Of a DNA stretch of 64,000 nucleotides, positions 1-64,000 are shown one piece after another (position 1 is the stretch's first letter; the number at the start of each line of letters is the position of its first letter). The notes under the pieces are model-generated. The model had not been told where the DNA came from. It worked only from the letters and a program-made list of their open reading frames with translations, and made no database searches. The position numbers and the translations under genes are program-made. This DNA comes from an uncultured Nitrospiraceae bacterium (lineage in GTDB: Bacteria > Nitrospirota > Thermodesulfovibrionia > Thermodesulfovibrionales > SM23-35), in NCBI GenBank assembly GCA_963727775.1, contig CAVSHB010000001.1, positions 1,120,001-1,184,000 of the forward strand, read 5' to 3'.

Positions 1-149
1 TCACACGATGCATTGAGTAGCAGATTATTCAAGTTAACAGATTCGCTTCCACCATAACTGACGCTATGAATATGTACTAACACAATGGCTGAAACAATTG
101 TCAACAGCCTGCGCAATCCTATTCCTCCCATTGGCAGATTGTCATTCAT
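1..149 (-). CDS. N-terminus of a probably exported protein, runs off the window edge
   Basis: Manual translation from ATG at 149: MNDNLPMGGIGLRRLLTIVSAIVLVHIHSVSYGGSESVNLNNLLLNASC..., open to position 1; signal-peptide-like hydrophobic stretch. Confidence 0.5.
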   Translation of the reverse strand, partial: MNDNLPMGGIGLRRLLTIVSAIVLVHIHSVSYGGSESVNLNNLLLNASC

Positions 150-502
150 GCAAGGATTATAGCATGCTCCAATGGAGACTATATAAAAAAATTAGTTTTG
201 TAAGATTCTTTTGCGTATTGCCGGTCGTACTGTGGACCATTTTAGCAGCTTCAAAGGGCGTTGACTACAACAAGGAAGTAAACTTGCGCCTAGTTTCATC
301 TTTTTTCGCATTACGTCTTTCGCCCTGTACTATGCATCACCTTTTTATTTGGTCCACCGCGCCTACAACTACTCAGAATTAGGAAGAAAACAAAATTGAA
401 GATTTCGGTCACAAATGAATAGTGAGGTGCGCTCTACCTATGTTCAACTGTAGCGATTTGTATCTTATGCGGTGAGCTGCCGAATTTTTCATCGCCTATA
501 TA

Positions 503-2125
503 GAGTCTGTCCATAAACTACCGTTTCCTAATTTACGAACAGAAAACTGTCCCGGCAGTGCCGGCACCTGTTCGGATTGTGGTCCTTATACTTCAAAAAG
601 CATGCTGTCGTCATATTTTTCATGATTTCGGACGTGGATATCCCTTTATGCTCCTTTTGTGATCTGCCTTTCGCCTGTCTTCATTGCATCTGCGTTTGCA
701 TCTTCGCAAGGAGCGCTCCTGTCATCACACGAATGTTGTAAACAATCACGTTCCAGTACACCTTGGCATCAAATCGCGCCCTTGTCTTCCATTCGCACCG
801 GTACAATTCAAAACCCCTTTTCAGATTCGAGATAACTGCTTCAATGCCGCTGCGCCATTTCTTCAGCCGCGTTTCCATGTTCGCGCTTCTGACGATGTTC
901 TTAAGCGACCCTTTTATCTTATTGAAGACGATGTTGACGATCCCTTTCCCATGCGCTATCCTCGCATTGTCCTTTGAGGCATAGCCGCCGTCAGTCACCA
1001 TATCACGGGGGATTATCTTATAGTTATCCTTGAGACGATCTATCACTGCCCCATAAAGTGTTGCGTCGGCAGGGTTGCCCTCCAGCACCTTGCAATCAAG
1101 TATCAGATTGCTACGGCCTGTCGCAAGGTTTATCTTATGTCCAAATTCTACTTCTCTCCTCCCCTTCACTATGATGTCCGTATGGTCTTCATAGATCGAA
1201 AATATCTTCTCTTCGTTCGGCACAGCCTCCCCAAGGATCTCATGTCGCCGGGAGATGTCATATACTTTCTCCGCCTTCGGCAACACGTCTTTCAGTTCTT
1301 TCCTTGCCGCCTCTGCAATTATCCAGCCTTCTATCGTTTTGGGCAGTTCTGCTGTTAATGCCCTCTCTGCCTGGTTGATGCTGCTGCGAAGCAGCTTCAG
1401 TTGTTTCTTGAATTCCTCTTCCCGTTCCTCTTTAGCTTTGGTGTTATTGATCTTGTAATGGTTCTTCTTAGCCTGTTTCTTGTAGCTCCGTACCTTGATC
1501 TCCACTCCACTGGCCTTCAGTTTTTTCAATAGTCGATCTATGGTTTTGATGCAGTCCCATATCAATGAGTTGTTTGTCGGATAATGTATATTTGTCTCTA
1601 TTACGGTCCCGTCGGTCCGTATGCTTTTGCCGTCTTCAAGCCCTTCGCCTATTGCGGTTTTATTGATCGCTACCATCACCTTATCCAGCGCTTCTCCGCT
1701 TATCCGGGATATGTATTTCTGATACGCCTCAAAGGAAAACGGCTTCCGGTCGTCAAGTTTGATAAATACCGCGCACATCCTGGAATCATGTTGCGCATGC
1801 TCAAGCTCACGATAGGTCAGGTTTTTCATCTCTTTGTATATCGCCGCCCTCACTATCTGTTCCACTGTCGGCATGTCCTGCCTGCCGAGACTGCTGCTTT
1901 CTTTGCCCTTGGTTATGTCATCCTTCACTATTTCGTATATCTCAGGATGCTGGTTCAGTATCGTGTCCATTACAGCCAGTTCCGGATTCAAGGCCCACAG
2001 CTCTTTTTCAAATTGCAGTTTCAGTTCCTTCAACAGTTTCAAGGCTTCCTCCACGTTTCTTATTTCCTCTGCAATTTTACCATTTCTCTTTTTGTTTCCT
2101 ATAGTTATAATTTATGGACAGACTC
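503..2125 (-). mobile_element. IS5-like/ISNCY insertion sequence
   Basis: Perfect inverted repeats GAGTCTGTCCATAAA (503-517; reverse complement at 2111-2125) flanked on both sides by TATATA (497-502, 2126-2131); encloses a DDE transposase. Confidence 0.85.
681..2054 (-). CDS. DDE transposase (ISNCY/IS5-like), 457 aa
   Basis: Motifs RTDGTVIETNIHYPT, VTDGGY, RSGIEAVISNLKR. Confidence 0.9.
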   Translation of the reverse strand: MEEALKLLKELKLQFEKELWALNPELAVMDTILNQHPEIYEIVKDDITKGKESSSLGRQDMPTVEQIVRAAIYKEMKNLTYRELEHAQHDSRMCAVFIKLDDRKPFSFEAYQKYISRISGEALDKVMVAINKTAIGEGLEDGKSIRTDGTVIETNIHYPTNNSLIWDCIKTIDRLLKKLKASGVEIKVRSYKKQAKKNHYKINNTKAKEEREEEFKKQLKLLRSSINQAERALTAELPKTIEGWIIAEAARKELKDVLPKAEKVYDISRRHEILGEAVPNEEKIFSIYEDHTDIIVKGRREVEFGHKINLATGRSNLILDCKVLEGNPADATLYGAVIDRLKDNYKIIPRDMVTDGGYASKDNARIAHGKGIVNIVFNKIKGSLKNIVRSANMETRLKKWRSGIEAVISNLKRGFELYRCEWKTRARFDAKVYWNVIVYNIRVMTGALLAKMQTQMQ

Positions 2126-2260
2126 TATATAATGTCACCAAGCCCATGCATCGAAATATATCCATGGATACATGAACGTGCAGTTGCCCAAGCCATCTGT
2201 AATCACTCTTTCCGACTCGGCACAGCTTAAGCTGAAAAAAAACGGGCAGAGTGGCGGGAC

Positions 2261-3091
2261 TTATAACTTATCCACTGCTTTGGGCACTGAGGGATATATA
2301 AGTCTGGTGTAGTGATCTGTCAACTGCTCTTTAAGAGATGAGTTATCGAAGTTATAGCCAAGAATTCTAATATCATCTCGATATGCGTCAGAGACTATCT
2401 CTATCATTTCATTGTCGTAATATGCCTTATAATCTTTTTCCCCTGAAGCTGTTTTATTTAAATGCATTAGTTCGGAACTGATGCCGATTCGATTGCTGAC
2501 ATGAGTAAAATCCTGATCTAGATTTTCAAAGTAACCAATAAAATCAACAACCGGCGTATTATCGCCCTTTATACAAATAAAGTCACGCTGAGCGCGAAAA
2601 TGAATATATTTTTTGATGTTGTCTGGAGTTACCCAGACCTTCACAAAGCTATCGAAATTTTTGTAGGCAGATAAATTTTCCTCATACCATTTCTTGTCTC
2701 TTTCGTTCAACCCTCCTGCCTTCAAAAAATAATATGCGTCTACAAGTCTATCCCATGGGTTCCGAACAAACGCAAATTTGAAATAACTATCAAATTCTTC
2801 TCGCCTAAAGATTACTCTGTAATCCGCTATGCTTAGGTGATTAATTCCAATATTGCCGAATAAGCTTCTACATATAGAGGTCCCTGCACATTTCGGAATA
2901 TGCACAAAGATACATCTGTGTTTATCAAATTCTTCCGATGAGAAACCAGCAAGACTTTCGAGTTTTAATAGATCTTGTAGTTTTCGAAACTTCTTTGAGC
3001 GACTACACCATAAATAATATAGTATAATCTCGCGCTGAATTGACGGCGGCAAACAGTGATATGATTGTCTGAAGATACTCGGTATCTGCAC
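2261..3091 (-). CDS. Sulfotransferase family 2 protein
   Basis: PAPS-binding motifs IFVHIPKCAGTSI and FAFVRNPWDRLV. Confidence 0.85.
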   Translation of the reverse strand: MQIPSIFRQSYHCLPPSIQREIILYYLWCSRSKKFRKLQDLLKLESLAGFSSEEFDKHRCIFVHIPKCAGTSICRSLFGNIGINHLSIADYRVIFRREEFDSYFKFAFVRNPWDRLVDAYYFLKAGGLNERDKKWYEENLSAYKNFDSFVKVWVTPDNIKKYIHFRAQRDFICIKGDNTPVVDFIGYFENLDQDFTHVSNRIGISSELMHLNKTASGEKDYKAYYDNEMIEIVSDAYRDDIRILGYNFDNSSLKEQLTDHYTRLIYPSVPKAVDKL

Positions 3092-3261
3092 AATTTAAAC
3101 TCATAGCAGATGATTCCGTGTTTGTCAATTGAATTGATAAATACCTTTCTCTTCATTGTTTCCAGTTGAACTGCGTACAAGTACATCTTGTTTAAAATGC
3201 ATTGATAACAGGAAGAATTAGCGGTAGTCTGATCACAAAGTCAAAAATCCGGATTAGCTTT

Positions 3262-3780
3262 TTATGGCTTATCCTGCTTTTCGAACCTCCCCTCATACTT
3301 CGCTCTGCCGATACACTTCTCAAAAATGAATTGACAGACTCTTGTCCCAGGATACAGAGCTAAACGAGTATGTCCCAGGTTCACGATTTCCAAAACCTGA
3401 TGGTTCGAAATGCCGGGATGCATGAAGCCTGCCGTTACATGGATAGCAAGGCCAAAACGTGCAAACCTACTCCTACCTTCAAGCCAGCCACAATAATTTT
3501 CTGCTAATGTAATCTTTTCTTTCGTTATCCCTAAAATCATTTCATCGGGCTTCACAATGATTGCCTTACCGTCTGGTATTGAAATAACCTCTGTGACATC
3601 CTCGAAGTTAGAATCATCCTTGACATGGTAAACGCCGGGATGTCTTTTGAATATCCTAAAATCGTTCCCTAACGTTAGATCAATAGAGCCGGCGCCTATC
3701 TGTGATTCCTCCAGAGGCTCTATCTTGATAAGTCCCTGGTCAATTGCTTTTTTGATCTCGTCTCGAGTGAGGATAGCCAT
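3262..3780 (-). CDS. dcd: dCTP deaminase
   Basis: GAGSIDLTLG, EGRSRFARFGL, TAGFMHPG, LEIVN motifs. Confidence 0.9.
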   Translation of the reverse strand: MAILTRDEIKKAIDQGLIKIEPLEESQIGAGSIDLTLGNDFRIFKRHPGVYHVKDDSNFEDVTEVISIPDGKAIIVKPDEMILGITKEKITLAENYCGWLEGRSRFARFGLAIHVTAGFMHPGISNHQVLEIVNLGHTRLALYPGTRVCQFIFEKCIGRAKYEGRFEKQDKP

Positions 3781-4040
3781 AAAATTATATAGAAAGAATT
3801 CTGGAAGATTATAAGATAAGCGTCTACCTCTTTACAACCATGATGATCGTTGGCATAAAGTTATGAGCTACTAACTTTGGCTTAAAAGTAGGAATCGATC
3901 TCGAGTTATACCCACCACGCAATGACAGTGAATGTTTATAAGGCTATATAACTTTTTTTGCGGTGAACCATGTTTCGCCTGCTCTATATATGATAGAATT
4001 CTTAAAGCGGTTTATAAAACCTTTCGAAAAGGAGATTTGT

Positions 4041-4250
4041 ATGAACATTAATATTGATACACCCGAATTAATCACTCCGATCTCAGCTGCGGTTCTTTTG
4101 AACACCCTTCGCCTTGAAGAACTAATCGCCCTACAAAAGGGCCAATCATTTGATCAAAAGAAAGCCTTAGAATCCATTATCACGTTATGGTGCGATCTTA
4201 CATTGGCACTCCTTAAGAAGATGACGCCTGCACCGACCCCTAAGCTATAG
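4041..4250 (+). CDS. Small hypothetical protein
   Basis: ATG at 4041 after AAGGAG RBS; lies just upstream of the TSUP gene. Confidence 0.5.
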   Translation: MNINIDTPELITPISAAVLLNTLRLEELIALQKGQSFDQKKALESIITLWCDLTLALLKKMTPAPTPKL

Positions 4251-4266
4251 TAACCGACGGGAAAAA

Positions 4267-5025
4267 TTGTATTTTAAAGCAGCTATTATTGGATGTCTAA
4301 CGGGGTTTATATCTGCTTTCTTTGGTATCGGAGGCAGTAGCATTGACACACCGTTATTGAGGCTATTTCTTAACCTCCCACCTTATAGCGCTCTTGGGAC
4401 ACCTCTGCCATTGACTTTATTAACAGCTACCATAGCATCATTTGCATATAGAAGAGAACACCTTGTAAATTTCAGGATTGCTTTATACAGTCTCGTTGGA
4501 GGAGTCCCGGGACTAATTGCAGGCTCTTATCTAACAACGTATCTTTCGGGAAAGTTCTTAATGCTCTTTACAGCATTTATACTCTTTTTTATGGGGATCG
4601 ATTTTTTTTATAACAATGTAATAGAAAAGATTTTTCACAAGAGGAATGTTTCTTCTTCTCCTCCTGCTTACTCTATAATCAGTGTTGCTATCGTCATAGG
4701 GCTTTTATCAGGGATTCTCGCTAACGGAGGAGGGATATTCTTTGTCCCTGCCTATATTGTGTTATTTCGAATGAAGATGAAAGAAGCTGTCGCCACATCA
4801 CTTCTGACGGTGGCTGTAATGTCTATTCCGGGAATGCTGATCCATTATCACCTCGGACACATTGATCTGGAAATAAGTGCTGCCATTGGCATCGGTGTTG
4901 CTCCTATGGCGTACATTGGAGCAAAGATGGATATCAAAACTCAATCAAAGACTATAAAGCTGCTCTTCGGGACACTGCTTATCACTTTCTCAATTTATTT
5001 TCTTATAAGCCAGTTGTGGTTTTGA
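4267..5025 (+). CDS. TSUP family (TauE/SafE) transporter
   Basis: Multiple TM helices; SAFFGIGG and second-half GILANGGGIFFVP / AVATSL repeats. Confidence 0.85.
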   Translation: MYFKAAIIGCLTGFISAFFGIGGSSIDTPLLRLFLNLPPYSALGTPLPLTLLTATIASFAYRREHLVNFRIALYSLVGGVPGLIAGSYLTTYLSGKFLMLFTAFILFFMGIDFFYNNVIEKIFHKRNVSSSPPAYSIISVAIVIGLLSGILANGGGIFFVPAYIVLFRMKMKEAVATSLLTVAVMSIPGMLIHYHLGHIDLEISAAIGIGVAPMAYIGAKMDIKTQSKTIKLLFGTLLITFSIYFLISQLWF

Positions 5026-5241
5026 ATGTTTGAAGTTCCCCGTGCCAATTCCGATAAATTTATAAAATATTAAGCGCAGGCTTTCATGCCATCAGATATC
5101 CATCTACTTATATATATCGCCCAGTGGCGCCGCTCAATATAAGAATGTATGGATCTGTCGAATTAGTGTATACTTTTAGTAGTGTGCATCCTGAAACTCA
5201 GGAATTAATACTAAAGATCCGTAAACATAAGGAGAAGAACG

Positions 5242-5526
5242 ATGGCAGAAAAGAAGAAAAAAACTGTAAAAGAAGGGACCTCTAACTCAGGATTTATGAA
5301 GCCTATGAAACCGAGCGAGGCACTGGCTAAGATAGTGGGGAATGAACCCTTGCCAAGGTCGGAAATGACCAAGAAGCTATGGGAATATATCAAGAAGAAT
5401 AATCTCCAGGATGCAGAGAATAAGAGGAATATCAATGCGGATGAGAACCTCCTGGCGGTATTCGACGGGAAGAAGCAAGTCTCAATGTTCGAGATGACTA
5501 AATTAGTCAATAAACATCTTAGCTAA
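5242..5526 (+). CDS. Stand-alone SWIB/MDM2 domain protein
   Basis: FMKPMKPSEALAKIVG...RSEMTKKLWEYIKKNNLQD...VSMFEMTKLVNKHL; AGGAG RBS. Confidence 0.9.
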   Translation: MAEKKKKTVKEGTSNSGFMKPMKPSEALAKIVGNEPLPRSEMTKKLWEYIKKNNLQDAENKRNINADENLLAVFDGKKQVSMFEMTKLVNKHLS

Positions 5527-5604
5527 TAGTCAATTATTGAATCTTAAAAGCGTTAGAACTTTGGAACCCCGAAATGAGGGATGCGCCCCTGATGTGATCT
5601 GACC

Positions 5605-6303
5605 GTGCAGATTCCTCCCTATCTTGTGAACGAGCATTATGACGATCGCTATTTCGATGTAGTCAATGCAATTGAAGAAGCGAAACGCATCTTTTTTCAG
5701 GGTGCCGGCATCATGGATATCCTTTCTGCCACAGGGCCGGGTAGGAAAGAATTCAGAATAGGTGAAACAGGCTTCGGCGCAGGCCGTCTACTCATTGCAC
5801 TCATGGATTTTCTGGACGATTGCGGCATCATGGACTTAGCGATTACCTACAATTCCGTTGAACTGCATCCGGTCACTTCTGAGCGAATGGCGTCCATTCT
5901 CGAAGGATTCAGACCAGAGGCCGGGCCGCTTATTGATCTGCTTGTCCGGACTTACAGCCGCATCGAAATTTCCAGACCGGGGTGGCACCGGATACAACTC
6001 ACCCGGCCTTTTGGCATCGTGACCTTAAACCTCTGGATTGGTGAGGCCCTCGAAATGGTACATGCACTCACAATTCCCTGTGACGCATGGTTTTTGGATG
6101 GTCATGGACCAAAGAAAAACCCTTCTATGTGGCGGAATGAGCTTCTTATGGCGATAGGAGAAAAAACAGTGACCGGCGGCACTATTGCGACCTTTACTGT
6201 TGCCGGAGTTGTTCGACGGGGACTTATCGCTGCGGGGTTTTCTGTCGAGCAGCGCCCTGGTTTTGGTGGGAAAAAAGCAGTGCTCAAGGGGCTAAAACTG
6301 TAG
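5605..6303 (+). CDS. mnmD: tRNA mnm5s2U34 methyltransferase, MnmC N-terminal-like (MnmD)
   Basis: YDDRYF, IGETGFGAG, DAWFLDGH, ATFTVAGVVRRGL, PGFGGKK motifs; no fused oxidase domain. Confidence 0.8.
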   Translation: MQIPPYLVNEHYDDRYFDVVNAIEEAKRIFFQGAGIMDILSATGPGRKEFRIGETGFGAGRLLIALMDFLDDCGIMDLAITYNSVELHPVTSERMASILEGFRPEAGPLIDLLVRTYSRIEISRPGWHRIQLTRPFGIVTLNLWIGEALEMVHALTIPCDAWFLDGHGPKKNPSMWRNELLMAIGEKTVTGGTIATFTVAGVVRRGLIAAGFSVEQRPGFGGKKAVLKGLKL

Positions 6304-6837
6304 TCATAATAAATGTCGGTCATCAAGTCTGCATCCGCCGTCTTCCTCTCCTTCGTCCTCTTCCTCAATAACCACGAGCGTCAGACCGCAATCAGAGCAC
6401 TCAGTGTCACCTGCGCCCACAGGGGAACCGCAGGCCGGGCATTTACCCTGGCTGGCCAGTTCGTGAGAAGCCCGGAGTTCCGGATGCATTTTCCTGAAGT
6501 ATTCCGCGATGCTCTCCTGAGCCCTTTCAAGGTCCTCCGTAGATACGATCAGCCGGAATTTACCGCGGCAGCGGCCTTTATTGCAGCCGGCATCGGAAGT
6601 GACTGTGCAAGGAATACCGGCATCAATGAGAACGTTATAGAGTTCACCTAACCACTTCAGATCGCCCTCCCTGACAACGGCTGAGTTTTCAATAGCCTTC
6701 GCCGCCAGCCGCTTCTTTTCTTCCTGTGCCCTTTTATGCTCCTCGTGCAAGAGGAGGACCGCGCCGCAATCAGCGCATTTCTCGATATGCGGGAGATACT
6801 CAATTTCGCAATCAGGACATATCTTATTTCGGTTCAT
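6304..6837 (-). CDS. Zn-ribbon-containing hypothetical protein
   Basis: CPDC/CADC at the N-terminus and CPAC/CSDC at the C-terminus. Confidence 0.75.
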   Translation of the reverse strand: MNRNKICPDCEIEYLPHIEKCADCGAVLLLHEEHKRAQEEKKRLAAKAIENSAVVREGDLKWLGELYNVLIDAGIPCTVTSDAGCNKGRCRGKFRLIVSTEDLERAQESIAEYFRKMHPELRASHELASQGKCPACGSPVGAGDTECSDCGLTLVVIEEEDEGEEDGGCRLDDRHLL

Positions 6838-6980
6838 GGTTTGGGATAAGGAAAGTAAAACTTATTTTCCGGCTTATTCTACTATATTAGCAGAGCTTGG
6901 AACAAATCTCATCAAATTGCATTATTTGCTCAATATTTTGCTATGATCTATTTAGAAAGAGTAGCGGGAGTAATAAAAAC

Positions 6981-9900
6981 ATGCCGAAAGAAGAAAAGCC
7001 GGATACTACCTCCAATAAAATTAAACATCCCGGTAATGAGACCGAATCATATTACCGCACAATATTTGAACAGTCCCCTGACGGCATGCTAATCATTGAT
7101 ACCATGGGAAAGATCATTGAATTCAATGAGGCAGCATGTCGACATCTCGGGTATTCCAGGGAAGAATTTTCAAAACTCAGCATATCCGATATCGATTCGG
7201 ACCAGACCCCTGAAGAAATAGAAGAGACTATTAAGAGGATTTTAAGAGATGGAAGGGCTGAGTTCGAAGTAAGACACAGGACAAAAAAAGGTGAAATAAG
7301 AAATGTTCTCGTTATTACGCAAGTGATCAACTTGTCCGGACGTACCGTCTTTAATTGCATTTGGAAAGATATCACCGATCGTAGGCGGGCAGATGCGGCA
7401 CTGCAAGCGAGTGAGAAACTGTACAGGCTTTTGGCAGAGAATTCAACCGACATCGTAACACGCCATTTGCCGGACAGTACATATCTTTATGTTTCCCCTG
7501 CATGTCGAACGTTATTTGGTTATGAACCTGAAGAATTGGTAGGCACAAAGGCCTTTGATCAGATACATCCGGAAGATGTCAACAGGGTCATAGCCCTTAC
7601 GCAAGAGGCCATTAAGACGGGTGGGACCAACATGGGACAATATCGCCACCGCAAAAAGGACGGAAGATATATTTGGGTGGAGACCGTCGGCAAAGTAATT
7701 AAGAATGCAGTAACAGGGAATGTTGAGGACATCATCTGTGTCGTCCGTGACATCACCAAACGCAAGCGTACAGAGGAAGAACTTCGAAAGATGAACCGAA
7801 CACTGCGGGCATTGAACAACAGCAGTCTCGCCATGATGCGCGCCAAAGATGAAACCTCTTATCTCAACGAAGTCTGCAGGATTATCGTTGAAGATTGCGG
7901 ACATGCTCTGGTCTGGATCGGCTATGCTGAAGAAGATGAAGGTAAGACCGTTCGTCCGGTAGCTTTTGCGGGTTTTGACGAAGGCTATATCAAAGCGTTG
8001 AATGTCACATGGGCTGATAAAGAACGCGGTCGGGGCCCTGTCGGCACTGCGATACGTACTGGACAACCATCAGTTTTCCGGAACATGCTTTCCGATCCCC
8101 GGTTCGCCCCATGGCGGGAAGATGCGCTCAAGCGTGGGTATACCGCTTCCGTCGGTCTTCCGCTTATAGCCGATGGAAAGGCTTTCGGCTCCATTACCAT
8201 CTATTCCAGAGACCCGGACCCCTTCTCTGATGAAGAAGTGAGATTGCTGGCTGATCTGGCTGATGATCTGGCTTATGGAATCAACTTAATACGGTTGCGT
8301 ACGACACATGTGAAGGCGGAGGAAGAACTTCGGCAGAGCGAAGAACATTATCGTACTTTGTTCGAGAACATGCTCAACGGATATGCCTATTGCAGGATGC
8401 TTTATGAGGATGGGGTACCACAGGACTTTATTTACCTCGATGTCAACCCGGCATTTGAGAAACTGACAGGGCTGAAGGATGTGGTCGGGAGAAAGGTATC
8501 GGAAGTTATTCCCGGAATACAGGAATCTGATCGGGAACTATTAGAGATTTACGGCAGGGTAGCTTATACAGGCATACCCGAGCGGATTGAGACCTATATT
8601 AAAGCCCTCGACATGTGGTTCTGGATATCGGTGTACAGTTCACAGAAAGAACACTTTGTTGCCGTATTTGATGTTATCACCGAGCGCAAAAAGGCTGAGG
8701 ATGAGTTAAGCCTATTCAAAACCCTGATAAATCAGGCAAATGACGCAATTTTTGTTATAGATCCTGTAACCGGCCGTTTTTTGGACGCAAATGCCAAGGC
8801 ATGCAACAATCTCGGATATGATCGGGAAGAGCTCTTTAAAATGACGGTTTTGGATATCGACGATATCGTTATCCCCGACATTGTATCATGGAAGGCCCAT
8901 GCCGATAATGTCAAAAATGAGGGGCACGTGTTCCTGGAGGGCAGGCACAAACGGAAGGATGGCACGACATACCCTGTTGAAGTGAATGTTAAATATGTAT
9001 CTCTTGAGAAAAGCGATTATATGGTAGCCGTGGCTCGCGATATCACCGAACGAAAGCAAGCAGAGGAGGCGTTGCAGAAGAGCGAAAAGAAATACAAAGA
9101 CCTCTTTGACTCTACCCTCGATGGGATCTATCAAATAGATGCCGACGGTGTCTTCATTCTGCTGAACCCCGCGGGGGCCAAGATGTTCGGCTACGAAAGT
9201 CCCGATGAGATAATCGGCAGAAAGGGCCTGGAATACTGGAGAGACCCTATGGACAGAGATGTCTTTAGGGAGGAACTGAAGATTAAGAAATCTGTGAGCG
9301 GTTACCATATGAAGCTTAAGAAAAAAAACGGGGAACCCATAGAATTTGAAACATCGAGCACCATAAAAGAGGATGAAAAAGGCGCTTTTCTTGGTATGGA
9401 GGGAATTCTGCGGGACGTAACAGAACGCCGGAAACTTGAAGACCAGCTTCTCCATGCCCAGAAGATGGAGGCTGTCGGACAGCTCGCAGGCGGCATTGCC
9501 CACGACTTCAATAATATCCTCACCGCAATGACGGGGTATGGTCATCTGCTGAAAATGAAGCTGAAAGAAGAGGACCCTTTAAGGAGTTATGCCGATAACA
9601 TCCTCTTATTATCAGATAAAGCGGCTAATTTGACCAAAAGCCTTCTTGCCTTCAGCAGGAAACAGATAATCAATCCAAGGCCGATAGATCTCAATGAGAT
9701 TATCAAAAGAATAGATCATTTACTATCAAGAATTATAGGGGAAGATATCCGCTTACAAACTACACTTTCAGAGAAAGCCCTGATTGTCATGGCAGACCCC
9801 GGGCAGGCAGAACAGGTATTGATGAACCTTGCAACGAATGCAAGGGACGCAATGCCTAAAGGCGGGATTTTGACTATCAGGACTGAAATTGTTGCTATTG

Positions 9901-10580
9901 ACAACGGATTCATAAAAGGGCATGGTTTTGGAAAAGAAGGAAAATATGCTCTTATATCGTTGACCGATACAGGCGCCGGCATGGAAAGAGAGACAAGGGA
10001 GAAAATATTTGAACCTTTCTTCACTACAAAAGAAGTCGGTAAGGGTACAGGACTTGGGCTTGCCATGGTATACGGGATAATCAAACAGCATGAAGGACAT
10101 ATCAATGTTTACAGTGAACTGGGTAGAGGGACCACGTTCAGAATTTATTTACCGTTGATACGGGCAGAGGCAGAAGAGATAAAACCTGAAGCTATACAAA
10201 CTGTTGAAAAAGGCACGGAGACAGTGCTGTTGGCAGAGGATGAAACTGAGGTAAGGGAATTCACAAGGGAATTGCTTGAAGAAAATGGTTATCAGGTAAT
10301 AACCGCGATAGATGGTCAGGATGCTATAAACAAATTCAAGGGGTACAAGAATGAAATTCAGTTTGTACTCCTTGATGTAATAATGCCGAACAAGAACGGT
10401 AAAGAGGCGTATGATGAGATCAAGCAAATAAAGCCTGATATCAAGGTGCTGTTTATGAGTGGATATCCGGCAGATATCATTCACAAACACGGGATTATTG
10501 AAAAAGGATTTGCATATATCGAAAAACCTGCTTCACCGACAAAGCTTTTGAGAAAAATAAGAGAAATTCTGGGTAAATAA
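6981..10580 (+). CDS. Hybrid sensor histidine kinase (multiple PAS, GAF, HisKA, HATPase, REC)
   Basis: GGIAHDFNNILT H-box, FFTTKEVGKGTGLGL, C-terminal receiver LLDVIMP. Confidence 0.93.
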   Translation: MPKEEKPDTTSNKIKHPGNETESYYRTIFEQSPDGMLIIDTMGKIIEFNEAACRHLGYSREEFSKLSISDIDSDQTPEEIEETIKRILRDGRAEFEVRHRTKKGEIRNVLVITQVINLSGRTVFNCIWKDITDRRRADAALQASEKLYRLLAENSTDIVTRHLPDSTYLYVSPACRTLFGYEPEELVGTKAFDQIHPEDVNRVIALTQEAIKTGGTNMGQYRHRKKDGRYIWVETVGKVIKNAVTGNVEDIICVVRDITKRKRTEEELRKMNRTLRALNNSSLAMMRAKDETSYLNEVCRIIVEDCGHALVWIGYAEEDEGKTVRPVAFAGFDEGYIKALNVTWADKERGRGPVGTAIRTGQPSVFRNMLSDPRFAPWREDALKRGYTASVGLPLIADGKAFGSITIYSRDPDPFSDEEVRLLADLADDLAYGINLIRLRTTHVKAEEELRQSEEHYRTLFENMLNGYAYCRMLYEDGVPQDFIYLDVNPAFEKLTGLKDVVGRKVSEVIPGIQESDRELLEIYGRVAYTGIPERIETYIKALDMWFWISVYSSQKEHFVAVFDVITERKKAEDELSLFKTLINQANDAIFVIDPVTGRFLDANAKACNNLGYDREELFKMTVLDIDDIVIPDIVSWKAHADNVKNEGHVFLEGRHKRKDGTTYPVEVNVKYVSLEKSDYMVAVARDITERKQAEEALQKSEKKYKDLFDSTLDGIYQIDADGVFILLNPAGAKMFGYESPDEIIGRKGLEYWRDPMDRDVFREELKIKKSVSGYHMKLKKKNGEPIEFETSSTIKEDEKGAFLGMEGILRDVTERRKLEDQLLHAQKMEAVGQLAGGIAHDFNNILTAMTGYGHLLKMKLKEEDPLRSYADNILLLSDKAANLTKSLLAFSRKQIINPRPIDLNEIIKRIDHLLSRIIGEDIRLQTTLSEKALIVMADPGQAEQVLMNLATNARDAMPKGGILTIRTEIVAIDNGFIKGHGFGKEGKYALISLTDTGAGMERETREKIFEPFFTTKEVGKGTGLGLAMVYGIIKQHEGHINVYSELGRGTTFRIYLPLIRAEAEEIKPEAIQTVEKGTETVLLAEDETEVREFTRELLEENGYQVITAIDGQDAINKFKGYKNEIQFVLLDVIMPNKNGKEAYDEIKQIKPDIKVLFMSGYPADIIHKHGIIEKGFAYIEKPASPTKLLRKIREILGK

Positions 10581-10856
10581 ATCCTGAAAGTCAATCGAGA
10601 TAATCTTGTAGTTTGACATCTATCATGTGCAAGATACATTCAAAAGTAAAACTATAGGCACAGTTCGCAATCCCAACCAGGCTTTGAGTTTGCGAATATT
10701 CAAATAAGTTTTCTTCGCATTCAACGCGCTGCCTTTTTTAGGGCAGGTGTCGCTGGAATAGAAAAGGAATATACCTGATACTATAGATATATTCCTTTTG
10801 TTTCAAGAAAAGCTGCACAGGGTAAATCGGGGGAGGCTTTCTGCTCCACCCGACTA

Positions 10857-11366
10857 TTATCTCTCTCTATGCTCCTCGCGTCGTTCTTCCCTTCTTTCTC
10901 CGTGCCTTCCATCCCGTCGCTCCTCATGTTTTCCTTGCCGCCAATGTTCGTCTTTTTCCCAGTATTTATTCTTTTCCCATCTTTTCCAGTTTTTGTTGAA
11001 TTCTTTATAGGGAATATGTCTGTATCCGGGCGGAATATGACGATATTCCGGCGGCAGTTCTATTAAGGCACCCGGAACTCTTGCGGGTGCAATAAAGCCC
11101 CACGGACCGTTATAAGCCCTGGATCTGAACCAGCGACCTTCATAAGGGCGGTACCAAAAGCCGTGATAAAACAAAACATCAACGTCAACATCGGGGACAA
11201 AGTAAACATAAGACCCGGGGACCACCACCAGAGAAGGCGGCGCGGCAAACTCATAGGCCGGGATATTGATCCCTATGCCGATATCCACTCGCGCATCGCT
11301 TTGGGCTGAAAGACCCGTCAGAATCAGCAATGCTGCTCCGACAACCAAAAAACCTAACTTCTTCAT
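10857..11366 (-). CDS. Secreted Trp/Tyr-rich protein with charged His/Arg/Glu tail
   Basis: Signal peptide MKKLGFLVVGAALL; RBS; paralogous to 59550-60344. Confidence 0.75.
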   Translation of the reverse strand: MKKLGFLVVGAALLILTGLSAQSDARVDIGIGINIPAYEFAAPPSLVVVPGSYVYFVPDVDVDVLFYHGFWYRPYEGRWFRSRAYNGPWGFIAPARVPGALIELPPEYRHIPPGYRHIPYKEFNKNWKRWEKNKYWEKDEHWRQGKHEERRDGRHGERREERREEHRER

Positions 11367-11418
11367 AACACATTCTCCTTTCAGAAATTGAAATATTTTC
11401 TTATTATACATAACGGAA

Positions 11419-11661
11419 CTATTTTTTCTTCCTTTTCATCAGTCTCTCGTATTTTTCCGCTCCGACACACTCCCTTGCGGCAGGGCACCACTCAAGGCAG
11501 GTAGGCCTCATTTCACGAGATATTGTTTTTTTGCAATTCTTGCAGACGATCTCTGTCTCATCCGACCAAATCTCCGAAGCGGCGTCACACCAGAAACACT
11601 TTATCTCTTCAGGATAAGGAGTTTTGATCTCTCTGTTTCCGGGACAACTTTCTTTCAACAT
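11419..11661 (-). CDS. Small Cys-rich metal-binding protein
   Basis: CPG, CxxC, CxxC, CxxWCxxAxxC; ATG lies 4 nt after the stop of the read-through DUF1573 gene. Confidence 0.75.
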   Translation of the reverse strand: MLKESCPGNREIKTPYPEEIKCFWCDAASEIWSDETEIVCKNCKKTISREMRPTCLEWCPAARECVGAEKYERLMKRKKK

Positions 11662-11665
11662 ACAA

Positions 11666-12040
11666 TTATTTTACGGTCGCTTTGAGAAAAAGAGAAATTA
11701 TATGTTTTTTGGGATCATTCGTAAAAACCTGAATATTCTTGGTGATAGGTCCGACCCTTCCCTTAATATCGACCTTCGCGGTAATCTTACCCTTTTCTCC
11801 AGGCTTCAAGCGGCCCGAACTGGCCACTGCGGCTGCACACCCTCAGGAAGGGACCAGTTTTTCAATGACGAGTTCTTTGTCCCCTTCATTTGTAAAACTA
11901 AATGTATGTTCTATTTCATTATTCTGCGCTACTGTTCCCAAATCAAAGGTTTCCGCATCGAATACTATGGAAGGCTGTGCATAAGATATCACAGGAAAAA
12001 GCAGTAAAAAACCGATCAATAAAAACTTTTTCATATACAT
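11666..12040 (-). CDS. DUF1573 domain protein with in-frame TGA, probable selenoprotein (S-U-G-C)
   Basis: ORF stops at LVPS-TGA (11843-11845) but continues in frame GCAAAVASSGRLKPGEKGKITAKVD...VFTNDP...LKATVK-TAA, completing the DUF1573 pattern (SCGC ... L.PGE.G.I ... SNDP); SECIS-like hairpin follows the TGA. Confidence 0.85.
11809..11828 (-). promoter_or_regulatory. Putative bacterial SECIS hairpin
   Basis: mRNA AGUGGCC-AGUUCG-GGCCGCU, 7-bp stem, loop begins 21 nt after the UGA, G at loop position 2. Confidence 0.65.
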
Positions 12041-12108
12041 ATATTACACCATCCCTAAAAAATATTCATTGATAAGAGTCTGTTTATAAACTGCAATTCC
12101 GAAAGAGT

Positions 12109-12177
12109 CGTCATTCCCGTGGAAACGGGAATCCATTTTTTCAAGGTTTCTGGATCCCCGCCTGCGCGGGAATGACG
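12109..12177. repeat. CGTC-type REP-like palindromic pair
   Basis: CGTCATTCCCGTGGAAACGGGAATCCA ... TGGATCCCCGCCTGCGCGGGAATGACG, two inverted hairpin units. Confidence 0.8.
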
Positions 12178-12263
12178 AACAAAGACCCAAAAGCGGGGAG
12201 CTCCAACGCTGCTTGAGTATTAACTTATTCGGATGTTTTCAGTTATATTGAATAGATAACCAG

Positions 12264-14783
12264 ATGCAGGAATTCATTAAGATAAAAGGTGCAAGAGAGC
12301 ATAATCTCAAAAATATCGATGTTGCCATACCCAGAGAGGCGTTAACGGTCATAACAGGCCCTTCGGGATCAGGCAAATCATCTTTGGCCATTGATACAAT
12401 TTATGCAGAAGGCCAGAGGCGCTATGTTGAAAGCCTTTCCTCATATGCCAGGCAGTTCATCGAGCAGCTCCGCAAACCTGATGTAGATTATATCGAGGGG
12501 CTCTCCCCTTCTATTTCGATAGACCAGAAAACGGTTATTAAAAGTCCCCGCTCTACGGTCGGCACTATAACCGGGATATATGATTACATGCGCGTCCTTT
12601 ATACGAGAATAGGAAAACAGTATTGCTATGACTGCGGCTCTGCGATAACAAAACAGGATTCATCCAACATTATTCATTCCGTCATGTCTCTCCCTCAGGG
12701 CAGCAGGATCCAGATACTGTCGCCTATTGTCAGGGACAGGAAAGGTGAATACAAAAAAGAGCTCCAGGAAATGCGGCGCGAAGGTTTTATCAGGGCACGG
12801 ATAGACGGGGAAATGACTGATTTAACACAAGACATCACACTGAAAAAGCATAAGCGCCACACTATTGAGATTGTCATAGACAGGCTTATCTTAAAGCAGG
12901 GCATCGAACGCCAGATAAAAGACGCGATAGATATGGCACTCGGTTATGCGGATATCGTTGTAATAAATCTCATAGCCGGGAACCGGGATATTCTCTTTTC
13001 TAAAACCGCCGTCTGCCCTAAGTGCGGAATAAGCTACCCGGATATGAACCCTATGTTCTTCTCATTCAACAGCAGGCAGGGCTCCTGTTCAAGATGTAAG
13101 GGGCTTGGCTTTGAAAACGTTGACGAGGATTCTGTTGAGCTTAATGAAGCCGGATACTGCAGGCTCTGCAATGGACTGAGATTAAGGAAGGAAGCCCTGA
13201 GCGTAAAAGTACAGGACGTAAACATAGGTGAATTTTCAAGACTGCCGGTGAAAGACGCTATTCTTTTCATCAAGAACCTGAAACTTACCGAAAGAGAACA
13301 GACAATCGCATCGCGTATTCTCAAGGAAGTTAAAGACAGGCTGTATTTCATGGAAAAAGTAGGCCTCGGCTATCTCGCGATCGACAGGTCGTCTTTGACC
13401 CTCTCAGGCGGAGAGTCACAGAGGATAAGACTTGCAACCCAACTCGGCTCTTCATTGACCGGGGTACTCTATATACTCGATGAACCGAGCATAGGCATGC
13501 ATCCGAGGGATTGTGTAAAACTCCTTGAAAGCCTTTCAGCCATCAGAGATGCAGGCAATACTGTTATAGTCGTCGAGCATGACGAGGAAACGATAAGATG
13601 GGCCGATTATATCATTGACATGGGGCCCGGCGCTGGTCTCAGGGGCGGCTGGGTCGTGGCTTCAGGGAATCCCTATGAAATAGAAAAAAATGAAAGCTCT
13701 ATCACAGGGGAATACCTCAGCGGATCGGTGTCGATAGATATTCCTTCTGCCAGAAGAAGACCGAAAGATTTTTTAACGATCGTTGGAGCACAGGAATTCA
13801 ATCTTAAGAATGTAACCGTAAATATACCTTTGGGGACCTTTATCTGCGTAACAGGGGTTTCCGGTTCGGGTAAAAGCACCCTTACAATCGAAATACTCTA
13901 TAAAGCGCTCTGCCGGGAACTATACGGAAGCAGACCTGTCCCTGGCAGATACAAGGAAATAACGGGCATGAATAAAGTCGACCGGGTAATAAGCGTCGAT
14001 CAATCACCACTGGGAAAAACTCCCAGGTCCAATCCTGCTACATACACAGGGATATTTTCATTTATTCGGCAGCTTTTCGCCCAGGTCTCAGATTCAAGAG
14101 TACGTGGATATTCTGCTTCCAGGTTCAGTTTCAATCTATCAGGCGGCAGATGTGAAGCGTGCAAAGGAGACGGACTGGTCAAGGTTGAGATGCATTTCCT
14201 GCCGGACGTGTATATACCATGCGATACCTGTAAGGGGAAAAGATACAACAGAGAAACACTTGAGGTCAGATATAAGGGCAAGAATATTGCGGAGGTCCTT
14301 GAGATGACCATATCCGAGGCCCTCCAGTTTTTCTTATCAATCCCTCAGATAAGACAAAAACTTGAAGTGCTGGAAGATGTTGGACTCGGATATCTCCAGC
14401 TCGGGCAGCCCGCGTCGACTTTGTCGGGCGGGGAGGCGCAGAGGGTAAGGCTCTCCAAAGAGCTGGGTAAAAAATCAGGAGGCAATACACTTTATGTGCT
14501 TGATGAACCGACAACAGGGCTCCATTTTGTCGATATCCAGAAATTGCTCGGCGTCATAAACACCCTCGTTGATTCAGGTAACACGGTTATCATTATTGAA
14601 CACAATCTCGATGTAATAAAATCGGCAGACTATATCATAGACCTCGGGCCTGAGGGCGGAGACGATGGCGGATCGGTCGTCGCAGCAGGCACGCCGGAAG
14701 AGGTCAGCAAGAATCCGAAGTCCCATACCGGCAGGTTTCTGAAAACTAAACTCCTCGGGCCGGGACAGTCGAAGGTAGCATGA
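12264..14783 (+). CDS. uvrA: Excinuclease ABC subunit A (short form, 839 aa)
   Basis: GAREHNLKNID, two Walker A motifs (GPSGSGKS, GVSGSGKS), LSGGE signatures, Zn fingers. Confidence 0.95.
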   Translation: MQEFIKIKGAREHNLKNIDVAIPREALTVITGPSGSGKSSLAIDTIYAEGQRRYVESLSSYARQFIEQLRKPDVDYIEGLSPSISIDQKTVIKSPRSTVGTITGIYDYMRVLYTRIGKQYCYDCGSAITKQDSSNIIHSVMSLPQGSRIQILSPIVRDRKGEYKKELQEMRREGFIRARIDGEMTDLTQDITLKKHKRHTIEIVIDRLILKQGIERQIKDAIDMALGYADIVVINLIAGNRDILFSKTAVCPKCGISYPDMNPMFFSFNSRQGSCSRCKGLGFENVDEDSVELNEAGYCRLCNGLRLRKEALSVKVQDVNIGEFSRLPVKDAILFIKNLKLTEREQTIASRILKEVKDRLYFMEKVGLGYLAIDRSSLTLSGGESQRIRLATQLGSSLTGVLYILDEPSIGMHPRDCVKLLESLSAIRDAGNTVIVVEHDEETIRWADYIIDMGPGAGLRGGWVVASGNPYEIEKNESSITGEYLSGSVSIDIPSARRRPKDFLTIVGAQEFNLKNVTVNIPLGTFICVTGVSGSGKSTLTIEILYKALCRELYGSRPVPGRYKEITGMNKVDRVISVDQSPLGKTPRSNPATYTGIFSFIRQLFAQVSDSRVRGYSASRFSFNLSGGRCEACKGDGLVKVEMHFLPDVYIPCDTCKGKRYNRETLEVRYKGKNIAEVLEMTISEALQFFLSIPQIRQKLEVLEDVGLGYLQLGQPASTLSGGEAQRVRLSKELGKKSGGNTLYVLDEPTTGLHFVDIQKLLGVINTLVDSGNTVIIIEHNLDVIKSADYIIDLGPEGGDDGGSVVAAGTPEEVSKNPKSHTGRFLKTKLLGPGQSKVA

Positions 14784-14817
14784 AAGAAAAAAAAGCAGAC
14801 AGCAGACGACATTTCAT

Positions 14818-15395
14818 AACTATTACACCCTGCGGTCTCTGCCGCAGTTCCGATGTACGTAGCGCAGTTGGAGGAAAATACCAGTAGGTTGATAGAATAC
14901 CTATGGGATGGTAGATATTGAGCAGGACATATGGCGGTGGTATCACAATATTTCGGAGTGTTACTATCACATACAAATAACGGTGAAGTATCGGAAAGCA
15001 CTTTTGGACAAGAAAGTAGAAGGAGCGATAGTAGAAGCTCTGAAAGGAATAAAAGAGAGGTATGCGATAGAGATCAGTACAATTGGATTTGATCAAAACC
15101 ATATGCATATACTGTGTCGATATTTACCGAAATATTCAGGAGGTCAGGTAATCAAGATAATAAAGAGTATAAGCGGGAAGAAAGTATTTGAAGAAAATCC
15201 TGAGGTGAAAAAAGATCTATGGGGAGGAGAGTTTTGGACAGATGGGTACTATATCGCAACGATCAGCGGCAAAGGGAATAAACAAGTAATTGAGAAATAC
15301 ATAAGAAATCAAGGAAGAGGCAAAGACCTTGAGCAGGTCAGGCTGTTTGAATTTTGACTTTGACGCCCTGCGGTCTCTGCCGCAGGGTTCTTCAC
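14818..15395 (+). mobile_element. IS200-type element (tnpA only), copy 1
   Basis: Identity with the second copy spans 14812-15396; subterminal hairpins CTGCGG-TCTCTG-CCGCAG at both ends; no TIR or TSD; exact ends inferred. Confidence 0.88.
14908..15357 (+). CDS. tnpA: IS200/IS605 family Y1 transposase
   Basis: HUH motif (HMH), LWGGEFWTDGYY, YIRNQ. Confidence 0.93.
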   Translation: MVDIEQDIWRWYHNISECYYHIQITVKYRKALLDKKVEGAIVEALKGIKERYAIEISTIGFDQNHMHILCRYLPKYSGGQVIKIIKSISGKKVFEENPEVKKDLWGGEFWTDGYYIATISGKGNKQVIEKYIRNQGRGKDLEQVRLFEF

Positions 15396-15408
15396 ATTCT
15401 GTAATAAA

Positions 15409-16180
15409 GTGGACATCAATAAATTCTGTCCACTGTTTATTGTGTGCTGTCTAATGCTCGCTTTCATTTCATGCGCGCACCGGAATGAGCGGATCTTTAA
15501 GAAGAGCAGGATCCTGATGGATACATTGGTTACGATTACGGTCGTCTCGAATTCAACGGAGAGCGCCGATAAAGCAATTGACGCTGCGTTCTCAGATAGT
15601 AAATTACAGGTACCTTATCATCGACCAAAATAGCTCTACTTGCTTCCTCAGAAAAAAAGGCATGCTTATTGATCCGGGAGGGATCACAAAGGGATATGCC
15701 GCAGATAAGGCAGTTGAGACTTTGAAAAAGCAGGGCATACGTTCAGGCATTGTCTCCGTCGCAGGGGAAATCAAAACATTCGGTTTAAAGCCCGACGGAA
15801 AACCGTGGAAGGTAGGAATTAGAAACCCAAGGGCAAAAAACAATGAAGATGACATAATGGCAACTATTGAACTCAATGATACGGCCATATCCACTTCCGG
15901 AGACTATGAAAGGTGCTTCTTACTCGACGGCATAAGATACCACCATCTGCTTGACCCGGCGACAGGCCGGCCAGGCAGGCAATGCCGCAGCGTAAGTGTT
16001 ATAACAAAACAAGGTACATTTACCGACGCATTCGCAACCGGTGTGTTTATCCTCGGCCCTGACAGGGGAATAAAGGTCCTCGAAAATCTTGGGTTTGACG
16101 GGATTATAATAGACAGCCTGGGGAAAATATATATGACTCCCGGCATCAGGGGAAAGGTTGAATTTAAAAAGTCTGTTTAA
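15409..16180 (+). pseudogene. apbE: FAD:protein FMN transferase (ApbE) with internal deletion and frameshift
   Basis: Lipoprotein N-terminus with LMDTLVTITV ends near 15595; a second frame carries DPGGITKGYAAD, STSGDYER, YHHLLDP, DAFATG; the central segment is missing. Confidence 0.8.
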
Positions 16181-16544
16181 CCGCATGACAGTCGCCGATA
16201 AGGTCCTTTTTTATCTGCTCATATTGTTTTCCTTATCAGGGATTATTTTTATAAAGCAGGTCATTCCTGAATCCCGCACAGTCAGCATAGAGGTCGACGG
16301 GCATCCTGTTTATATTCTGCCGGTTGATAAAAATACTATAGTGTATGTTGATGGTCCTGAGGGCAAAACATTTGTTGAGATAAAGGACCGCGGTGTACGG
16401 ATCACCGAATCGCCATGTCGCAACAAACTCTGCGTGCAGCAGGGATGGGTCAAAAAAGGTTCAATAGTCTGCCTTCCAAACAGGGTTGTCGTTACGATCG
16501 GCAATCAGGAAGACAACAAAACGGTTGATGCAACTTCAGGATAA
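16158..16544 (+). CDS. NusG domain II-containing protein
   Basis: N-terminal TM; SPCRNKLCVQQGW...IVCLPNRV. Confidence 0.85.
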   Translation: MNLKSLFNRMTVADKVLFYLLILFSLSGIIFIKQVIPESRTVSIEVDGHPVYILPVDKNTIVYVDGPEGKTFVEIKDRGVRITESPCRNKLCVQQGWVKKGSIVCLPNRVVVTIGNQEDNKTVDATSG

Positions 16545-17055
16545 ATACCGCATAGCGCTGCTTGCCGCCTACGCGTTGGGACTGCATAGTCTGGAAAGCT
16601 TGCTCCCATCGCCGGTACCGTGGATGAAACTCGGCATCGCAAACATCATCACATTGATAACGTTGCTTTTGTACGGCATGCGTCCTGCTATCCTTGTAAC
16701 TCTTATAAGGGTAATTCTTGCTTCATTATTCACAGGCACATTTCTCGGTCCGGCCTTCATGCTCAGCCTGAGCGGAGGTATTGCAAGCACCGCAGCCATG
16801 GGGCTTTTATTGTCCGTAGCTCCGAGGTTGTTCAGCGCTGTCGGCTTGAGTATTATCGGCGCTTTGGCCCATAATATCGCCCAGCTGATCCTCGCTTATT
16901 TTTTGTTAATTCAGAGGATTGAAGCAATACTTTTAATAAGTCCTGTCATAATCCTTATAGGAACACTTACAGGCACTGTAAATGGTGTTATATCCGATCT
17001 TTTGATGAAAAACTTGAAAAAACCTGTGCAAAAGATACAGAATGTGAACAAATAA
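16528..17055 (+). CDS. Gx transporter / heptaprenyl diphosphate synthase component I family membrane protein
   Basis: LESLLPSPVPWMKLGIANI, SIIGALAHNIAQL. Confidence 0.85.
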   Translation: MQLQDKYRIALLAAYALGLHSLESLLPSPVPWMKLGIANIITLITLLLYGMRPAILVTLIRVILASLFTGTFLGPAFMLSLSGGIASTAAMGLLLSVAPRLFSAVGLSIIGALAHNIAQLILAYFLLIQRIEAILLISPVIILIGTLTGTVNGVISDLLMKNLKKPVQKIQNVNK

Positions 17056-17073
17056 TGGTAGGTGCGACTTTAT

Positions 17074-17238
17074 ATGCAGATCATCTGTCCGATATGTAAG
17101 AAAAAGACCACATGGGAAGAAAATTCCTGGAGGCCCTTTTGTTCCGAAAGGTGCAAATTAATAGACCTCGGCAAATGGGTCTCAGAAGAGTATAAAATTG
17201 AAGGAGAAAAAAAGCCGGAGACGGTAGACAGTGAATAG
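17074..17238 (+). CDS. yacG: DNA gyrase inhibitor YacG (not in the ORF track)
   Basis: Manual translation [10 protein letters not shown]...[24 protein letters not shown], 54 aa. Confidence 0.92.
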
Positions 17239-17310
17239 AAGGTGGATTTGATTTTGTCCTGTATTCTGTCTACTATATTACTAAATCTGTATTTATAAGG
17301 GGAGGCCGTC

Positions 17311-18114
17311 ATGATTAAGATAGCTGTAGCAGGAGCAGCAGGAAGAATGGGAAGCAGGATCACTGCTCTCTCAAAAGAATATGAAGGGCTTCAATTGGCA
17401 GGGGCATTTGAGAGAAAGGGCCATAAAGATATAGGGAAGGATGTCGGGATGATGCTCGGCATCGGAGAAACCGGCGTGTTACTATCTGACGGTATTGAAC
17501 GGGTAATCGACAACGTTGATATGGTTATTTCCTTCACGACAGTAGAGGCATCACTTGAACAACTGGAACTTGCGTCTTCAAAAGGCAAGGCCATGGTTAT
17601 AGGCACAACCGGTTTCTCGAAAGACGCATTGGCAAAAGTGGCTGAACTTACGAAGAAAATACCCTGCGTGATGGCATCCAATATGAGCACCGGAGTCAAC
17701 CTGCTTTTAAAGGTATTACAGGATATTGCAAGGGTACTCGGAGAAGGTTATGATATCGAGATCATCGAGGCACACCACAGGATGAAAAAGGACGCACCGA
17801 GCGGGACCGCACTGAAGATGGCGCAGGTCATCGCAGATGCCGTAAACAGAAATCTTGACGAGGTTGCCGTTTATGCGAGAAAAGGCATCATCGGCGAAAG
17901 AAAGGCAAAAGAGATCGGGATACAAACTATCCGTGCCGGCGATATTGTCGGAGAACATACAGTCATATTCGGCGGTCTCGGGGAGAGGATCGAGGTAACG
18001 CATAAGGCATCAAGCAGAGACACCTTCGCAAGAGGAGCATTAAGGGCCGCTTCATGGGTTTACGGAAAACCGGCCGGGTTGTATGATATGCAGGACGTTC
18101 TGGGATTGAAATAA
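17311..18114 (+). CDS. dapB: 4-hydroxy-tetrahydrodipicolinate reductase
   Basis: GAAGRMG, VIGTTG, EAHHRMKKDAPSGTA. Confidence 0.96.
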   Translation: MIKIAVAGAAGRMGSRITALSKEYEGLQLAGAFERKGHKDIGKDVGMMLGIGETGVLLSDGIERVIDNVDMVISFTTVEASLEQLELASSKGKAMVIGTTGFSKDALAKVAELTKKIPCVMASNMSTGVNLLLKVLQDIARVLGEGYDIEIIEAHHRMKKDAPSGTALKMAQVIADAVNRNLDEVAVYARKGIIGERKAKEIGIQTIRAGDIVGEHTVIFGGLGERIEVTHKASSRDTFARGALRAASWVYGKPAGLYDMQDVLGLK

Positions 18115-18192
18115 AAACAGATCGGGGGGAAAATATTATAAAATTACATCGGCTATAATACAAAGGCTGCGCAACAAATAATAGTTACGGTT

Positions 18193-18534
18193 CTAAAACA
18201 TTGACCTGACCCTTCCAGTTCTTTTATCGATAAGGATCAGGTCTATCATAGCATCATTTTTGTTCTTAATCTCCGCCACAAAAAAATGGGCCCTTTCTCT
18301 GATCGTTATGGTTTTTATGTTAGTATTATGCACAAAGATGTGTTCGAGGATCTCCTTTGCCTCCACAGGCGTTTTTACTTCTCTCCTCGCTCCGTACCAA
18401 CCCCATTTATCACTGTGTATGAAATATCCGTAAGTAGGCTGACATTCAATATATACCTGCCCGGCATTCGATATGCCGGCCATTGAAATAAGTCCGATGA
18501 ATAAAATTGAACAGGTCAAAAACGTTTTGTCCAT
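18193..18534 (-). CDS. Exported hypothetical protein
   Basis: Signal peptide; AAGGAGG RBS; downstream of the two-component pair. Confidence 0.65.
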   Translation of the reverse strand: MDKTFLTCSILFIGLISMAGISNAGQVYIECQPTYGYFIHSDKWGWYGARREVKTPVEAKEILEHIFVHNTNIKTITIRERAHFFVAEIKNKNDAMIDLILIDKRTGRVRSMF

Positions 18535-18600
18535 GAAACTGTCGGCCTCCTTATCTTAAGTTTAAGAATAACAAAGGAATGTGAAGAGGTATTGAAGGAA

Positions 18601-19983
18601 TTATGAAGATATTGTGAAGTTCGGTATATATAGTATAAACGTTGACCCTTTCCCGAGTTCACTCCTGACCTCTATTCTTCCGCCATGCGCCACGGCAAGT
18701 TCTTTCGCTATAGCAAGACCGAGGCCCAACCCTCCTTCAGAAGCCCTGTAAAACCTTTCAAACACAAATGGAATATCTTCTTTTTTGATGCCGGAACCTG
18801 TGTCCGTAACTTCGATAAAACCGTCACCGCCTTTGATGCCGGATTTTATAAGCACAGACCCATCTTTATCCGTGGCCTTAAGCGCATTACCAAGAAGGTT
18901 GATCAATATCTGGCTCAATTTATCGGGGTCTGCATGGAGTGTTAAAGTATCATCGCATTCGAGTCTCAATTTGACGCCTTTGTCAATAAATAATCTTTCA
19001 AATCTATCTTTTATGTTGTTCAAGAAAGGTTTAATGGGGAGCATTTGTTTGTTCATCTCAAGGATACTTGCCTGCGCCCGTGAAAGCTCCTCTATACCTT
19101 CAATAATTTTTTTAAGCCGTTGGGTCTCCTCATGCAGGGACGAAAGGCGGTCTTTGTCTACTGTTAGAAGCCCGTCGAGCATCCCCTCGATCTCGCCTTG
19201 CATTACGCTTAAGGGTGTCCTGAGCTCATGCGCGATATTTGATGTCAACTTTCTCCTCAGAGATTCCTGCGTCTCGATATTGTCCGCCATGTTATTGAAC
19301 GTCCTTGCAAGAGTGCTTATTTCATCATTCCCGGAGACAGAGACCCTGCTCTTAATGTTCCCTTCACTGATATCATTGGCGGCGGCGGTAAGTTTCTTTA
19401 TAGGGTCCGTCAGCTTCTTCGAAAAGACAAGACTAGTGACAAGGGACAATCCGCCCAAAACAAAAATCGTCAGGACGAGAAAGCTGTTCGACCTTCGCAT
19501 AAAGACTGATTCTCTACCCTCTGCTCCTTTCGGAGCTATCAGCCTTACTTCAAGGACACCTAACTCCTTCCCACCCAAAAACATCGGATAACCGATAAAA
19601 TTTTCACTCCCGCTTTGAAGTTCTTCAACGGAAAATCCGGTCAACGCCGCAATGCGCTTCTTCATGAGAGGAGGCATGGTCTCCATTGCCTTACGGGTGT
19701 CCATAAGCTCGTTCCCGTTGTTGTCCACTATCTTCACTTCATAACCGGTCAATAAGGCCCATATCGTATTTCTCTTTAATGCGTCATCATTCCACCCCGA
19801 ATTCTTTTCATATGACCCTTCAACGGCCGCCATGACGCGATAAATCTTGTCTTCTTTGTCGCCTTCAAGGTACTCATGAAAATCTTTAATTACCAGCCCG
19901 CGAAAGAACAGGGCCGCCGACAGGGAAATAAGAGAGATCAAACAAAGGAGGACCAGAAACTTAACCCAGAGACTTCTCATCAT
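18601..19983 (-). CDS. HAMP-domain sensor histidine kinase (BaeS-like)
   Basis: Two TM helices, HAMP, IAHELRTPL, GLGLGLAI. Confidence 0.92.
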   Translation of the reverse strand: MMRSLWVKFLVLLCLISLISLSAALFFRGLVIKDFHEYLEGDKEDKIYRVMAAVEGSYEKNSGWNDDALKRNTIWALLTGYEVKIVDNNGNELMDTRKAMETMPPLMKKRIAALTGFSVEELQSGSENFIGYPMFLGGKELGVLEVRLIAPKGAEGRESVFMRRSNSFLVLTIFVLGGLSLVTSLVFSKKLTDPIKKLTAAANDISEGNIKSRVSVSGNDEISTLARTFNNMADNIETQESLRRKLTSNIAHELRTPLSVMQGEIEGMLDGLLTVDKDRLSSLHEETQRLKKIIEGIEELSRAQASILEMNKQMLPIKPFLNNIKDRFERLFIDKGVKLRLECDDTLTLHADPDKLSQILINLLGNALKATDKDGSVLIKSGIKGGDGFIEVTDTGSGIKKEDIPFVFERFYRASEGGLGLGLAIAKELAVAHGGRIEVRSELGKGSTFILYIPNFTISS

Positions 19984-20677
19984 CCTGAGCGCCGGCAAAT
20001 TTATACCCTACGCCGTAGACCGTTACAACAAATAACGGGGACCTTGGGTCGTCTTCTATCTTTTGCCTTATATTTTTTATGTGGGCGTCGATGCTTCTTT
20101 CATATCCTTCAAACTGGTATCCGAGCGCGTTCTCTACAAGCTCTCCGCGTGTAAAAACTCTCCCGGTAGCGCCCGCAAGAACAGAAAGAATCTTAAACTC
20201 TGTCGGGGTCAGTGTTACTACCCGACCATTCTTTTTCACCTCATAGTTCCCGGCGTCGACTGTCAGGAGACCTTTATTAAAGCTTATATGTCCCGCAGCG
20301 GACAGCTCTTTGTTCCGTGACCTTTTCATCACAGCCTTCACCCTTGCAACCAGTTCCCTCGGGCTAAAAGGTTTTACGACATAGTCATCAGCTCCCAGCC
20401 CGAACCCTGCCACCCTTTCTTCCTCGGAAGATTTTGCAGTCAGCATGATTATCGGGAAATCGCCGATCTCTTTCATTTCATGGCATACTTCTTCTCCGCT
20501 CATGTCAGGCAGCATTAGATCGAGAATTACCAGGGAAGGCGGCTCTTTCAATGCAGAGGCTATGGCGTCTTTCCCTTTTTCCGCGGTGAATACCCTGTAC
20601 CCCTCACCCTCGAGGTAAACCTTAACTACCCTGGCTATCTTCCTGTCATCTTCAACAACAAGGATCTGATTCAACAT
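19961..20677 (-). CDS. OmpR-family response regulator
   Basis: LDLMLP, KPFSPRELVARV, TVYGVGY. Confidence 0.93.
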   Translation of the reverse strand: MLNQILVVEDDRKIARVVKVYLEGEGYRVFTAEKGKDAIASALKEPPSLVILDLMLPDMSGEEVCHEMKEIGDFPIIMLTAKSSEEERVAGFGLGADDYVVKPFSPRELVARVKAVMKRSRNKELSAAGHISFNKGLLTVDAGNYEVKKNGRVVTLTPTEFKILSVLAGATGRVFTRGELVENALGYQFEGYERSIDAHIKNIRQKIEDDPRSPLFVVTVYGVGYKFAGAQDDEKSLG

Positions 20678-20761
20678 ATTTATAAATATAACATAAGACG
20701 ACGACAATGAATAATTTGCGGTCGATTTGCGGTCGATTGAAGAGTATTGACATATAAACGG

Positions 20762-23416
20762 CTAATCTCCCCTTTGCCGCCATTTCACCGCCTCGACTGC
20801 GAAGAACACGATTGAGGACAATCCCAGCGCAATGAACAATTCATTACCGCTCAGCGACTCGGTTTTAAAGATTGGATTGAGTGAAGGTACATATATCGTT
20901 GCCATCTGGAAAATAAAACTTACAGCTAATGCCCCTAAGAGCGGCTTGTTCGACAGTGCCCCTATTTTGAATAATGATTCTTTGTCAGACCTGACCGCAA
21001 GGGCATTTCCAAGCTGCGACAGGCAAAGAACTGTAAATACCATCGTCTGCCAGTGACTGCCGTAAACATGAATAGACAACGCTTGAGTGAAAATAGCAAT
21101 GCCGGCCATAAGCAACCCTACCCATAAAGAATAAAAACCGAGGCCATGAGCGAATATGCTCTCCTTAGGATGTCTCGGAGGTCTTTGCATCACATCGCTC
21201 TCCTGCGGTTCAGCAGAAAGGGCAAGCGCGGGAAGTCCGTCAGTCATAAGGTTTATCCAGAGTATATGAACCGGCAGGAGCGGCAGCGGCAATCCGGCCA
21301 ATGGAGCAAGAAAAAGGGTCCAGACTTCTCCTGAATTGGATGATAAGAGATATTTGATAATCTTCCGGATATTGCTGTATATTTTTCTTCCCTCCCCTAT
21401 CGCTTTAACTATCGTGTAAAAATTATCGTCAAGAAGAACCATGTGCGCCGCCTCTTTTGCAACATCGGTTCCCGTTATGCCCATGGCAATGCCTATGTCC
21501 GACTTTTTTAATGCGGGGGCATCATTCACACCGTCTCCTGTCATAGCAACAAATTGCCCCTTATCCTGCAGGGCTTTGATTATCTTCAATTTCTGCTCGG
21601 GGGCCACCCGCGCATAGACTCTTATATATTCAACCCTTTCTTCAAATTCATCGGCAGATATTTCATTAAGGTCCCTGCCTGTGATTATCGACTCCGGGTC
21701 GTCCCCGGTTATGCCGAGTCTTTTAGCTATCGTACTTGCTGTAACAGGATGGTCACCGGTGATCATGACCGGTTTAATCCCGGCGGTCTTGCAAATCTCA
21801 ACAGCCGTTGCAGCTTCTTCTCGCGGCGGGTCTATCATACCGACGAGACCCAGGATAATAAGACCTGTTTCCACACTTCCGGATGATATTTCTTCAGGCA
21901 GCTCATCCCATTGCCTCATCGCAAAACATATGACCCTCAGTCCGTCGACAGCCATTTTGTCATTGACACTGAGGATTTCTCCTGCATTGATCTCCTTTAT
22001 GCCGCCGGATGTCAGCATCCTGTCGGCTTTTTCCAATATGGATTCTACTGCGCCTTTTGTGAAAGAAATGAATTGAAAGGGTTCACGTTTGAATGGGGCC
22101 TCATGTATCGTCGTCATGCATTTCCTTTGTGAATCAAAGGGGATCTCTGCAATCCTCGAAAATTCCTTTATAAGGAATTCCCTGCTAAAACCGGCATCCC
22201 GGACTATCGTATAAAGGGCCACTTCCGTCGGATCACCAATCACTTTACCGTCTTTATCGGCGGCGATATCGTTGCTGAGTGCCAAAGCTGTCATCAGCAA
22301 ATGGAATGGAGCCTGAGGCGCAGAATTATAAGTTCCTTCATTTCCGCGCTCCATGCTCCGCGCTGTGCTTATTTTTCCCAGGTGCCCGTCTGCATAAATC
22401 TCTTCAACAGTCATCCGGTTTTGTGTGAGCGTGCCTGTTTTGTCGGTGCAGATATATGTGACAGAGCCGAGGGTCTCAACAGCCGGAAGTTTTCTTATTA
22501 AAGCATTCTCCTTCACCATTTTTTTGGCTCCCAGCGCAAGAGAAATCGTCACAACCGCAGGGAGGGCCTCGGGTATCGCCGCAACAGCGAGGGAAAGCGC
22601 AGTCAGCAACATAAGGAGAGGCTGCTCTCCTCTAATAATGCCGACGCCAAAGATTACGCCGCAGATAATAATAATTGCAATGGAAAGTTTTTTTCCGAAT
22701 GCGGCAAGTCTTTTTTGCAGCGGTGTTTTTACTGTTTTTGCTTCCTGAAGCATCGTTGCGATCCTGCCGAGTTCGGTCTTCATACCGGTGGAAACGACAA
22801 TACCTTTGCCTCTGCCATAGGACACGATTGTACCCTTGAATACCATATTTCTCCTGTCGCCTATAGGGACGGTATCATCATGGAGAACTTCCGTATTCTT
22901 TTCGACAGAGAACGATTCCCCCGTCAATGCAGCTTCTTCGGTCCTTAGTTGCGCGGTTTCAAACAACCGCATGTCTGAAGGCACAATCCGGCCCGCCTCC
23001 AGTATCACAATATCGCCGGGAACAAGCTCAACGGCAGCCATAATTTTTGTCATACCATCTCTGACTACTGTCGCCGAAGGTGCGGCCATCTTCTTTAGAG
23101 CAGCCACTGCCTTTTCCGCCCTGTATTCCTGAACAAAGCCGATGACTGCATTCAGTATGACAATAACAATGATTGCAATCGTATCGGACAGCTCGCCCAC
23201 AATCCCAGATATTACCGCAGCGACAACAAGGACCAGTATCATGAAGTCCTTAAACTGGGCGAAAAATATTGAGGAAGGGTGTTTTCTCTTCTTTTCTTTC
23301 AGAATATTCGGACCGTATTCCCGCAGCCTTTTTTCAGACTCGTTTTCGGTCAGTCCGATAGGAGAAGAATCCAGCTCCTTAAAAATATCTTCTATGTCTT
23401 TTTGATGCCAGTTCAT
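20762..23416 (-). CDS. P-type cation (Ca2+-type) ATPase
   Basis: TGES, PEALP, DKTGTLT, GDGVNDAP. Confidence 0.95.
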   Translation of the reverse strand: MNWHQKDIEDIFKELDSSPIGLTENESEKRLREYGPNILKEKKRKHPSSIFFAQFKDFMILVLVVAAVISGIVGELSDTIAIIVIVILNAVIGFVQEYRAEKAVAALKKMAAPSATVVRDGMTKIMAAVELVPGDIVILEAGRIVPSDMRLFETAQLRTEEAALTGESFSVEKNTEVLHDDTVPIGDRRNMVFKGTIVSYGRGKGIVVSTGMKTELGRIATMLQEAKTVKTPLQKRLAAFGKKLSIAIIIICGVIFGVGIIRGEQPLLMLLTALSLAVAAIPEALPAVVTISLALGAKKMVKENALIRKLPAVETLGSVTYICTDKTGTLTQNRMTVEEIYADGHLGKISTARSMERGNEGTYNSAPQAPFHLLMTALALSNDIAADKDGKVIGDPTEVALYTIVRDAGFSREFLIKEFSRIAEIPFDSQRKCMTTIHEAPFKREPFQFISFTKGAVESILEKADRMLTSGGIKEINAGEILSVNDKMAVDGLRVICFAMRQWDELPEEISSGSVETGLIILGLVGMIDPPREEAATAVEICKTAGIKPVMITGDHPVTASTIAKRLGITGDDPESIITGRDLNEISADEFEERVEYIRVYARVAPEQKLKIIKALQDKGQFVAMTGDGVNDAPALKKSDIGIAMGITGTDVAKEAAHMVLLDDNFYTIVKAIGEGRKIYSNIRKIIKYLLSSNSGEVWTLFLAPLAGLPLPLLPVHILWINLMTDGLPALALSAEPQESDVMQRPPRHPKESIFAHGLGFYSLWVGLLMAGIAIFTQALSIHVYGSHWQTMVFTVLCLSQLGNALAVRSDKESLFKIGALSNKPLLGALAVSFIFQMATIYVPSLNPIFKTESLSGNELFIALGLSSIVFFAVEAVKWRQRGD

Positions 23417-23608
23417 TTTTTATTTCAGGTTACTTCTAACGATATCAGAGGAAGAACTCTGAATCAATCATTAATGAAATTATTGATTGTCTCACAATAG
23501 CAAAGATACAATTCATATGGTTGTCATTATACTGCTATGGTATGCTGCAATGAAAAAGTTGACTTTTCTGAGGGATGTAGTAGAATAAGTCTTATTAAGG
23601 AGGACAGC

Positions 23609-23734
23609 ATGAGCAAAGAAACCAACAAGCAAAAACCAAATGCAAAGAAAAAACCACAGCACACCCTGAAGGAAAAAAGACAAGCAAAAAAAGAAAAGAC
23701 TGAAGGTAAGCCGTTCCAAATAATGCCGAGTTAA
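23609..23734 (+). CDS. Small Lys-rich protein
   Basis: AAGGAGG RBS then MSKETNKQKPNAKKKPQHTLKEKRQAKKEK; followed by a terminator. Confidence 0.7.
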   Translation: MSKETNKQKPNAKKKPQHTLKEKRQAKKEKTEGKPFQIMPS

Positions 23735-23743
23735 ACTTATAAT

Positions 23744-23782
23744 GGGCAGGGCTATCCCGGTACCCATGACCTGCCCGTTTTT
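23744..23782 (+). terminator. Rho-independent terminator
   Basis: GGGCAGG...CCTGCCC stem followed by a T run. Confidence 0.55.
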
Positions 23783-23808
23783 ATTTTACCTTTCGAAAGT
23801 TTTAACTT

Positions 23809-25503
23809 CTATCTTATCTCAGGGATTGTAAAATAAAACGTCGAGCCTTTCCCAGGCTCTGACTCCACCCAGATGCGACCACCATGACGTTCCACAATCT
23901 TCTTGCAGATCGCAAGTCCTATGCCTGTGCCGGAATACTTTTCCCTTGTGTGCAAACGCTGGAAGATAACAAAAATACGATCAGCTTGTTTTGGATCGAT
24001 TCCTATACCGGTGTCCCGGATTAAAAAAATCCATTCATCTTCCTCTCGATGGGCTGAGATGTAAATTTTTAGTGGCTCCTGGTTTCGGAACTTGAGGGCA
24101 TTCCCGATTAAGTTCTGGAACAATCTGCTCAATTGTGCCTCCTCACCTATTACAGTCGGCAGGAGGTCGTATGTTACTTCAGCACCGCTTTCCTCAATAG
24201 CTGAACGAAGATTGTAAATAGCTTGTTCCAAGGCTACCGAGCAATTTACAGGACTGAAAGCTATGCCTTGTGCACTTACCTGTGAATATTCCAGCAAATC
24301 TTTAATGAGCATCTGCATTCTACCGGCACCATCAATGATATAATCGATAAACTCATCAGCCCTTTCATCAAACTTGCCTTTGTAACGCTTTTCCAAAAGC
24401 TTTGTGAAGCTTGCGATTCCACGTAAAGGCTCCTGCAGATCATGTGAAGCTACATAGGCGAACTGCTGCAAGTCTTCATTGGAACGTCTCAGTTCATCCG
24501 ACATCTTTTTCAATTCCTCAGTGCGCTTTTCTACTATTACTTCAAGGTGCTCACGGTATTTCTTCAATTCTTCATCAGTACGTTTGTGCTCAGCTCGTAC
24601 GCGGATACTCGAAATACAATAGGCAATATCATCTGCCATTTCCTTCAGCAGGGTGACTTCCTGCGTATCGAAGGCATCCGGTTCTACGGCATACATCATT
24701 ATTGTTCCAAGGGTTTGATCTTCAGCAATCAGGGGAATGGCTATGGACGAAGCATAGCCGCGTTTTAACGCTTCAACTCTCCACGGAACAAAATTTGGAT
24801 CAGTAGAAATATTTCTTGCTATGCAAGTCCTTCCCGTCCGAATAGCCGTACCCGTTGGGCCGCGACCCAGCTCACTGTCGGCCCAAGTGATGTTCAAAGA
24901 CTCAAGGTATCCTTCCTCGTACCCAGCTTGTGCTACAGGATGAACTATTTTTTCTGCCCCATGTTCGGCGAAACCCACCCATGCCATACGGTAACCACCG
25001 ACTTCTACAATTGTGCGACAAATGTCTCGTAAAAAATCAATCTCCACCGTAGCATGTACTATGATCTGGTTGCATTCGTAAAGCATTCTTAACGCACGGT
25101 TAGCCCTATTTATTTCTGCGGTCCGCTCCTGAACCCGCATTTCCAACTCATCGCGGGATTTGCGGAAAGCTCCTTCTAACTGCTTGCGTTCCGTGATATC
25201 CCTACCATAGATACGCAAGTGTCCTTTATTAGAAACGTAATAAATAGTCTGCTCATACCATAAATCATCGACCTCAACATCACGGACATGAGATTTTTTC
25301 TCTGTGAGTTCAAACTCACTAAATATAGAATCTAATCCTTTTAACCAGGGGTGGGTTGGTCCCTTCAACTCAATATCAGTGAACAACTTTTTTGTGGCCG
25401 CATTTGCATAGTAGACAATACCTTCCGCATCTACCTCAACAATAGGATTCGGATTAAGTTCGGGAAAAGAGGCGAGTTCATCGATGGGTATATTTGACTT
25501 CAA
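23809..25503 (-). CDS. PAS/GAF sensor histidine kinase
   Basis: FAYVASHDLQEPLR, FQRLHT, GTGIGLAICKKIV. Confidence 0.92.
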   Translation of the reverse strand: MKSNIPIDELASFPELNPNPIVEVDAEGIVYYANAATKKLFTDIELKGPTHPWLKGLDSIFSEFELTEKKSHVRDVEVDDLWYEQTIYYVSNKGHLRIYGRDITERKQLEGAFRKSRDELEMRVQERTAEINRANRALRMLYECNQIIVHATVEIDFLRDICRTIVEVGGYRMAWVGFAEHGAEKIVHPVAQAGYEEGYLESLNITWADSELGRGPTGTAIRTGRTCIARNISTDPNFVPWRVEALKRGYASSIAIPLIAEDQTLGTIMMYAVEPDAFDTQEVTLLKEMADDIAYCISSIRVRAEHKRTDEELKKYREHLEVIVEKRTEELKKMSDELRRSNEDLQQFAYVASHDLQEPLRGIASFTKLLEKRYKGKFDERADEFIDYIIDGAGRMQMLIKDLLEYSQVSAQGIAFSPVNCSVALEQAIYNLRSAIEESGAEVTYDLLPTVIGEEAQLSRLFQNLIGNALKFRNQEPLKIYISAHREEDEWIFLIRDTGIGIDPKQADRIFVIFQRLHTREKYSGTGIGLAICKKIVERHGGRIWVESEPGKGSTFYFTIPEIR

Positions 25504-25683
25504 TTTTTCCTCTGTTTTTTACCTGTCTTGTTTCTCTCGTGTTTTCGGCGCCTTCAATTTGTGCTGTCTATCCCTGTTTTTTTATCGTGCAAAGAGAAAA
25601 CTGCAAAGGGTATCTAAGGGTAGCTTTTTTTTTCTTCGTAGCGGTCATCCGGATACCGAAACCGCGTAAATCCTTGACAATGC

Positions 25684-25770
25684 TGGTACCGAAGGCCGGA
25701 CTTGAACCGGCACATGGTTGCCCACGAGGGATTTTAAGTCCCTTGCGTCTACCAATTCCGCCACTTCGGC
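25684..25770 (-). tRNA. tRNA-Leu(TAA)
   Basis: GCCGAAGTGGCGGAATTGGTAGACGCAAGGGACTTAAAATCCCT...GGTTCAAGTCCGGCCTTCGGTACCA; 87 nt with long variable arm and encoded CCA. Confidence 0.97.
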
Positions 25771-25779
25771 ACAGTTGAT
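25731..25779. repeat. att site overlapping the intact tRNA
   Basis: ATTTTAAGTCCCTTGCGTCTACCAATTCCGCCACTTCGGCACAGTTGAT, identical at 32331-32379. Confidence 0.92.
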
Positions 25780-25807
25780 ATTAAAGGATTTTCAGGCATC
25801 CAGTCAA
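25778..25807 (-). promoter_or_regulatory. Element-supplied sigma70-like promoter for tRNA-Leu
   Basis: TTGACT-N18-TAATAT, 7 nt before the tRNA 5' end; same geometry as the host promoter at 32378-32407. Confidence 0.65.
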
Positions 25808-25814
25808 CCTTCAT

Positions 25815-26810
25815 TTAGCCAAATGTAGCAGAATTGTAGCAGGTATCGAGTACCTCAACACTTGATCTCAAACTTTCAGGATAGTGATGTGCATATCTCA
25901 TGGTCATGGTAATAGTTTTATGACCAAGCAACTCTTTAACCTTATACAAATCTACTCCATTCTGAACAAGCCTTGTTGCAAAAGTGTGTCTCAGATCATG
26001 AAATCGAAAATCCTCTAACTTTGCTTTCTCAGCGGTCTTATCAAACGCATGCCTTAAACTACTGCCGGAGATCGGAAAAACTCTACCAGAGATATCCCTG
26101 ACGGTCATACTCTTAAAAAGATTAACAAGAGTGTTAGACATAGGGATGCTTCTCTTTTCACCGTTCTTTGACTTTACAATTCTAATGAGTCTATTCAACA
26201 GGTCAACATTTTGCCATCTCAGATCAAGAATCTCACCTCTTCGCATACCAGTGTGCAAGGCAACCATTAGTAACGATCTTAACCAATCGGGATTTGTCGC
26301 TTTCTCTAACAGAAGTTTTTCTTCTTCTATTGTGAGCCATCTGTCTCTTGCATTCCTGTTACCAACCGAAAAAGATAATCTGCTTACCGGATTATCCTTG
26401 CACCATTCCCACTCTTTGATAGCAACATTGAACATTCTTCTTAGTAAAGCCAATTCCTGATAAACTGTAGCAGGCTTAACCGTTTTAAGACGCATACTCC
26501 GATACTCAGCAATAGCCTTGGTCTTGATTTGATAAATCACATAGCCTGAAAAGAAATTGAGAAGTGTTTTCACAGTTCGTGAATCTCTTGAGTGAGCATG
26601 TTCTTTAAGGTATTTATCTGTCATGTCCTGAAATTGAATAGTCTTTGCTTTTGCTGTCTCAAAGTATCTGCCTTCTACAATATCAGTAAGAACTTTTGCA
26701 TAGAGTTTTTCAGCAAGCTTTTTGTTATCAGTCTTGAAGGATTCCTGAATCCTATTACCCTGATACGATATTCTAAACCAGAAGAATTTACCTCTACGGT
26801 AAAGTCCCAT
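25815..26810 (-). CDS. int: Tyrosine recombinase/integrase
   Basis: HTGMRRGEI, FHDLRHTFAT, LLGH...MTMRYAH catalytic motifs. Confidence 0.95.
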   Translation of the reverse strand: MGLYRRGKFFWFRISYQGNRIQESFKTDNKKLAEKLYAKVLTDIVEGRYFETAKAKTIQFQDMTDKYLKEHAHSRDSRTVKTLLNFFSGYVIYQIKTKAIAEYRSMRLKTVKPATVYQELALLRRMFNVAIKEWEWCKDNPVSRLSFSVGNRNARDRWLTIEEEKLLLEKATNPDWLRSLLMVALHTGMRRGEILDLRWQNVDLLNRLIRIVKSKNGEKRSIPMSNTLVNLFKSMTVRDISGRVFPISGSSLRHAFDKTAEKAKLEDFRFHDLRHTFATRLVQNGVDLYKVKELLGHKTITMTMRYAHHYPESLRSSVEVLDTCYNSATFG

Positions 26811-26815
26811 ATTTA

Positions 26816-27037
26816 CTAACCCCCTTTCCTGGGACTTCTGGCCTGGGTAAAAGGATTATAACTTGAGACAGCATCCTTTTTACAAGACTTTAGCCAGTTC
26901 ATGATATCCTCTATGTCAAACCTCAGACAGCCATTAAGCTTGATACACGGTATTTGCCCTAACTCCGCCCACTGATAAAGCGTACAAGGCTTCACGTTTA
27001 GAATTTCTGCTACTTCCTTGACTCCCGCAAGTTTCAC
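26816..27037 (-). CDS. Excisionase-like helix-turn-helix protein
   Basis: VKEVAEILNVKPCTLYQWAELGQIPCIKL...LRF; adjacent to int. Confidence 0.85.
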   Translation of the reverse strand: MKLAGVKEVAEILNVKPCTLYQWAELGQIPCIKLNGCLRFDIEDIMNWLKSCKKDAVSSYNPFTQARSPRKGG

Positions 27038-27136
27038 AGAATACCTCTTGAGAAGAATATCCCGGCTTTTACGAAGAAACTGTAAAAACCGGCTTCGCCA
27101 AATGCGCTGTAATCGATTTTCTTAGAGCGATCCATA

Positions 27137-28318
27137 CTAATCATTGCCTTCTAAAGGTTCTTCTTTTTCATCGGCAAGATTCAGCAAGTCCGATACCGGC
27201 AGTTGATAATATTTGTTTCCCTCACTCATATCGAGAGAAAAATCATCAGGGACACCTTTATCCAGAAAACCTATTGTCTCATTGCCTTCCTTCGCTATTA
27301 AGGAAATCTTAACTTCTCGAAATGCTTTTAACGCTCTGTAATATGACCTTCTTGGCATCTGCTGTTTAACCCACTTTTGTCCTTGAGTTATGATTAGTAG
27401 ATAGACGTGATGGAATGCCCGACTCTGCTTATCAGAGAATCTTCTCATAAGATGCTGTAATACAGCTTCTGACTCCATGATTTTTGTTTCTGTTCCACAG
27501 AGAATCTGTGATACAACGCGTTTCATTTCTTCCTCGAAATGAAATATTTTCATTAAGTCTTTCAGGCGGACATACCCGGCAAATTTCTCTAAAAGGACGG
27601 TGTTTTCTCTTTCGTACTCTTTAACCACATAGGCAATTCGCTTTCTATGTTCTACCTCCACCCTTAATATTTTCATTGCCTCTTCGTAGAGCATTTGCGC
27701 AGTGGTACCATCGGCAATGTTCTTCATGTCATGTTTCTTGAACTCTTCACCCTTGCAATAAACCTTTAAGGTGTTATGTCTCGAAGCGAAGAATAGCCCC
27801 GTATCTTCATAACTATTCTTAAACCTCCGTGGATAATTTAATCTTTGAAGATAGTTGATATAATTCCTGACTTGAACTTCATTTTCTAAAACGTAATTTG
27901 CACAGGTATCAATTCGGAAACAATACCACTCTGTGGGGCATGGCAAACTGACTCCATACATTGTTTCAAATGCTTCTTTGACCTTATGCGCTGACGCATA
28001 AATAAGGGAAGGGTGAACAGATACCATATTGTGACCGAAAAGAATTTTAGGTACTGAATATTCAAAGGATATATGGGGAATGCCAGAAGCTTTATATGGG
28101 TGCCTTCTTTCTCTGTCATAAGTCCAGTACTCCTCTGTGACCTTGAAGAGCACATTATAATTCCATGAGGCAGACCTAAAATCTACTCTTGCATTGTTAT
28201 ATTCAAAAAGTACATCACCTTCTTGCATATCTATTCTTGTGGTAAGAACCGCATTCTCTAACAAACGGGTATACGCTTCTCTGTCTATGATCACCTTGAA
28301 ACCTACTGTATCGATCAT
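27137..28318 (-). CDS. Phage/plasmid rolling-circle replication protein (gene II/X, Rep_trans-like)
   Basis: MIDTV start, SVPKILFGHN, RIDTCANY, LKVYCKGEE, ILRVEVE motifs. Confidence 0.8.
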   Translation of the reverse strand: MIDTVGFKVIIDREAYTRLLENAVLTTRIDMQEGDVLFEYNNARVDFRSASWNYNVLFKVTEEYWTYDRERRHPYKASGIPHISFEYSVPKILFGHNMVSVHPSLIYASAHKVKEAFETMYGVSLPCPTEWYCFRIDTCANYVLENEVQVRNYINYLQRLNYPRRFKNSYEDTGLFFASRHNTLKVYCKGEEFKKHDMKNIADGTTAQMLYEEAMKILRVEVEHRKRIAYVVKEYERENTVLLEKFAGYVRLKDLMKIFHFEEEMKRVVSQILCGTETKIMESEAVLQHLMRRFSDKQSRAFHHVYLLIITQGQKWVKQQMPRRSYYRALKAFREVKISLIAKEGNETIGFLDKGVPDDFSLDMSEGNKYYQLPVSDLLNLADEKEEPLEGND

Positions 28319-28730
28319 AGAGTGTCACCCATGGCAGTTTCGTCCGGTGTTACTATACTACCGGACGTTCTATAACCAGCAATTACGCTTATACCGACAC
28401 AAGGGCAAACGCAAACCTTTCGGTTCTTGCGTTTGCCCTTGTAGTGCGTATCCAATCGTATTGCCGACGTGGCTTCCAACTGTTCAGCGATCCGCGAAAC
28501 AATTATGCGTCCTGTTGGTTTCGCAGCATCCACGATGAGCGTCTGAGGGTCATCTATCCACCGACGGGGACGACCGGGTTTTGCCTCTAAGTGAAGGTGA
28601 TCTATTCCCCTGCTATGACTTAGACTTGATTGGTGTTTCTTTTTGCTGTCCATAATAAATGATTTTAGACAACGGATAGGGCAGGACATAAGGACATGAA
28701 AAAAGATTTTGATGTCCCTATTTCAGAGGA

Positions 28731-29492
28731 TTATTGTTTCTCGTTGAATAGTGGCTTGATTTCTCTTTTAATTAACTTTTTGTACGTATCGGGAGAGAAC
28801 GGAACTTCTAAGCCGACATGATCGAGCAGTTCCATTTGTTGCTGATAGGTGAGCTTACTAAATACTGTTTCCCAAAATAATACCAATATAAGCTTTAATT
28901 TACCTTGCTTGTGTTTACTGATGGGCGGTTCACTTTTTATCGCATCCCCCAGTTTTTCAAAAAAAATGGAGTCACCAATAAGCATTTCTTGAAATATTAC
29001 TTCTCTAAACCATTCATGATCAAAAAGCGTTTTATCATATCTAAGAAGTTTGAATAGTGATTCTTCATTTCCTTCCCGTACTTCTTGATAAAGTTCTATT
29101 AGGGATTTCTTTTCAAGTAATTTGCAGATGAAGTTTAAAAATTGGAAAGTCGAAAAAATACGCGTCTCCGGTGTCACCCCTTTTTCCATTTCACCTTCAA
29201 ATATATCCTGTTCATTTATAGCAGTTGAGATATCAGGGATATTCTGGCTACTCAGGGAGGTAAATATATCCATGAATTGTGTGAGCTGTTCATCTTCAAT
29301 ATTAACCCTTTCCTCTTCACTGTAAAAAGGTTTAAAGCTTTTAATGGAACTATTTTTTATTTGTTCAATAAAGTCCTTGGATGCTTCTTCACCGGGGTCG
29401 TCGATATCTTCAAGACCTTCAAGAAAGCCTTTTATAATCGCCGCTAAGACAGGATCAACTTTTTGTTTCCGTGAGACCTGTTTTCTTTTCAT
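28731..29492 (-). CDS. Hypothetical protein of the integrative element
   Basis: 253-aa ORF co-oriented with rep; no family recognised. Confidence 0.7.
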   Translation of the reverse strand: MKRKQVSRKQKVDPVLAAIIKGFLEGLEDIDDPGEEASKDFIEQIKNSSIKSFKPFYSEEERVNIEDEQLTQFMDIFTSLSSQNIPDISTAINEQDIFEGEMEKGVTPETRIFSTFQFLNFICKLLEKKSLIELYQEVREGNEESLFKLLRYDKTLFDHEWFREVIFQEMLIGDSIFFEKLGDAIKSEPPISKHKQGKLKLILVLFWETVFSKLTYQQQMELLDHVGLEVPFSPDTYKKLIKREIKPLFNEKQ

Positions 29493-29692
29493 GCAACATT
29501 ATAGCAAATCTTTTTCTGATTCCACGTTGCGAACTTCACCTACAAGTTAGTACAGTCAAGAAGATACACAACCTGAAGATTTCCGTTATAAATGAACAGA
29601 TAACGTTTCTTGTCCAAAAGAAGCAAAAAGGGTTTTAATAGTTGTCTTTTGCGCTATGTTAACCGTTCATAGCATACAATAAATAAAACCTG

Positions 29693-30649
29693 TCACCTAA
29701 AAATACTGTCTATCATGGATTGACAACAAGTAGGGAACTTTATCTTTACGGTATCAATAAGAGCGTCCAGACCAGTATTACGATCAATCGAAATTTCCGT
29801 TGTAATATATTTAGACCAAACTGTTTCAAAATATTTTGAATATGAGGTATACACATCAATTCCTCTTTCATAACGAGCTACTGGACCTAAATCATTACCT
29901 CTTTGACTTTCATAATAGGATAGAAATAAGTTACTATCATTGGGTAATTCCATACGGAAAAGTAATATCTCGTTATGAAATCGAAATGCAAAGCTATATC
30001 TATCATGTATTTTACATAATCTGTATGCCTTATATATATTCTCAATTATTTCTATTCTTAAATCATCTGATGTTTTATTTTCATGATAATTTTTCATTTG
30101 TGTTGATCTGTGATCTAAATTAATCTGATCCGTGGGATTCAAAAGCAACAAGAGTATTGAGAATGGTGTTCTGTCATTTGCTATATCTTCCCGTATTAAT
30201 CTTTTATTCAAAAGGTAATTTGCTGAAATGGACATGAATTTTAAAGTTGACGAAATTTTCATGTAAGAAACATAATGATCTTCAAATTGTTTTTCCGCTC
30301 CCCAATAAATATACGCAGGTGATAATAAATTTCTTGCTGATCTAAATTTATTAAATTCATCAGATACATTTTTGGTAACCATCGTAGAAACATCTTCAGA
30401 CAAAGTTTTTTCGATGGTTTTGTTTTGGATTTTTTGTATAAAAGCAGTCACAAATATAGCACTGCCTGTGGATAATAAGATTGAGGCGATAAATGTGTCT
30501 TTAAAAATTAAGTACCAAGATAAACCCAAAAAAATGATTAGCAAAGCAGAGATGGTAGCTCTTTGCCAATAAATTATTGTACGGCCATCTTTAAGCTCTT
30601 TTTTAGCTCCCTCATTTCTTTCTGGTAAAGTCGCATTATTATTTGACAT
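29693..30649 (-). CDS. 2-TM membrane protein with soluble C-terminal domain (DUF5919/PLD-like by pattern)
   Basis: Two hydrophobic helices at about aa 30-70; pattern ILLLLLNP...FRFH...FRMEL...LFLSYY...P...YSKYFETVW; starts 5 nt after the radical SAM stop. Confidence 0.7.
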   Translation of the reverse strand: MSNNNATLPERNEGAKKELKDGRTIIYWQRATISALLIIFLGLSWYLIFKDTFIASILLSTGSAIFVTAFIQKIQNKTIEKTLSEDVSTMVTKNVSDEFNKFRSARNLLSPAYIYWGAEKQFEDHYVSYMKISSTLKFMSISANYLLNKRLIREDIANDRTPFSILLLLLNPTDQINLDHRSTQMKNYHENKTSDDLRIEIIENIYKAYRLCKIHDRYSFAFRFHNEILLFRMELPNDSNLFLSYYESQRGNDLGPVARYERGIDVYTSYSKYFETVWSKYITTEISIDRNTGLDALIDTVKIKFPTCCQSMIDSIFR

Positions 30650-30654
30650 GAGTT

Positions 30655-31989
30655 CTATCCCTCCAAAAAAGGATTATACTTAACCGATCCCGTTTCTTTA
30701 GAAATGAAATTGTATGTTTTTTTTAGCAAATCTAACCCATTCGAGCCTAATGAGTCGGGCAAGCAAACTGGTTGAAGGTGATTATAATGATCATAATTAT
30801 TATCTATTATTTTCACACCTACTTTATTTGTATTCTCATAAAGTTTTGTTCCACGATGGGGGGTAAAAAAACCTAATAGGGGAATAATATTGGGAAAGGA
30901 GCAAAGTTTAATGATAAATAAAGCCTTGCTATCGAGGCTTTCAAGTGTTTCGCCAGGAGTTCCTAAAATAAAATTCAGATTAATTCTAAATCCCAAATCT
31001 GTTGCATGTTCCAAAATATTGTCAATGTTCTCTAGAGCATGTAAGATACCAAATTTATTCAATGTCTTCAATTGTTGAGCATCGTTCGATTCAATTCCGA
31101 AACTCAATTCTCTGAAGCCTGCTTTATGCATAACTTCAAGATATTCATAATCGATCAAATCAATTCTTGTTTTACCTCCAAAATTAACCGGGAATTTCTC
31201 ATGTGATAAAGCTTCACAAAGTTTTTTAAAATAGACTTTATCAAGAGATAATGTGTCATCTCCAAATGAGATTTGTGATGGCGAAAATAGATTTACAATT
31301 GTTTCAATTTCTTTTAATACACGTTCACTCGAACATTTCCGATGTTTTTGCCCCCAGTGTGAATTGAGAGTACAAAAGTCACAACTATAACTGCATCCCC
31401 TGCTTGCAAAAACATAATAACGAGTCTCGTATTTTTTATATATGTTGATAGGGATTCTATCATATAACGTTTGGGGTAGATCATTTAGGTCTTGAATAAG
31501 ATCTCTGTGAGGATTTGATATGATATTTCCATTACTTCTGAAAGATATGCCTTTGACTGTCTCGTAGTTGTTACCTGTTTTTATTTTTTTTAATACTTCA
31601 ACAAAAGATCGTTCTCCTTCTCCTCTAAAAACAATGTCAATAAACTGAAAGTTCTTTAATACCCACTGATCATTAGCTGCTGGGAAAAGGCCGCCAAGCA
31701 TAGTAATACAACTTTTTTCTTTGAAAAATTTTAAAATATTTAAAGCATTGTTAAAGTTACATGAAACTGCTGTACTGAGAACTATGTCAGGTCTATATTT
31801 GTTGAAAATTGAGTCAAATGAATTACTTGTTCTTTCAACATGATCTATTTCTAACGAATGGTAAAAAAAGTCAACGTCGTCTAAGCGAGGTTTAGCGTAG
31901 GAATAAAGCGCTAAAAAAGTCATTGGTAAGGACATGTTTATCCTTACAGGATTGTTAACCCTTGGTTCTACGAAAAGTACTTTTATCAT
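30655..31989 (-). CDS. B12-binding-domain radical SAM protein
   Basis: SRGCSYSCDFC (CxxxCxxC); N-terminal cobalamin-binding-like domain (MLGG...DIVFRGEGE); SFGIES, FILGTPGET. Confidence 0.92.
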   Translation of the reverse strand: MIKVLFVEPRVNNPVRINMSLPMTFLALYSYAKPRLDDVDFFYHSLEIDHVERTSNSFDSIFNKYRPDIVLSTAVSCNFNNALNILKFFKEKSCITMLGGLFPAANDQWVLKNFQFIDIVFRGEGERSFVEVLKKIKTGNNYETVKGISFRSNGNIISNPHRDLIQDLNDLPQTLYDRIPINIYKKYETRYYVFASRGCSYSCDFCTLNSHWGQKHRKCSSERVLKEIETIVNLFSPSQISFGDDTLSLDKVYFKKLCEALSHEKFPVNFGGKTRIDLIDYEYLEVMHKAGFRELSFGIESNDAQQLKTLNKFGILHALENIDNILEHATDLGFRINLNFILGTPGETLESLDSKALFIIKLCSFPNIIPLLGFFTPHRGTKLYENTNKVGVKIIDNNYDHYNHLQPVCLPDSLGSNGLDLLKKTYNFISKETGSVKYNPFLEG

Positions 31990-32330
31990 TCATTCCTTAA
32001 TGATGGTGCGATTTTGTTATACGAACACTAACTTCACTTTTTGTTCGGATTTGTGATGCTATCCGAATCCGTTTGGGATGTTTCCCTATATAGATTCCTG
32101 TTTGTAATCTACAATATTTTGGAACTTTTGGGAAGTGCGACATTCAGGAAGTAGCACCCGCATTTTTACTGTAGCAAAAAATGTAGCAGAATTGTAGCAG
32201 AAGGCATCCCAATTTTACATAATATCCCGAATATACCTGAAAGAACATAATATAAAATTAGTCCATATAATCAGTAAGTTAAGCTAAAACCCAAGCCAGA
32301 AGCCAACCATCTAAAATGTGCCAAAAAACA

Positions 32331-32379
32331 ATTTTAAGTCCCTTGCGTCTACCAATTCCGCCACTTCGGCACAGTTGAT
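32331..32379 (-). repeat. att site: duplicated 5' 40 nt of tRNA-Leu plus 9 nt of leader
   Basis: Identical to 25731-25779; identity ends just past the anticodon loop. Confidence 0.92.
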
Positions 32380-32407
32380 TTTAAACGATTGTCCGTTGTT
32401 TGGTCAA
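32378..32407 (-). promoter_or_regulatory. Original host tRNA-Leu promoter, now pointing into the element
   Basis: TTGACC-N18-TAAAAT, 7 nt before the tRNA fragment. Confidence 0.65.
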
Positions 32408-32413
32408 ACCTGG

Positions 32414-32701
32414 TTACGGTTTTCTGAATAAATCCTCTAACCGTTGTTTTATTTTTTCCTTTTCTTTTGCGGGTGCAAAGGTTGCCGATTCTCTGAAAGT
32501 GAAATAATCACAGAAATTTGCTCTGTCCCTTGCTCTCTGAAATTCGGCCTTTGGTTCGATGCATTTATTATGGCTTGTTTCTGAGTAAAACGTGCAGTTA
32601 AGGCAGATGTGGAGGTCACCCCCGCACTCCAGGCACGTCGACTTTCTTGAAAAATATTTGTCTACTGCAACTTCTTTCCCGCATAAAGCGCATACCATCA
32701 T
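32414..32701 (-). CDS. Cys-rich conserved hypothetical protein
   Basis: CxxC x3, then C and NFCDYF; GGAGG RBS. Confidence 0.8.
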   Translation of the reverse strand: MMVCALCGKEVAVDKYFSRKSTCLECGGDLHICLNCTFYSETSHNKCIEPKAEFQRARDRANFCDYFTFRESATFAPAKEKEKIKQRLEDLFRKP

Positions 32702-32761
32702 GTTAACCTCCGGGATAGCATGAGAGGCTTGGTCTCATATTTTAATTAAGATGGAGACGGT

Positions 32762-33046
32762 CTATTTAATCTTTTTTATGAAATCTTCAATAGGCAACGC
32801 TGCAAGACTGAGAAGCTGCACCGAGCCTCTTGCCCCGAGATCAACGGACATCTTCAGCATAGCGGCATTATCTTCGGCTTCAACGATATTTACGAAATCA
32901 TATGGTCCGAGCACTGCAAACTGTTCCCTTACCTTAACCCCCATCTTGGCAAGTTCCTTGTTGACTTCGAGTATCCTTTTCGGATTCTCCTTGATTGTCT
33001 TTCTCCCTTCATCTGTGAGCTTGCTTAGTACCACGTATACTGCCAT
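32762..33046 (-). CDS. GYD domain protein
   Basis: LTDEGRKTIK, LGPYDFVNIVEA. Confidence 0.88.
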   Translation of the reverse strand: MAVYVVLSKLTDEGRKTIKENPKRILEVNKELAKMGVKVREQFAVLGPYDFVNIVEAEDNAAMLKMSVDLGARGSVQLLSLAALPIEDFIKKIK

Positions 33047-33226
33047 TTTTCCCTCCTTGAATTATTGATTTAAGTTTAATAATTACTACTCCAATAGTAT
33101 TATATTGTAGGGATAAAGTCCAATTTCGTTTAGTCCAATGGACTTGTCAATTATGAGCAGTTCCGTGAATAGAAAATGTCGTTATGAATTTGACATTTCT
33201 TCCCTGTCTTTGATTAAATTAAATGC

Positions 33227-34057
33227 ATGTGGGAATATACCGAAAAAGTAAAAGAGTTTTTTCTGAAGCCCAAGAACATCGGGGAAATAGAGAACCCCGA
33301 CGCGGTCGGAGAGGTCGGTAGTATCATCTGCGGCGATGCTTTGAGGCTGACCTTAAAGATAGATAAAGAGACAAATAAAATTGTTGACGCCAAGTTTCAG
33401 ACATTCGGATGCGCGAGCGCAATCGCAAGCTCATCTGCGATGACCGAGATTATTAAAGGGAAAACTTTGGATGAGGCTATGCAGATAACAAATCAGGACA
33501 TTGCGGAATTTCTCGGAGGTCTGCCTCAGGAAAAAATGCACTGCTCTGTTATGGGGCAAGAGGCCCTTGAGGCTGCTATCGGCAATTACAGAGGTATTCC
33601 GGTAGTGGTAGAAGAAGAGGGGAGGGTTGTATGTAAATGTTTTAATGTTACTGAAGAGAAGATAAGGAAGGTCGCAATTGAGAACCATCTTACAACAGTC
33701 GATGAGATTACGGATTATACAAAAGCGGGCGGCGGATGCGGTGAATGCAGAAGCGAGATTGAGTCTATCCTAAGTGACATATGGTCTCTGAAAGCGCCTG
33801 AAAAACCTGCGAAACCAAAGAAGCTTACAAACCTTCAGAAGATAGCGCTCATACAGGAAGTCATTGAGAGGGAAATAAGGCCCGGACTGCAGGCAGACGG
33901 CGGGGATATCGAGCTTATCGATATAGACGGGAATAAGGTCGTTATAGCCCTGCGCGGAATGTGTACAGGCTGTGTCATGGCCGATGTGACGGTCAAAGGC
34001 GTTGAGGAAAAACTCAGGGAATTGGTGAGTGAAGAAATAGTTGTGGAAACTCAATGA
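33227..34057 (+). CDS. nifU: Fe-S cluster assembly protein NifU
   Basis: IscU-like domain (CGD, FGCASA, KMHCS), BFD-like CKC...CGEC, C-terminal NifU domain GMCTGC. Confidence 0.95.
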   Translation: MWEYTEKVKEFFLKPKNIGEIENPDAVGEVGSIICGDALRLTLKIDKETNKIVDAKFQTFGCASAIASSSAMTEIIKGKTLDEAMQITNQDIAEFLGGLPQEKMHCSVMGQEALEAAIGNYRGIPVVVEEEGRVVCKCFNVTEEKIRKVAIENHLTTVDEITDYTKAGGGCGECRSEIESILSDIWSLKAPEKPAKPKKLTNLQKIALIQEVIEREIRPGLQADGGDIELIDIDGNKVVIALRGMCTGCVMADVTVKGVEEKLRELVSEEIVVETQ

Positions 34058-35238
34058 ATACAATATACCTTGACAATAACGCAACTACGGCTGTTGCCCC
34101 GGAAGTCTTCGAAGTAATGCTTCCATATCTGAAAGACCTCTATGGCAACCCTTCGAGCATGCATACCTTTGGCGGTCAGCTGCATAGAAAGGTTGAAGAG
34201 GCGCGGGCCAGGGTTGCAGATCTTATAGGTGCAGATCCTGAAGAGATAATATTCACAAGCTGCGGTACGGAAAGCGATAATACGGCTATAATGAGTGCTG
34301 TCGAGTCTCTGCCGAATAAAAAACATATTGTTACGACGCGGGTTGAGCACCCGGCAGTTTTAAATTTTTGCAAACATCTTGCAAGAAAAGGGTTCAGGGC
34401 TACATTCCTTCCTGTGAATAATAGCGGTCAGATCAATATAAGCGAATTCTTAAAGGCAATTGATGATGAGACTGGGGTTGTAAGCATCATGTATGCGAAC
34501 AATGAGACGGGAAACATCTTTCCTGTTACGGAAATAGCCGAAATCCTCAAAGAAAGACGGATTTTGTTTCATACGGACGCTGTCCAGGCTGTCGGGAAAA
34601 TACCTATCGATTTGAAGAAACTGCCTGTCGAGATGCTCTCCTTATCAGGCCATAAACTCCATGCGCCCAAAGGGGTAGGCGCTTTATACGTGAGGAAAGG
34701 GACAAGGTTTTTTCCTTACATAATAGGAGGCCATCAGGAGAGGGGAAGAAGGGCAGGCACTGAAAATGTCGCGTCGATCATCGGGCTTGGAAAAGCGTGC
34801 GAGCTTGCAAAGCAGAACCTTAATGAAGAAGTTTCTTATTTGAGTAAGTTACGCGATAAGCTTGAACTATCGCTTTTGAATTGTTGCCCGGATGTTAGGG
34901 TAAATGGAGATGCAAGCAGCAGATTGCCCAATACAACCAACATCAGTTTTGAATATGTTGAGGGAGAAGCCATACTTCTAAGACTGAACGAATACGGAAT
35001 ATGCGCCTCCTCGGGCTCGGCCTGCACATCAGGATCGCTGGAGCCTTCTCATGTATTGAGGGCCATGGGAGTGCCTTTTACGGCTATCCACGGTTCGATC
35101 AGGTTTTCTTTAAGCAGGTACAACACAGAAGCCGAGATGGACAAGGTAATAGAAATTATGCCCGGGATTATAAAGACTTTAAGAGACCTCTCTCCGTTTG
35201 GACGGGAAAAATTACTGCAGAATATTAAATGTACTTAA
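34054..35238 (+). CDS. nifS: Cysteine desulfurase NifS
   Basis: YLDNNATT, SGHKLH, SSGSACTSG. Confidence 0.95.
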   Translation: MNTIYLDNNATTAVAPEVFEVMLPYLKDLYGNPSSMHTFGGQLHRKVEEARARVADLIGADPEEIIFTSCGTESDNTAIMSAVESLPNKKHIVTTRVEHPAVLNFCKHLARKGFRATFLPVNNSGQINISEFLKAIDDETGVVSIMYANNETGNIFPVTEIAEILKERRILFHTDAVQAVGKIPIDLKKLPVEMLSLSGHKLHAPKGVGALYVRKGTRFFPYIIGGHQERGRRAGTENVASIIGLGKACELAKQNLNEEVSYLSKLRDKLELSLLNCCPDVRVNGDASSRLPNTTNISFEYVEGEAILLRLNEYGICASSGSACTSGSLEPSHVLRAMGVPFTAIHGSIRFSLSRYNTEAEMDKVIEIMPGIIKTLRDLSPFGREKLLQNIKCT

Positions 35239-36059
35239 AACTTCTTGAAATTACGACTGATACTGTTTGGATAAGCCCTGCCTAAAGGCCTGAAAAAAGA
35301 TGCGTTTAGTTCTCTCCTAAGAAATCCCCTGGAAATAGTTCCGCTTGGGTTTACCTTTACAACTTCAGATTTTCCCCAGTTCTGAAACAGGTCAATGATC
35401 TTATCGAGCGATTCCTGGTGCAACTTTTCTATGGCTCCTCTCATCGGCAATGAAGTGACAAGATTGCGGTCTATAAAATCGCCTATCCTTTCCCTGTTTA
35501 ATAGAGACAGAAACACCACACTTTTTAATATCCTCTTGTTTGTTTTAAAAGAGAAGACAAAACTCTCAAGAAAGTTTTCGAGGAAGATATCATTTCTTGT
35601 CTGTATCTTTCTTTCGATCTCTACAGCCTGAAGCCAGTATTTTTTGTCGATAATACAATCGGCTTTTAATTCAAGCAATGTATGCCCGATGTTCTTTTTG
35701 TCCACGGTATAAGTATTGTGGGCGACTGTGTCTGCTGCAAGATGGCTCATATATCCATATACAAATGCCTTCTGCTGTCTCGTTTCGGCTGCCCTTAAAA
35801 GCTCGAAGGCAAAGTCCCAGTTGTGCGAGTTTTTATCTTCGGGCAGGTATTTCTTTCCTACGATAATATCCGCCATGAGATTACCATATATAAAATCTTT
35901 CTTATACCGTCTGATGACTTCGAATAAGCCTGCGGGCAGCAGTGAAGCAAGTGAAAATAACTCATTAGCAAGATAAGTATGTGTTAACGGCCCCCATGCG
36001 AACGCCAATGCCGGCATTAATAAAAAAGATATAATTATAAGCAACTTAAATATTTTCAT
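35235..36059 (-). CDS. Zinc-dependent phospholipase C family protein
   Basis: AWGPLTH, GYMSHLAADTVAH, H...E motifs. Confidence 0.8.
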   Translation of the reverse strand: MKIFKLLIIISFLLMPALAFAWGPLTHTYLANELFSLASLLPAGLFEVIRRYKKDFIYGNLMADIIVGKKYLPEDKNSHNWDFAFELLRAAETRQQKAFVYGYMSHLAADTVAHNTYTVDKKNIGHTLLELKADCIIDKKYWLQAVEIERKIQTRNDIFLENFLESFVFSFKTNKRILKSVVFLSLLNRERIGDFIDRNLVTSLPMRGAIEKLHQESLDKIIDLFQNWGKSEVVKVNPSGTISRGFLRRELNASFFRPLGRAYPNSISRNFKKF

Positions 36060-37503
36060 TTAACCTCTTTATTAAATTTAAAATAAGCCTCACGCCGATG
36101 CCTGAAGCGCCCTTGGGCATATAGGGCTTCTCTTTGTCTGTCCACGCGGTCCCGGCTATATCAAGATGGACCCAGGGAACATCTCCCGCAAATTCACGCA
36201 GAAAGTATGCTGATGATACCAAAGAACCGCTTTTGCCTCCTGTGTTCTTGAGATCAGCGATATCGCTCTTTAAATATTCCTTATATTCTTCAAATAACGG
36301 CATCTCCCATACCCTTTCATGTATATTATCGCCTGATTCTTTAAATTTAGCAAGCAATTCCCTGTCATTACCCATCATGGCTATCGCCCCGTTCCCAAAA
36401 GCTATAGAACACGCGCCTGTCAGCGTTGCTATATCAATAATTGCCCTTGGCTTAAAACGTTCTGCATAGCCGAGCGCGTCTGCCAAAGTCATACGTCCTT
36501 CGGCATCCGTACTGATTATTTCAATAGTCTTCCCATTTATCGCCCTGACAACATCCCCGGGTCTTGTGGCAGATCCCCCAATGAGATTTTCCGTTGCAGG
36601 CAATATGCCGACGAGGTTGACCGGGACTTTCAATTCAGAGACGGCTTTCATCACCCCAAGGACGGCAGCGCCGCCTGCCATATCATATTTCATCTTTTCC
36701 ATGCCGTCAGACGGTTTTATTGATAAGCCCCCGCTGTCAAAAGTGACCGATTTCCCTATCAGCACCAACGGCGGTCCTTTTGAACCATTGTAATGAAGAA
36801 CGATAAATTTCGGCGGCGTGTCCGAACCATGAGAGACCGACAGGTAAGACCCCATGCCGAGTCTCCGCGCATCTTTGTTTTCCAGAACTTTTACAGAAAG
36901 GTCCTTACGTTTGAGAGATACGGCAGCGCTTGCAAGATGTGACGGAGTCATGTCATTTGCCGGGGTGTTTATCAAATCCCTCGCAAAATTGACTGCAAAT
37001 GCCGCTGCTTTGGTCCACCGCAGATTATCTTCAAGTGCCCTTGATGGTCTTGAAAGGATTATGATTTTCTCAATTTCCTTACGGTCTTTATCAGTGACAT
37101 ATTTGGTGAACTTATATAGCCCCAGCAGACTCCCTTCAATAAAATCCGCCGGGGACATCTTGAGTGATTCCAGGACATGGGTGGACAATGCAGCTTTTCT
37201 CATGCCCATGTCTCTCAGATATGTTCCGGCTTTACCCCCGGCCTGTCTTACCTTCTCTGCCGAAATAATGTCTTTTTTACCAAGCCCGATGAGCAGCAGC
37301 CTTTCCGGTGCTATGTCCTCGGGTGCGGGGATTAGGAAGGCCTCATTTTGTTTGCCGTGGAACTCTTTCGAAAATACTTTATTGATCAGTTTTGAAACGG
37401 AAGGGAGATCATTGTAAAGCCCTGGACACCCTTCTGTAAAAGGCAGAATTAAGGCCTGGCAGGCGCAATCCGCCGGTTTGATGTTCTTTATAGATAAATT
37501 CAT
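36046..37503 (-). CDS. pepA: Leucyl aminopeptidase (M17)
   Basis: GKSVTFDSGG, MKYDMAG, TDAEGR. Confidence 0.95.
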   Translation of the reverse strand: MNLSIKNIKPADCACQALILPFTEGCPGLYNDLPSVSKLINKVFSKEFHGKQNEAFLIPAPEDIAPERLLLIGLGKKDIISAEKVRQAGGKAGTYLRDMGMRKAALSTHVLESLKMSPADFIEGSLLGLYKFTKYVTDKDRKEIEKIIILSRPSRALEDNLRWTKAAAFAVNFARDLINTPANDMTPSHLASAAVSLKRKDLSVKVLENKDARRLGMGSYLSVSHGSDTPPKFIVLHYNGSKGPPLVLIGKSVTFDSGGLSIKPSDGMEKMKYDMAGGAAVLGVMKAVSELKVPVNLVGILPATENLIGGSATRPGDVVRAINGKTIEIISTDAEGRMTLADALGYAERFKPRAIIDIATLTGACSIAFGNGAIAMMGNDRELLAKFKESGDNIHERVWEMPLFEEYKEYLKSDIADLKNTGGKSGSLVSSAYFLREFAGDVPWVHLDIAGTAWTDKEKPYMPKGASGIGVRLILNLIKRLNENI

Positions 37504-37608
37504 TATTTCAAAAAACTTACTTTAAGTTTAGCTGATCTCCTGGGAAATATCTACGATATATAGGATAAAGCCGATTGACAGAAATATTTATTTAAGCAAT
37601 TATTTATT

Positions 37609-38769
37609 ATGTTTCCTGAATCGGGCACATTTTTTACAAATGAAACGATAGAAAAGTTATACGGGGTCCCTTTTACGGACGGCAATAAGGTGACCATTTT
37701 ATGGAAAAGTAAAGAACTTTTCCATACCATATTTGATTTTGTGAGAGGGGCGAAAGAATTAATATGTCTTGAATTTTATATATTCCGTAATGACGATACA
37801 GGAAATGAACTGGCGGAAATCCTTAAACGGAAGGCACTGGAAGGCGTAAAGGTTTATATCCTGTATGACCAGTTCGGTTCGATCGGGACTCCTGTAAAGT
37901 TCTGGAGAAGCCTGAGACAGGCAGGGGTCCGGATAAGGGCCTCACATCCTTTTAAGTGGACTTCGCCTTTTCATTATGCCTATCGGGACCATAAGAAACT
38001 GATAATAATTGACGGCGTCAAAGCCTTCACCGGCGGGCTTAACATCGCAAATGAATACAGGGGATACCACAGGTTCCATAAGATTAAGGGGTGGAGGGAC
38101 ACCGGCATATTTCTTGAAGGGCCGATAGCGAAAACATTGCTCGATATATTCAGAAAAAGCTGGGAGATCTGGAAAGGCGATCCGATTTCCTTCGACAAGA
38201 ATGTAGAGCAGATACAGAAAGGCCTTCCGGTCCTGCCGATATTTGCGAGTTCGTCTAGAGGAAGGAGGAAGATGAGGAAGCTTCTTTATTACAGCATCAA
38301 TCACGCCCAAAGAAGTATCTATCTGACGACTGCCTACTTTACTCCGAGCAGAAGGATGCTTCATGTACTTGAGGCCGCTGTTTTGAGAGGAGTGAGAGTG
38401 AAGCTTCTTTTGCCGGGGAAAACAGATGTTCAGGCGGCCTATTATGCGGCGAGGGCTTCTTTTACAAAGCTCCTGAAGGCGGGAGTTTTTATATATAATT
38501 ATAACGGTGAGATACTACATGCAAAGACTTCCGTGTTTGATGAAGTCTGGAGTATAATCGGTTCTGCAAACCTCGATTTCCAGTCATTGAGGAGAAACGA
38601 TGAGGGCAATGTGGGAATAATGAATGAAGGTTTTGCCGGGCAGATGATCGATATATTTCATGATGACCTGGTACAGTCCTCAAGGATAATGCCCGAGGCG
38701 TGGCGTCAAAGACCATTTTTTGAAAAGGTCAAGGAAAGATTTTTTTCGTTATTCAGAAGAAGACTATAA
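37609..38769 (+). CDS. Cardiolipin synthase / PLD family (ClsB-like)
   Basis: Two HKD motifs (HKKLIIID, HAKTSVFD). Confidence 0.9.
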   Translation: MFPESGTFFTNETIEKLYGVPFTDGNKVTILWKSKELFHTIFDFVRGAKELICLEFYIFRNDDTGNELAEILKRKALEGVKVYILYDQFGSIGTPVKFWRSLRQAGVRIRASHPFKWTSPFHYAYRDHKKLIIIDGVKAFTGGLNIANEYRGYHRFHKIKGWRDTGIFLEGPIAKTLLDIFRKSWEIWKGDPISFDKNVEQIQKGLPVLPIFASSSRGRRKMRKLLYYSINHAQRSIYLTTAYFTPSRRMLHVLEAAVLRGVRVKLLLPGKTDVQAAYYAARASFTKLLKAGVFIYNYNGEILHAKTSVFDEVWSIIGSANLDFQSLRRNDEGNVGIMNEGFAGQMIDIFHDDLVQSSRIMPEAWRQRPFFEKVKERFFSLFRRRL

Positions 38770-38895
38770 ACAGACTTCACATAATTTCAGGAAAGCATTT
38801 CAGCTGGATATTTTTTCTGCCTGCAACTGTCTTTAGCCTATCTTTTTTTGAAACGCCGCCGCATGCTCCATCTATGCAGTTAGATGGTTTTTTTC

Positions 38896-39369
38896 TTACT
38901 TTAGGGTTTTCGGCCTGTCCCTTTTTGCATTGACTATGCAAAAGAAACCGAAGGGTTCTTTATAGGGATTTCTTAACTGGTGCGGAGCGCAGGGTTCTAT
39001 ATAAAGCGTATCAAGAAACCCTATCCTGTATCTCTTTTTGTTGACGACGCATTCGCCTTTTCCATTGATCCCGATAACAACGTGCTCATGCTTATGCATC
39101 TCGAAACTGCTGTAACCCGCGGCGGCAATTTCAAAATATCTGAGGTGAAATTTGGGTGTTTCTCCGCAATTACCGATTAATGTCTGTCTTGCAATATCAG
39201 ACCAGTCAAACCCTGTTCGTTTATATCTCTCGGTTTTAATGCCTTTCCATCTGAAGCCGCCTTTGTATTTATAAAGCCTGCTCTTATTTTCTTTCGCTGT
39301 TCCTTTTTCTTCAGAAGGCTTCTTTTGCCAATCACATGATACCGGAGTTATTTTTTTCTTTTTAATCAT
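38896..39369 (-). CDS. Cupin domain protein
   Basis: HKHEH...PHQL metal motif. Confidence 0.85.
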   Translation of the reverse strand: MIKKKKITPVSCDWQKKPSEEKGTAKENKSRLYKYKGGFRWKGIKTERYKRTGFDWSDIARQTLIGNCGETPKFHLRYFEIAAAGYSSFEMHKHEHVVIGINGKGECVVNKKRYRIGFLDTLYIEPCAPHQLRNPYKEPFGFFCIVNAKRDRPKTLK

Positions 39370-39400
39370 TTTGAATAATGTTTAACATTTTGAACAGGGC

Positions 39401-40438
39401 TCAATCAAAAACAATCAAACTTTTCAAGGAGTCCCTGGCCTCTGACGTTAACCTGAATGCCTCTGCAGTCATTTCAATCGGGAACCTGTGCGTGACAAGT
39501 TTACCGGCCCTTACCGTTCCTTTCTCTATTATCTCAAGCGCATCGGCTGTGTCTGTCGGTCCGCAGGAATAGCTGGTGATTAAATTGATGTCCCTGAAAT
39601 ATAAGTCATTCGGATCAATAGTCAGCCGGTCATCAGGTTTTGCAGGAGTAAAAAATAGGACACTACCTCCTGCTCTGACAGCAGAGAGTCCCTGTTTCAT
39701 TGCTTCAATGCTGTTTGGGCCGACAATAACAATATCAGCCATCTCTCCATTCGTGATATCTTTCAAGGCATCAATGAGATCATATTTTGAGACGTCGATG
39801 ACCTCATACGTGCCAAATTCCCTGGCTTTTCCAAGCCTGAATGAGACCATATCGGCCCCGATGATTTTACCTGCCCCGAAATGCTTTGACAGTACAATAT
39901 GTATTTGTCCCATTATACCGAGACCGATTACGAGGACGGTATCCCCGCGTTTGATGTTAACTCTCCTCAATGCCTTCACGACGCACGCAGTCGGTTCTAT
40001 CAATGTGCCGTCCTCGTAACTCAACTCATCGGGCAAAGAGATTGTATCGTTTTCAAGATTTACCTGCGGAATGAGAATATATTCAGAAACACCGCCGGGA
40101 ATTATTTTTGTATTTTTCCATGTTGCACACTGCACATAATCTCCCCGCCTGCAGTATTTACATACGAAACACGGCGCATGGTGATGCACAAAAACCCTGT
40201 CCCCGGGTTTGAAGGATCTAACATCACGGCCGACTTCAACTATCTCACCCGCCGGCTCGTGCCCGAGAACCAGAGGCGCCTTTTTTTCGATATACCACCG
40301 CATGACGTCTCCTGAGCATATGCCGCTTGCCCGTGTCTTGATAAGGGCTTCTCCAGCTCCTACTGCCGGAACAGGTATATCTTCTATGCGGATGTCATTG
40401 AAGCTGTATAATTTAGCGGTCTTCATTGTTAGCACCAA
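39401..40438 (-). CDS. Zn-dependent alcohol dehydrogenase (MDR family)
   Basis: GICSGD, GHEPAG, CxxCxxC...C, GLGIMG. Confidence 0.9.
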   Translation of the reverse strand: MVLTMKTAKLYSFNDIRIEDIPVPAVGAGEALIKTRASGICSGDVMRWYIEKKAPLVLGHEPAGEIVEVGRDVRSFKPGDRVFVHHHAPCFVCKYCRRGDYVQCATWKNTKIIPGGVSEYILIPQVNLENDTISLPDELSYEDGTLIEPTACVVKALRRVNIKRGDTVLVIGLGIMGQIHIVLSKHFGAGKIIGADMVSFRLGKAREFGTYEVIDVSKYDLIDALKDITNGEMADIVIVGPNSIEAMKQGLSAVRAGGSVLFFTPAKPDDRLTIDPNDLYFRDINLITSYSCGPTDTADALEIIEKGTVRAGKLVTHRFPIEMTAEAFRLTSEARDSLKSLIVFD

Positions 40439-40509
40439 AATTTCTTATAAAATGGATAACGTGACATTAACCTAAAAGCTGCATTTTTCGGGTTAACCGC
40501 ATTTCCCGA

Positions 40510-41526
40510 TTAAGGGATGATTGCATATTTTATTCCAATTCCTTTGGCGAGTTTATCAAAGGCTCTTTGTGTTTGCGTTAGCGGGAATTTACCTGAAATG
40601 AGTCCTGATACACTGATTTTTTTTTGACAGAGGAGCCTGTAAGCTTTCTTCACATCGGCTGGAGTGTAATGGAAGGTCCCCATTAAAGTTATTTCATTAT
40701 AGTGGAGTTTCCCTGTGTCATAGGTTACTGTTGTGCCGGGTTTACATCCTCCGAAGAGAACGACCTTCCCTCCCTTTCGCACATAATCGATAGATTCCTG
40801 CCAGACCTCAGGCACGCCGGTACACTCAAAGACATAATCAACCCCGATGTCCTTCGTAACCTTCTTTATAGCAGTATTAACATTTTCCGGCTGAGAAACA
40901 GAGTCTGCTCCAAGTTCCTTTGCGATGTTCAGTTTTTTATTATGCTTGTCCGTTAAAGCTACCACAGCCCCTTTTTCCTTGAGAAGCAGTAAATGAAGGA
41001 GTCCTATGGGGCCGGCCCCTATGACCAATGCTGTTTCCCCTTTGTGTATTCCAAGCGGCTCTATGCCATGCACCACACATGAGAGGGGCTCAAGAAACGC
41101 GGCCTCCTCAAAAGGCAGGGCTTCAGGTTTGTGAAATGTATTTTGTCTTACGATGTGAGAGGGCAGCAAAATATATTCTGCAAATGCACCGAGGACCTTT
41201 GTTCCCATTATATTTTCACAGAGGTTATAAGCGCTTTTCTTGCAGTAGCTGCATTTGAGGCATGGGGCGCTGTGGACCGCCATTATTTTGTCATTCTTCC
41301 TGAACCCTTTCACTCCCTGGCCTGCACTATCAACTATCCCGGAGAATTCATGGCCGAAAACCCCGGGCATTGGAATTACAGGATGTCCGCGTTTGAATGC
41401 CTTAAGGTCTGTTCCACATGTGAGGGCCGCCTTTATCTTTATGAGAAGCTCTCCATCCGAGGGTCCGGGTTTTTCCCGATGTTGAAGCTCTATTCTGCCG
41501 GGGTTGATAAGGATGTTTGCAAGCAA
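40510..41526 (-). CDS. Zn-dependent alcohol dehydrogenase (MDR family)
   Basis: TCGTD, GHEFSG, GAGPIG. Confidence 0.9.
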   Translation of the reverse strand: MLANILINPGRIELQHREKPGPSDGELLIKIKAALTCGTDLKAFKRGHPVIPMPGVFGHEFSGIVDSAGQGVKGFRKNDKIMAVHSAPCLKCSYCKKSAYNLCENIMGTKVLGAFAEYILLPSHIVRQNTFHKPEALPFEEAAFLEPLSCVVHGIEPLGIHKGETALVIGAGPIGLLHLLLLKEKGAVVALTDKHNKKLNIAKELGADSVSQPENVNTAIKKVTKDIGVDYVFECTGVPEVWQESIDYVRKGGKVVLFGGCKPGTTVTYDTGKLHYNEITLMGTFHYTPADVKKAYRLLCQKKISVSGLISGKFPLTQTQRAFDKLAKGIGIKYAIIP

Positions 41527-41528
41527 GA

Positions 41529-41777
41529 TTAAAATTCCAGCTTGCCGCCCACTATCTGTCCTGCAACGGCAGCAAGCGCAAAAACCGGGATGTATTTCAT
41601 CTCAATATGGGAAACAGTTCTTGCAATGAAAATAAAAGGGATAGGGGCATGTATACACAGGAACCAGCGCAATGAATATTTTATTGATCTTGTCCTGAGA
41701 TAACCGAAAGGCAGATTAAGAATAAGGGTGAATGCAAACAGTATCAGGATAGTATAATATTTATTATAGAATTCCAT
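41529..41777 (-). CDS. Small membrane protein
   Basis: LNLPFGYLR...WFLCIHAPIP; three hydrophobic segments; operonic with the ADH genes. Confidence 0.75.
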   Translation of the reverse strand: MEFYNKYYTILILFAFTLILNLPFGYLRTRSIKYSLRWFLCIHAPIPFIFIARTVSHIEMKYIPVFALAAVAGQIVGGKLEF

Positions 41778-41837
41778 AACTGAAAAAATACCTTAAAGAG
41801 ATGGTCTAAGTCAAATGACCGAAAGAGAGGCTGTTTC

Positions 41838-42059
41838 ATGGCTGAAGTCCCTGCTGTTGCCGCTGAAGAAAAGATAAAAGAGGTCCTCGAAAGTCTGCAA
41901 TGCATATTGACCGCTCACGACAGTTGCGCAGAGCTGATAGACGTTAAAGGCAACAGGGCCGTAATATATTGCGGAGGACCTTGCGTGAAGTGTGATAACC
42001 GTTGTATTGAAGAGGCGATTAAAGAAAAACTGCCGGATATGGAAGTTATTATTCAATAA
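41838..42059 (+). CDS. NifU-like (Nfu) small domain protein
   Basis: IKEVLE...ELIDV...CGGPCVKC. Confidence 0.6.
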   Translation: MAEVPAVAAEEKIKEVLESLQCILTAHDSCAELIDVKGNRAVIYCGGPCVKCDNRCIEEAIKEKLPDMEVIIQ

Positions 42060-42062
42060 GGG

Positions 42063-44429
42063 TCACTTCATCGTTACAACGGTCACGCCGATATTGCCTT
42101 CCTCCGGTGTCCCGCTTCTGAAGCTTTGTACCAAAGGGTGTGCGTTTAAGTGGTCATGCACTGCCTTCAAAAGCAGGCCTTTTCCTACACCATGAATGAC
42201 GGTCACTTCAGGTAGTTCAGCCAATGTGGCATGATTAAGGAAGGTCTCCAATCTCGACAAGGCTTCATCAACCCTCAATCCTATAAGGTTTATCCTCGAA
42301 GAAACAGCTTCTTCCATTTTATCAGATGAAACGGGAGCTTTTACCGTGGAGAGAGATTTCCCCTTTTGAAAACCTATATCCGACGCAGGGACTTCTATCT
42401 CCATATTCCCGGCCATTACCCTTAAGCGATTATTATTCCTATTTACCTCAATGATTGACGCGTCATAACCGAGAGATCTGACAAAGACAATATCTCCTTT
42501 CCGTATGTCGCCGATTGCCGGGGAAGCATTGTCTTCATCGGAATATTCCCTGATTTTTTCTGCAATGTTTTCCTGTTGGGCCTCAACCTCCGTTATCAGC
42601 CTCCGCGCCTCGTTCCTGTCCTTGTTCCTGATCTCATCGAGCACCTCATGCATCTGTCTTTTTGTCTGCGAAATGATTCCGGAAGCCTCTCTGTATGCAG
42701 TTGCTAGGACCTCCTTCTGTTTTTCTTCCGTCTTAAGGAGCATTTGTCCGATCAGTTTGTTTCTTTCCTCTATTTCCGCCTGTTGTCTTTGAAGCTCCTC
42801 CAGCAGGGTCTCATAGTGCAGCCTTTTTGTGTTGTAGTCAGCGACCATATTATCAAACTCTACCTTCATATTTCCCATCATTTCTTTTGCTTCAGCAATT
42901 AATTTGTCGGGCAGGCCGTACCTTTGCGCTATATCAAGGGCGTGCGACTGACCGGGCTCACCGACGCGCAACTTGTACAAAGGCGTAAGCGTTTTTTGGT
43001 CAAATTCCATAGAGGCGTTGACCATTCCTGCTGTCCTGTGCACAAACCCCTTTATTTCGGACAAATGCGTTGTGGCAAAAACAAGAGAGCCTCTCTTTCT
43101 TATCTCTTTTAAGATTGCGCAGGACAAAGCGGCCCCTTCATCAGGGTCAGTGCCTGTCCCGAGTTCATCAATTAAGATGACGCTCTGCGGACCGGTCATC
43201 TTCAGAATTTCGGAGATATTTGATATATGTGCGGAAAATGTAGACAGGTTATTTTCTATTGATTGTTCATCGCCGATATCAACGAGCAGATTTTTGATCA
43301 CAGGTAAACTTGAAGACGGGTCCGCGGGAATCGGGATACCTGATAATGCCATAAGGAGCAATAGGCCGATTGTCTTAATGGCGATGGTCTTTCCTCCGGC
43401 ATTCGCTCCTGTTATTACCATTACGCTGTCCTCGCCTCCCAACGCGATATCCAACGGCACTAATTTTTGTTTGTTACCTGTCCGATGCAATGAAAGTTGA
43501 AGGATAGGATGTCTTGCCCCGAGAAGTTTAATAACATCATCGTTGTTGATATGGGGGATTTCCATATCCAGCCGGTCGGAAAACTTCGCAATACAATTCA
43601 GGACATCGAGATAGACAATGGTTTTGAACTCTCCATCGATACCGTCGATTGATTTTCTTATTAACGAAGAGATGGTTCTCAGGATTCGAAATTCTTCAGC
43701 TTTCTGTTCGGCAACGAGGTTTTCCAATTCGTTGGTAAAGTTTATAATGCCGAGGGGTTCAATAAATGCCGTTTCACCCGACTTGGAAATATCATGGACA
43801 ACTCCGGGTACCATTCCCTTGGAATCCATTCTTACCGGGATGACCCACCTTCCGGACCTTGTTGTGATGAAATCGTCATGCAACAAAGCAGAAAGGTTTT
43901 CGTCCCTCACTATCTCTTCGAGCTTCTTGCGTATTTTTCCTTCAAGCTTTCTTATGCGGGACCTCAAATCGGACAGCAGAAAGGAGGCGCTATCAAGGAT
44001 ATTCCCTTCAGTGTCAATAGATTTTTTGAGGATATCCCTTATCTCGGGAAATCCTGTAAGGTGTAAGGTCAGTTCTTTCAGGAAGGGAAGGTCGGTCCTT
44101 TCCTTAAGCTGCAATGATATGGCATATGAAATGTTCAGGACAGGCATGAATTCTGAAAGTTCTATGGCCTCAAGGACAGCCCCCTCGGGTCTCATTTTTA
44201 ATATCAGATGATATATATCCGGGAATGAGGACAACCTTATCGGGTTTCTCTCAACGGACATCCTGCGGATTTCCCGAACCTGCCCGAACCTTTTCTCAAT
44301 AGTTGCCCTGCTGTCCAGGGGACAAATATCCAATACCGATAACTTTGAAGCATCACTATCGGCAAGATCGGAAATCAGTCTCAGGAGTTTATTGAATTCG
44401 AGCAATTCAAGGGTATTTTTTAGTATCAT
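42063..44429 (-). CDS. mutS2: Endonuclease MutS2
   Basis: LELLEF start, ITGANAGGKT, DELGTGTDP, C-terminal Smr (IHGVGKG). Confidence 0.95.
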   Translation of the reverse strand: MILKNTLELLEFNKLLRLISDLADSDASKLSVLDICPLDSRATIEKRFGQVREIRRMSVERNPIRLSSFPDIYHLILKMRPEGAVLEAIELSEFMPVLNISYAISLQLKERTDLPFLKELTLHLTGFPEIRDILKKSIDTEGNILDSASFLLSDLRSRIRKLEGKIRKKLEEIVRDENLSALLHDDFITTRSGRWVIPVRMDSKGMVPGVVHDISKSGETAFIEPLGIINFTNELENLVAEQKAEEFRILRTISSLIRKSIDGIDGEFKTIVYLDVLNCIAKFSDRLDMEIPHINNDDVIKLLGARHPILQLSLHRTGNKQKLVPLDIALGGEDSVMVITGANAGGKTIAIKTIGLLLLMALSGIPIPADPSSSLPVIKNLLVDIGDEQSIENNLSTFSAHISNISEILKMTGPQSVILIDELGTGTDPDEGAALSCAILKEIRKRGSLVFATTHLSEIKGFVHRTAGMVNASMEFDQKTLTPLYKLRVGEPGQSHALDIAQRYGLPDKLIAEAKEMMGNMKVEFDNMVADYNTKRLHYETLLEELQRQQAEIEERNKLIGQMLLKTEEKQKEVLATAYREASGIISQTKRQMHEVLDEIRNKDRNEARRLITEVEAQQENIAEKIREYSDEDNASPAIGDIRKGDIVFVRSLGYDASIIEVNRNNNRLRVMAGNMEIEVPASDIGFQKGKSLSTVKAPVSSDKMEEAVSSRINLIGLRVDEALSRLETFLNHATLAELPEVTVIHGVGKGLLLKAVHDHLNAHPLVQSFRSGTPEEGNIGVTVVTMK

Positions 44430-44621
44430 ATTCTCTTCAATTGGTTAATCGTGCAGACATTGTTCGGAAATTTATTTAACTCGATAAATTTATTAATACT
44501 ATCTTTGTTGGGTATATTTAATAAAACATTATGAATATCTATCAGTTTAGGTAAATTAAGGTATCTAAAAATAAATTTTCTCACAAAATCTGCGCGATTA
44601 ATTCATTAACTGATTTTTGAT

Positions 44622-45860
44622 CTAAGGATTATAATATTTCTTCTTCTTTTTCAGATAGTCCTGTTCAACGTATCCGTCATAATCATGTGGATATTTGTAG
44701 CCTTCCCCATGCCCCAATTTCTTCGCGCCCGGATAATGGCTGTCCTTCAAATGGTCCGGCACTTCCATTGTCTTTTCTGTCGAAATGTCTGCTAAAGCCG
44801 CTTCAATTGCTTTATAAGAGGCATTGCTCTTCGGCGCTGAAGCGATATAGATGACGGCTTGGGCCAATGGTATCTTCGCCTCAGGCATTCCGATGAATTC
44901 TACCGCCTTTAAGGCGGAAGTTGCGACTACTAACGCCATTGGGTCGGCATTGCCGACATCTTCAGAAGCACAGATGACAATACGCCTTGCGATAAACCTA
45001 GGGTCTTCACCTGCATAGATCATTTTGGCCAAGTAATAGATTGCGGCGTCGGGATCAGACCCGCGCATGCTCTTAATAAAAGCAGAGATCGTATCATAAT
45101 GCTGATCACCCTTTTTATCATAGACAACTGCTTTTTTCTGTATAGATTCTTCTGTGATTTCGAGGGTTATTATTATTTGCCCATTTGTATCCGGCGGAGT
45201 TGTAAGGGCGGCAATTTCGAGCGCTGATAAGGCCTTTCGCGCGTCCCCGTCAGACATTTTTGCGAGATGATTTAAGGCGGATCCATCAACCGTTATATTG
45301 AGATTGCCAAGCCCTTTGTCCTTATTCCTAATAGCATTATTCAGGATGCACTTAATGTCCGCTTCGGTGAGCGATTTTAATTCAAATATCTGGCTCCGTG
45401 AAAGGAGCGCGGAATTTACATAAAAGAATGGGTTCTCTACGGTTGCGGAGATAAGGGTTATATTGCCTTCTTCGACGTCGGGTAGGAGGGCGTCCTGCTG
45501 AAGCTTGTTGAACCTGTGTATTTCGTCGAGAAAGAGAATAGTTTTAATACCCTTAAGCTTCCTTGTTTTAGCATTCTGTATGACTTTTCTGATTTCGTCG
45601 AGCCCGATCGTTGCGGCATTTAGCCATTCGAAATGGGCTTTTGTCTTTTCTGCGATTATTCTTGCGAGAGCTGTTTTGCCTGTTCCCGGAGGGCCATATA
45701 AGATTACCGACGAAATCCTGTCTGATTCTATCGCCCTCCTCAACAATTTCCCCTGACCGATTATATGTCTCTGACCAAAATATTCGTCGAGCGTCCTGGG
45801 ACACATCCTGTAAGCTAAAGGTTGAGAAGGCGCATTTTCTTCTTCTTGAAACAATCCCAT
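44622..45860 (-). CDS. rarA: Replication-associated recombination protein A
   Basis: PLAYRMCP, GPPGTGKT, DEIHRFNK, SAFIKSMRGSDPDAA. Confidence 0.95.
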   Translation of the reverse strand: MGLFQEEENAPSQPLAYRMCPRTLDEYFGQRHIIGQGKLLRRAIESDRISSVILYGPPGTGKTALARIIAEKTKAHFEWLNAATIGLDEIRKVIQNAKTRKLKGIKTILFLDEIHRFNKLQQDALLPDVEEGNITLISATVENPFFYVNSALLSRSQIFELKSLTEADIKCILNNAIRNKDKGLGNLNITVDGSALNHLAKMSDGDARKALSALEIAALTTPPDTNGQIIITLEITEESIQKKAVVYDKKGDQHYDTISAFIKSMRGSDPDAAIYYLAKMIYAGEDPRFIARRIVICASEDVGNADPMALVVATSALKAVEFIGMPEAKIPLAQAVIYIASAPKSNASYKAIEAALADISTEKTMEVPDHLKDSHYPGAKKLGHGEGYKYPHDYDGYVEQDYLKKKKKYYNP

Positions 45861-46037
45861 ATACTATGTTCCACTGAAAGATTAATAAATATCAAGCCGG
45901 TAACTTTCCGTTTAGCATTCCGAATGACAAATATTATACAGCTGCGGGTATCCTGTCGGGGATATCGGAGAAATGATATACTATTTTGCATATCGCAAGT
46001 TGAAATAAGCTGTAGAGGTTATTGATAGGAGGGTAAT

Positions 46038-46127
46038 ATGTTTCATACAGCAGACCCGAAAGATATTATTGATGGAAAAATAACCGATGTTTATTTCGAT
46101 CGGTCGCTGCAGAACCGCTCTTTGTAG
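46038..46127 (+). pseudogene. N-terminal remnant of nicotinate phosphoribosyltransferase
   Basis: AGGAGG RBS then MFHTADPKDIIDGKITDVYFDRSL followed by an early stop; resembles the N-terminus of archaeal-type NAPRTases. Confidence 0.65.
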
Positions 46128-46165
46128 AATGATGCGTAATCACCATTTTTCTGCCTGCTACATAC

Positions 46166-47002
46166 TTGAATAAAATGTCTTCCTTTTATATCTTAATTGC
46201 CATATTCCTCTGGAGTTCTATCGGTGTTGTAGTCAGGCTCTCGGGTGTTTCTATCCATATACTCATCTTCTATTCGATTGTGGTGTCTTTGGTAATTCAG
46301 GGTCTGCTTTTAACCCAAAAAAAATATAGAAAAGAGATGCCCGGCATCCGGGACCTTAAGTATCCAATAATACTCGGGGCGGTATCGCTGCTCAATACGT
46401 TTAGTTACTATTATGCTTACAGAAATACGACTGTAGCAAATGCAGTCCTGACCCATTATATAGCGCCGATTGTCGTTGCATTATTGGCGCCGCTGATTCT
46501 GAAAGAGAAGATCACGAAAAGGATATCCTTTGTGATCATTATAGCTTCAGCCGGTCTCTGGATAATGCTCGGCGGGTTTTCATTTAAAGAGGCCCAGGCA
46601 ATAGGTATAATGGCCGGTTTGATCTCGGGACTATCATATGCGGTCATAGTGATTTTTTTAAGGATTTATTCACCACACTTTAACCCGATCGTGCTATCTT
46701 TTTTTACGAATTTATTTATTGCGATTATGCTCGTTCCTTTTGTACGGGAGGTCCCTTTAAAGGCTGTATGGAGTTATCTTTTCATGGGAACAGTCCATTC
46801 AACCATCGCGCCTATTTTATACTATAAAGGGCTTCAGTATGTCTCTGCCAACAGGTCTGCCGTGCTCGGATATCTTGAGCCTGTCTCAGCTATTGCATTA
46901 GGTATGCTTTTATTGAATGAAGTTCCGGGAATAAATTCGATTATCGGGGGTGTGTTGATAATGATTTCAGGTTATCTGACGCTTACAAATGCAAAGGCAT
47001 AA
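46166..47002 (+). CDS. DMT/EamA family transporter
   Basis: About 10 TM helices in two repeats; YLEPV motif. Confidence 0.88.
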   Translation: MNKMSSFYILIAIFLWSSIGVVVRLSGVSIHILIFYSIVVSLVIQGLLLTQKKYRKEMPGIRDLKYPIILGAVSLLNTFSYYYAYRNTTVANAVLTHYIAPIVVALLAPLILKEKITKRISFVIIIASAGLWIMLGGFSFKEAQAIGIMAGLISGLSYAVIVIFLRIYSPHFNPIVLSFFTNLFIAIMLVPFVREVPLKAVWSYLFMGTVHSTIAPILYYKGLQYVSANRSAVLGYLEPVSAIALGMLLLNEVPGINSIIGGVLIMISGYLTLTNAKA

Positions 47003-47003
47003 G

Positions 47004-47789
47004 ATGATGCAAACGACCATGGTCATCCACATGAAAGATGTTTCCTGGATATACGGGAAGAAGCATATCCTCAGGAATATCAGCTGGGACGTTAACCGGG
47101 GTGAGCACTGGGCAATCGTCGGACTGAACGGCTCCGGCAAGACCTCACTGCTGAACATGATCAACGGATACATATGGCCGTCCAGAGGGGAGGTCAGCGT
47201 GCTGGGAAAAGAATTCGGGAAATACGACATACGCGAATTACGCAAAAAAATCGGATGGGTCAGCTCTTCTCTACAGGAAAAATTCTATGCCGGTGAAACC
47301 GCTGAAGAAATTGTGCTCAGTGGGAATTACGCAACGATCGGGTTATACGATAAACCAAAGCAAAAAGATATTGAACATGCTTCAGTATTGCTGAAGCGGT
47401 TTAAATGTGCTCATATAGCCAGGCAACCATACTGGACTCTGTCACAGGGAGAGAAACAAAAAGTGCTTATTGTGCGCGCATTGATCAGTTCTCCACGATT
47501 GCTTATTATGGATGAGCCATGCACCGGACTAGATATTTTTTCGAGGGAAAAAATGTTGTCACTTATAGAGAATATAGGCAGAAAGGAATCTGCTCCCACG
47601 TTGCTTTATGTTTCCCACCGCATAGAAGAAATCCTGCCTGTATTTAGCCATACATTATTACTGCGTCATGGGGAGGTCCATTCCAAAGGCAAAACAAAAG
47701 ATGTACTGACCAAAAGAAACCTTTCAGATTTTTTTAGTGTGCCGGTGGAAGTACAATGGCGCAAGGAACGCGCATGGGTACAGATCTGA
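47004..47789 (+). CDS. ABC transporter ATP-binding protein (ModF/YlmA-like)
   Basis: GLNGSGKT, LSQGE, DEPCTGLD. Confidence 0.9.
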   Translation: MMQTTMVIHMKDVSWIYGKKHILRNISWDVNRGEHWAIVGLNGSGKTSLLNMINGYIWPSRGEVSVLGKEFGKYDIRELRKKIGWVSSSLQEKFYAGETAEEIVLSGNYATIGLYDKPKQKDIEHASVLLKRFKCAHIARQPYWTLSQGEKQKVLIVRALISSPRLLIMDEPCTGLDIFSREKMLSLIENIGRKESAPTLLYVSHRIEEILPVFSHTLLLRHGEVHSKGKTKDVLTKRNLSDFFSVPVEVQWRKERAWVQI

Positions 47790-47898
47790 TCGAATCTACA
47801 GCCTATCCGCACCTTGATAAAAAGAGGAGCGGTCCATGAAGTTGTAGAAATTGGGATATTGTCATGAGCGCAAAATATATGTTATTTTAAAAGCGCTT

Positions 47899-47974
<76 letters not shown>

Positions 47975-48468
47975 TTAACACACAAGAGGTCGTACGGAAG
48001 GAAATCCTTTTAAAGCTGAGATTACAAGAAATATTGATAACACAGAGAAAGAGAAATTTTTTGTTATTCGAGATCTATCAAACATTCTCCCTAAAGTGAG
48101 CATCGGGGAGCACATCATCTGAAAGTTTGACTCCACATAGGAGTTCTTGCCGGCGATATTTTGTAATCTGTGATGAGTATATTTCGACAGAGACGACACC
48201 ATGGCAGGTCCTAAAAATAAACACTGTGACGTTCTTTATATAGTCAATATCCGCCTGGATACTGATCTGCACTAAGTACTTCTCTGAAGTTCTCGAAACT
48301 GGTTTCATCCTAGTGTTCATCACGTTTATGTTTTGAGTAATGTGAGCAATCCGCCCGTTTTTTGAAACCGGAGAAAGGCGCATATTGAGATAATTGATCT
48401 GCGGTGATGTGAACTGTTAGGATGTTTGAGACATAGCGCGGAAGATTATTTCTTGATAAAATAAAAAT

Positions 48469-49860
48469 ATGACGATCATCAGGCATTTCTTTTTGTTCTT
48501 TCTGTCGGTTTCCATCTTGAGCCTCAGCGGTGGATGTGCGACCTTACCAAACGTTTCTGAAATGATTGATGAGGCGCCAACTGTCCAGAAACCTCGTCAA
48601 ATCGTTTCGTCCAAAGGACTGCTATCTCCCGAGAAAAGCAAGGTTATCATGGAACGGCTGAAGGGATCGGTCGACCCGACGGACATTCTGGAACGCCACA
48701 CTGCCGTGGTGGAATCGGTCACCGAAAGCCCGCTGACGAAGGGGAACAAAGTCACTCTGCTCGCCAATGGTCAGGCTGCCTACGCAGCAATGTTCAAAGC
48801 CATAGAGAATGCCGGAGACCATATCAACCTTGAAACCTTTATCATTGAAGATGATGAAGTGGGCCGCAAATTTGCCGATCTATTGCTGCAAAAACAGGCG
48901 GAAGGTGTCCAGGTAAATCTCATCTATGACAGCATGGGCAGTTACAGTACCCCTACTGCCTTTTTCCAGCGCTTGCGGGACGGGGGAATTCAGGTGGTCG
49001 AATTCAATCCAATAAACCCGTTCAAGGCCCACGGGCACTGGCTACTGGCGCATCCGGACCACCGCAAGATTTTGATCATCGACGGCAAAGTCGCCATTTC
49101 AGGGGGCATCAACATCAGTTCGGTTTATTCAAGCAGACTTTCCGGAAGGAGACAAGTCGAAGGAGCGCCACTGCCATGGCGTGATACCGACGTTCAAATT
49201 GAAGGCCCTGCGGTGGCTGAATTCCAAAAGTTCTTTCTTGACACCTGGCAGAAGCAGCATGGACCGGAACTCTCTGAACTGAAATATTTTCCTGATCTGA
49301 AAGAAGAGGGTAATTCCCTAGTGCGGGTGGTCGGCAGTACTCCGGGAGAGAGCAACCGGATAACTTTTATTGTGTATGTGTCTGCCATCACGTTTGCAGA
49401 GCATTCGGTTCATCTGACGAATGCCTATTTTATTCCCGACGAGCAGATACTGGATGCCTTCGCTGATGCTGCCAGGCGCGGCGTCGACGTAAAGATTATT
49501 GTTCCCGCAATAACCGATTCGAAACTGGCATTACAGGCACAGCGGTATAATTATTCCGGGCTTTTGAAAGCGGGAGTAAAGATATACGAACGCCGCAACG
49601 CCCTGCTGCATGCGAAAACTGCGGTGATTGATGAAGTCTGGTCCACGGTCGGTTCAACCAACATGGACTTCTGGAGCTTTTTAAGCGATGATGAGGTGAA
49701 TGCGGTTATCCTGAGCCGCGAGTTTGCCATCGAAATGGAGAAGATGTTTGCTAAAGATATCGCGGAGTCCGACCAGATTCAATGGGAAGAGTGGAAAAAA
49801 AGACCATTGTTCCCAAGGATCAGTGAGTGGTTAGCGCATTTATTTGCTCATTGGTTGTAA
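48469..49860 (+). CDS. cls: Cardiolipin synthase (lipoprotein-signal PLD family)
   Basis: Lipobox-like SGGC; HRKILIID and HAKTAVID motifs. Confidence 0.88.
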   Translation: MTIIRHFFLFFLSVSILSLSGGCATLPNVSEMIDEAPTVQKPRQIVSSKGLLSPEKSKVIMERLKGSVDPTDILERHTAVVESVTESPLTKGNKVTLLANGQAAYAAMFKAIENAGDHINLETFIIEDDEVGRKFADLLLQKQAEGVQVNLIYDSMGSYSTPTAFFQRLRDGGIQVVEFNPINPFKAHGHWLLAHPDHRKILIIDGKVAISGGINISSVYSSRLSGRRQVEGAPLPWRDTDVQIEGPAVAEFQKFFLDTWQKQHGPELSELKYFPDLKEEGNSLVRVVGSTPGESNRITFIVYVSAITFAEHSVHLTNAYFIPDEQILDAFADAARRGVDVKIIVPAITDSKLALQAQRYNYSGLLKAGVKIYERRNALLHAKTAVIDEVWSTVGSTNMDFWSFLSDDEVNAVILSREFAIEMEKMFAKDIAESDQIQWEEWKKRPLFPRISEWLAHLFAHWL

Positions 49861-49874
49861 AACATCGTCGAAGA

Positions 49875-50675
49875 ATGTTGAATAAGCTTCTTTACCGGCG
49901 CTTGGCCGGGGTAGTCGCCATCATATTATTCATGGCGATCCTTTGCATCGAACTCTCGGTTCATGCCGCTTCCGGACCGCAGCCCCCCTGCGGAAGCGCA
50001 ACGTTTCCTCCCTATCCCGACTTGGAGAAATCACCTGCCGTAAGAGTTTGGGACCGCGCCGAATTGGGGCGCGACTGGACACCGCCGGCCTGCAGCGGTT
50101 GGACTTATTCAGGCTTCACGACGCTGGTGGTGATTGTTGCGCGTTTTCACCATACCTCCGGAGTCGAGGGCCTGCTCCGGCGTGTCGGAGCAATATCTGA
50201 ACGCGTGGGCATACAATATTGGTCGACCACCCACAAGCGATGGCAGGCGCTGATTATCAACGCCTACGCTTTGTCGGAGGCCATTGGTGATCGACGTCGC
50301 AAAGACTTCTCGCCTGACGAGATGGAGAAAAGCGGGAGTCTATACTTTCAGCAAGAGGATAACCTGTCCGGCAAGGGGATTTACCGCATGCGCATTCGAA
50401 GCGCTTCATCCGATCGGCTGGTGTTCGATACCGAAAACATCAGCACAGTGCGATACTTTTTTATGCCTCTTTTCGGCCCGGGTGATATGCAGTCGATTTA
50501 CTTTTTCGAACGCGAGTCGCAAGACGTTTGGCGTTATTACGGCATCATGCGTACGAGCAAGAATGCGAGCCCGTTGGTCGCGGGAAATGAGGCATCCTAC
50601 ATCAACCGGGCAGTGGCTTTTTACCGTTATCTGATCGGCATGCAAACAGACAAGGAGCCCCCTGCCGCGCCATAA
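49875..50675 (+). CDS. Exported hypothetical protein (DUF6675-like)
   Basis: Signal-like N-terminus; GIQYWSTT, SYINRAVAFYR. Confidence 0.65.
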   Translation: MLNKLLYRRLAGVVAIILFMAILCIELSVHAASGPQPPCGSATFPPYPDLEKSPAVRVWDRAELGRDWTPPACSGWTYSGFTTLVVIVARFHHTSGVEGLLRRVGAISERVGIQYWSTTHKRWQALIINAYALSEAIGDRRRKDFSPDEMEKSGSLYFQQEDNLSGKGIYRMRIRSASSDRLVFDTENISTVRYFFMPLFGPGDMQSIYFFERESQDVWRYYGIMRTSKNASPLVAGNEASYINRAVAFYRYLIGMQTDKEPPAAP

Positions 50676-50905
50676 AGGGATTCATATGATAAATTTGCTT
50701 ATAAATCTAAAAAGTAGAACGGCGAGAGGCTTCCAGTCTCTATATGAACGTTACACCCCTTGCAGATCTTATCTTAAAAGCGCTCACATCCGAGGATATT
50801 GAGGTCAGAATTATTGATGAAAATCATGAGATCAGGGAGTAGCTTGCGCACTTATTTTCCCATAGGATGTAAAACATCGCCGAAGAGCGGTTTATTACGG
50901 TAAAA

Positions 50906-51853
50906 GTGAATAATGTGAATCAGATGCATAAGACCAGAAACCTTTCGAAATTCTTCCTTTTCATGGTCGCAGCAGCGCTTCTTTTTTCTGCCGGTTCCGC
51001 TTCAGCTGTCGAAAAGCCTCGGCAGGGCAAAGACATCCTGCTCGACACCTATCACAGGAATATGGCCAAATTGGAGACAAACAGCTTCGGCCTTCCTATT
51101 TTTTTGGAATCTTTTGAGCGAGCCGACAGAGTGAACGTGGATGTCTACGGGATCTTCGATTATCCCTTCAGCACTGTTGTCAACGTGCTTAAGGTTCCGG
51201 CAAACTGGTGCGATATCGTATCCCTCCATCCTAATGTCAAGGCGTGCACCTACAGGGAACTGCCGGGCACCTGGCTGCTGACCTTTTACATCGGCCGCAA
51301 AGTCTATCAAACTCCGGAAGACACGCGTCAAGTCATTTACCATTACCGGAAAGTTGATCAACAGCAAGGGTATCTGGATATCATTCTCAGTGCCGATGCA
51401 GGCCCTTTCGGCACGAAGGACCACATGATGAGGTTCGAGGCCCTGCCCCTTGTTGGGGGAAGGACTTTTGTCCACGTCAGTTATGCATACATCGACAGTA
51501 TTGCACTTAGCCTTGCGGAGAAGCTCTATTTTGCGACATTCGGTTGGGGCAAAATAGGGTTCACGGTGACAGGAACAGACAGAAACGGCAAACCCGTCTA
51601 TATCCGTGGGCCCCGTGGCGCCATTGAGCGCAACTCTGTACGGTACTATTTCGCGATCCAGTCCTTCATAAATACGTTGCACTATCCCGAAAAAAGTCGT
51701 TTCAACATGAGGATCAGCGAGTGGTATGATCTAACGACCCGCTACAGGAAGCAGCTCTTCGATCTGGACAAAAAGGACTACCTCACATTCAAGACAAAAG
51801 AGCATATGAACCAGGTGATACTCCAGCGGTCGATTGGGATGGGCCTTCAGTGA
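50906..51853 (+). CDS. Exported conserved hypothetical protein
   Basis: 315-aa ORF with signal peptide; NWCDIVSLHPNVKAC. Confidence 0.75.
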   Translation: MNNVNQMHKTRNLSKFFLFMVAAALLFSAGSASAVEKPRQGKDILLDTYHRNMAKLETNSFGLPIFLESFERADRVNVDVYGIFDYPFSTVVNVLKVPANWCDIVSLHPNVKACTYRELPGTWLLTFYIGRKVYQTPEDTRQVIYHYRKVDQQQGYLDIILSADAGPFGTKDHMMRFEALPLVGGRTFVHVSYAYIDSIALSLAEKLYFATFGWGKIGFTVTGTDRNGKPVYIRGPRGAIERNSVRYYFAIQSFINTLHYPEKSRFNMRISEWYDLTTRYRKQLFDLDKKDYLTFKTKEHMNQVILQRSIGMGLQ

Positions 51854-51953
51854 GTACCCGGACACTTCAAACCGATGACGCTGCACACAAAGATGGCGCC
51901 TTGAGGCAAATCCACAACGAACAACAAAAACAAAGCCCATCGCAAAAAGAGAA

Positions 51954-53615
51954 TCATTTTGGAGGTTGCTGCACAGAGCCGTTATAAAAGACCTCGCATC
52001 TGCCGCCTTGAATAAAGCGTTTTGCCTTCCTGTAGAGATTGAAGATTGGGCCGCCAAGGGACTAGACTGCACTCACCGCGCCGACCTGGGGACTGCCGAA
52101 GGGACCGCTGATGCCTTGTGTGAATTTTGCGCATCCCTTGTCATCAAGAAGCGCCACTATTACATTATCATATCGTCCGCTGACAAGATTGAGCTTGCCC
52201 TTAAGTGCAACCCGATTATTGCGCGTTGCAAGGGCACAGTCCGTGGCGTCTGCCACACCGTCCCTGATCTTCCAGTGGGAGATGAACTGTGTGATGGCGC
52301 CTCGCCCTCCCCGGGTCTGGTTGTAAACGTCCCCATAACGGTATCCCTTGAGCACAACGTTGCTAAGTGGGCCGGCGATGAAGAAAGCGCCGAGGTCGAC
52401 GAGATTGAACTTCTGGCTCGTCTCATACGATGAGAGAACCTTATCGAGGTCCATCGTATAAATGACGAGATTATCACCCCGGAGAGAAAAAGTACCGTTC
52501 ATGCCGCTCATCAGATCGCGATTTCCTTTTTCTTTCATCGTCAGCGAGGCATAAAGATTACCCTTCCCGCCGATAACTTTCTTTGTGCCGAAGGACTCCT
52601 GAAGTTTTTCGAAGTCCAGCTTCGATAGCTCCAAATTGATTTTATACACAGCATCGTCTTCCGACTTATCTGCCATGGCATCTCCCTCAGCCTTTGCGCC
52701 GAAGATATCCATGGTAAGGGACTTGAGGTAGATTACTCCCTTATCCGCTTTTACAGGACTCTTGACGTTGTTGATCTTAAGGTCCTTTTTCCTCACCTCC
52801 TTGCAGTCCATGGACCCGGTCAATGAGATGTTCTTTATAATAGCCCCTGAGGTATCCGCTACCGAAAGATCCTTGATAGCAAGATTGATTTCTTTCAGTT
52901 CGGTCTTTTCACCTGCCTTCTTGTCAAAGTAGACGAGGGCTCCGATCGTGATAGGTTCGAAATTGTATATCCCCTTGACTGCCTTCACAGGGGCCTTGAG
53001 ATTCTCGATTCTGAAGTCCTTTTGCAACACCTCTCTGCAGTCGAAGCTTCCTTTGAACGAGGCGTTCTTTATGATGTTCCCTGCTATCGAGAGGTCCTTG
53101 ATAGCCAGATTGAAATCCTTAAACTCCGTCTTCTCTCCCGTCTTTTTGTCTATATAGACAAGTACCCCTTTGGACAGCTTGAGATCATTTAAACTGAAGG
53201 TTGCTCCGGTTCCCCCTTCCGTGGATTTCTTTTCAGTGCCTTCAAAATTATATTTCCCATCGGCGTCCTTCAAGATGGTGACGGCAGGTTTGACAAGCTC
53301 GCAACTGGTGACTTTGAGTTGCTTCTTCAGCAGGGGTATCAACTCTGCCCCCAGCTTGAGGTTTTCGAGGAAAATGATTTCGCCTCCCTTGTTGGCGACG
53401 TGGATATCCTTAGCTGATATGCCAAAGGGAAAGAAAGAGAGCCTCATCTTACCATTGATCCTGACATCCAGGCCGGTCGCCCCGGAGGCAGCAGCCTCGA
53501 TGCGGGGCCTGTAGGAATTTATGTCGAAGGTGAGGACGAAAATAACCACTACCAGAACTATGGCTGAGGCGCATCCGCCAAGGACAAAAAGGACTTTCTT
53601 CTTCTTCGCATTCAT
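51954..53615 (-). CDS. AsmA family protein with in-frame TAG near the C-terminus
   Basis: N-terminal TM plus DINSYRPRIEAAAS...ING (AsmA); TAG at 52062-52064 followed by 35 in-frame codons to TGA at 51954. Confidence 0.75.
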
Positions 53616-53839
53616 TGTAGGAATACCATGCTGACTGCCCACAAAAAAGTCTGGTACTTTCTGCGCATCTCAGCCTCCGTTCAATTTGCAAATCTTGATT
53701 TCAAGGTATCACACAAGGGTGTGCAAGTCAAACGACTGTCAAGCTATCAAGTTTCGTCGAAAATTGTCAGGTAAGAAAGTCCTTATAAAATTGATAAAAT
53801 CTTATTGACAACCAATCAACATTTTGATAAAAAATAAAC

Positions 53840-55471
53840 ATGAAATTTAAAGATAAAACAAAAGAGCAACTTATAAATCAATTAGCAGAACTGCATCAGC
53901 GTATTGAGGCTTTGGAAGCAAAAGCAACCAAACGCAAGAAGGCAGAGGAGGCGCTGAAGGTATCAGAAACCCGTTATCGGAGGCTCTTTGAAACTGCTCA
54001 GGACGGGATACTACTTCTTGATGCAGACACGGGACAGATGCTGGACGTTAACCCCTTCCTGTTAAAGATGCTGGGATACTCGCATAAGGATTTTCTGGGA
54101 AAGAAACTATGGGAAATCGGTCCTTTCAGCGACATTGCAGCATCTAAGCTCCGATTTTCAGAATTGCAGACAAAAGGGTATGTGCGGTACGAACATTTGC
54201 CGCTTGAAACAAAAGAGGGTCGTCTTATTGATGTCGAATTTGTCAGTAATGTCTACCTCGTTGATCAGGAAAAAATTATCCAGTGCAACATCCGCGACAT
54301 CACTTTACGTAAACAGGTGGAGGGGGAATTGCGGAAGGCATATGATGAGATGGATCTGCGCGTGAAGGAACGGACTGAAGATTTGGTCGAAGCAAATCTT
54401 CAGCTCTTGCGTGAAATAGAGGAACGCAGGAAGGCAGAGGAGTCACTGCGGGAAGCGCTTAATGAAATCGTGCAATTAAAAGACCAATTGCATGAGGAGA
54501 ATATCTACCTCAAGGAAGAAATTAATCAGATACACTTACATAAGGATATCGTAGGCAACAGTGAAGCGATCAGGACCGTTTTGAAGCAAATAGAACAAGT
54601 GGCTCCGACAGACTCGACGGTTTTGATCTTGGGGGAGACAGGTACAGGAAAGGAATTACTCGCTCATGCGATCCATAACCTGAGTTCCCGCAAGGGGCGG
54701 CTCATGATTAAAGTCAACTGTGCCGCTTTGCCGCCGACCCTCATCGAAAGTGAACTGTTCGGCCGCGAGAAGGGCGCATTTACTGGCTCTCTGTCAAAGC
54801 AAATAGGCCGTTTTGAGCTTGCAGACGTTTCAACGATTTTTCTGGATGAGATCGACACCCTGCCGCTGGAACTACAAGCCAAGCTGCTTCGGGTACTGGA
54901 GAGCGGCGAGTTTGAGCGTCTGGGCAGCCCCCGGACCGTGAAAGTCGACGTCAGAATCATTTCCGCGACAAACCGCGATCTTGCCGGGTTCGTCAGCGAG
55001 GGCGGGTTCCGGGAAGACCTTTACTACCGTTTGAACGTTTTTCAGATTACCGTGCCGCCTTTGCGTGAGCGTCGGGAGGACATATTGCCGCTCGTATGGT
55101 CTTTTGTACAGGACTTCAGCAAGCGGATGGGCAAGCGGATCGAATCAATACCGCAGAAGGGCGTTGAAGCTCTGCAAGCGTATCCCTGGCCGGGCAACGT
55201 AAGGGAACTGAGGAATGTTACCGAGCGTGCGATGATAATCACCACCGGATCTGTGCTACGTTTGGATGTACCAACGATTGCGCAGTCGGGTTCAGAACAG
55301 TCAGGTACTCTCGAAGAAGTTGAGAAACGGCACATTATCGAGGCTTTGAACACCACCGGATGGCGGGTAAGCGGCAAGGACGGTGCAGCAGAGATTTTAG
55401 GCATCAATCCAAAGACGCTTGAATCGAGAATGCAAAGACTGGGCATCCAAAGAAATAAGAAAAATGCCTGA
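53840..55471 (+). CDS. PAS-domain sigma54-dependent transcriptional activator
   Basis: GETGTGKE, ESELFG, GAFTGS, FREDLYYRLNVF, WPGNVREL, C-terminal HTH. Confidence 0.93.
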   Translation: MKFKDKTKEQLINQLAELHQRIEALEAKATKRKKAEEALKVSETRYRRLFETAQDGILLLDADTGQMLDVNPFLLKMLGYSHKDFLGKKLWEIGPFSDIAASKLRFSELQTKGYVRYEHLPLETKEGRLIDVEFVSNVYLVDQEKIIQCNIRDITLRKQVEGELRKAYDEMDLRVKERTEDLVEANLQLLREIEERRKAEESLREALNEIVQLKDQLHEENIYLKEEINQIHLHKDIVGNSEAIRTVLKQIEQVAPTDSTVLILGETGTGKELLAHAIHNLSSRKGRLMIKVNCAALPPTLIESELFGREKGAFTGSLSKQIGRFELADVSTIFLDEIDTLPLELQAKLLRVLESGEFERLGSPRTVKVDVRIISATNRDLAGFVSEGGFREDLYYRLNVFQITVPPLRERREDILPLVWSFVQDFSKRMGKRIESIPQKGVEALQAYPWPGNVRELRNVTERAMIITTGSVLRLDVPTIAQSGSEQSGTLEEVEKRHIIEALNTTGWRVSGKDGAAEILGINPKTLESRMQRLGIQRNKKNA

Positions 55472-55499
55472 TATATCAGGAGAGTCCTGATATATCAGA
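55467..55499. promoter_or_regulatory. Tandem palindromes, probable enhancer (UAS)
   Basis: CCTGATATATCAGG (perfect) and CCTGATATATCAGA, starts 19 bp apart, about 100 bp upstream of a sigma54 promoter. Confidence 0.65.
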
Positions 55500-55599
55500 A
55501 GTCGACGGCTTTCAAAGTGTCATTTCTTCATCGTAGCTTTCGCTGAAATCTCAATGTTTTCAACATCATAGAAACTCCTGCCCTGTCAACAAACAGTCA

Positions 55600-55615
55600 T
55601 GGCACATATTATGCT
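55600..55615 (+). promoter_or_regulatory. Sigma54 (-24/-12) promoter
   Basis: TGGCACATATTATGCT versus consensus TGGCAC-N5-TTGCW. Confidence 0.7.
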
Positions 55616-55713
55616 TTTCATTACAATACAATAGCAAACACCAAAGCATGTTTCCTTTTGATGCGACAGGTGCATCAAAAAAGAGCATTAACATTTATCG
55701 AAAGGAGAGAAAA

Positions 55714-55847
55714 ATGATAAGGAAGAGCGCACAGCAGCAGTGCTTCTTATGTGTATCTGGACCCTCTCAGGCTGCTATACCGTCCACGGTGTAGGTCAGG
55801 ACATAGAGGGCGGCGGAAGGGCCATCGAGAGGTCTTCAGGAAAATAG
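55714..55847 (+). pseudogene. Entericidin EcnA/B-family lipoprotein with a 1-nt frameshift
   Basis: RBS + MIRKS, then shifted frame TAAVLLMCIWTLSGCYTVHGVGQDIEGGGRAIERSSGK*. Confidence 0.7.
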
Positions 55848-55879
55848 TACAGTAAATAAAGACAAAGAAGGAGGAGATT

Positions 55880-56059
55880 ATGAGAAGACATGTTATTAGC
55901 TTAATATTAACCATTATTCTGCTTATCACATGTTCTGGCTGTTTTTGGGACCGCGGCCGTGGAGGAGGGTATGGCGGTGAACATGAGCAGCATGACCGTG
56001 AAGGGTATGGTGAACGCGACCGCGGAGGACACGGTGAGCACGACGAAGAACGGCATTAA
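55880..56059 (+). CDS. Small Gly/His/Arg-rich lipoprotein (not in the ORF track)
   Basis: AGGAGG RBS; MRRHVISLILTIILLITCSGCFWDRGRGGGYGGEHEQHD..., 59 aa. Confidence 0.75.
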   Translation: MRRHVISLILTIILLITCSGCFWDRGRGGGYGGEHEQHDREGYGERDRGGHGEHDEERH

Positions 56060-56111
56060 GTGGATGATAGATCGGGATCCGATGTCTGAATCTTGGTAGC
56101 CAGGAGGCACT

Positions 56112-56447
56112 GTGATACTATCGACATTAAGAATGATTGTCCAGCCCGAAAGGCGGAGTGATCTTTTAGAAACGATACGGGTGATGCTCGAACCCACACG
56201 GGTCGAAAGGGGCTGCCTGAGTTACCGTCTATATGAAGATGTAGAAAACAGAAATGCATTCGTCCTGCTGGAGGAATGGGCGACACAGGAAGATCTTGAG
56301 AGACACATCTCTAAAGACAATCAGCGGCAGCTCCTCGTGCTCATGGATCTCCTGAGCGAGCAACCTGAATTGCGGTTCAACACTGTGTTACACACGGCGG
56401 GAATGGATCTCATTGAAAATGTCCTCAAGGCAGATGGCCCGGGATGA
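56112..56447 (+). CDS. Antibiotic biosynthesis monooxygenase (ABM) domain protein
   Basis: TRVERGCLSYRLYED...LLEEW...LERH. Confidence 0.85.
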   Translation: MILSTLRMIVQPERRSDLLETIRVMLEPTRVERGCLSYRLYEDVENRNAFVLLEEWATQEDLERHISKDNQRQLLVLMDLLSEQPELRFNTVLHTAGMDLIENVLKADGPG

Positions 56448-56544
56448 GAAAAATATTAGTGCCCTCTCCTTTGGGGGAAGGATGTGCTGACGGGTTCGAT
56501 GTACGACCGAGAGGCATGATGTCATATGACAAAAGGAGGTTGCT

Positions 56545-56694
56545 ATGCTTTGGACGATCTTTGTGATACTTGTGGTGCTTTGGATGTTGGGGCTGGTGAG
56601 CGGTTACACGATTGGCGGATTCATTCATATTTTGCTAGTCATCGCAATCGTTGTGGTGTTGATTAGGATCATTCAGGGGCGAAGACCTGTATAA
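56545..56694 (+). CDS. lmo0937/DUF5670 family small membrane protein (not in the ORF track)
   Basis: AAGGAGG RBS; MLWTIFVILVVLWMLGLVSGYTIGGFIHILLVIAIVVVLIRIIQGRRPV. Confidence 0.88.
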   Translation: MLWTIFVILVVLWMLGLVSGYTIGGFIHILLVIAIVVVLIRIIQGRRPV

Positions 56695-56761
56695 ATGATT
56701 TGCTGGTTTGAATGTGCACGGTTAGTACTATTAACGGGCATTCTAAAATAGGAGGAGAGAA

Positions 56762-57325
56762 ATGAAGAAAGCTATTTTATTGACAGTACTAATGGTTTTT
56801 GGATTGGCGTTGTTTTCGGGCTGCGCAACTACCCAAACATGGCCGGATTCTGAAAGGAATGCAGAGAACAAGATGGTTGTAATCCAGGAGAAGATTGGGG
56901 ATGGGCTGAAAACCGGCGCGCTTACCCCTGATCAGTCACAGATGTTTCTGACGACACTGAAGGGTATTCGAACAGACTATACGGAGCTGAGAGACAGAAG
57001 GGTCTACCGCGACGAATGGGACAAGCTTCTTGGAAGACTTGATGCGCTTGGAGAGGAAATCAACAGAGCGCTTGCCCGGCCTGTAAGAATTGAAGAACCA
57101 AGGAATGGGGACAGGATTGTCTCACTCCAAAAGAGAATTGATGATGGAAGAATCAACGGGCGCTTGCCTATGACAGATGAGAGAGAATTTCAAGCCAGAC
57201 TGGACTCCATTCGGCGTGAATATATGCGGATGACGGAAGAAGGCAGATACTCGACTCACGAGGAGAGAACAGACATTTCCCATCGGCTTGACTCATTGGA
57301 AACGGATATGAATCGGTTCCGGTAG
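56762..57325 (+). CDS. Helical lipoprotein with internal repeat
   Basis: Lipobox FSGC; repeated I.DG...G.L units. Confidence 0.75.
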   Translation: MKKAILLTVLMVFGLALFSGCATTQTWPDSERNAENKMVVIQEKIGDGLKTGALTPDQSQMFLTTLKGIRTDYTELRDRRVYRDEWDKLLGRLDALGEEINRALARPVRIEEPRNGDRIVSLQKRIDDGRINGRLPMTDEREFQARLDSIRREYMRMTEEGRYSTHEERTDISHRLDSLETDMNRFR

Positions 57326-57335
57326 AAATTTTCAT

Positions 57336-57913
57336 AACTATTACACCCTGCGGTCTCTGCCGCAGTTCCGATGTACGTAGCGCAGTTGGAGGAAAATACC
57401 AGTAGGTTGATAGAATACCTATGGGATGGTAGATATTGAGCAGGACATATGGCGGTGGTATCACAATATTTCGGAGTGTTACTATCACATACAAATAACG
57501 GTGAAGTATCGGAAAGCACTTTTGGACAAGAAAGTAGAAGGAGCGATAGTAGAAGCTCTGAAAGGATTAAAAGAGAGGTATGCGATAGAGATCAGTACAA
57601 TTGGATTTGATCAAAACCATATGCATATACTGTGTCGATATTTACCGAAATATTCAGGAGGTCAGGTAATCAAGATAATAAAGAGTATAAGCGGGAAGAA
57701 AGTATTTGAAGAAAATCCTGAGGTGAAAAAAGATCTATGGGGAGGAGAGTTTTGGACAGATGGGTACTATATCGCAACGATCAGCGGCAAAGGGAATAAA
57801 CAAGTAATTGAGAAATACATAAGAAATCAAGGAAGAGGCAAAGACCTTGAGCAGGTCAGGCTGTTTGAATTTTGACTTTGACGCCCTGCGGTCTCTGCCG
57901 CAGGGTTCTTCAC
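57336..57913 (+). mobile_element. IS200-type element, copy 2
   Basis: Matches copy 1 over 57330-57914 with one visible substitution; exact ends inferred. Confidence 0.88.
57426..57875 (+). CDS. tnpA: IS200/IS605 family Y1 transposase
   Basis: Identical to 14908-15357 except one I to L change. Confidence 0.93.
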   Translation: MVDIEQDIWRWYHNISECYYHIQITVKYRKALLDKKVEGAIVEALKGLKERYAIEISTIGFDQNHMHILCRYLPKYSGGQVIKIIKSISGKKVFEENPEVKKDLWGGEFWTDGYYIATISGKGNKQVIEKYIRNQGRGKDLEQVRLFEF

Positions 57914-58055
57914 AAAAATCATTTGTAGACGTAAACCGTTTTAACTGTCGGGATCAATGAAGGCAGAGCGGGCATAAAGGAGGTTAGAAAGGAAAAGGTT
58001 TTTTCTGGCTAGGCGAGGTTGTTAGAAACAAGAAATTCACCAGGGAGGTGTAAAG

Positions 58056-59039
58056 ATGCAAGCAAAAACTGCAAAGAGAGTGCTCATGGTCATCATTGTT
58101 GTGCTTTCCATGAGTTTTCTGATCGGATGCGCGGGGAGGATGTATGCGCCAAAAGAAGGAAGTGCAATATGGTACTACCATCCGGAGTTGCCGGAAGCGG
58201 ACAAGGCTGTAGAAGATGCACGTAAGGCAGGCAAGGACAAGGAATGTCCTGAGGAATTCAAGGCTGCATACGACCTGAAAGAAGAAGCCTATCATACATA
58301 CTGGGCATGCCATACCGCTGAGGGAATAGCTATGGCCAAGGAGGCAACTGCGAAAGCAAGAGCCCTTTGTCCGCCTCCAGCGGCCTGTGCTTTGACAGCA
58401 TCACCGGAAGAGATTGAAAAGGGCAGATCTGCTACCATTACTTTTTCGACATCAGGAAAAGTAAAATTTGCAATGCTGGATGCGGAAGAGGTTGCCGTCA
58501 CTGGTACTACAAAGACGGTAAGCCCGACAACCTCTACTACCTATACCGGAGTGGTAACCGGTTTAGGCGGCACGAAAACATGCGGTGTGACCGTGACAGT
58601 CGCATGTCCGCCACCGCCGCCACCGCCACCACCAACGGTTTGTACGCCACCGCCACCACCGCCTGCGGCAAAAGTCATCGCCCGTCTGACAATCCATGTC
58701 AACTTTGATTTTGACAAATCGGATATCAGAAAAGCCGATGTGGCAGAGTTGAAGAAAGCCAGTGACTTTGTCAAGAAATACCATGGCGCCAAGGTAAGAC
58801 TGGAAGGGCATACTGACGGTAAGGGAACCGAAGAATACAATCAGAAACTTTCAGAAAGAAGGGCGGAAGCAGTTAGGCAGTACCTCGTTAAAGAGGGTGC
58901 TGTTGATGAAGCAATGATTTTGTCCACAGGTTACGGTAAGTTAAGACCCATTGCTCCAAACAAGACACCGGATGGCAAAGATAATCCTGAAGGAAGGGCT
59001 GAAAACAGGAGGGTAGAAATTCTTATCATATCTGAATAG
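58056..59039 (+). CDS. OmpA-family lipoprotein with Pro-rich linker
   Basis: Lipobox LIGC; VNFDFDKS, EGHTD, NQKLSERRA, NRRVEI. Confidence 0.9.
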   Translation: MQAKTAKRVLMVIIVVLSMSFLIGCAGRMYAPKEGSAIWYYHPELPEADKAVEDARKAGKDKECPEEFKAAYDLKEEAYHTYWACHTAEGIAMAKEATAKARALCPPPAACALTASPEEIEKGRSATITFSTSGKVKFAMLDAEEVAVTGTTKTVSPTTSTTYTGVVTGLGGTKTCGVTVTVACPPPPPPPPPTVCTPPPPPPAAKVIARLTIHVNFDFDKSDIRKADVAELKKASDFVKKYHGAKVRLEGHTDGKGTEEYNQKLSERRAEAVRQYLVKEGAVDEAMILSTGYGKLRPIAPNKTPDGKDNPEGRAENRRVEILIISE

Positions 59040-59062
59040 GTTTATGTTAGGGAGAACAAATT

Positions 59063-59099
59063 CTTCGGGGGAAGGATTTTATGCTCCTTCCTCCGAAGA
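59063..59099 (+). terminator. Stem-loop after the OmpA gene
   Basis: CTTCGGGGGAAGGA...TCCTTCCTCCGAAG, then GGTTTGTTT. Confidence 0.5.
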
Positions 59100-59162
59100 G
59101 GGTTTGTTTACACGTTAATGCTGCAATCGGATGATTGCACATCTAAAGACAGGAGGAGATAA

Positions 59163-59477
59163 ATGAAGAAGGTTATTTTTATGACAGTGTTACTGGTTTT
59201 TGGATTGGCCTTATTTTCTGGCTGCGCCTCTATGACGGGCGAAACAGCAGGTGAAAATATCGACGACTCAACGATTCATACGAAAGCTACTGCGATAGTA
59301 GTTAAAGACCCGGATGCTCATTATTTCAAGATCGATGTGTCGGTTACACAGGGAGATGTTGTGCTTACGGGTTTTGTGAATAGCAGAGATACCGAAGATC
59401 GGCTGGTAGCACAGATCAGGGAAATCAGGGGCGTGAAATCCGTGAAGAGCCTCTTGAAGGTGGAAAAGAAAAAGTAG
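59163..59477 (+). CDS. BON domain lipoprotein
   Basis: IDDSTI...IDVSVTQGDVVLTGFV...GVKSVKSLL. Confidence 0.88.
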   Translation: MKKVIFMTVLLVFGLALFSGCASMTGETAGENIDDSTIHTKATAIVVKDPDAHYFKIDVSVTQGDVVLTGFVNSRDTEDRLVAQIREIRGVKSVKSLLKVEKKK

Positions 59478-59549
59478 ATGGATAAGGGGCATTCCGCGAA
59501 AACACATTTATCCTGAATTTCCGGAGCGCCCCTTCAAGGAGGTAACAAA

Positions 59550-60344
59550 ATGAAAAGGTCATTTTTGGGAATATTACTTTTGGCGTTGGTAATTGCAGTT
59601 CCTATTCCAGCGATGGCAAGGGTAGATATAGCCGTTAGTATTTCTCTGCCGCCGCCCATCGTATTTTCCGCACCACCGGATGTGATAGTGATGCCTGATA
59701 CGAGCGATGTTTACGTTGCTCCCGACATCGATGTAGACCTCTTTTTCTGGAATGGTTGGTGGTGGCGTCTATGGGAAGGTAGTTGGTATCGCTCACATTA
59801 TTATGACCGGGACTGGGGTTACTATAACAATGTTCCAAGTTTCTATTTTGATGTGGATCCAGGTTGGAGGGGATACTACAGAGACCATAATTGGTACGGG
59901 CACCGATGGACCTATGAACGGATTCCTCACCAACGACTTCAACAGAATTGGAAGGGCTGGAAAAATGATCGACATTGGGAAAAGCAAGGAACCTGGGGCA
60001 TCCAGAGTTATCAACCTCGACCACAAAAACAGAGACAGGAACTAAGACAACAAAGGCAACAGCAATATCAACAGAGGCCTGAGGTTCAGCAGAAGCAAAG
60101 ACAACCTAAGGAGAAAGTTCAGCAGCAACAGCAAAGACAACCTAAGGAGAAAGTTCAGCAGCAACAGCAGAGACAACCTAAGGAGAAGGTTCAGCAGCAA
60201 CAGCAGCAAAGACAGCCTAAAGAGAAGGTTCAGCAGCAACAGCAGCAAAGACAGCCTAAAGAGAAGGTTCAGCAGCAACAAAGACAACCTAAGGAGAAAG
60301 GAAAACCTGAAAGAGGAAAGGAAGAAAAACAGGATAGAAATTAG
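59550..60344 (+). CDS. Secreted Trp/Tyr-rich protein with Gln-rich repeat tail
   Basis: Signal peptide; paralog of 10857-11366; (Qn-RQPKEKV) repeats. Confidence 0.8.
   Translation: MKRSFLGILLLALVIAVPIPAMARVDIAVSISLPPPIVFSAPPDVIVMPDTSDVYVAPDIDVDLFFWNGWWWRLWEGSWYRSHYYDRDWGYYNNVPSFYFDVDPGWRGYYRDHNWYGHRWTYERIPHQRLQQNWKGWKNDRHWEKQGTWGIQSYQPRPQKQRQELRQQRQQQYQQRPEVQQKQRQPKEKVQQQQQRQPKEKVQQQQQRQPKEKVQQQQQQRQPKEKVQQQQQQRQPKEKVQQQQRQPKEKGKPERGKEEKQDRN
60083..60300 (+). repeat. Coding tandem repeat, about six units of 30-36 bp
   Basis: GTTCAGCAGCAACAGCAAAGACAACCTAAGGAGAAA and variants, encoding VQQQQ(Q)RQPKEK. Confidence 0.9.
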
Positions 60345-60419
60345 GATGACAAAAGGTTCACTCGCCAATCAAAAGAGGCTTGTATTTATCAAAGGGCTCG
60401 CGTTGCCCCCTCTCCAGTA

Positions 60420-60550
60420 CAAAAGGTGATCTTGTGACGTTGGGTGGCAAGGCCGGGATTGCAGCCGAAAAAGACCTGGTGAGCAAACTTGTCAACGACG
60501 TAAAGAGTGTGAAGAACGTAAGGAACCAGATGACCATCGAGGAGTCCAAA
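60420..60550 (+). pseudogene. C-terminal fragment of a BON domain gene
   Basis: LVTLGGKAGIAAEKDLVSKLVNDVKSVKNVRNQMTIEE with no start or signal peptide. Confidence 0.6.
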
Positions 60551-60653
60551 CAGACTCTTGATCTTTGTGCCGGCTTGCGCATCTCGCGCCAGCCGGCACA
60601 ATGCCACTTGCGCACTATGTTAATGCGGCCCACCGCTGCCAAGGAGTTAAGGC

Positions 60654-60869
60654 ATGTCAATTTTAAAGAATATTATTTTGGTTTTTTTCAGCTGCATGAT
60701 TATCGTTTCTTTTACCGCCTGTAAAAAAGAAGGGCCTGCCGAGCGTGCAGGAAAGAAAATAGACGAGACTGTAGAAAAGGCCGGGGACAAGATAAAAGAG
60801 TCAGCAGAAAAAACAGGTGATAAAATTGAGGAAGCCGGGGATAAAATGAAGGAATCTACTAAAAAATAA
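60654..60869 (+). CDS. Small lipoprotein with LEA-like charged repeats
   Basis: FTAC lipobox; EGPAERAGKKIDE...AGDKI repeats. Confidence 0.8.
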   Translation: MSILKNIILVFFSCMIIVSFTACKKEGPAERAGKKIDETVEKAGDKIKESAEKTGDKIEEAGDKMKESTKK

Positions 60870-60935
60870 GATGGATGACAGGAAGAGTGGCTCCTGAAAA
60901 AACGTTACATTAATCAATTAAAATCAGGAGGATTT

Positions 60936-61325
60936 ATGGATAAATCGTCTCACCATATAAAGATGTGTGAAAGCGTAAACGTGATACAAAAGCGGTGGAA
61001 ACCCGAGTTTGGAGACTTTTTTATCTCGATGTCATTAGGCCTGACTTCACAAAGTCAGCCAATTACAAGTGACCTTGAGAAGAAGGTATCTTATTTAAAG
61101 ACAATAAAGGCTGTTTGGCTTCCAAGACAAGACCAGCTACAGGAGATGGTAATCGAAAAACATGCAACGCCCTGGGATTTAGCCATAGCATTCAGTAATG
61201 ATTTAATGGGTGAAGATGCATCATACTTCGAAAAATTTGATAGTATGGAAAAACTATGGCTTGCATTTATCATGTTTGAAAAATACAAGAGGAAATGGAA
61301 AGAAGGAGAGTGGATTCAATCATGA
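60936..61325 (+). CDS. Hypothetical protein
   Basis: AGGAGG RBS; WLPRQDQLQEM, SMEKLWLAFIM. Confidence 0.7.
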   Translation: MDKSSHHIKMCESVNVIQKRWKPEFGDFFISMSLGLTSQSQPITSDLEKKVSYLKTIKAVWLPRQDQLQEMVIEKHATPWDLAIAFSNDLMGEDASYFEKFDSMEKLWLAFIMFEKYKRKWKEGEWIQS

Positions 61326-61777
61326 TCGATATGTTTAAAAGCCTCAGTACTTATACGAAAGGTGAAAAGAGCGTATTTAATTATCTGAGTGATGAAGATC
61401 TCAAGAATCTGTCCGCTTTTTTCGAAAGCAAGAATATACCGGCGGGTGAGACACTGTGGAAAGCAAAGGACCCTTTCGATTATATAGCATTTATTGTTTC
61501 AGGAAAAGTAGAAATAAAAAAAGAAACGGAGTTCGGGGAAATGAATCTGATTCTGGGCATATACAGCAAGGGTGCATTATGCATTCTTGACGACAGTATC
61601 AGAAAAGTTACAGCAGTAGCGCTTGAAGATGTTTCACTTGCGATTATTACTCAGAAAAACCTGGATAAACTAATCGCCACAGATCCTGAATTGGGAGCCA
61701 AACTCCTGAAGGGGATGCTCCTTACCGTATCAGATCGTTTGAGAAAGTCCTTTGATCGCCTTACAGTGTTCTCCTGA
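61322..61777 (+). CDS. Cyclic nucleotide-binding domain protein
   Basis: F.YLSDEDL...PAGETLW...FIVSGKVEI...RKVTAVALED. Confidence 0.8.
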   Translation: MIDMFKSLSTYTKGEKSVFNYLSDEDLKNLSAFFESKNIPAGETLWKAKDPFDYIAFIVSGKVEIKKETEFGEMNLILGIYSKGALCILDDSIRKVTAVALEDVSLAIITQKNLDKLIATDPELGAKLLKGMLLTVSDRLRKSFDRLTVFS

Positions 61778-61967
61778 TCTGTTTTATCTGAACCAGTACA
61801 GAATACTTTAATCCAATTAGATCTTAGCTGATGAAACTCCGGCACGGCTCATCCACTCCGCTAGTTGCAAAGCCAATGTCCTCGATGGTTTTGGGATGAG
61901 GCTCTTAATAAACTGCTGCTATGATTTCCGTCTCCTTTTTGAAAAATCATATTTGTAAAAAGGCCAA

Positions 61968-62327
61968 TTATCTCACGGGATAGTACCCTCTCGGCGCATA
62001 ATATCTCGTCGATGCTGCATATGCTCTCGGCGCATAATATCTCGTCGGTGATACATATGCTCTTGGTGCATAGTATGCTCCAGGAGCGTAGTATGTTTCA
62101 GGTACCTGTGGTGCATAACCGTATGTCGCTGGTCCTGTGGCTGCAAGATTGACTACGGTTCCGATAATGGCCCCAGGAATGCCCAGAGCAGCGGTGATTG
62201 GCCACAAAGGATTGAATCCACTGCCTCTTCCATGGTATCCTCCTCCCCATCCGCCGGCAAACACTGGTGCTACTGATGTTAAGGATAGAAGGCTTGCAAC
62301 GATAAGTATTACAACAATCTTTCTCAT
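61968..62327 (-). CDS. Secreted Tyr/Pro/Gly-rich hypothetical protein
   Basis: GGAGG RBS, signal peptide, YYAPRAY repeats. Confidence 0.7.
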   Translation of the reverse strand: MRKIVVILIVASLLSLTSVAPVFAGGWGGGYHGRGSGFNPLWPITAALGIPGAIIGTVVNLAATGPATYGYAPQVPETYYAPGAYYAPRAYVSPTRYYAPRAYAASTRYYAPRGYYPVR

Positions 62328-62655
62328 AAATCCTCCTCTTCCATTATTTATTCTTATCAATATCCGAAACACTCATATACTTATTATTGTACTTTATGCA
62401 TAAAAAAGATGTCGGGATCCAGCTGATTTTATTATCAGTATTTATGTCATTCTTCTGTAAGTGCATGTCCTACATCCGGTGGGCATAAAAGGGAATTATC
62501 GTTAAATTGCTATAGGTTATCTGTACGCATTACGAGCTGAATTATTCGCTCTTCGCCTTCCTGTGAGTCCTCCCCGTTGGAACCTGATATAATTGAGATA
62601 GTTCCACTGGTAATAATTAGATGATAGAGACAACCTTTCAAGAAAGAAAGGAACC

Positions 62656-62841
62656 ATGAAACCATTTACAACCATTGCTATTATCGTATTCTCGCTTATC
62701 GCTGTGATACATCTTCTCCGGCTGTTCTTTGGATGGGAAGTTGTCATAAGTGGGATGATTTTGCCTATATGGATAAGTGCGCCTGGCTTTTTAATTGCAT
62801 CGGGGCTTGCATTAATGCTGTGGCGAGAATCTCGGAAATAA
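62656..62841 (+). CDS. Small 2-TM membrane protein
   Basis: MKPFTTIAIIVFSLIAVIHLLRL...; AAGGA RBS. Confidence 0.75.
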   Translation: MKPFTTIAIIVFSLIAVIHLLRLFFGWEVVISGMILPIWISAPGFLIASGLALMLWRESRK

Positions 62842-62928
62842 GAACAGCAAGGATCGGGTGAATCAGAGGCTTCAATCAACTGAAAGGTAAAAGAGAAAAG
62901 GTAAGGTACAATGAAAAGGGAGGAATGA

Positions 62929-64000
62929 ATGAGGCTTAACAAAATACTTCTTGGTTTCTTAGTCTTGATTGTTTCTTTATTTTTGCTCGCAGGCTGCGGC
63001 GGCTCGTCTTCGTCCAAAGAATCAGGAAGCGTCCCTGTTCAGCACATCGGGAGCATGGCCGCCGAGTTATTTTCAACATATATCTTTAGTCTCAATATGC
63101 CGCAGAAATATGGCTCTTTGGACGCTATCACAGCTGCGCAGGAGGGTGCCTGGAAATCGGCTTGGTATGATCTATGGAACAAGCTCATCCCGAATTTCAA
63201 GTATCCCTTCAATATGTACAAGATTTACTACGACATCACCCGCCCTGACGGGACAGTACAGCACCTATCCGGCCTGCTCGTAGTACCGACAAGCGTCGTT
63301 GGGATCAAGATCAATGTTCCGATCATATCCTTGCAGCACCCTACGCAGGTTGAGCGAAAATACTCACCATCCAACGGAAATGTGCTGGACAATGAACTGA
63401 CGGTACCTTTCGCCATGGCGCTTGCGTCAATGGGGTATATAACTGTGGTCGCCGACTATCCTGGTATGGGTATCAACTATGACGTGCACCCCTACTGTCT
63501 GGAAGTGTTGGCCGATTCAATAATTGGAATGATTCGAGCTGCGCGGGATAGCAAAGGCTCTTGGCTCCTGTCTGACCAAAGCACCAACTGGAACGGGCAA
63601 CTTTACCTCATCGGCTATTCAGAGGGAGGCTACGCAACCATGGTGGCCGCCAAGCATCTACAACAGGAAGGTGAATTTGCCGTTTCAGCAGTAGCTGCGC
63701 TTGATGGGCCTTATTCACTTTCCGACACTATGCGCAATGTGATGATCAATGCCGATGCGACTTATCCTTCACCGTATTTCCTGCCGTATACTATTGCCGG
63801 ATACGGTGACTTCTACAAGGCTCAAACTGACGCTTTCAACTTTGACAATGCAGTTAAAGGTCAGGTGCCTTCCTACGCACCACAAAAGGGCATGACGTAC
63901 GCAGGGCAGCTCTACTCAATGCTTGACGGAACTTTCTCGGGCAACCAAATCAGCGTCTTTATGCAGAAGGCAACTCCCTATGACGGACCAAAGAGCATTT
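62929..64000 (+). CDS. Lipoprotein alpha/beta hydrolase (secretory lipase-like), runs off the window edge
   Basis: Manual translation MRLNKILLGFLVLIVSLFLLAGC...SGLLVVP...VADYPGMG...HPY...GYSEGG. Confidence 0.85.
   Translation, partial: MRLNKILLGFLVLIVSLFLLAGCGGSSSSKESGSVPVQHIGSMAAELFSTYIFSLNMPQKYGSLDAITAAQEGAWKSAWYDLWNKLIPNFKYPFNMYKIYYDITRPDGTVQHLSGLLVVPTSVVGIKINVPIISLQHPTQVERKYSPSNGNVLDNELTVPFAMALASMGYITVVADYPGMGINYDVHPYCLEVLADSIIGMIRAARDSKGSWLLSDQSTNWNGQLYLIGYSEGGYATMVAAKHLQQEGEFAVSAVAALDGPYSLSDTMRNVMINADATYPSPYFLPYTIAGYGDFYKAQTDAFNFDNAVKGQVPSYAPQKGMTYAGQLYSMLDGTFSGNQISVFMQKATPYDGPKSI

Follow-up and report, generated by a model that had tools for sequence, protein, structure and literature searches.

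A Nitrospirota DUF1573 gene with an in-frame TGA very probably read as selenocysteine, and a possible thiol-oxidising role for its U-G-C motif

A 65-amino-acid open reading frame (ORF; 12040-11843, minus strand) in the genome of an uncultured Nitrospiraceae bacterium ends at a TGA, and raises the question of whether this codon terminates a gene or encodes selenocysteine (Sec), and of what the longer product would do. The frame lies in the window analysed here, a stretch of 64,000 nucleotides of that genome. Beyond the TGA, which is codon 66 (11845-11843), the frame continues for 58 sense codons up to a TAA at 11668-11666, and the next gene, an 80-amino-acid ORF, begins at 11661, after a gap of 4 nt. 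The coordinates confirm this arrangement as given in the original prediction, which did not name the strand; the gene is on the minus strand throughout (Table 1). The start codon may be the ATG at 12034 instead of 12040, because homologs start with MKK.

Table 1. Features of the DUF1573 locus and related loci of the host genome (G000). Positions without a contig prefix are those of the window.
Feature	Position	Strand	Basis or remark
80-aa Cys-rich ORF	11419..11661	-	frequent neighbour; conserved; follows the DUF1573 gene in 10/30 loci
DUF1573 selenoprotein gene	11666..12040	-	124 codons + TAA; PF07610 match on read-through
Mature PapD/HYDIN-like Ig domain, 103 residues, all beta	11669..11977	-	AlphaFold2 + Foldseek (predicted)
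Bacterial SECIS hairpin, 7-bp stem	11809..11828	-	loop AGUUCG at 11821-11816; -11.5 kcal/mol
Cys68, predicted partner of U66	11837..11839	-	invariant in 41-row alignment A2
In-frame TGA, codon 66, U of U-G-C	11843..11845	-	conservation; column alignment
Signal peptide, residues 1-21, predicted cleaved	11978..12040	-	sequence + hydropathy
Two selD copies	C1:1546371-1547294 and C4:188434-189357 (G000)		each with in-frame TGA + hairpin
Second selB flanked by two 95-nt tRNA-Sec-like genes	C1:1561763-1566859 (L075:6768-11860)		outside the window
MauE (CGC) then exported rhodanese-like gene; VKOR-like–thioredoxin (CPAC) fusion	C1:1538673-1539711 and C4:312024-312980 (G000)		

Translated through the TGA, the protein matches PF07610 with 87.6 bits (gathering cut-off 26.1 bits) over residues 25-123 and profile positions 1-98 of 98; PF07610 and PF22544 are its only Pfam matches. 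Matches were found in 45 of 61 related genomes, with the TGA inside 45 of the 48 matching places. The TGA column was identical in all 30 loci examined, and it coincides with the position at which Cys-coding homologs have the first Cys of SCGC, in agreement with what had been proposed for the end of the 65-amino-acid ORF. The TGA is aligned with Cys in homologs and conserved in Sec-using kin, and close homologs carry TGA, not TGY, which speaks against a private nonsense mutation. Past the TGA, codon differences were 524 synonymous and 589 non-synonymous, and by codon position 854 in the third versus 407 and 278 in the others; the part before the TGA behaved alike. The TGA is spanned by contigs of two sequencing runs from different studies, with no mismatch there among the differences listed (38 more exist). 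As suspected, ORF callers miss the gene: it is cut in two wherever Sec is used. A search of the protein database with the full read-through sequence produced 2 matches among 18 candidates, which is uninformative on rarity, since Sec forms are mostly stored cut. A scan of named genomes yielded at least four distant Cys relatives, and a plasmid search two distant Bacteroidales matches.

The 7-bp stem noted in the original prediction is present behind the UGA, its 6-nt loop (AGUUCG) beginning 21 nt past the codon, with G as the second loop base. According to the available text of PMC13188914, bacterial SECIS elements have a loop of 3-9 nt with a G within the first two positions and a stem of 4-16 bp, lie 16-37 nt from the UGA and have an energy of -7.5 kcal/mol or lower. 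The hairpin agrees with this model throughout (6 nt, G second, 7 bp, 21 nt, -11.5 kcal/mol), as had been claimed, and covariation adds to the fit. The stem positions were paired in 87% of alignment cells versus 17-44% with slid partners, with 14 two-sided changes, and 0 of 500 shuffles came as high; the kin counted here are not independent. RNAalifold, unaided, predicted five of the seven stem pairs, and 13 of 28 rows have a disrupted innermost pair. The AGTT loop stands at its fixed position in 58 of 59 TGA forms versus 3 of 24 Cys forms, identical 60-nt stretches being taken once. Regional folding energy was rejected as evidence for the element, as it was no better than that of shuffled sequences (z = -0.20 for a 63-nt stretch and -0.29 for a 41-nt stretch); the hand-picked 20-nt hairpin alone gave z = -3.33. 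The hairpin is, thus, better than chance by conservation and not by folding energy. A loop-plus-stem pattern modelled on this element was found behind 115 of 128,633 genomic TGA triplets and misses both host selD genes, because their hairpins carry loops other than AGUU. A motif-and-hairpin screen of the host genome for further selenoproteins returned mostly noise. Separately, a frame at C1:973779 (minus strand) contains an in-frame TGA in the context U-G-A-C-G-F-A-G-C, flanked by long open frames and accompanied by a hairpin; we take it to resemble an RnfB-type Fe-S selenoprotein.

The Sec machinery, the absence of which would have spoken against the original prediction, is present in the host genome (96.8% complete): it encodes selA, two selB, two selD and tRNA-Sec(UCA), with the SelA, SelB and SelD families above their cut-offs. 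The second SelB (626 aa) is 67% identical to the first, and both tRNA-Sec-like genes beside it have GCA (Cys) anticodons. This is the same arrangement as the selC*/selB* system of PMC5389517, the available text of which names selC* in Nitrospirae and places a second selB only in two deltaproteobacterial groups. These additional genes could suggest that the TGA is read as Cys, and a database protein (P0002) has W here, most likely from a wrong genetic code at gene calling; the TGA might also be a true stop in a pseudogene or split gene. We consider all of these most improbable. Conservation extends to the TGA, the SECIS element and the pattern of coding behind the TGA, this codon is a stop elsewhere since it terminates homologous genes of this family, and insertion of Cys by the extra tRNAs was rejected because GCA anticodons read UGC and UGU, not UGA. 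Given the Sec machinery, the conservation of both TGA and SECIS, and the standard bacterial model, it is very likely that codon 66 is read as Sec. SelB would bind the AGUU-loop hairpin, bringing Sec-tRNA to the codon.

We compared the form of the gene with the presence of selA. In a phylum-wide sample, 130 of 301 Nitrospirota genomes had a match, and the selA check covered 80 of these, 31 picked for stop-free forms and 49 with TGA forms. Of the former, 26 gave no selA match, and 42 of the latter gave one. Five genomes of the check, as well as G059, have selA and yet the Cys form. In genus g3 selA was not found; the DUF1573 gene was not found in G002 of this genus, and what is left of it at the corresponding locus of G026 (80% complete) is a remnant that has lost the U-G-C core. 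The TGA is kept despite the lack of an intact selA in G004 (no selA match) and in G008 and G021 (selA fragments), and in family f22 seven of the 35 TGA-form genomes have no intact selA, six of them being less than 90% complete and one 96%. The selA fragments contain no masked bases (L073, G021:C105:4711-5083; L074, G008:C7:51939-52196). They may reflect a loss of Sec use that is still under way, or else a fault in the assembly.

We analysed the architecture of the read-through protein. Residues 1-21 comprise a basic start, a hydrophobic core and S-x-A ahead of a conserved Q-P, and conservation among homologs begins at Q22. On the basis of this N-terminal sequence, the protein is predicted to be exported and its signal peptide cleaved. 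AlphaFold2 models the mature domain as all-beta (pLDDT 94.2), and Foldseek matched the predicted model to 2QSV (TM 0.86) and 2E6J (TM 0.80); the Ig-like fold of the original prediction, more precisely PapD/HYDIN-like, holds in this model. A search of solved structures gave no match with the single sequence and 2QSV alone with a profile (E 0.0036). The U-G-C motif is modelled on the loop joining strands 36-43 and 48-52. Cys68 is the sole cysteine of the protein, which leaves U66 and C68 as its only selenol or thiol residues; alignment A2, in which the cysteine is invariant, has 41 rows, L036 being left out for masked bases. It could be argued that the Ig domain serves for binding or as a chaperone and that its Se-S bond is purely structural. 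The PapD/HYDIN-like fold would suit this, as would the absence of the motif from the aligned repeat of 2QSV (Porphyromonas gingivalis), and the host genome has 13 further PF07610 matches, all in long proteins and none with a stop. This is nevertheless very unlikely: upkeep of a UGA and a SECIS element across a phylum is costly, the motif is deleted in G026, where selA was not found, and in most haem-fused relatives the CxC is separated from the first haem by a similar distance, ~76 residues.

Evidence on function comes from fusions and neighbours in the relatives. In distant relatives the same domain, in U or C form, is fused to a diheme cytochrome c; among the best 150 library representatives, 34 had a CxC plus two or more CxxCH, and one library cluster includes a member named as Bacteroidota. 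The fused domain terminates in a class I cytochrome c with a conserved M-P motif, a type whose usually high potential makes it an electron acceptor. The predicted model of a fusion (pTM 0.52) has an uncertain domain arrangement, and its fold search gave only Ig matches among the matches listed. In families f25 and f21 a DsbA-like gene (CPHC or CSHC) is immediately upstream of the Cys fusion, and P0157 is a three-domain DUF1573-diheme-DsbA fusion, the start of which is also seen in L111 (partial). Haem-fused and stand-alone forms are scattered among each other in a quick tree of 67 domains, in which 9 of 64 branches are starred; we, therefore, claim no order of events. DsbA-family matches in L133-L139 and further loci (families f22, f2, f4, f19 and f11) often contain one in-frame TGA, and judged from their frames these are likely to be DsbA-like selenoproteins.

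We then asked which known DsbA oxidases accompany the two forms. Among 61 genomes picked by hand, 2 gave a match to DsbB, 8 to VKOR and 14 to MauE. At least one of the three was present in 3 of 25 haem-fusion genomes versus 15 of 24 stand-alone genomes, a count that left out 12 of the 61 genomes (no match, remnant or other fusions) and classed five stand-alone forms by frame length only; the Fisher p of 3e-4 overstates the difference, because the split follows lineages. DsbA matches occurred in 21 of 25 haem-fusion genomes versus 12 of 24 stand-alone genomes, and 9 of the 24 stand-alone genomes had none of the three oxidases. DsbB and MauE adjoin DsbA matches in G043, G064, G067 and G106.

Sec/Cys exchange marks redox sites. 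The DsbA and haem fusions, the oxidase split and the CGC site of MauE suggest that U/C-G-C is a thiol-oxidising site, and the reading we favour, with a probability of roughly 45%, is that the U-G-C motif acts as a periplasmic thiol-oxidising relay. On the inter-strand loop, U66 and C68 would alternate between a reduced selenol/thiol state and a strained selenenylsulfide, and in the oxidised state the motif would accept two electrons, with a thioredoxin-fold CxxC or a substrate dithiol as the donor. In diheme-fused relatives the haems would receive these electrons and feed them into respiration, so that the fused forms would act as soluble DsbA oxidases. Selenium would speed the exchange and would be dispensable, because lineages without selA use C-G-C.

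The same neighbourhoods can be read in the opposite direction. In f21 loci TlpA/redoxin genes stand ahead of the DsbA-DUF1573 pair, and these would fit a reducing path equally well: a DsbD/CcmG-like reductant relay by which thiols of the periplasm would stay reduced, in support of processes such as cytochrome c maturation or protein repair. Both the pcm-like repair gene found next after DUF1573 in 11 of 30 loci and the abundance of multiheme proteins in the host lineage (L075) would suit such a relay. A class I cytochrome c with M-P is usually an acceptor at high potential, however, and the linked DsbA has the oxidase-type CPHC or CSHC, and we regard a reductant relay as quite unlikely.

Homologs in nos clusters or beside rhodaneses also count against the thiol-oxidising relay. 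In the former, paralog-like U-x-x-C forms occur with NosD, NosL and redoxins, one of them fused to SCO1/SenC and others to a carboxypeptidase-regulatory-like domain, which would be consistent with a soft-metal site that binds or reduces periplasmic copper for the assembly of copper enzymes. For the U-x-C motif of the window's protein this is rather unlikely: the U-x-x-C forms differ in spacing and make up their own branch (SH-aLRT 95, quick tree), and the window's gene has no copper neighbours and its product no His or Met near the motif. The nos-cluster proteins are found in L125 (G300:C23:19400-28000), L124, L067 and L068; L124 is the SCO-DUF1573(U) fusion, and in G300 a single frame encodes two domains with Sec, of which the second has U-K-R-A and lacks a Cys.

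The rhodanese neighbours raise the possibility that the motif carries sulfane sulfur (persulfide or polysulfide) together with a periplasmic rhodanese, the haems being an electron source or sink. A rhodanese adjoins the gene in L069, L105, L107 and L127 by Pfam, and in L070 by likeness, and the available text of PMC13510729 describes a polysulfide-reducing multiheme selenoenzyme in Nitrospirota. Three of the four Pfam-confirmed rhodaneses are divergently transcribed and belong to one family, though, while the host's rhodanese adjoins MauE and not the DUF1573 gene, and DsbA is the more consistent partner and occurs fused. We consider a sulfane sulfur carrier unlikely.

For the window's own protein the thiol-oxidising relay is one step weaker, since the host genome has no diheme counterpart or matching DsbA. 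The protein ends at residue 124 with no CxxCH pair behind the Ig domain; in the 96.8% complete host genome a diheme-domain counterpart was not found (weak generic cytochrome matches, E ~1e-4), and neither was a PF01323 DsbA at E 1e-5 or a match to the fusion-linked DsbA. Of the 13 other genomes of family f1, only 3 gave a DsbA match. A stand-alone form without haems would, therefore, need a separate acceptor, which might be a free c-type cytochrome or the host's MauE or VKOR-thioredoxin protein (Table 1). The presence of the latter two counts against the relay, as the host would have no need for a further oxidase.

The neighbours of the window's gene (uvrA, the 80-amino-acid ORF and pcm) are uninformative on redox, which also counts against the relay. 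In a survey of 30 loci (flanks of ~1.5 kb, some shorter), the DUF1573 gene was divergent from uvrA in 20, and the gene 3' of it was the 80-amino-acid ORF in 10 and a pcm-like gene in 11. The 80-amino-acid protein has three Cys pairs and one further Cys and gave no Pfam or NCBIfam match above cut-off; a promoter-like site at 11725-11697 precedes its ORF. This ORF and the 184-amino-acid one downstream of it were rejected as fixed partners of the DUF1573 gene (10 and 1 of 30 loci, respectively). The 184-amino-acid protein (10857-11411, minus strand) starts in a signal-like manner, is rich in Pro, Trp and Tyr in its core and ends in a charged tail; it has three paralogs in the genome, one of them within the window near 59500-60000. 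Between the DUF1573 gene and uvrA lies a REP-like palindrome pair (12096-12185); five more partial copies of it occur in the genome, and unrelated metagenome contigs cover it very deeply. A transposase ORF (14908-15357), presumably IS200/IS605-like, separates uvrA from an apparently broken ApbE-like gene (15409-16180).

The DUF1573 protein is a catalogued kind of selenoprotein and not a new one. The available texts of PMC9312934 and PMC13188914 list a DUF1573 selenoprotein with the motif UGC and one Sec, and the novelty implied by the original prediction, thus, does not stand. PMC9312934 credits this selenoprotein to Zhang and Gladyshev 2007 (PMC1976440), where, in the text available, OS_HP2 is among six new families and has no function given; from table order, citation and an NCBIfam match we infer that OS_HP2 is the DUF1573 row of the reviews. 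All 41 rows of alignment A2 match NF041425 (OS_HP2_seleno) at E <= 0.001. The window's protein scores 78.6 bits at full length and 79.5 bits as the mature domain, below the cut-off of 100, and therefore belongs to a sister subfamily and not to the OS_HP2 model's own. It shares PF07610, U-G-C, one Sec and a SECIS element behind the UGA with the protein of the reviews, whose entry, as far as available, contains no function, fusions or context, in contrast to the present analysis. The family is indeed catalogued without a function, as the original prediction had it for this protein, though the fusions and neighbours of its relatives suggest periplasmic thiol-disulfide chemistry.

Since the family was already catalogued, the recoding is not a discovery; what it offers is a solid correction to the annotation of a conserved gene, with matches in 130 of the 301 sampled genomes of the phylum. 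What is added here are the links to diheme cytochrome c and DsbA, mostly in genomes where no DsbB, VKOR or MauE was found. In the titles, abstracts and passages of the literature searched, DUF1573 was not linked to haem, DsbA or disulfide formation, and the main text of PMC13326102 makes no mention of DUF, fusion or cytochrome. A 2026 preprint on MauE (bioRxiv 10.64898/2026.03.05.709764) gives, in its available text, 20.1% of its species as having no DsbB, VKOR or MauE, some of them with proven structural disulfides. The pairing of DsbA with DUF1573-diheme is a concrete candidate for part of this missing-oxidase gap, and the haem-fused relatives may be a missing route to bacterial disulfide bonds. 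A bolder proposal, which we put forward tentatively and consider doubtful as a whole, is that U/C-G-C DUF1573 forms the catalytic head of a soluble, haem-coupled DsbA oxidase of the periplasm, a fourth class of such enzymes, in which electrons would flow from DsbA through C/U-G-C and the diheme to respiration. It would serve Nitrospirota and some Bacteroidota without DsbB, VKOR or MauE, and the window's protein would be a haem-less head feeding a free cytochrome or MauE/VKOR.

Several known systems resemble parts of this arrangement. PapD/HYDIN-like (ASH) Ig domains share the fold, with the CxC absent from the aligned part, and we know of no redox role for them. MccSep, as described in the available text of PMC13510729, which leaves DUF1573 unmentioned, combines Sec, c-type haem and an Ig-like domain in a single polypeptide, also in Nitrospirota; it differs in its five haems and its haem-ligating Cys, and the likeness is one of description. 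Closer in proposed function are the DsbA oxidases. According to the same MauE preprint, as far as its text is available, MauE replaces DsbB by means of a CGC active site, which is like the C-G-C of DUF1573. Haem-fused DUF1573 adjoins or is fused to DsbA, and DsbB and MauE likewise adjoin DsbA. DsbB, VKOR and MauE are proteins of the membrane that presumably hand electrons to quinone, and the window's protein has no match to their families (PF02600, PF07884 and PF07291); unlike them, DUF1573 is a soluble Ig domain that would use c-type haem.

Follow-up and report, generated by a model that had tools for sequence, protein, structure and literature searches.

A conserved, mobile gene pair of a cobalamin-type radical SAM enzyme and a two-helix pseudo-PLD membrane protein: a possible anti-phage signalling system

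Introduction

What does a small integrative element gain by carrying a radical SAM enzyme together with a two-helix (2TM) membrane protein? This question is raised by two neighbouring genes in a 64,000-nt stretch of an uncultured Nitrospiraceae genome (hereafter the window). An initial annotation, made from the sequence alone, proposed that the enzyme makes a modified nucleotide-like signal that is read by the membrane protein in a new defence or signalling system. Here, we describe the element and both proteins, examine whether the pair recurs elsewhere, and weigh this proposal against other readings and against known systems.

Results

An AT-rich gene pair as cargo of a tRNA-Leu integrative element

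The two open reading frames (ORFs) lie on the minus strand where they had been annotated, the enzyme gene first and the membrane protein gene second, with a 5-nt gap between them (Table 1). A GGAGG Shine-Dalgarno-like stretch is located where the enzyme gene ends, within its final codons, both in the window and in a second locus, L001. The pair is AT-rich compared to the backbone, as had been noticed: its GC content is 0.328 (enzyme) and 0.306 (membrane protein gene), whereas the genome stands at 0.45 and int and rep at 0.38-0.39. Low GC is seen in all three loci with DNA (window, L001 and L002). No RNA or riboswitch common to the regions upstream of the pair was found.

The placement of the pair as cargo at the distal end of an int/xis/rep element also holds. 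The element measures 6.66 kb, is integrated in tRNA-Leu(TAA) and is bounded by a 63-bp repeat (95% identity, 49-bp exact core). It has the hallmarks of a tRNA-targeting integrative element, namely a tyrosine integrase, an excisionase and direct repeats by which the target gene is restored. The promoter-like box preceding the displaced tRNA half is likely the original host tRNA promoter, now directed into the cargo pair, and the box near the intact tRNA would be a replacement brought by the element; the argument is one of position, with promoter-like boxes in the region totaling 21 against 21.7 expected by chance. The non-coding end of the element is likely attachment-arm DNA, and the 124-aa ORF may not be a gene. 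The cargo slot is exchangeable. Sister elements hold restriction-modification (RM) and similar cargo there, and defence-type cargo was located within the bounds of three of the five sister elements read. Type II RM genes near a further locus (L015) were not counted as cargo, as they lie just beyond the distal repeat of that element.

Table 1. Features of the integrative element and its cargo (positions in the window)
Feature	Position	Strand	Remarks
Intact tRNA-Leu(TAA) (25684-25770) and proximal attachment repeat (25731-25793)	25684..25793	-	
Promoter-like box TTGACT-18-TAATAT	25778..25807	-	Same distance from intact tRNA as host box
Tyrosine integrase	25815..26810	-	
Excisionase-like HTH_17 protein	26816..27037	-	
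Replication initiator, G2P / gene II-X type	27137..28318	-	Phage_CRI, TIGR01629
124-aa ORF	28315..28689	-	No family match; host-like GC of 0.48
253-aa ORF, element backbone	28731..29492	-	Homologue in tRNA-SeC sister element
Membrane protein, 318 aa: two TM helices, long helix, pseudo-PLD domain	29693..30649	-	ORF, structure model
Radical SAM enzyme with N-terminal cobalamin-binding-type domain, 444 aa	30655..31989	-	CX3CXFC at 199-206; unnamed subfamily
Non-coding element end	32182..32341	.	Shared with two sister elements of this genome (73-82% identity)
Distal attachment repeat: displaced 5' half of tRNA-Leu(TAA) and upstream bases	32331..32393	-	
Promoter-like box TTGACC-18-TAAAAT, precedes displaced tRNA half	32378..32407	-	Positional argument

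The enzyme belongs to an unnamed cobalamin-type radical SAM subfamily

The annotated CxxxCxxC motif is present as C199-x3-C203-x-F205-C206. The three cysteines are conserved in 17 out of 17 aligned rows covering them, with F or Y at position 205, and the Radical_SAM model PF04055 matches at E 4e-15 (56.7 bits, cut-off 29.5). The cobalamin-binding-like N-terminus is recovered as well: PF02310 matches residues 56-132 (E 5e-6) with 26.7 bits, under its curated cut-off of 32.1, a B12-binding domain is listed for 14 of 18 enzyme matches, and the enzyme profile aligns with TokK, OxsB and CysS through their N-terminal cobalamin-type domain. Judged by the layout of this Rossmann domain, the protein is probably a class 1 cobalamin-dependent radical SAM enzyme. 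A cobalamin riboswitch was found in the host genome; CobS was looked for in the host and not found.

Together with 17 relatives (48-74% identical), the enzyme forms a tight subfamily. Cys77 aligns with W76 of TokK, the residue under the cobalt, and this column holds C in 12, S in two and T in one of 15 sequences. The Trp under the cobalt (loop after strand 3) that marks methylases of the TokK/CysS type is absent. Membership in the named B12 radical SAM families (ApyD, BchE, HpnJ, PhpK, KedN5 and others) was rejected: the best score is 148 bits against cut-offs of 481-750, and none among the 25 NCBIfam matches listed passes its curated cut-off. Among named enzymes, the closest have peptides, tetrapyrroles, hopanoids or aminoglycosides as substrates, and none of them nucleotides. 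Eight solved structures match, the best being AprD4 (E 4e-21), named a diol dehydratase by NCBIfam, with OxsB (E 2e-14) among them. PADLOC returned a single match for the enzyme, PDC-M51A (E 7e-13), whose 46 bits are a family-level score, and no match to its viperin (pVip) models. The enzyme has no evident phage-sensing domain.

The membrane protein carries a PLD-like domain without an HKD motif

The two annotated N-terminal TM helices correspond to hydrophobic segments at about residues 31-49 and 53-71. They are followed by a long helix up to residue 109, a pseudo-PLD domain (about 110-290) and a tail of two short helices, as seen in a structure model with a pLDDT of 92.8. This model replaced an earlier one built from three sequences (pLDDT 56.8), for which the fold search gave no match at E ≤ 0.001. 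Fold prediction and fold searches (Foldseek, VIA) now place the 318-aa protein in the PLD superfamily. With VIA, the best match is TrmB (2f5t; Z 12.6, rmsd 2.8 over 130 residues), followed by 21 further PLD superfamily rows with Z 8.3-12.4, while the top Foldseek rows are TrmBL2, FAM83, F13, SauUSI and NucT. PDB sequence searches with the membrane protein family gave nothing meaningful, and no PADLOC model matched the protein. The weak Pfam matches to reticulon, GDT1 and others reflect the TM helices only.

The model, the fold searches and the alignment column counts bear out the annotation of a PLD-like fold lacking HKD. The motif strand reads L230-F-R232-M-E234, in a register (H = 230, K = 232) that was set by the motif pattern and not by residue-level superposition, and HxKxxxxD is not present. 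Position 230 is hydrophobic here and in the residues listed, which cover 21 of 24 members. R232 occupies the Lys position in 24/24 close and 126/131 wider members, and E234 is also invariant. The HxKxxxxD pattern occurs anywhere in one of 24 close and four of 131 wider members, away from this strand in the cases read, and a profile comparison with a PLD from the window yielded no usable HKD alignment. An intact HKD enzyme is rejected because the catalytic His position is hydrophobic and the pattern is missing, although H225, found in 23 of 24 members, could be a shifted catalytic residue. The annotated likeness to DUF5919 gives a mixed picture. PF19319 does not match the protein of the window, nor four relatives scanned singly, but it matches eight of 131 aligned relatives at E ≤ 0.01 (best 1.4e-5), and the Atlas neighbours are DUF5919 clusters (15-31% of members, score 0.94). 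No paper naming DUF5919 was found.

The family comprises 343 representatives at E ≤ 0.001, some of them with other domains. One relative (P0046) carries an XRE HTH in place of the TM part, a paired member (P0037) has a Nudix domain added to the TM part, and a distant member (L006) is fused to a histidine-kinase-like module, as read by eye. Such fusions occupy slots typical of ligand sensors, and the Nudix domain points to nucleotides.

The pair recurs in unrelated phyla

The initial annotation made its proposal dependent on conserved adjacency, which was indeed observed. The pair was read in two independent loci from Latescibacterota and Omnitrophota (L001 and L002), in the same order and with the same tight coupling (a 2-nt gap in L001, a 13-nt overlap in L002) and with partners matching the membrane protein of the window at E 1e-19 and 2e-27. 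Five more pairs are inferred from partners that share both their source and the size of the longest contig; none of 200,000 draws in a null test gave at least four such matches. The total is thus eight pairs, three resting on DNA and five on source-and-length matches. These data support the view that both genes form a unit that is conserved between unrelated phyla.

A matched partner is missing for eight of 17 enzyme relatives with room for one, and a matched enzyme for eight of 13 membrane protein relatives on sufficiently long contigs; as both lists come from differently clustered libraries, a missing match does not equal absence. The latter eight include all five members on sufficiently long contigs of a seven-member subclade (SH-aLRT 94). 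Distant 2TM-pseudo-PLD genes in the phylum of the host lack such an enzyme in all five loci read. The pair is patchily spread, as it was found in 0/60 relatives, 0/300 and 0/150 further genomes, and there were no close matches in 400. Viral contigs held no relatives of the enzyme alignment, the A4 alignment, P0042, P0045 or P0047, and plasmids and phages held none of P0001, P0047 or P0043. The only plasmid matches were B12 radical SAM genes of a generic kind, with less than 30% identity, and a metagenome scan gave nothing beyond a duplicate of L001.

The enzyme is far more conserved (46-72% identity) than the membrane protein (22-46%), and the two partner trees disagree (Spearman -0.06). An AU test, with clades picked after the identity tables had been seen, rejects the grouping of the window with c2911 in the membrane protein tree (p 2e-8), whereas the same two form a 96/92 clade in the enzyme tree. 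Such incongruent trees fit a diffusible link between the partners better than a fixed complex.

In agreement with the initial annotation, no biosynthetic cluster accompanies the pair in the three loci read. Glycosyltransferases, acyltransferases, transporters and other pathway genes are all missing beside it. Two findings had been named beforehand as speaking against the proposal, a lack of co-occurrence elsewhere and homologues in glycan or antibiotic clusters, and neither was encountered in the loci read. The expected defence-gene neighbourhood was seen in part: L002 adjoins an OLD/GajA-like gene, but L001 lies among housekeeping-like genes on a 4.8-kb contig without any defence or mobility gene. 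The defence context is suggestive but thin.

Discussion

A tentative signal-and-effector model

We propose, at slightly less than an even chance, that the pair is a conserved mobile signal-and-effector anti-phage system in which an enzyme-made modified nucleotide is read by a membrane effector. Its substrate would be a nucleotide of the cell, altered by the cobalamin-type radical chemistry of the enzyme, for which OxsB, acting on dAMP/dADP/dATP, is a precedent. The pseudo-PLD domain is predicted to bind this product in the former active-site cleft (R232, E234, H225, E227, R181 and Q184), and binding would determine whether the two TM helices are harmless or damage the membrane, possibly with oligomerisation via the long helix. 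Regarding polarity, we lean slightly towards a guard, as in Panoptes: the product, supplied steadily, would keep the effector inactive, and infection would release it by depleting the product. This leaning is based on the enzyme having no evident phage-sensing domain and on the pair facing an apparent tRNA promoter. Infection-triggered activation, as in CBASS, would be nearly as probable.

A broader claim is less probable than this model: a new class of immune messenger, a B12-radical nucleotide (C-methylated or ring-rearranged), read by a dead-PLD receptor that is swappable between membrane effectors, transcription factors and kinases. Phage enzymes and sponges directed against cyclic nucleotides would not recognise such a messenger. 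If true, B12 radical SAM would be a new chemistry among the writers of bacterial immune signals and the pseudo-PLD (DUF5919-like) domain a new receptor fold among the readers, giving a function to a wide unnamed family. Even without a defence role, the locus offers an uncharacterised B12 radical SAM subfamily with Cys under the cobalt, in a two-gene context small enough for direct substrate finding.

Alternative readings

Of the alternatives, a non-defence accessory module survives best, yet we consider it rather improbable. The enzyme would alter, by methylation or in another way, a membrane lipid, an envelope glycan, a cofactor or a toxic small molecule, with its partner as sensor or anchor. 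HpnJ, BchE, hopanoid and lipid enzymes are among its best NCBIfam matches, all with scores far below cut-off, and the setting of L001, the HTH-fused relative (suggesting ordinary ligand-controlled regulation) and the distant 2TM-pseudo-PLD proteins that stand alone, or in one case fused to a kinase-like module, fit this reading. The lack of pathway genes beside the pair in the three loci read does not, and the patchy spread, the low GC and the rapid change of the partner would be more expected of conflict genes.

Alternatively, the enzyme product could itself block phage polymerases, as viperin or oxetanocin products would, while the membrane protein regulates, buffers or exports it. OxsB is a precedent, since it performs B12 radical SAM chemistry on dAMP/dADP/dATP towards an antiviral analogue and needs its partner OxsA, according to the available part of PMC13331322. 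Ophion, another radical SAM-based defence for which nucleotide products are proposed (10.1101/2025.09.30.679545, as far as accessible), and the Nudix domain of P0037 point the same way. However, the OxsB and AprD4 matches are family-level only, no viperin model matched, and the pair has neither a kinase nor an HD phosphohydrolase gene beside it. Every paired locus has a 2TM partner, for which an effector role is the simpler reading, and we assign a low probability to direct inhibition.

Comparably doubtful is a toxin-antitoxin or maturation pair, in which the membrane protein is bound by the enzyme and silenced or matured through a covalent modification, with the pseudo-PLD domain as a protein-docking scaffold. 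The translational coupling agrees with this, as do the FAM83 pseudo-PLD domains among the fold matches, which are protein-binding scaffolds. HXS radical SAM enzymes also mature a protein effector (available text of PMC13128918). The incongruent trees are hard to square with one protein substrate, however, as 72%-identical enzymes occur with 24%-identical partners.

That two unrelated cargo genes were acquired separately has next to no probability and is considered refuted: some members of each family lack a matched partner, but order and tight coupling are conserved in two independent loci of other, unrelated phyla, next to the five source-and-length matches.

Comparison with known systems

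No described system with this pairing was matched in the libraries and literature searched, as the initial annotation had expected, and no paper on the two-gene pair was found there. Among radical SAM enzymes in phage defence, prokaryotic viperins, Ophion (10.1101/2025.09.30.679545) and HXS (PMC13128918) resemble the pair, but a cobalamin domain with a 2TM pseudo-PLD partner is not described in the accessible parts of these reports. In Ophion, the radical SAM gene is accompanied by genes for PHP and PRTase, which are found neither in the element nor in L001 and L002. HXS comprises two radical SAM enzymes together with HxsA and HxsD, and its effector is a secreted HxS-repeat protein; the three loci hold one radical SAM gene each.

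The minimal two-gene unit with cobalamin and radical SAM domains and a nucleotide-substrate precedent recalls OxsB/OxsA (oxetanocin A) and AlsB, again within the available part of PMC13331322. The similarity to OxsB is at the family level, at 444 aa here versus 744 aa. Under the cobalt lies Cys77 here, whereas in OxsB this role falls to Asn186, which is placed two positions earlier. OxsA is an HD phosphohydrolase, in contrast to the membrane pseudo-PLD partner here.

The C-terminal domain of TrmB/TrmBL2 (2f5t, 3qph, 5bpd) likewise has a long coiled-coil helix followed by a PLD-like subdomain that is non-catalytic, as far as the available text of PMC4158304 describes it. One relative of the membrane protein carries an HTH, as TrmB does, while the protein of the window has TM helices instead. 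The TrmB alignment covers residues 110-247 only, whereas six of the seven sugar-contacting residues of TrmB are located at 305-326, in a beta-barrel subdomain outside the match. TrmB thus gives no ligand site here, and sugar binding of its type is rejected. An inactive HKD domain fused to TIR has been reported in predicted immune systems (accessible part of 10.64898/2026.10.19.760177).

In its overall layout, the pair resembles CBASS, Pycsar, Thoeris and Panoptes: the gene of an enzyme is coupled to that of a 2TM protein whose soluble domain is non-catalytic. Their synthases (CD-NTase, PycC, TIR and mCpol) have no PADLOC, Pfam or NCBIfam match in the element. As described in the available part of PMC12657218, Panoptes OptS/OptE and the 2TM-CARF and 2TM-SAVED effectors follow this architecture with a single enzyme, and the pair likewise shares an enzyme-first two-gene operon with Panoptes and the CBASS 2TM effectors (Cap15 S-2TM-beta, 2TM-SAVED, 2TM-CARF). 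It differs in its enzyme, which is a cobalamin-type radical SAM enzyme and not a polymerase or cyclase, and in its soluble domain, a pseudo-PLD fold in place of a beta-barrel, SAVED or CARF domain.

The cargo pair and its element

Both ORFs reported in the initial annotation were recovered on the minus strand, separated by the expected 5 nt, and both are AT-rich relative to the host, as had been claimed (GC content of 0.33 for the enzyme gene and 0.31 for the membrane-protein gene vs. 0.45 for the genome). A GGAGG ribosome-site-like stretch for the membrane-protein gene lies within the final codons of the enzyme gene, as it does in L001, a Latescibacterota MAG locus. The pair makes up the distal end of a 6.66-kb element whose other genes encode an integrase, an excisionase and a G2P-type Rep, along with two ORFs of unknown function, which agrees with the proposed position in a small int/xis/rep element. 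The element is bordered by a 63-bp repeat (95% identity, 49-bp exact core) corresponding to the 5' half of tRNA-Leu(TAA).

Coordinates of the cargo genes and of additional features (G000 is the host genome)
Feature	Position	Strand	Description
Enzyme ORF, 444 aa	30655-31989	minus	ORF at the place given in the initial annotation
Membrane-protein ORF, 318 aa	29693-30649	minus	ORF at the place given in the initial annotation
tRNA-Leu regions with repeats and promoter-like boxes	window 25684-25807 and 32331-32407		5' half of tRNA duplicated by element
tRNA-SeC sister element	L013 (G000:C3:283647-290751)		5'-type repeat, 81 bp, 100%
Sister-element cargo	L014:2799-4501 (G000:C3:119295-121000)		209-aa ORF, class III nucleotide cyclase-like by eye, and PDC-S15-matching FRG protein
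Sister-element cargo	L017:5888-9760 (G000:C1:897387-901262)		C5 methylase, HD-CE and ORC-CDC6-like genes; Prim-Pol element at tRNA-Glu
Attachment repeats of L017 element	907115 and 909159		Tandem
tRNA-Cys calls	G000:C1:1561763-1561857 and 1566765-1566859		95 bp each, 5 kb apart
B12 radical SAM-like ORF (by eye)	L039:22-1239 (G142:C2)		In glycan gene cluster, ~7 kb from related Rep
Distant 2TM-pseudo-PLD protein	L006:628-2262 (G417:C54)		Fused to apparent histidine kinase

The element lies upstream of the intact tRNA gene, the reverse of the usual, 3'-type arrangement of tRNA integration. It supplies a putative promoter resembling that of the host (TTGAC-18-TAAwAT) and just as far from where the tRNA begins, and the probable host box is now directed at the cargo genes. 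Because the tRNA-SeC sister element and integrases upstream of tRNA-Leu in two other genomes (G044 and G003; loci L033 and L034) show a like arrangement, integration of the 5' type may be characteristic of one clade of integrases.

The cargo slot is exchangeable: the tRNA-SeC element matches the window element in its integrase (64%), its excisionase, the two borders of the slot and the family of the 253-aa ORF, and carries two other unknown ORFs in the slot instead of the cargo pair. Five of six sister integrase elements were read, all but one on C4, and three of the five contain defence-type genes within their bounds: an FRG protein (PDC-S15 match, 2e-77), a BglII-type nuclease with an MT-A70 methylase, and the methylase cargo of L017. 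The remaining two are the SeC element and one in which type II RM genes lie just beyond the distal repeat. The 209-aa ORF of L014 had no Pfam match at 0.001, and the L014 cargo is a possible cyclase-FRG defence pair. The paired tRNA-Cys calls may delimit a further small element; a normal tRNA-Cys is also present on C3. The cargo pair was not seen on inspection by eye of eight related regions of other genomes.

Conservation of the pairing

Scanning 185,579 genomes with a pattern retrieved two loci, both of which carry these two genes in the window's order, namely L001 (2-nt gap) and L002 of an Omnitrophota MAG (13-nt overlap); a metagenome hit duplicates L001. In addition, 21 further membrane proteins were compared with 19 enzyme entries by source and size of the longest contig, yielding five exact matches, eight proteins on contigs too short for both genes and eight with room but unmatched. 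A null model gave at least four such matches in 0 of 200,000 draws. Conserved adjacency, suggested earlier as a check, is thus observed in three loci (window, L001 and L002) and inferred in five more.

Paired members are scattered across most of the membrane-family tree. In a seven-member subclade (SH-aLRT 94), none of the five members with room has a matched enzyme, so the domain may serve another or more diverged enzyme there. The family is rare: it was absent from samples, with partly incomplete genomes, of 60 relatives (0/60) and of further genomes around the two MAGs (0/300 and 0/150), and no close match was found among 400 sampled genomes of the phylum.

The radical SAM enzyme

The Radical_SAM domain of the enzyme scores above cut-off. 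For its cobalamin-type N-terminus, B12-binding is listed for 14 of the 18 hits of the family search and is weak in the window's own protein. Against NCBIfam, the enzyme falls far below the curated cut-off for all 25 families among the matches listed. Among 4372 candidates, a word-limited search returned 18 hits at E ≤ 1e-40, the enzyme's own cluster and 17 relatives; as the relatives are 48-74% identical and the weakest lies at 3e-90, this is a separate subfamily.

Solved relatives, similar at family level, are AprD4, 9ccb, TokK, OxsB and CysS. In TokK, Trp76 lies under the cobalt; the matching position in the enzyme is Cys77 (subfamily column: C12, S2, T1; n = 15), and TokK-type methylation therefore cannot be assumed. 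Cobalamin radical SAM enzymes include methylases and non-methylases, and OxsB substrates are dAMP, dADP and dATP (PMC13331322). The host has a cobalamin riboswitch and three further genes resembling B12 radical SAM enzymes, and no CobS match was found in its genome, which fits B12 uptake.

The membrane protein

A profile built from five sequences and searched against 1.84 billion representatives yielded 24 proteins at E ≤ 1e-30; the next one lies at 1e-17, and the total at E ≤ 0.001 is 343. The structure model, built from 131 sequences (pLDDT 92.8, pTM 0.72), displays helices 12-49 and 52-109 and then an alpha/beta domain. The suggested fold searches concur on the PLD superfamily, with TrmB 2f5t first (Z 12.6, rmsd 2.8, 130 aligned), followed by TrmBL2, SauUSI, FAM83, PLD, NucT and Nuc. 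The predicted PLD-like fold without HKD thus holds: the HxK site, in a register inferred from the motif, reads L230-F-R232. R232 is conserved in 24/24 close and 126/131 wider members, and E234, H225, E227, R181 and Q184 are near-invariant in the close clade. We read this site as a dead active site that has been retained to bind a ligand carrying phosphate; H225 could still be catalytic at a shifted position. The TrmB sugar site lies mostly beyond the matched part.

Architecture variants include a Nudix addition (P0037), and an XRE HTH in place of the TM part (P0046). The other three variants (P0031, P0077, P0168) show extra TM helices, a 250-aa tail (no Pfam hit, cupin-like by eye) and three tandem domain copies. 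A distant 2TM-pseudo-PLD group is present in 5 of 400 genomes of the host's phylum (E 4e-5 to 8e-4, one of them reaching 91.5% by hhalign), with no enzyme of the pair's type alongside; four of these genomes have stand-alone proteins.

Proposed function

At slightly below even chance, we favor a scheme in which the enzyme would make a modified nucleotide that a membrane effector would read, every biochemical step in it being putative. We lean slightly towards a Panoptes-like guard, because the enzyme shows no sensor domain and the pair faces a likely tRNA promoter.

A role in non-defence metabolism is unlikely. No pathway genes flank the pair in the window, L001 or L002, which upholds the reported absence of biosynthetic cluster genes.

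L001, starting 290 bp before the enzyme, holds RraA-like and unknown genes; L002 has an AAA/OLD-TOPRIM gene upstream (Old 4e-12, GajA 3e-11) and an IS200-like transposase downstream. A defence neighbour was found at L002 and not at L001, and one such neighbour in two outside loci is suggestive only. GC content of the pair is 0.35 in L001 (0.48 for the rest) and 0.34 in L002.

Somewhat less probable than non-defence metabolism is a direct antiviral analogue made by the enzyme.

Direct modification of the partner by the enzyme is about as improbable. Across eight pairs, five of them indirect, enzyme identities (46-72%) and membrane-protein identities (22-46%) are uncorrelated (Spearman -0.06, permutation p 0.64). 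The window enzyme forms a clade with that of contig c2911 (support 96/92), whereas grouping their membrane proteins is rejected (AU test, p 2e-8), as is the TM clade L001+L002+c2911 in the enzyme tree (p 0.002); the groups were picked after the identities had been seen. Partners therefore appear exchanged within the family, which is expected if a shared small molecule links the two proteins. Chance adjacency of genes that recur in one order is very improbable.

In agreement with the initial annotation, no paper on this pair was found in the literature searched, and none there names DUF5919. The layout of an enzyme with a 2TM protein is of a known kind; if true, the chemistry of the writer would be new, and so would the fold of the reader.
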